Shown here: in pieces, positions 1 to 21,459 of the stretch
Numbering within the stretch: position 1 is the first letter of the stretch
Layout: each line of letters opens with the position of its first letter
Assembly: GCA_964010765.1 (NCBI GenBank)
Contig: CAXGMD010000060.1
Coordinates: 1 to 21,459 of the forward strand
Direction of reading: 5' to 3'
Source: an uncultured bacterium
GTDB taxonomy: Bacteria; SAR324; NAC60-12
DNA length: 21,459 nucleotides
The notes under the pieces: model-generated
Databases searched by the model: none
The model's input: the letters and a program-made list of their open reading frames with translations, nothing else
Told to the model about the DNA's origin: nothing
Made by a program: the position numbers and the translations under genes

Positions 1-212
1 TGGTGGAACGAGCTGCTTTCGCTGAAGAAATTGACGTAGTGGTAGCGGAGCAGGACGAAAAAGATGCTGCAGAGCACCTCAAACAACTACTGAGTAAATC
101 CTCTTCACGAGCATCAGAAGAGGATGAAGAAGTAGAACGCAAGCGTGCTGCTGCTTACGAAGCCCAGTTGCTCTGGGCCATTGCCCGTCAATCTGCATCT
201 CAGCACAAGTAA
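1..212 (+). CDS. C-terminal part of a hypothetical acidic/helical protein (5' end outside window)
   Basis: Open frame from the window edge to TAA at 210-212; charged helical composition; no recognisable motif. Confidence 0.55.
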   Translation, partial: VERAAFAEEIDVVVAEQDEKDAAEHLKQLLSKSSSRASEEDEEVERKRAAAYEAQLLWAIARQSASQHK

Positions 213-252
213 TTTGTCTTTAAGCATCTCCTAGCTCTGGGAGATGCCCTCC

Positions 253-846
253 TTACCCCATTTGGCTTTCCTGCTTCTTCTTCCCCAACAAGAACACTTC
301 TACGCTCTCCGATCGAGAACTTTTCGGCTTACAGATTTTGACTTCGGTAAACATTTGCCGGAAATCCTGTTGAAGCTGCTGGAAGGGTTCTCCCTGGAAA
401 GCCTTGACCAGCAAGCATCCTCCTTTACTCAGATGTTGTTCTGCCAACCATAAAGCATGTTGATTCAGTCCATAAGAGCGATCTGCATCAGCAGAACGAA
501 CACCTGTGGTCTTTGGAGCCATGTCGCTTAGGATGACGTCGAAAGGTTTCTCCCACCAAATACCACTACGATCAAGCTCGTAGATATCTGCCTGCAGCAC
601 TTCCACCTGTGGCGGTAGACTGATCGCCACAGCTTGCAGATCAATCCCTAGCAAGCGTCCACTCTCGCCAATCCGCCTTGATGTGTACTGTAACCAAGAT
701 CCTGGCGCACAGCCTAAATCAAGCACCTTCTGACCACGCTTCAGCAACTGGTGACGCTGGTCAATTTCCTCTAGTTTATACGCTGAGCGGGCAACGTAAC
801 CATCCTTACGGGCCTTGTGAAAATAATGGTCCTGAACCTTCTTCAT
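253..846 (-). CDS. rlmE: 23S rRNA (U2552-2'-O)-methyltransferase RlmE/FtsJ
   Basis: D-x-Y..A-x-K-x-G-Y-x-ARSAYKL start, SAM-binding DLGCAPGSW, SDMAP, LVKAF and SRSESVEVFL give the K-D-K-E tetrad of the FtsJ family. Confidence 0.95.
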   Translation of the reverse strand: MKKVQDHYFHKARKDGYVARSAYKLEEIDQRHQLLKRGQKVLDLGCAPGSWLQYTSRRIGESGRLLGIDLQAVAISLPPQVEVLQADIYELDRSGIWWEKPFDVILSDMAPKTTGVRSADADRSYGLNQHALWLAEQHLSKGGCLLVKAFQGEPFQQLQQDFRQMFTEVKICKPKSSRSESVEVFLLGKKKQESQMG

Positions 847-950
847 GATCGATTAGTTCTACCAGATCGGGTTAGCATTTGCCTTTTGAGTCCGCTTGAC
901 GTAACAATTCTCGTCTCGTCGCAAGACCGTCCTATCCAGGAGGAGGCCCC

Positions 951-1325
951 ATGGACTTCAAAGTGGCTGGTTTGAACCCTGCAAGTTTTGCAGAAACCCT
1001 AGACTTCCAAAAATCCTCGGCCGAGGTAGCTCCCATCTCCCTGCAAGATATCCGCTCATTACGGCAAGGCTTTGAGCGGGAAGCTGAGCCATTGCGACCC
1101 GTATTGGGAGCTGCAGAGCATCAGTCGATGCTGATTGCCATGTATGAAGGCACAGAACAATTGCTCAACAGGCGTGTTCCAGCCTTTGCGGTTCACGAAT
1201 ATCTTGAAGGTCTAAAAGGAAGCGCACAAGAACTGCGCAACCAGGGACTGGCCAATCAAGAATTTCGGCAACAAATCTTCAAGCAATCACGACTTTCTCT
1301 GCACTACGTTCTCAATCAGGGATAG
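951..1325 (+). CDS. hypothetical protein
   Basis: 124-aa ORF preceded by a strong AGGAGGAGG RBS; no motif recognised. Confidence 0.7.
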   Translation: MDFKVAGLNPASFAETLDFQKSSAEVAPISLQDIRSLRQGFEREAEPLRPVLGAAEHQSMLIAMYEGTEQLLNRRVPAFAVHEYLEGLKGSAQELRNQGLANQEFRQQIFKQSRLSLHYVLNQG

Positions 1326-1402
1326 CCATACTAAGCCTTGTGTTCCCGCAACGGCTAGCTACTCTGTAATTTGTTTGTCGTTACACCTGATTGACCGGAG
1401 TG

Positions 1403-1843
1403 ATGCTTCTCTATTTCTCTACCCTGGTTTCCTGTTCCATCAACGAGGTCTGGGAGAGGTTTGACCAAGATCTCTTCCTATCATTGAATCCTCCATTTCC
1501 ACCGGTGCGTCTGCTGCGCTTCGATGGTTGTCGGCAAGGAGACGAAGTCCACCTTGAGCTGGGATTTTGGCCTCTACGGCAATCGTGGGTCAGCTTGATC
1601 ACCTCACAACAAAGCAGCACAGAGAAAATCGTTTTTGTTGATGAAGGTCAGCAGCTACCCTTTTTTCTGCGCTCCTGGCGTCATGAACACCGGCTGGAAC
1701 AGCAGAAAGACCACACAATAATCATTGATGCAATTGAGTACCATGCCCCTATCAGACTGCTTGAATGGATCCTGTGGCCAATCTTATGGTGGCAGTTCCG
1801 CTATCGACAACCAGTCTACCGACGCTATTTCAATAAAGAGTAG
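1403..1843 (+). CDS. SRPBCC/START-fold ligand-binding family protein
   Basis: Pattern 'VW..F...LF..LNPP...F.DE...LPF....W.H.H....T.I.D.I.Y..P........F.YR' typical of small SRPBCC proteins; likely start ATG 1403 (ORF track starts at TTG 1391). Confidence 0.7.
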   Translation: MLLYFSTLVSCSINEVWERFDQDLFLSLNPPFPPVRLLRFDGCRQGDEVHLELGFWPLRQSWVSLITSQQSSTEKIVFVDEGQQLPFFLRSWRHEHRLEQQKDHTIIIDAIEYHAPIRLLEWILWPILWWQFRYRQPVYRRYFNKE

Positions 1844-3017
1844 ACGAGCTAACAGCAGACTGCTTCGTCTGGTTTTGCTGATCTGTGGATGCTTCTGCTG
1901 CCTACCCAGCTCTCTTTGGGCGACTCAAGGTGTGACATCAAACGAGATTCGCATTGGCACTCATACGGCAATGAGTGGACCCGCTGCCACTTGGGGATTA
2001 GGAGCTGTCAGAGCCTTACGCTTTCACTTTGCAGAAGTCAATGCAGCGGGTGGCATTCATGGACGCCAACTACGACTGATCGCTGAGGATCATCAATATC
2101 AAGTTGTGAGAGCTCGTCAAGCAGCCAATAAGCTCGTACTTTACGATCGGGTCTTTGTTATGCTAGCCGCCTTGGGAACCAGCATGAATCAAGTTGCCTT
2201 GCCACTACAAGAAGAGCACGATGTGGCCAACTTGTTTCCATATACCAGTGCCCGCCTGATGTCGGAACCGTTTCACCCACTCAAGTTTACAGCCAGCGTA
2301 TCGTACTTCGATCAGGCACGAGCCTTGGTTCGTCACTTTCACCAACAAAAACTACAGCGTTTCTGCTTAATGCACCAGAATACGGACTATGGCCGTGAAA
2401 TGCTGGATGGGGTGGAAGCTGGATTGCAGGAATTGGGGATGTCACTGACTGCTGTGGAGACACACAGCCCGACAGAAACAAACTTTCTCAATACCCTACT
2501 TCGCCTGCGGGAAGCTGACTGTGAAGTTGTTCTATTGGGAACCATTCTAGGGGATACTATCCGTATCTTGCAAACCCGACAATCTCTGCAGTGGGATGTA
2601 ACGATGGCTGGTAACGTCTCCGCTTATGATCAAATCATAATTGACCGTGCAGGAACAGCGGCAGAAGGTTTTCTAGCAACAGCATCTATTGAAATGTTAT
2701 ATCCTGAAACATTAACTTCTTCTGCTGCACAAGATTTCTTCACAAAATATCAGGCTGAATATGGAGAATCTCCAAACAACGCTGTGCAGATGGCTTACTT
2801 TTACGCCCGTATTCTAACACACGCTCTGCAGTTGGCTGGACCAGAACTAAATTCTGAAAGGCTGACTTCAGCCCTTGAATCGATGAACAACTATCAGGAC
2901 GAACTAGGCGGACCAGTTCTACAATTTGGTCCAAGCGATCACGAAGGGATTGAAAAACCATTACTGGCAGAAGTGCAGCAAGGCCAGTGGCGTACTGTCC
3001 AATCCGTGATGGACTGA
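1833..3017 (+). CDS. ABC transporter substrate-binding protein, branched-chain amino acid/LivJ-like family
   Basis: Signal peptide, QGVT..EIRIG...MSGPAA.WG, GGIHGRQLRLIAED, DYGRE; true start uncertain (see finding). Confidence 0.85.
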   Translation: MKSRRANSRLLRLVLLICGCFCCLPSSLWATQGVTSNEIRIGTHTAMSGPAATWGLGAVRALRFHFAEVNAAGGIHGRQLRLIAEDHQYQVVRARQAANKLVLYDRVFVMLAALGTSMNQVALPLQEEHDVANLFPYTSARLMSEPFHPLKFTASVSYFDQARALVRHFHQQKLQRFCLMHQNTDYGREMLDGVEAGLQELGMSLTAVETHSPTETNFLNTLLRLREADCEVVLLGTILGDTIRILQTRQSLQWDVTMAGNVSAYDQIIIDRAGTAAEGFLATASIEMLYPETLTSSAAQDFFTKYQAEYGESPNNAVQMAYFYARILTHALQLAGPELNSERLTSALESMNNYQDELGGPVLQFGPSDHEGIEKPLLAEVQQGQWRTVQSVMD

Positions 3018-3025
3018 AACGCTTC

Positions 3026-4102
3026 ATGACAACAACCTTGCGTGTTTTATTTACAGGAGGGGGATCGGGCGGTCCAACGACTCCTCTCTTAGCCGTGAAT
3101 GAAGCCTTAGGAGCCTTGGGCCCAACAGAATCTCGATTTCTTGGCACAACAAGCGGCCCAGAGCGAGCCATGGTGGAAGAGGCAGGCATACCTTTCTATG
3201 CAATCCCGGCTGGCAAGCTGCGCCGCTATTTCAGCTGGCAGAACTTCACGGATCCCTTTCGCATTCTAGCTGGTGGAATCATTGGTTTAAAACACTTAGC
3301 GCAGTTCAAGCCTCACGTTGTGGTCTCTGCTGGAAGCTTTGTCAGCGTACCTGTTGCCTATGCAGCCCGAGCATTGGGTATCCCTCAAGTGTTGCTGCAA
3401 ATGGATGTTTTGCCAGGGCTGGCCAACCGGTTGATGGCTCCTGCCAGTTCAGCGCTAGGTTATTATTTTCCAGCCTCTGAGAGAGCCTTTCAACGCATCC
3501 CGGAGCGACAACACGTCGGTCCTGTTGTACGCAACTCTGTTTACCAAGGAGATCCCAAACGAGCCAACCAGCGCTTTCAGCTGAATCCTGACCTGCCAGT
3601 TTTGCTCATCACTGGTGGGGGGCAAGGTGCCGTTGGCTTGAACAGAGCCATTCAACCACTGTTGCCGACTTGGCAGGAACAATTTCAGGTGATTCATCTG
3701 ACTGGGCGGGATAGTAAAAACGATCTGGCGCCTGGTCCTCGCTATCAGACCCGTGAATTTGTCAACGAGGGCATGGGTGATCTATTGGCCCGAAGTCAGC
3801 TTGTAATTACTCGTGCAGGACTTGGTATTCTTGGTGAGTTGTCGATTCTAGGCAAGGATGTGATCCTTGTTCCTCTACCGAACAGTCACCAGGAATTAAA
3901 CGCCTCAGCTCTGGCTGAAGCTGGTGCTATCACGCTGCTAAACCAGCAGGAATTGGCTGAAAATGGATCACAATGGTGGTCCAAATTTTGGTCTACCTAT
4001 CAACCCGGTATCACCGGACAACGAATGCAGTCCTACTGGCCACCGCAAGGCACTACCGTGTTTGCCAGTCTAATTCGCCAACAAGGCCTGCGTGTATCCT
4101 AA
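3026..4102 (+). CDS. MurG-like GT28 glycosyltransferase with divergent acceptor-side motifs
   Basis: TGGGSGGPTTP G-loop, GKLRRYFSWQNF, PGLANR, ITGGGQGA, TRAG...E, HQELNA; likely start ATG 3026. Confidence 0.8.
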   Translation: MTTTLRVLFTGGGSGGPTTPLLAVNEALGALGPTESRFLGTTSGPERAMVEEAGIPFYAIPAGKLRRYFSWQNFTDPFRILAGGIIGLKHLAQFKPHVVVSAGSFVSVPVAYAARALGIPQVLLQMDVLPGLANRLMAPASSALGYYFPASERAFQRIPERQHVGPVVRNSVYQGDPKRANQRFQLNPDLPVLLITGGGQGAVGLNRAIQPLLPTWQEQFQVIHLTGRDSKNDLAPGPRYQTREFVNEGMGDLLARSQLVITRAGLGILGELSILGKDVILVPLPNSHQELNASALAEAGAITLLNQQELAENGSQWWSKFWSTYQPGITGQRMQSYWPPQGTTVFASLIRQQGLRVS

Positions 4103-4120
4103 TCTTTGGGAGGACAAGAG

Positions 4121-5890
4121 ATGGAATTGATGTATCAGAACGTCGTAGAAATGATGGATCGCTGCTGCGAAGAATACGCAGATCTGCCGATGTATGGAGC
4201 CCCAGTCGATGGCGACTACAACTGGATGACATTTCGAGATTTTGCCAAGACCGTTGCTGAGTTACGAGGAGGGCTGGATTTACTCGGTGTAGGAGTAGGA
4301 GATCGCGTGGGTATCATTTCAAATAACATGATTCCCTGGGCGACGATGGCTTATGCAACCTTCAGTGCAGGAGCTGTCTACGTGCCGATGTATACTCAGC
4401 AAAACAAAGAGCAATGGCAGTACATCCTAAATGACTCGGGTTGCAAGGTACTCCTGGTCGCTTCTGAAAGGCTATATCACGAAGCATTGACCTGGCGTGG
4501 TGAGCTTCTCCCAGAGTTGCAGCATGTCGTGCTGCTGAGTGATTCTGAAGATTCTGAGATAAAAACCTACGGAGGATTGCGTAACAATGGTCAGCAGCGA
4601 CCTGTTCCTGCCCAATACCCGGACACGGGCGCTCTTTTGGAGATCATGTACACATCCGGTACCACCGGCAATCCAAAGGGTGTGATGCTCAGTCATCTTG
4701 GGGTGATCTCTACTTTGCAGGCTGCTAAAGACAGCATACCCTTCCATAAAAGTGACCGCACCCTAGCTTTCCTCCCATGGGCCCATATTTTTGGCCAAAT
4801 CTGTGAAGTTCATGGTGTAATGATGTTTGGATTTTCAGCTGCTATGAACGAAAACCTTGCCAAGCTAGTGGATGAACTGGGCCAGGTGAGGCCAACCCTG
4901 CTCTTTGCGGTTCCACGTGTTTACAATCGAATTTATGAAAAGCTACACCTACAAATCCACAACAAGTCGCCCAAGCTCTACTCTCTGTTCCAGTATGGGT
5001 TGACCTGCTCAGCTAAACGACGACATGGTGAGAAACTCTCCATCAAGGAAGCACTAGCTTTTAAACTGTGTGACAAGCTCTTCTTCTCTAAGGTCCGAGC
5101 ACGTTTGGGCAACCGCTTGCGGATGGCTTACAGTGGCGGAAGTGCGCTAAACCCAGCGGTTATTGAATTTGTCCAGAATATCGGTGTCACCCTCCTCGAG
5201 GCCTACGGACTGACCGAGGCAATTGTCTCCGCAAACTCACCTGACTTTCAGAAGACTGGCGCTGTTGGCAAGCCCTTACCAGGAGTGCGCGTTGAGATTG
5301 ATCGTTCTGTGACCACGGCCAATAAGCAGGATGGAGAGATCATAATTCACGGTGCGACTATGATGCTCGGCTACTATAATTTGCCAGAGGAAACCGCCAG
5401 CGTTTTTACTACTGAGGGTGGCTTCCGAACTGGAGACATCGGACATATTGACGAGGATGGATTCCTTCGGATCACTGGGCGAGTCAAAGAGATCTACAAG
5501 CTGGAAAATGGCAAGTACTGTGTCCCAGCTCTAGTGGAGGAAGCACTCAAGCTGAGCCCATTCATTAATCAAGTGATGATCTACGGCTTCCAGAAACTCT
5601 ACAACGTCGCGCTAATCGTGGTTGAAGTCGACGCCCTGAAAACCTATGCGTCTCGCAACAATATTGCTGGCACGTTGGAAGAATGGCTCGAGGATGAAGA
5701 GATTCTCAAGCTCTACAAGCAGGAGCTCCGTAAATATGCAGCAGACTTTCAGGACTATGAGCGGCCCAAGCGCTTCCATCTACTGACCGAAGAGTGGACT
5801 GTGGACAACAATCTGATCACCCCAACCCTGAAGTTGAAGCGCAATCGCGTCGAGGAGCGCTTTCAGGAAGAACTGACAGGAATGTACTGA
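4121..5890 (+). CDS. long-chain fatty-acid--CoA ligase (AMP-dependent synthetase)
   Basis: YTSGTTGNPKGVMLSH P-loop, FLPWAH, AYGLTE, TGDIG, ITGRVKE, TPTLKLKR; GGAGGA RBS before ATG 4121. Confidence 0.92.
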   Translation: MELMYQNVVEMMDRCCEEYADLPMYGAPVDGDYNWMTFRDFAKTVAELRGGLDLLGVGVGDRVGIISNNMIPWATMAYATFSAGAVYVPMYTQQNKEQWQYILNDSGCKVLLVASERLYHEALTWRGELLPELQHVVLLSDSEDSEIKTYGGLRNNGQQRPVPAQYPDTGALLEIMYTSGTTGNPKGVMLSHLGVISTLQAAKDSIPFHKSDRTLAFLPWAHIFGQICEVHGVMMFGFSAAMNENLAKLVDELGQVRPTLLFAVPRVYNRIYEKLHLQIHNKSPKLYSLFQYGLTCSAKRRHGEKLSIKEALAFKLCDKLFFSKVRARLGNRLRMAYSGGSALNPAVIEFVQNIGVTLLEAYGLTEAIVSANSPDFQKTGAVGKPLPGVRVEIDRSVTTANKQDGEIIIHGATMMLGYYNLPEETASVFTTEGGFRTGDIGHIDEDGFLRITGRVKEIYKLENGKYCVPALVEEALKLSPFINQVMIYGFQKLYNVALIVVEVDALKTYASRNNIAGTLEEWLEDEEILKLYKQELRKYAADFQDYERPKRFHLLTEEWTVDNNLITPTLKLKRNRVEERFQEELTGMY

Positions 5891-5891
5891 T

Positions 5892-6467
5892 TCAAAGCCA
5901 TTGGCGGAGCGCAGACCAGATAGGTTCACGCCCAGACTTGTCTAGGGAGGAATGTGGCAGGGGGTCCTGCTCCAGCTGGAGAGTAGTTCGAACTTGCTGA
6001 AGATGACTGCGGTACTGGCTCCGCTTGAGCTTATCCATCTTGTTGGCCACAACTAGGACGGGCCGCTGGTAGTGATCCAGCCATGTCTTCATCTGGCGGT
6101 CATGCTCTCCTGGTTTGTGGCGGACATCCACGATTAGCACGACACCTCGAAGAGTGGAACGCTCCCCAAGATAGGCTTCAATCGTTGCCTGCCAACCAAG
6201 ACGCACTGCTTCGGGCACCTTCGCGTAGCCATAGCCAGGCAGATCGACCAGATGAAACAGCTCATTAATACAGAAAAAGTTGATCAGCTGGGTCTTACCT
6301 GGCGTAGAACTGGTCTTGACCAGTTGGTTGCGCTGCAGCAATGAATTGATCAACGTGGATTTGCCCACGTTGGATTTTCCAGCAAAGGCAATTTCTGGAA
6401 GGCTTGGATGTGGGAATTGCTTGGGTTGTGCTGCACTGGTAAGAAATTCTGCTGAATGAATCTTCAC
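5892..6467 (-). CDS. engB: ribosome biogenesis GTPase YihA/YsxC (EngB)
   Basis: PEIAFAGKSNVGKSTLIN (G1), TPGKTQLINFF (G2), DLPGYGYAKV (G3), NKMDKL (G4). Confidence 0.95.
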   Translation of the reverse strand: MKIHSAEFLTSAAQPKQFPHPSLPEIAFAGKSNVGKSTLINSLLQRNQLVKTSSTPGKTQLINFFCINELFHLVDLPGYGYAKVPEAVRLGWQATIEAYLGERSTLRGVVLIVDVRHKPGEHDRQMKTWLDHYQRPVLVVANKMDKLKRSQYRSHLQQVRTTLQLEQDPLPHSSLDKSGREPIWSALRQWL

Positions 6468-7372
6468 TGTTTGTCTTCCGTTCCGATCTCACGAATCGTC
6501 ACCTTGTCGGTGGTCTCCTCTGCTTCCTTCTCCGGATCTTCAAAATATTCCGCAGGAATTTCAAAGTGATGGACCGCCAAGGCTTGTAAGCGATCCTGAC
6601 TACAAACCGCCTCATCTCGGGCCAAATCAAAGTATAGCAGAACGGTCAGGATTGAAGCATAGGGATAGAAAATCAAGGCAGTCAGGTACTGTGTCCAGCG
6701 CAAGGCAGCCTGAGTTTCTGCACTTCCCAACAACTTGACGAGGTCTTCTCCGTCCGCTGCCATGGGATCTGTTTGCAACAAGGCACTGAAATTGATTTCC
6801 GGCAGGAACAGTTGGAGCAACACGATAAAGAGCAATAACTGCAGGATCATGGCGACAACAACGACACCAAAAGCTCGTTTCAACCGGTTACGAGTCAGTT
6901 GAAAGCTACGCACCAAGGCAGGAAGTCCCCGTAGCTCTTCAACTACACAGACTGGTTGGGCAATGGTCAGAAAAACAAAGCTACTCAGCCAGAGCGTCAC
7001 CAATACAACGTTCAACGGTGTCGGTGCCATCAATCCATAGAATCCGAGGATTGTCAGCAAGTACTGTAGGATCCCGACATGCAGAGGTCGCAAGACAGCG
7101 CGACTGCCCAAACGGCGTAAAATCTTCACAGTGGGAAAAACGCCCGTGAACAGTAGGGAGAGTAGTCCAAGGGTTGCTCCTGCTTCCAACAGTCTCATCA
7201 GCAGGAAAAAGACCACGCTCTCTCCCTGATCTACTCCGCTCAGGCTGAGCAGTAGCGCTGGAACCAGTAACACCAGGGTCAGTCCCAACAAAGGAAAGAG
7301 ATGCGCGCGATAAATCTGCCAACTCTGAACAAAGAGCGAACCAAGGGTTGGGGCAGCAGGTATGAGACTCAT
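6464..7372 (-). CDS. multi-pass membrane protein of unknown function
   Basis: About six hydrophobic segments, 'ALVRSFQLTR' and 'VLLYFDL' patterns, acidic C-tail; 4-nt overlap with engB start; likely start ATG 7372. Confidence 0.75.
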   Translation of the reverse strand: MSLIPAAPTLGSLFVQSWQIYRAHLFPLLGLTLVLLVPALLLSLSGVDQGESVVFFLLMRLLEAGATLGLLSLLFTGVFPTVKILRRLGSRAVLRPLHVGILQYLLTILGFYGLMAPTPLNVVLVTLWLSSFVFLTIAQPVCVVEELRGLPALVRSFQLTRNRLKRAFGVVVVAMILQLLLFIVLLQLFLPEINFSALLQTDPMAADGEDLVKLLGSAETQAALRWTQYLTALIFYPYASILTVLLYFDLARDEAVCSQDRLQALAVHHFEIPAEYFEDPEKEAEETTDKVTIREIGTEDKQ

Positions 7373-7428
7373 ACGCAATTCATTACGGATAGCAATACGT
7401 TGTCAGTTAAGCAGCAACAGGAGAGGTC

Positions 7429-8457
7429 ATGACCTCAGAACGGCCATCGCTGGTGCAGACGAAAAAGAGTACAAAAAACAAAGTTATACCTCGATCCCAG
7501 CTTGCTTTACAAGTCGAAGCGTCTACGCAGACCCTGCCAGACGAGTCAGATCTGATCATCCACGAGTTGAATCAGAAGCTGAACTCACTGCGACAGCAGC
7601 TGGTTAATTACGAAAGCCAACGTCAACAAGCGAATGGCCCTAGCTCACGACAATTACGGGCCCAACTGGCCAAGCAGGAAGCCCAACTACAGGATCTTCA
7701 GGCCGAACGGGCAACGGTCAATTACCATGCTCGATCTCTACCACAGACCTTCTCTGCTTTGCGTAAACCAGCCTCTCAGTTGGAGGAGCAAGTCGGTCAA
7801 CTGCTGGAGAGAATTCCTGACCCAGAGGTTCGCAAAGCCCTGGAGCACTGCCGTCAGTTGGCCAAGCAAATGCTGGATGACACTGATACTCAGCAACAGG
7901 AACTGGAAGAGATCCATCAGGACTATCAACCTGAACGCAGAGCAGTCAATCTGTTGAAATTCTTTCGGGGAGTTGCTCGGCAACACACGCAGCAGAGTCG
8001 ACACCCACTGCGGCTCTTTGCTTCGACTCGACTTCCCGATGAGATGCGCCTGGACCCAGCAGGATTCCGGCGGGCCTTGCTGGCCATGCTTCAGGAAGTA
8101 CGACGCCAAGCAAATACGGAACCGCTCCAGTTGCTCCTGCAAACCTCTAATCCACGCCAGCAACGAGATGCTCGTATCCAGATTACTGTTAAGATCGATT
8201 CCGGCTCCAACTTATCGAAGGCAAAAAACTGGGGAGATTATCTGGCGCAGCGAATGAGTGAAGCGGATGGGAGTCCAGAGTTGTTGATCGGGCGCAAAAT
8301 TATCTACGCCCATGGAGGAAGGATCAGCTTACGCCGAGAAGAGGACCAGGTCGTTGGGTTGGAAGTAAGCCTTCCGATGGAAACAATGACTCACAACGTT
8401 GTGCCACAGATCGCGCTGTCCACGGATACAAAGACCCCCACAAGCGGTGATTCCTGA
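7429..8457 (+). CDS. coiled-coil protein with degenerate histidine-kinase-like ATPase (GHKL) C-terminus
   Basis: Q/L/E-rich heptad N-half; C-terminal 'GRKIIYAHGGRISL...GLEVSLP' resembles the end of HATPase_c; AGGAGAGG RBS. Confidence 0.65.
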   Translation: MTSERPSLVQTKKSTKNKVIPRSQLALQVEASTQTLPDESDLIIHELNQKLNSLRQQLVNYESQRQQANGPSSRQLRAQLAKQEAQLQDLQAERATVNYHARSLPQTFSALRKPASQLEEQVGQLLERIPDPEVRKALEHCRQLAKQMLDDTDTQQQELEEIHQDYQPERRAVNLLKFFRGVARQHTQQSRHPLRLFASTRLPDEMRLDPAGFRRALLAMLQEVRRQANTEPLQLLLQTSNPRQQRDARIQITVKIDSGSNLSKAKNWGDYLAQRMSEADGSPELLIGRKIIYAHGGRISLRREEDQVVGLEVSLPMETMTHNVVPQIALSTDTKTPTSGDS

Positions 8458-8465
8458 TAGCTCTG

Positions 8466-8906
8466 TTAAGTTGTGGCAGCTCCGTTCGTTTTGCTAACAG
8501 TAGAATCTGTTGTGCTCGCGGTAGTGGTTGATTCAGCTTCCTTGGCTTCAGCAGCCGCTACATTTTCCTTGCGTGCAGCCAAATCTTCCTGCCCCTTCTC
8601 AAACGCATTTGCCACTGCTTCCAGCTTGTCTCCGGTGCTCATCTGAGAGAGCTTCAATGAACCGAACTTGTTGGCTACTCCACCGAAGTTATTCTCAAAG
8701 TCTTTCTTGATATCCTTCACCTCGAGATCCCGCTCAATGTTATCCATCTCGCTCTGTACGGTGTGACGAATATCGTTGGTAGCTCGTTTGAGTTCAACAA
8801 GCCCCTTGCCCACGGAGCGCATGACTCCTGGAAGCTGTTTGGGTCCAATGAAGATCAGCGCAATCACGACAATGATGACTAATTCTGGCAGACCGATGCC
8901 AAACAT
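8466..8906 (-). CDS. tatB: twin-arginine translocase subunit, TatB-like (TatA/B family)
   Basis: MFGIGLPELVIIVVIALIFIGPKQLP followed by amphipathic helix and long polar tail; 146 aa favours TatB; AGGAGG RBS. Confidence 0.8.
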   Translation of the reverse strand: MFGIGLPELVIIVVIALIFIGPKQLPGVMRSVGKGLVELKRATNDIRHTVQSEMDNIERDLEVKDIKKDFENNFGGVANKFGSLKLSQMSTGDKLEAVANAFEKGQEDLAARKENVAAAEAKEAESTTTASTTDSTVSKTNGAATT

Positions 8907-8972
8907 GAGATTCTCCTCCTAACGGTTATCAACAAGACGTGAACTTATATCCTGCTTAACGAGGAAAGGCAA

Positions 8973-10784
8973 ATGCCCAATGACGACTTTCTGGCAGTTC
9001 TTGATTTTGGAAGCCAGTACGCCCACCTGATTGCCAAGCGAATCCGGCACTTCGGGGTCTATACCGAAATCTTTCCACCCTCTATTGATACAGACCGCCT
9101 TGAGGCTGCCAAGGGCATCATCCTTTCTGGAGGACCTGCTTCTGTCTTTGCTGAGGACGTGCCTGCCTTCAATCCAGAAATCCTCAACCTCTCTCAGCCC
9201 ACTCTTGGCCTCTGCTACGGCCACCAACTGATGGCCAAACATTTCGGTGGAAGTGTAGCCAACACGGGACAGGGAGAGTTCGGCAAAGCTTCTCTGCGTC
9301 AACTGAACCCTTCTCCCCTATGGAAAGATGTTGCCGACAACTCCCAGGTCTGGATGAGCCACCAGGATAGCGTCACGGAGCTTCCACAGGGTTTCCAGGT
9401 GATCGGTGAAACCATTGCAGGGAGCCTGGCTGCTCTGCAGCACAAGGAACGTCCGCTGTTTTCCCTGCAGTTTCATCCAGAAGTCACTGACACACTGGCA
9501 GGCACTCAGATTCTCAGCAATTTCGTGGAACTCTGCAAGGCACACCCTAGCTGGAGCATGGAACGCTTCATTGAGCAGACAAAGAATGAGCTTCAACAGC
9601 AAGTTGGTGAGCACAATGTGCTGATGTTCCTCAGTGGTGGCGTGGACTCTTCGGTTGCCTTTGCTTTGTTAAACGAAGCCCTAAGCAAGGAAAGGGTGCT
9701 CGGGCTCTTTATCGATAATGGCTTTCTACGTCTGAATGAGACTGAGCAAATTCTCCAACGCTACGAACAACTAGGTTATGACAATGTGGTTGGCAGAGAC
9801 TACAGCGAGGCTTTTCTGGAAGCAATCGCCGGTGAAGTGGACCCACAACGGAAACGACACCAGGTTGGCAACGCCTTTTTGGCAGTACGGGGAAAACTAC
9901 TGGAAGAATTAAAATTGAACCCGGGTGAATGGCTGCTCGGGCAGGGCACACTCTATCCGGACATCATCGAATCTGGAGGCACCGAACACGCCAAGGTGAT
10001 CAAGTCTCATCATAACCGAGTCGATGCAATCCAGGATTTGATTGCCAAGGGTCAAGTTGTTGAGCCACTCAAAGAACTCTACAAGGATGAGGTGCGACGC
10101 GTCGGGGACCTACTGGGTCTGCCCAAAGAAATCGTCTGGCGCCATCCGTTTCCTGGGCCGGGTCTTTCAATCAACGTCCTCTGTTCCCGTGAAGATACAA
10201 TCCTGCAACCCGAACACAAGAAAACACTGGACACACTGCACCAGTATCTACCACCCACTCAGGCTTCTCTACTTCCAGTACGCAGCGTAGGTGTACAGGG
10301 AGATCAACGAACCTACACAGAGCCGGCTGTGCTGCTCGGCCCAACAGACTGGGAATGGCTTGAGAACAATTCGATTCGACTGACCAATCAAGTACGTGCG
10401 ATCAATCGGGTCGTGGCCTATCTTCCTCTTCAACCAACAGAGCAGCTACCCAACTGGCGTGCCCGCCGTGCTTTCTGCGACAAGCCTCGTCTGGACTTGC
10501 TACGTGCTGCTGAGGCTCACGTCAGTGAAACCTTCGCCAATCATGGCTGGCTGGGGCGTATCTTTCAATTGCTGGTGATCCTGTTGCCGATTTCTCAGGA
10601 TGGTCACCAAGATAGCATCGTACTACGTCCGGTCATCTCTGAAGATGTAATGACTGCGCGCTTTGCCCCTGTGGACTGGCAGGTTCTCCATGAACTGTTG
10701 CCACAACTCTACGCTCTGGATGGAATTGACTCTGTCTTCTTCGATATCACTCACAAGCCTCCTGCTACGTTTGGGTGGGAGTAG
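8973..10784 (+). CDS. guaA: GMP synthase (glutamine-hydrolysing), long form
   Basis: LDFGSQY, IILSGGP, LGLCYGHQ (catalytic Cys), QFHPEV, SGGVDS, QGTLYPDIIES, IKSHHN, RHPFPGPGL, C-terminal DITHKPPATFGWE. Confidence 0.97.
   Translation: MPNDDFLAVLDFGSQYAHLIAKRIRHFGVYTEIFPPSIDTDRLEAAKGIILSGGPASVFAEDVPAFNPEILNLSQPTLGLCYGHQLMAKHFGGSVANTGQGEFGKASLRQLNPSPLWKDVADNSQVWMSHQDSVTELPQGFQVIGETIAGSLAALQHKERPLFSLQFHPEVTDTLAGTQILSNFVELCKAHPSWSMERFIEQTKNELQQQVGEHNVLMFLSGGVDSSVAFALLNEALSKERVLGLFIDNGFLRLNETEQILQRYEQLGYDNVVGRDYSEAFLEAIAGEVDPQRKRHQVGNAFLAVRGKLLEELKLNPGEWLLGQGTLYPDIIESGGTEHAKVIKSHHNRVDAIQDLIAKGQVVEPLKELYKDEVRRVGDLLGLPKEIVWRHPFPGPGLSINVLCSREDTILQPEHKKTLDTLHQYLPPTQASLLPVRSVGVQGDQRTYTEPAVLLGPTDWEWLENNSIRLTNQVRAINRVVAYLPLQPTEQLPNWRARRAFCDKPRLDLLRAAEAHVSETFANHGWLGRIFQLLVILLPISQDGHQDSIVLRPVISEDVMTARFAPVDWQVLHELLPQLYALDGIDSVFFDITHKPPATFGWE
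10772..10783 (+). repeat. attL core TGGGTGGGAGTA
   Basis: Identical to 14829-14840; encodes G-W-E and part of the guaA stop. Confidence 0.88.
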
Positions 10785-10947
10785 TAAACCAACGCTAAAC
10801 TACTTATTTAATTAGGTTTTATAACTTTTCTAACTGTTCCACACCCAAGATCCCACCACTGATATCATTGGCTTTTTTCCTCACCAGTTGCACAGAAGCT
10901 TACACATTCCTGTGACTACTGGATCGAACGATTACCCAAAGAGGAAA

Positions 10948-12186
10948 ATGCCACTCAAACGACAGCTCAGAGCATCAGAAATTCCCATCTTTGACAACGC
11001 CTATATCCATCAGCGTGGAGACTATTGGCAATTTCGTATGTGGTTGGAGCGAGAAGGCAAGTATGCACGTAAGAGTTTACGCACACGCAGTGAGGCAACT
11101 GCTGTAGAAAGAGCGCGGCAGATGTACTTGGAAATCTTTTCTAACCAACAACAAGGTAAAACCTATTTCAGTCTTACTGTCAAAGAAGGGGTTCAGAAGT
11201 ACTTGGAAGCCAGGAACGTTGATGTAGAACTAGGACTAATAGTACGTGATAGGTACGTCACCATACGCAGTCAGCTGAAGCATTGGTTAGATTTTATTGG
11301 GAAAGACAGCAAACTGAACGAGTTGGAAAGGACAGACTGTGAAGACTATTTCCAGTATCGCAACAAAAAACTAGAGGTACTGTCAAAAATTTAACTGTGC
11401 AGCATGAGCAGAGTACTATCAATGCGTGTGTAAGGTGGCTGAATAAAAAGGGAGAGACTCATATTGAAAGTTTTGACTTTAAAAAATTACCACGCATTGA
11501 CAGAGGCAACGAAGCAATACGCAGAGCAACACTAACAAATGAAGGATATGAAAGGCTGACTCGTGCGATGCGTTCATATTGTGCAAAAAAAAAACAATAA
11601 GAACGATGAATCAGAGATACTTCTGAGAAAACTAGTCCAACACTATGTATTGATTGCTTCAAATAGTGGATTGAGAGTTGGTGAGCAAATGCAACTGAAA
11701 TGGAGTGATGTAAAGGTTGAAGCACACAAAGACAAAACAGGCTAGCCTGTCAGGCTAGCCCACATTCATGTTCGTGCTGAAACTAGTAAGGTAAGGACAA
11801 GCAGAATTTTCTTGTGTCGCAATGGGCATTATTTCGAAAGATGGAAGGAGATTGCTGGACACGCAAATAAAAACGGTCTCATCTGTAGCGTGGATGGTGA
11901 GAAGCCAATTACTAAACGCCAGCTACTCTACCATTTCAAAAAAATGGTTGAACTAGCAGGAATACCAGATTTAAATGAGCGTGATATTGTCCCATATAGT
12001 TTACGGCACTTTATGATAACACAGAGGATTATGAGTGGCCTGAGCTACAGACAAGTTGCTGATATGTACGGGACAAGCGTGGCACAGATAGAAAGGACCT
12101 ATTACCATCTCAACGATGAAATCCGCCTTACCAATGCTGTCGCTGACTTCAGGCGACGTGAGGATGGGACGATTGAAGCCATCTAG
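10948..12186 (+). pseudogene. tyrosine recombinase/phage integrase, disrupted by 2 frameshifts and 1 nonsense codon
   Basis: ORF pieces 10888-11394, 11397-11600, 11563-11745 and 11812-12186 join into ~412 aa: N-terminal arm-binding-like region (WQFR..RKSLRT), SGLRVGE, SKVR, PYSLRH, GTS..QIERTYYH. Breaks at A6 11365-11370, A10 11585-11594 and TAG 11743-11745. Confidence 0.9.
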
Positions 12187-12194
12187 CGTCTATA

Positions 12195-12212
12195 AATCGT
12201 GTTAACACGATT
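12195..12212. repeat. 18-bp perfect palindrome AATCGTGTTAACACGATT, copy 1
   Basis: Self-complementary; 8 bp after the integrase stop. Confidence 0.95.
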
Positions 12213-12379
12213 CACTCCATCTCAACCCACCACTGCCCCAGATTCTGGCAATCCCATCAAATCAACAGAAGCTGTCCTGTAGTCTGCTGGATCAGACTCG
12301 CTGTCTCTGCTTGCACTCGCTTCCCCTTACTTCTAATTCTGCGATTCATCCAAACACCAGAAACCTGAAATAAGTGATA

Positions 12380-12427
12380 TTTTGGAGGATTACCCATATG
12401 TGTGGTACCAGCATCACCCAAATTGAG
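12380..12427 (+). pseudogene. short relic of a second, related tyrosine integrase (box II region)
   Basis: Translates FWRITHMCGTSITQIE versus YRQVADMYGTSVAQIE in the upstream integrase; 7/10 identical over the last ten residues. Confidence 0.55.
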
Positions 12428-12834
12428 TGGATGTGGCAAAGCAAGCAGCTTCAGGTAAGCAGAAGCGAGCTGATGTGGATGATGCTGCTAGATTACGGCA
12501 GCAGCGACAGCAGTTGGCGGCAGTTCAACCCAGTAAGCCGTTACCTGCACAACAATGATTTCAGAATGCTGTTCTGATTTGACTACAAATTGAACGATTT
12601 GAGTGGGGAACTTACCCAGCACATCTTTTCATCCGTCCAGCACAGCAGGCTATGCTGGAATCTCTTCAACTATTGTAGGAGCACTACTAGTACAGTTTTT
12701 TTGCTGAGAATCTATAGATTATTTAAGTATCTGTTCAAGATGGATGTTCAGCGCGTCTTCCTCCTCATTCATCGAAGTTATACTGTAATTGTTCAGACAG
12801 CACAGAAACAATATTGCCCTGATTGATTATCAGA

Positions 12835-13722
12835 CTAGCGCACGTTGCCAAAATTCATTAGCGGCAGGGGGGATGGACTGTCACCGTCCATAAAATATAT
12901 TTTGGATGCTGGATCTTTGGAAATAGCCTTCAATGCTTCCAATGCTTGGAGCTTTACATAATTGGGATTACTACCAATAGCACTATTGATCTTTTCAATT
13001 TCATAAGCCTGAGCGTCTGCAAGTACCCTCTTTTTCAGAGCTTGCTCTTCTGCAGCTTCACTTTCTGCTTTTGCTAGTGCGACTTTTTGCTGTTGCTCAG
13101 TTTTAAATCGCTCTAATTCTGCTTTTTGCTTCTCAACTTCTTGTTCCCTTTCTTTCTTAGATTCAATTGCTTTTATGATAAAAGGCGGGAGTGAAATATC
13201 ACGAATCAAGACTGCTCCTACATTCACTCCTTTTGGAATTAAGTAATCTTTGAGGCCTTCCAACAATGACGTTTGCATGTTCTGCTGAGTTTCTTCTAGA
13301 AAAAAGTCTTCAGCTCTTTTGATTGTTTTTCCTTGCTCTCGCAAAAGTGATCTCAATTTTGGAACAATATGAACACGAAGAACATCAGCAGCCTGCCCAG
13401 TTTCTTGTAAGATTTTAGGTGCATTTTGACTGCTCAATTGAAATTGAACACTCACTTGAATCTTTGTTTGGAGTTGATCCTGACTTGGCACATTAGCTTC
13501 TTCTAAGTGGGATTTCTGCCTGACGTCATAAAAATACCACTCATAGAATGGATTTACAGGAATATGTAGTCCTTCCTCATACGGATCTTCCTGTACCTCT
13601 CCAAAAAGAGTAGCCACTCCAACATATCCAGCTGGCACCTTTTGATACAGAGATGATGCAAACCAAACTAAAACAAGGCCAAAAAGACCTAATACTCCAA
13701 GTGAAGTTTTTAATTTATTCAT
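12835..13722 (-). CDS. SPFH/Band 7/prohibitin family membrane protein (island cargo)
   Basis: N-terminal TM anchor, VPAGYVGVATLFG...EGLH..NPF, SQDQL, VLIRDISLP...AIESK, AE-rich coiled coil; intact and visibly AT-rich. Confidence 0.9.
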   Translation of the reverse strand: MNKLKTSLGVLGLFGLVLVWFASSLYQKVPAGYVGVATLFGEVQEDPYEEGLHIPVNPFYEWYFYDVRQKSHLEEANVPSQDQLQTKIQVSVQFQLSSQNAPKILQETGQAADVLRVHIVPKLRSLLREQGKTIKRAEDFFLEETQQNMQTSLLEGLKDYLIPKGVNVGAVLIRDISLPPFIIKAIESKKEREQEVEKQKAELERFKTEQQQKVALAKAESEAAEEQALKKRVLADAQAYEIEKINSAIGSNPNYVKLQALEALKAISKDPASKIYFMDGDSPSPLPLMNFGNVR

Positions 13723-14013
13723 AAAGCCTCAATATAAAATGATTTAAAATAATCAGCACAACAAAATTATTTTTATATTTTTTAGTCTAATTGGATAAAT
13801 CAATTAAAATATAGCTAAAATTTTACTGCTTAATTATGGTATATCAAATTATATCAATTCACAACTTAAATATATTTTTTTGTATTATAAGCATTTTAAT
13901 TTTTAAAAAAATCTAGGGAAATATTTTTCCAAAATATAGCAGGTGAGATTCAGGCATTTTTCTGAAATATGGCATGCTTGTGCCATTATCTCTATTTGCA
14001 TTGTAACTTTATA

Positions 14014-14031
14014 AATCGTGTTAACACGATT
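14014..14031. repeat. 18-bp perfect palindrome, copy 2
   Basis: Identical to copy 1; identity extends to 24 bp (TATAAATCGTGTTAACACGATTCA at 12191-12214 and 14010-14033). Confidence 0.95.
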
Positions 14032-14176
14032 CAGTCGTTAATTGACGACTCCATCTTCTCAAAACACCTGTTCAACAAATCTTTTTCTTAATCCTCAATC
14101 TCTCAACTTACCGGTTGTCCATCTCCACCTATGACAGCAAGCTTGACTGTGAACACTTGCTAATAAGGAGGCAACC

Positions 14177-14639
14177 ATGCAACTGTTGAAATCACTCAAG
14201 CTCGTCCACTACGAGCACTCAACCCACCGTAATCCACGTCTACATCGCCGTCACAAGCTGCTAACCAAGTTGGATGAACAGCTCCAGCTTGCCAGAAACA
14301 TCTCCTATCAACCCACCAAAACCCAGTTCGTCGCTGATGCTGAAGGTAATATGCAACAGGTGCAACGTGCTAAACGCATCCGTCGTTGGTGGGCTACCAA
14401 AGCTGATGGCACCGTACAACTCACCATCCGTTATGGCAGTAAGCCACTGGAACTGGCGAAGGGTAAGAATGCCGTTGAAATAGCCAGTGAGGCAGAACTG
14501 AACTGGTTGGAACACTGGAGCAGATACGTGCGCTATGGAGCAGGGTGAACTGGATGAGCTGATTGAAGCTCAGACAGCTTGGCGAAATCGTGTTAACACG
14601 ATTAAGGCTGAGAAGCCTAAAATAGAGTTTGCTGATTGA
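14177..14639 (+). pseudogene. DUF6641-like mobile-element protein, frameshifted near the C-terminus
   Basis: LKSLKLV..NP...RR.KLL.KLDEQ.QLA..KRIRRWW....G...LTIRYGSKPLELAKGKNAVEI, with the expected ..GELD..IE tail present in another frame up to TGA 14637-14639; AAGGAGG RBS. Family name is from recall, not a search. Confidence 0.7.
14586..14603. repeat. 18-bp perfect palindrome, copy 3
   Basis: Identical 18-mer lying in the reconstructed 3' end of the DUF6641-like gene (reads NRVNTI). Confidence 0.95.
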
Positions 14640-14665
14640 CTTGGAAAAAAGTCCTATCTTGCTTA

Positions 14666-14800
14666 TTACACAGCGTGTAACTTATCTCAGCTAAACTATT
14701 GATTTAATTTTATATTATTTTATGAATATTACTGAAACTCTCACCCAATTTCTTTACAAAAGTTACACGCTTTAATTTTTTCTAATCTAGATAGTTGATT
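14666..14800. promoter_or_regulatory. putative attR arm region: arm-type repeats and IHF-like sites
   Basis: Perfect 12-bp inverted repeat AGCGTGTAACTT (14672-14683) / AAGTTACACGCT (14760-14771); TAAACTATTGATT (14692-14704) matches IHF consensus YAANNNNTTGATW; near match TAGATAGTTGATT (14788-14800). Confidence 0.6.
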
Positions 14801-14828
14801 TTAAACTATAATTAATATTTGTTACTAC

Positions 14829-14840
14829 TGGGTGGGAGTA
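14829..14840 (+). repeat. attR core TGGGTGGGAGTA (displaced original guaA 3' end, GGG TGG GAG TAA)
   Basis: Identical to 10772-10783 and followed by A, giving an in-frame TAA stop. Confidence 0.88.
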
Positions 14841-14872
14841 ACATTTGACTTCCAAAATCTAGAGTCCCCAGA

Positions 14873-15502
14873 ATGCTTAATTTGGAAAATAATCATCCTA
14901 GCCGAGCCTCTATTTCATCACACACTCTCACTTCAAAGTTTCTGCATTGGAGTTTCACTCTCCTGTATGCCTATGGAATTTTGAAGCAAGTCAATGACAT
15001 TTCCCAACTGGAAGACACTACTCTGCTAGAATTTGAGGTAGTTTTCGCTATCGTCTTTCTGGCAATCGTGATTGTCCGCTACTTCTACATGAGAAGGTTT
15101 CCCACTTTGATCGGAGCTCCAGAGAATATTTCAAAAGCACATCTCTGGTTTGCGCGTTTCATTCATGTGGGCATGTACTTCAGTTTGGTGATGCTCCCAG
15201 TCTCAGGCCTGATGATCGCTTTTCTATTCTCCCTCGGTTTCAAGGATGGACTCCTGCAAGCCGCAGCAATGGGATTACATGATTTTTCTGCATCACTGAG
15301 TTACTGGCTCATTGGGATTCATATTCTGGCCGCAATTTATTCACGTTTGAAAGGAGAAAAGATTTGGCATGCAATGGTTCCATTTTGGATGGAAGACAGG
15401 ACAATCAAGATACCTGACAGCTTTGTAAAAATAGAATCATTCCTATTTCGTGCTTTAGAAAAAATTCTGAATTTAAATGGGAAAAAAGATGCGAAGGCAT
15501 GA
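14873..15502 (+). CDS. cytochrome b561 / cytochrome b-like membrane protein
   Basis: SKFLHW, FIHVGMY..LPVSG, LHD...IGIHILAA; four TM segments with heme-ligating-type histidines. Confidence 0.8.
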   Translation: MLNLENNHPSRASISSHTLTSKFLHWSFTLLYAYGILKQVNDISQLEDTTLLEFEVVFAIVFLAIVIVRYFYMRRFPTLIGAPENISKAHLWFARFIHVGMYFSLVMLPVSGLMIAFLFSLGFKDGLLQAAAMGLHDFSASLSYWLIGIHILAAIYSRLKGEKIWHAMVPFWMEDRTIKIPDSFVKIESFLFRALEKILNLNGKKDAKA

Positions 15503-15652
15503 TAGCTATCCAACACAATTCAGGATTTCACCTTTTCCTGGCTAGATCTCAGAAATCATTTTTGTTGAAGAAAACTACAGAGGGTATATTTAGTGGATTA
15601 TCCGATTCTGAGTGTCTGAACTACGACGGATAAATTCTGTCTTTAGAGGTTT

Positions 15653-15868
15653 ATGTTCTTTGCTGTATTTACCCAAAAGCAACCCGATATCCCATTGCGC
15701 GTCTACGAAACCTTTGACGCTGCTAGTTCTGTTCTCACCAAACTGAAAAACGCTGGCAAGAGCGCGTGGGTTACTGAATTAGACCTGCATCTCCTGAGTC
15801 ACTATACCAATACAATTTACACGGAACTACGGGAAATCTTCGACTACGCCAGGTTTGAGAAATTCTGA
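15653..15868 (+). CDS. small hypothetical protein
   Basis: 71 aa, GAGGT RBS immediately upstream, protein-like composition. Confidence 0.5.
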   Translation: MFFAVFTQKQPDIPLRVYETFDAASSVLTKLKNAGKSAWVTELDLHLLSHYTNTIYTELREIFDYARFEKF

Positions 15869-15923
15869 CCAAACACACACCACCGATTGAACTCTATTCT
15901 TGGTCCAACTGAACGCTCGTCTG

Positions 15924-15941
15924 AATCGCTATAACACGATT
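15924..15941. repeat. degenerate copy of the 18-bp palindrome (AATCGctaTAACACGATT)
   Basis: 15/18 identity; flanking G/C extend the symmetry. Confidence 0.55.
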
Positions 15942-16140
15942 CGAATTCAGTAAGCGCGGCCGTTCGTCGCATCTGGTTATCGCTCATGTCGATATAGTGC
16001 TGGCTTGTCTCAACACGAATACGCACTACCACCTACCACCTCAACTAGTCATCACGCCGAGGTCTCCCTCATCTTAGTTTGGCTGACTACCTTCATCTTT
16101 CGCTTTAACTGTCTACTCTGGCTAGGCAACCTCGACACAA

Positions 16141-17226
16141 TCATTGATTCTTGGTCTCCTGCTCCAAAAGCTTCTGCTTGCGTTCGATACCCCACTTGTA
16201 CCCTGCCAGATCACCAGATCCACGAATTACTCGGTGACACGGGACCAGGATTGCCAAACGATTAGAAGCGCAAGCGCTGGCCACAGCACGGGCGGCCTTG
16301 GGTTGCCCGAGGGACTGGGCGAGTTGGGTGTAGCTTACCGTTTCTCCAGATGGAATCTCGGTCAAGGCCCGCCACACCTTTTCCTGAAAGACCGTGCCTC
16401 GAATATCCAAGGGAAGCTTTGTATCGCTTGACTGTCTTCGATGGGGATCATCAATCTGGGCCACCACCTCAGATATCCATTCTTGCCAATCTTCCTCTGC
16501 TTCTTGCAACTCTGCAGAGGGAAAGTTTGCCTCCAGTATGCCCAAGACTTCTTCTTTCTCTGCAAACTCGACCAAACAGATTCCACGATCGGTTGTGGCA
16601 ATCAGAATACTTCCAAGGCTTGTTTCGCGGTGTGCATAATGAATTGTTTCTCCCTGAGCCCCTTTCTTGTGTTTGCTTGGCATCAGTCCTGGTGTGGTGT
16701 TGTCAGCATAAGCTCGTGATGGGCTATCGTAACCAGCTTCATAAATTGTTTGGGTAACATTCTTTGAAGATTTCAATTCATTGCGGAAGCGCTGTTTCCG
16801 TAACGCCATCGCATACTGTTTTGGAGACAAGCCAACCTGTGCCTTGAATACACGCTGGAAATGACCCGGGCTGAGACCTGCTGATGCTGCCAATCTGGCT
16901 AGATCAAGCTTTGCTTCTGCCAACTCGATTGATTGGCAAGCCTGAGCGATGGCTTTGCTATGCGATGACGATTCTACTTGATCGGGTTTGCAGCGTTTAC
17001 AAGCTCTATAGCCCGCAGCCTGTGCCTGGGTTGGTGTGTCGTGAAACGAAACATTTTCCCGATTGGCTCTTCGGGAAGTGCAGCTAGGATGACAGTACAC
17101 ACCTGTCGTACGCACTGCGAAAACGAAGATGCCATCCCATGCTTGGTCCCGACTACAAACGGCTTGCCAGCGTTGCTCATCGATCTCTTTGGAATCGTTC
17201 CTCTCTCTTTCTTCATTTTGCTGCAT
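16141..17226 (-). CDS. ada: bifunctional transcriptional activator / O6-methylguanine-DNA methyltransferase Ada
   Basis: Zn site VRTTGVYCHPSC..RACKRC, AraC-type HTH (AGLSPGHFQRVFK), C-terminal GTVFQEKVW and PCHRV active site. Confidence 0.95.
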   Translation of the reverse strand: MQQNEERERNDSKEIDEQRWQAVCSRDQAWDGIFVFAVRTTGVYCHPSCTSRRANRENVSFHDTPTQAQAAGYRACKRCKPDQVESSSHSKAIAQACQSIELAEAKLDLARLAASAGLSPGHFQRVFKAQVGLSPKQYAMALRKQRFRNELKSSKNVTQTIYEAGYDSPSRAYADNTTPGLMPSKHKKGAQGETIHYAHRETSLGSILIATTDRGICLVEFAEKEEVLGILEANFPSAELQEAEEDWQEWISEVVAQIDDPHRRQSSDTKLPLDIRGTVFQEKVWRALTEIPSGETVSYTQLAQSLGQPKAARAVASACASNRLAILVPCHRVIRGSGDLAGYKWGIERKQKLLEQETKNQ

Positions 17227-17227
17227 A

Positions 17228-18172
17228 TCACGACTCTCGTATAGCCCAAAGCACCTTTAATTGCTTCCAGGGACGACCATCAACCGCTGCCATACCTGCA
17301 CCGATCAAAGACATTCCCACTAAATGTTTCGGCAGTAGACTCTCATCTAGAAAAGCAATTCCCAGCAGAATGGCGCTGATTGGTATCAGGAAGGTAACCA
17401 ACAACAAGTTTGTGGCTCCAGCTGTGGCCAAGATTCGGAAATAGAGAATGTATGCTAAGGCTGTCGACAAAACAGCAATCCCTACAAGAGAGGCAATGGC
17501 AGCTACGCTTGGCATTGGCAAAGTCCATGGTTGCTCAACCAAGATCACCATCGGTACAAGAAACAAACTAGAGGCGGTTACCTGCCCTGTTGCTGTGACT
17601 ATCGGCGACACACCCATCGCTTTGAATCTACGCCCAAAGATGCCAGCGAAAGCATAAGAGAGTGCTGCACAAAGAATTGCTACATGTGCCAATAGATTTG
17701 CACTTATCCCTGCAAGCACATCAATGCCTATCATAGTGAAGACTCCCAGAAAACCAATAACAACCCCTAAAAAACGACTACCATTCAATTTTTCATCCGA
17801 GGTCATAAAATGCGCAACTACTACTGTGAATAGAGGTGTCATCGCATTGAGAATTGAGGCAACACCAGAGGCAACTTGTGTCTGTCCCCAAACAATCAAA
17901 CTGAATGGCACGACGTTGTTCAACATTCCCATCCCACCGAACGCGATCCAAATTCTTGGATTCCTAGGGAACTGTTGACCTGTGACTCTCATCACCAGTA
18001 AGAGTGCTATAGATGCTAAGGCGACCCGACCAACCACAATGGTGAAAGTTGGCAGTTCCCTGACTGCTACACCGTTGAAAAAGAATGAGCCACCCCAAAG
18101 AATGGAAAGAGCTAACAGCAACCCCCATTCATGAAAATTCATAGCAGTATTGATGGTTGGCTTTGCAGACAT
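17228..18172 (-). CDS. DMT/EamA family transporter
   Basis: LLLALSILWGGSF, NVVPFSLI..GQ..SG.ASILNA.TPLF, STALAYILYF...GATN; ~10 TM; likely start ATG 18172 with AGGTG RBS. Confidence 0.9.
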   Translation of the reverse strand: MSAKPTINTAMNFHEWGLLLALSILWGGSFFFNGVAVRELPTFTIVVGRVALASIALLLVMRVTGQQFPRNPRIWIAFGGMGMLNNVVPFSLIVWGQTQVASGVASILNAMTPLFTVVVAHFMTSDEKLNGSRFLGVVIGFLGVFTMIGIDVLAGISANLLAHVAILCAALSYAFAGIFGRRFKAMGVSPIVTATGQVTASSLFLVPMVILVEQPWTLPMPSVAAIASLVGIAVLSTALAYILYFRILATAGATNLLLVTFLIPISAILLGIAFLDESLLPKHLVGMSLIGAGMAAVDGRPWKQLKVLWAIRES

Positions 18173-18243
18173 GAGTTCACCTACTGATAAAGCATATTGG
18201 TTAGGTGAAGTATTCCCTTGGCTATCAAGAAAAACATCCCGTT

Positions 18244-18258
18244 TCTTGCGATTCAATT
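18244..18258 (-). promoter_or_regulatory. Ada box (AAT-N6-GCAA)
   Basis: Minus strand reads AATTGAATCGCAAGA, matching the A-box/B-box arrangement of the E. coli ada promoter (AATTAAAGCGCAAGA); upstream of eamA-ada. Confidence 0.7.
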
Positions 18259-18316
18259 CGAAAAGTTAGCTTGGAGGTTGAAGTAGTCAGAGTTTGAAAA
18301 AGTCTTGGTACAATAG

Positions 18317-18348
18317 TGCCTTTGAATTGACCACAATGCCTTTGAATT
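18317..18348. repeat. tandem direct repeat TGCCTTTGAATT x2 (20-bp period), candidate activator sites
   Basis: Copies at 18317-18328 and 18337-18348 in the divergent intergenic region. Confidence 0.6.
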
Positions 18349-18416
18349 ACTCACGACCTCGAACGAATTTCTTATATTCTTATTTTTTAATTTAAAAATA
18401 TCAGTTATTTGAATGA

Positions 18417-18432
18417 TGGCATACTGAGTGCT
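18417..18432 (+). promoter_or_regulatory. putative sigma54 (-24/-12) promoter
   Basis: TGGCATACTGAGTGCT has GG-N10-GC spacing; IHF-like TATCAGTTATTTG at 18399-18411 with an AT tract upstream. Confidence 0.6.
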
Positions 18433-18464
18433 GCTTAATGCTTCGGTTTAAAGGGGAGATGACA

Positions 18465-19142
18465 GTGGAATTACGCTTTTTTGAAATTTATCGCAGTCCT
18501 GAATATCTGCTGCTGTTGGCAGAAGGGATTCTGACTAGCGCTGTACTCACAATCTCAGCTGGTATGATAGGCTTTGTCTTGGCGACCCTGCTGGCCAGTG
18601 CCCGTCATCACAGCTGGCCAGTCCTAGGGCAACTATCAGCGGCCTTCATAGAATTTATTCGCAACACACCGCTTATCGTCCAGCTCTTCTTTGTTGCTTT
18701 TGGACTACCCTTGCTTCTTGGCTACCAGTGGGCATTTTGGGCCCATGCACTTTTGGCGCTGATCATCAACTTCTCGGCCTACTTTGCAGAAATACTGCGC
18801 TCCGGCTTCCTCAGCGTTCCCATTGGACAGCTTGAAGCAGCAAAGACTCTGGGGGTTCCAAGTTTCATAGCATTTTGGAAAATTCTCCTACCTCAGGCGA
18901 TCGCCACAATGTATCCCTCCCTGAGCAGTCAATTTATTTTTCTCTTTCTAACGACGGGAGTGATTGCCGAAATCGGGGTGCGTGATCTGACGTTTGCAGG
19001 CTTATTCATAGACAGTCGAAGTTTCCGATCTTTCGAGGTCTTTTTCACTCTCACAATCCTCTACATTGTGATGGCTCTCTCATTCAAAGGGATTCTTCGG
19101 TTGGTATTCATCAAAAAATTTTCATGGTGGTCAGCACCATGA
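18465..19142 (+). CDS. polar amino acid ABC transporter permease
   Basis: FIEFIRNTPLIVQLFF, SAYFAEILRSG, GQLEAAKTLG (EAA loop); start GTG 18465 or ATG 18459 after GGGGAG. Confidence 0.92.
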   Translation: MELRFFEIYRSPEYLLLLAEGILTSAVLTISAGMIGFVLATLLASARHHSWPVLGQLSAAFIEFIRNTPLIVQLFFVAFGLPLLLGYQWAFWAHALLALIINFSAYFAEILRSGFLSVPIGQLEAAKTLGVPSFIAFWKILLPQAIATMYPSLSSQFIFLFLTTGVIAEIGVRDLTFAGLFIDSRSFRSFEVFFTLTILYIVMALSFKGILRLVFIKKFSWWSAP

Positions 19143-19846
19143 AAGAAATCTTTGTATCCGTCTTTGGCAAGCCCTTTGGGATCGTACTTTTCCAATTACT
19201 AGAAGCGACCCAATTTACTATTTACCTCTCGCTGTTTGCCTTCTTCGGAGGTGGGGCAATTGGGATAGTCATTGCCCTGCTTCGCATCTACCCATCACAA
19301 AAATCAAGGGCTGGAGCGGTAGCCTACATTTGGCTCTTCCAATCAGTGCCTCTGCTGATGCTCTTGTTTCTTTTTGGCCTCGGAATACCACGACTGTTCG
19401 GCCAAAATGTAGATCCCTGGATTGCAGCAATTGGAGCTTTGACTCTCTACACATCTGCCTACCTCGCTGATGTCTGGCGAGGCTCGGTAGAGGCCGTACC
19501 AAAAGGTCAATGGGAAGGAGCACGAGCGCTGGGATTGGGATTCTTCAAGACTCTGCAACTAGTGATCGCTCCGCAGGCAATCCGCAACACCCTCGCCCCA
19601 ACAGTTGGCTTCATGGTGCAAATCATTAAAGGCACCTCCCTAGCCTTTATCATCGGTTTTCATGATCTGATGAGTGTTGGGAAACGCTGGGCCAATGCCC
19701 CAGTTAATGGTACCGAACCCTTCGTTATTTTTCCCCTAATGGCATTGATCTACTTTTGCCTTTGTTTTCCGCTCTCAGCATTTTCGAAGCAGCTGGAGCG
19801 CAAATTCGGAAGTGTTTCCAAGCAAGACCTTCCGACTGCCGTGTGA
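19139..19846 (+). CDS. polar amino acid ABC transporter permease
   Basis: FQSVPLLMLLF, SAYLADVWRG, GQWEGARALG, IKGTSLA; ATGA overlap with the previous gene. Confidence 0.92.
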   Translation: MKEIFVSVFGKPFGIVLFQLLEATQFTIYLSLFAFFGGGAIGIVIALLRIYPSQKSRAGAVAYIWLFQSVPLLMLLFLFGLGIPRLFGQNVDPWIAAIGALTLYTSAYLADVWRGSVEAVPKGQWEGARALGLGFFKTLQLVIAPQAIRNTLAPTVGFMVQIIKGTSLAFIIGFHDLMSVGKRWANAPVNGTEPFVIFPLMALIYFCLCFPLSAFSKQLERKFGSVSKQDLPTAV

Positions 19847-19889
19847 CTCCTAGGGAGTGCACTTATTTTCTTAACATCATCCGGAGAAC

Positions 19890-20696
19890 ATGATGCTCAA
19901 GCAAATCTTTAAAAAGTGGTCGCTCAGCCTGTCAATGATACTTGTATTGTTGATGACAATGGCCGCAACACCAGCGGTGGCAGAACTGCCAGACATTCTG
20001 AAATCAGGAAAAATCCGCATCGCAGTCCCTGAAAACTTTCCGCCTTTCGGATCATTAGGTGAGGAAGGAGAGTATGTGGGCTATGACGTAGAGATTGCAC
20101 AAATGATCGCTGACGATTTAGGAGTTGAACTGGAACTAGTTCCAGTGACATCAAAACAAAGGATCCCCTTCTTGGAGACCGATCGAGTTGATCTGGTGGT
20201 TTCGGTTATGGGGGCCAATCCTGAGAGAGCCAAGTCGATCTGGTTTTCTAGTGCCTACGCTCCATTTTATTCCGGAGCTTTTGCCAAGCCAGACGTCGAA
20301 TTGGATTCTGTGAAAGGATTCTCAGGGAAAAAGGTGGGAGTGACCGGTGGAACACTGGAAGACTTGGCGATCAGCGCAAATGCTCCTGCAGACGCTGAGA
20401 TCATCCGTTTCGGCGACAACGCAGCTACCATTTCCGCTTATGTATCAGGTCAGACTGACGTGATTGTCACAGGGAATATGGCTGCACTAGAGATCTCCAA
20501 AAACAATCCTGATTTTAATCTGGAAACCAAATTTATCATTGCCAACTCCCCTTGCTATATTGGGGTGAAGAGCGGAAATCTGGATCTACTGCAGTGGGTC
20601 AATGTCTTCATCTTGCACAAAAAGCTGAACGGGAAACTGAATGAACTCTCTTTGAAATGGCTGGAGCAACCTCTTCCCGAACTTCCTACCCTCTGA
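19890..20696 (+). CDS. polar amino acid ABC transporter substrate-binding protein (family 3)
   Basis: Signal peptide, FPPFG, GYDVEIA, RIPFL, NPERAKSIWFS..Y; GGAGA RBS. Confidence 0.92.
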   Translation: MMLKQIFKKWSLSLSMILVLLMTMAATPAVAELPDILKSGKIRIAVPENFPPFGSLGEEGEYVGYDVEIAQMIADDLGVELELVPVTSKQRIPFLETDRVDLVVSVMGANPERAKSIWFSSAYAPFYSGAFAKPDVELDSVKGFSGKKVGVTGGTLEDLAISANAPADAEIIRFGDNAATISAYVSGQTDVIVTGNMAALEISKNNPDFNLETKFIIANSPCYIGVKSGNLDLLQWVNVFILHKKLNGKLNELSLKWLEQPLPELPTL

Positions 20697-20708
20697 CACA
20701 CTCCTAAC

Positions 20709-20739
20709 GAAGCCTCGATTCATCAGGAGTCGTGGCTTC
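20709..20739 (+). terminator. stem-loop after the ABC operon, possible terminator
   Basis: GAAGCC-T-CGATTC / GAGTCG-T-GGCTTC pairing; only a weak U-tract (AAAGTTTCTT). Confidence 0.4.
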
Positions 20740-21022
20740 AAAGTTTCTTGAAAGCACCGTCTGAAATTACATCGGGACAATTCACTCCTACACCAGCTTC
20801 ACTTTCCATCACATCCGGGCACTGCCCATGTTAGTGTTGCGCTAGGCTAACCGAATACAGTGCATCCTGCTCCTACCAGCAGTAACAACCGACACAACGC
20901 CTTTGCACTAGTTCCGTTAATCCAGTCCACAACCAAAGAATAAGCATCTTGCCTGCTCTTCATGGGGCAGATAAATTTTAGTAAAAGTATTTCAGTCATT
21001 CTTACCCTTCGACTCTACCAAC

Positions 21023-21459
21023 ATGTACCTCCCTCCCCATTTTGAAGAAACTGATCCTAGCCAGGTTTATGAGCTGATTGATAAGTTTCCTCTGGCAATT
21101 TTGGTAGCGCAAACTGAACAAGGCCTAGTAGCCAATCACATCCCACTGATGCTTCAAGAGAAGCAGGAGTTGCTTGGTCACCTTGCAAAGAACAACGACC
21201 TCCATCAACTTCTTCCGTCTGGTAAGGAAATTCTTGCTATCTTTCGGGGAGAGGATGCCTACATTTCACCAAACTGGTATCCCACAAAGCCTATTCATCA
21301 CAGGCACGTACCGACCTGGAACTATCAGGTAGTGCACGTTTATGGCACGATCCACTACCAAGATGATGACAAATTCAAGCTGGCCGTTGTTGGTAAGCTG
21401 ACAAAGAAGATGGAAGAGCGAACCCATGTTGAGAATGCCTGGCGGATGGCCGATGCGCC
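21023..21459 (+). CDS. PaiB-family FMN-binding protein ('negative transcriptional regulator'), truncated by window end
   Basis: Not in the ORF track; manual translation gives MYLPPHFEE..FPLAILV..ANHIP..GHLAKNN..FRGEDAYISPNWYP..VPTWNYQVVHVYG. Confidence 0.88.
   Translation, partial: MYLPPHFEETDPSQVYELIDKFPLAILVAQTEQGLVANHIPLMLQEKQELLGHLAKNNDLHQLLPSGKEILAIFRGEDAYISPNWYPTKPIHHRHVPTWNYQVVHVYGTIHYQDDDKFKLAVVGKLTKKMEERTHVENAWRMADA

Follow-up and report, generated by a model that had tools for sequence, protein, structure and literature searches.

The window, that is, the whole stretch of 21,459 nucleotides analysed here, carries an island at the 3′ end of guaA, where a tyrosine integrase lies beside a duplicated guaA 3′ end. 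An 18-bp palindrome, AATCGTGTTAACACGATT (P below), occurs exactly at 12195-12212, 14014-14031 and 14586-14603. The island and the DNA next to it contain the following features.

8973..10784, plus strand: guaA (GMP synthase), the host target gene; Pfam GATase and GMP_synt_C
10772..10783, plus strand: attL core, a 12-bp direct repeat overlapping the guaA stop
10948..12186, plus strand: large tyrosine integrase B, a pseudogene matching the L099 copy at 1203 of 1239 bases
12195..12212: P1 (site 1), 8 bases past the integrase stop
12213..12427, minus strand: relic, a decayed 3′ end of S fused to an integrase 3′-end fragment
12428..12558, plus strand: backbone gene X, a 3′ remnant after deletion
12835..13722, minus strand: SPFH/Band 7 cargo gene, with P on both sides in L058
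14014..14031: P2 (site 2), 145 bases upstream of DUF6641
14177..14639, plus strand: gene D (DUF6641); this assembly has a frameshift at 14495-14531
14586..14603: P3 (site 3), read through in frame by the D tail, 225 bases inside attR
14604..14828: right arm of the element
14829..14840, plus strand: attR core, a copy of the attL core
14873..15868, plus strand: cytochrome b561 gene and 71-aa gene, cargo belonging to an older element at this site; in L202 it is bounded by P
15924..15941: P4, decayed, with 3 mismatches
15942..16032, minus strand: second relic of the S 3′ end, pointing at P4

The attL core is also found at tandem- or circle-type junctions in L137, L195, L199 and L205, where it joins the right arm to the integrase, and the junction of an empty guaA site appeared as a loose end in run X17. 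This 12-bp repeat at the guaA end, and not P, is the attachment site of the island; its arms differ from those of P.

B in the window is disrupted by 1-bp indels near 11367 and 11585 and a premature stop at 11743-11745. Intact B of 413 aa is encoded in L048, L061, L083 and L099, and intact D of 152 aa in L058, L062 and L063. The D frameshift is an allele carried by this assembly, L035 and L055, absent from the X5, X10 and X17 contigs, and mixed in X3. The relic at 12213-12427 is the first 215 bp of a 315-325 bp P-to-P mini-module that is present in 15 intervals. It ends at a deletion joint (12427/12428), across which S, DUF6626, most of X and several P copies are gone. A supposed second breakpoint hotspot at 12427 is really this one deletion. 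The window island is a dead deletion derivative that has lost S but kept its seams; S, deleted from the window apart from the two relics, could not be recognised from the window alone. Because P4 lies beside an S relic, element-derived DNA reaches about 1.2 kb past attR.

A preliminary description of this DNA had reported three exact copies of a perfect palindrome, and this is borne out at 12195, 14014 and 14586; four matches at ≤3 mismatches occurred in none of 100 shuffled windows. Its statement that the window holds no further exact copy is correct; the decayed P4 at 15924 is now added. The gene order it gave stands overall, but the stretch from P1 to P2 is not clean cargo, being composed of the S/integrase relic, the deletion joint, the X tail and the SPFH gene. 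Its boundaries are revised, with att cores at 10772-10783 and 14829-14840 and element-derived DNA past attR. It had also argued that P stayed unmutated between two broken genes; B is indeed broken, but the D frameshift is only an allele, which weakens the argument.

After the island relics, the window (16141-21459) contains Ada, a DMT-family transporter and an amino-acid ABC transporter. In L071, where the arrangement differs, Ada adjoins cytochrome b561 and island cargo; the block may thus represent accessory DNA of an older date. Incidentally, contigs of RNA run X17 cover the SPFH gene (12835-13722) and the 71-aa gene (15653-15868) and not the surroundings of P2, although contigs give neither level nor strand.

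P is a seam between modules

In the 3.86-Mb genome (G000), P occurs five times exactly, once at two mismatches and three times at three, with an order-5 Markov expectation of 2e-5 per genome. The other two exact copies and the two-mismatch copy lie in a second island on contig C50. Genome-wide scatter, the alternative raised in the preliminary description, is thereby refuted, as the five exact copies fall in two islands only. The second island (L001:2096-5700) lies between a transporter gene and a soluble transhydrogenase-like gene, and contains only relics and a P-bounded membrane SpoIIE-domain gene.

In its own genus, P has 21 matches at ≤2 mismatches in six of nine genomes (control pattern 0; 88 genomes of the class), while the other 79 genomes of the class give 9 matches versus 13 for the control. 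The three genomes of the genus in which it is missing include two with 93-94% completeness. The 12-base core has 21 matches in the genus, 17 of which are inside mapped elements, and the control pattern gives 9. In 596 billion bases of sequenced genomes, exact P was found at 8 loci against about 9 by chance, two of them with element genes; viral contigs gave no exact P and seven variant matches, none with element genes.

Scanning metagenomes for exact P yielded 116 stretches. In L026-L139, 129 of 163 exact sites are ≤250 bases from a match to B, S or D. P is specific to the islands and co-occurs with DUF6641 and tyrosine recombinases, in support of the preliminary description. P typically stands 8-12 bases past B stops, 5 past S stops and 12-20 past several cargo stops. 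In L072/L128 and L103, it lies in frame inside an intact gene without a seam. Outside the close lineage there are 16 distinct P loci, 9 with genes of the same family and 7 without, which look like chance. In the 9 divergent family loci, where one locus group may count under more than one gene, P is past B, S or D in five, in the arm or near DUF6626 in L027, L029 and L050, and within an intact gene in L072/L128 and L103 as just described; in L050 an exact P lies upstream of DUF6626, where relatives have S.

Approached through proteins instead, P or its core was found past 4 of 13 B, 2 of 10 S and 8 of 10 DUF6641 gene ends, in a set that includes our own genome and loci also found through P. Many family members thus lack P, and P does not define the element class. 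The undescribed class proposed earlier holds in that the family was not found in the literature searched, but not with P as its defining mark. The 10-base core turns up five times (0.06 expected) in 48 kb of elements chosen by criteria other than P, three times at D ends and twice inside an HUH-like gene.

Two further occurrences are recorded here. L002, a contig labelled Bacteroidota, carries modules near-identical to those of L098 and SAR324 islands, from misbinning or transfer. An exact P also lies over the stop of a gene that by eye resembles one for a eukaryotic light-harvesting protein, in L033, L037, L041, L043, L070, L092 and L125, a group counted as one chance locus.

Breakpoints were analysed in 102 loci, from which non-lineage loci and duplicate contigs had been removed by hand. 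As the loci were fetched by exact P and include many near-identical strains, the counts describe a pattern rather than independent trials. Among 971 breakpoint clusters, 212 are ≤25 nt from P (3.6% expected), and 151 of the 164 P sites with flanks are homology breakpoints in related contigs, which supports the earlier suggestion that P marks cargo breakpoints. In contigs sharing one flank, identity falls from 0.83 at the last P base to 0.50 at the next base and to ~0.3 by ten bases. The 176 sites sort into 57 junction types, of which 24 recur in at least two contigs and 33 were seen once. The S end and one B end have 15 different partners each.

Between neighbouring copies, 88 P-to-P intervals fall into 33 types, of which about 17 are cargo modules bounded by P on both sides (a script gave 19 cargo-only types; three doubtful ones, L114, L046 and L087, were dropped and the SpoIIE module was added). 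The modules are 0.35-3.3 kb long with 24-39% GC, compared with 46% for the genome, and include SPFH, DUF1611 plus racemase, sulfatase and cytochrome b561. Sites 1 and 2 have a single P when empty and P-cargo-P when filled, and site 3 also has several partners. Site 1 (the B-S gap) is empty in L074, L079 and L113, and site 2 (the X-D gap) in L118 and L142; in the filled site 2 of L065 only 20 bases are repeated. Variant half-sites remain attached to the flank they belong to, and the exchange of partners falls inside the 10-12 central bases (L045, L074, L093). P is a seam where cargo is joined into a family of islands of marine SAR324 bacteria, common to divergent elements.

Not every exchange falls on the seam. 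Different cargos often have 5-140 bases beyond P in common, which indicates that many swaps occurred near P and not at P. The B-S gap takes cargo also in P-less elements (L197, L200), so the breakpoint statistic is inflated. One B end type joins S-type ends only (22 sites) and never cargo, suggesting that simple deletion between neighbouring P copies is uncommon.

Orientation is strict. All 67 adjacent backbone pairs keep polarity across P, the junction graph is bipartite without self-joints, and none of four cargo genes (9, 11, 11 and 17 hits) is inverted, while different cargos face either way. P is therefore not a freely shuffling symmetric site. Nor does it look like a hairpin: compensated changes number 0 among 61 changed base pairs in the SAR324 lineage loci, and no palindrome or stem extension beyond chance was found in the flanks, so it is the sequence that counts. 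The sole compensated variant is in another genus (L014), 60 bases past an S gene. Conservation stops 2-3 bases outside the 18-mer. P was not called by a terminator scan and has no Rfam match, and host avoidance of its 10-base core was not significant (0.6 expected).

Element family and the candidate enzyme at P

Fuller relatives of the window island show the backbone att, B (forward), site 1, S (reverse), DUF6626 and X (both forward), site 2, DUF6641 (forward), site 3, arm, att. Some also have an HUH-like gene on the same strand as S, between S and DUF6626. Such genes lie upstream of S in L073, L195, L196 and L197, with a weak Pfam REP_ORF2-G2P match in L196 only (E 3e-4). In the Rep-like gene of L195 (6119-6610) and L197 (5654-6145), the P core encodes part of the HUH motif region.

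S is a small recombinase of 189 aa that matches only the catalytic domain of XerA/XerD and has no core-binding domain. Residues R42, K73, H139, H165 and Y174 are invariant and R142 nearly so. The catalytic-domain-only recombinase family including S has 2760 proteins at E below 1e-20. Most tyrosine recombinases also carry a core-binding domain, according to the available part of 10.1101/542381. The characterised tyrosine-family enzymes without one (MobK, TcpM, MpsA) are relaxases in the available part of PMC8152469, and MpsA needs a separate 98-aa helical protein, MpsB (PMC8152469, PMC6414798, likewise in part).

The partner proteins of S were modelled. The DUF6641 model (pLDDT 83) had no structural match (best Z 4.9), and the single-sequence model of DUF6626 (pLDDT 79) had a best Z of 7.7, unspecific; a DNA-binding fold is neither shown nor excluded for either. 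Co-folding of S with DUF6626 was uninformative (score 0.00). Atlas searches yielded nothing beyond DUF6641 clusters and weak, unnamed clusters. The family has its main hosts among the Proteobacteria. None of 301 genomes from another taxonomic order contained S, and apart from L149 and L150 no close family member was found among plasmids, phages and viral contigs. S-like catalytic-domain-only recombinases with 29-44% identity occur in Legionella, Burkholderia and Azospirillum plasmids and in large Caulobacter phages; P was not found after the S homologs of plasmids (four copies checked) or of L140 and L149. Other genes seen among the relatives include a proteorhodopsin-like gene (Pfam Bac_rhodopsin, L198:8740-9435), between two DUF6641 genes and beside a 3-mismatch P, and small site-2 proteins (L073:1549-1773, L197:7130-7345) that presumably resemble H-NS/MvaT, by eye and without Pfam support.

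In the reading we favour, S would nick and join DNA at P, like a MOB_M relaxase or a resolvase. B would integrate the whole element at the guaA 3′ end via its own att. S has a full catalytic set and lacks a core-binding domain; it would open and reseal DNA at P, probably cutting one strand at a time as a MOB_M relaxase does and probably with a separate DNA-binding partner, DUF6641 or DUF6626. P-bounded pieces would be released or inserted without inversion in place, and new cargo would enter at P-like sites, or the interior of a module would be replaced. As the att core of B has arms different from P, the large integrase is an unlikely actor there, and a second enzyme would be the simpler owner of P. 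Nicking and joining of single strands without in-place inversion would also fit the observed polarity.

Breakpoints at P, ends with many partners, P-bounded low-GC cargo, half-site swaps and the catalytic set speak for S. Counted against it are that P lies past only 2 of 10 S genes and mostly downstream of S, while the regions upstream of four P-associated S genes that are intact contain no P at up to 5 mismatches; that P co-occurs best with D and is tolerated inside some genes; and that no P-to-P joints were found in the contigs of four runs compared with the window, from which S is absent. We therefore give action of S at P a probability of about one half. The fuller proposal makes P the core of an undescribed cassette system, in which a relaxase-like S, given its specificity by DUF6641 or DUF6626 as a separate subunit, would take up, release and insert genes at a single symmetric 18-bp site; it is tentative and on balance rather doubtful.

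The main rival is serious, though less likely. DUF6641, DUF6626 or some other protein of the element could bind P as an operator, an arm-type site or an organising site, retained where backbone blocks end. Cargo would then be exchanged through homologous recombination of the conserved flanks and through illegitimate joining close to P, with no crossover enzyme at P. The best co-occurrence of P is with DUF6641 (8 of 10), and the in-frame copies inside genes, the strict polarity and the common bases of cargos beyond P all suit a bound protein, as does the 7-4-7 geometry, which we take to resemble an 18-bp repressor operator. Such a site leaves unexplained why ~17 unrelated cargos have P at both ends versus one P at empty sites, and why half-sites swap inside the core; moreover, most copies are at 3′ ends and not at promoters. 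Much less probable is that the HUH-like protein nicks P as its replication or transfer origin, with modules arising by rolling-circle release between copies. Strand-specific release would likewise yield no inversions, HUH-like genes lie upstream of S in the four loci named above, and the P core is inside the gene in L195 and L197. However, no such ORF is present in the arrays richest in P (L040, L044, L055, L062), and the compensatory changes expected of a hairpin origin are absent.

Perfect symmetry, a size within 18-22 bp and a position past stop codons would suit a fully symmetric four-strand recombination site, a natural loxPsym with free deletion and inversion. This reading, already disfavoured, is the least probable in view of the kept polarity, the four cargo genes that never flip, and the bipartite graph without self-joints. 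It also seems improbable that P serves the host as a regulator box, dif or terminator, or that the seams are assembly chimeras at a short repeat, even though contigs break at P1 in read assemblies and 33 of the 57 junction types were seen once. A host site is at odds with the absence of P from three same-genus genomes and from G000 outside the two islands, and with the lack of a terminator call or Rfam match. Chimeras at a palindrome should give opposite-polarity joins, of which none was seen, and 24 junction types recur across contigs.

The loading and swapping of genes in marine islands are mostly credited to homologous recombination. With a defined 18-bp seam, a candidate enzyme and intact natural copies of all parts, the question becomes testable. 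If the reading with S at P is true, it would provide a first function for the catalytic-domain-only recombinase family, DUF6641 and DUF6626, and the cassette system would be a platform for gene capture in nature that differs from integrons and dif modules, and would offer a minimal tool for site-specific integration.

Comparison with known systems

The islands resemble integrons in having low-GC modules of one to three genes arrayed next to a tyrosine recombinase gene, with a site often just past the stop. Compared with these, the P islands have no IntI and no attC hairpins, each module brings its own upstream region, different cargos point either way, and a single invariant palindrome serves as the site. 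An integron was ruled out by the IntI profile (TIGR02249 scores of 16-41 bits against a cut-off of 265) together with the uncompensated base pairs and the lack of an Rfam match. A symmetric inversion system of the lox or shufflon type was also rejected, as backbone pairs are concordant throughout and cargo does not flip.

GIsul2, another guaA island, shares with the window island a tyrosine integrase, the guaA 3′ end, a GTGGGA-containing core, and tandem and internal att copies (PMC9376610, as far as available). The internal sites of GIsul2 are att copies; here a second, unrelated palindrome partitions the interior.

Islands with MOB_M relaxases (SGI1 MpsA/MpsB, pIGRK MobK, pCW3 TcpM) share with this family an integrase and a tyrosine-family enzyme without core-binding domain, and in our elements too a catalytic-domain-only enzyme lies near an integrase (PMC8152469, PMC6414798, bioRxiv 10.64898/2026.01.13.699239, in their available parts). 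According to that preprint, 96% of MOB_M relaxases are near an integrase, and MOB_M oriTs are sought upstream of the relaxase. DUF6626, a nearby helical protein of ~100 aa, can be likened to MpsB by size and helix content only. On the other hand, S has 189 aa and no extra domain, unlike the MOB_M relaxases, and the oriTs are single 125-186 bp regions with several repeats, near or upstream of the relaxase, whereas the 18-bp P occurs in multiple copies, most of them downstream of genes. A cargo-cassette role for MOB_M oriTs was not found in the available part of that literature. Integration at a short target by a relaxase has a precedent in TrwC, which integrates DNA into a 17-bp target (PMC3264647, available in part).

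No paper with DUF6641, DUF6626, DUF6538 or the 18-mer was found in a search whose coverage largely leaves out subscription journals, and no gene-swapping system of this kind was found described in the literature searched.

The closest parallel is with the pdif/XerCD modules of Acinetobacter plasmids, in which few-kb cargo is bounded by short sites, forms arrays and is exchanged singly between backbones (PMC13141974, in its available part). P-bounded modules likewise recur in different contexts. The pdif sites have distinct 11-bp XerC and XerD arms around a 6-bp spacer, use host enzymes, reside on plasmids and undergo inversions, whereas P is symmetric, not asymmetric, shorter, unlike any sequence in the pdif table of that source, and chromosomal, with no inversion seen. 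That P is missing from well-assembled congeners also argues against a host dif. The P system works most like dif modules while falling outside the definition of their site.
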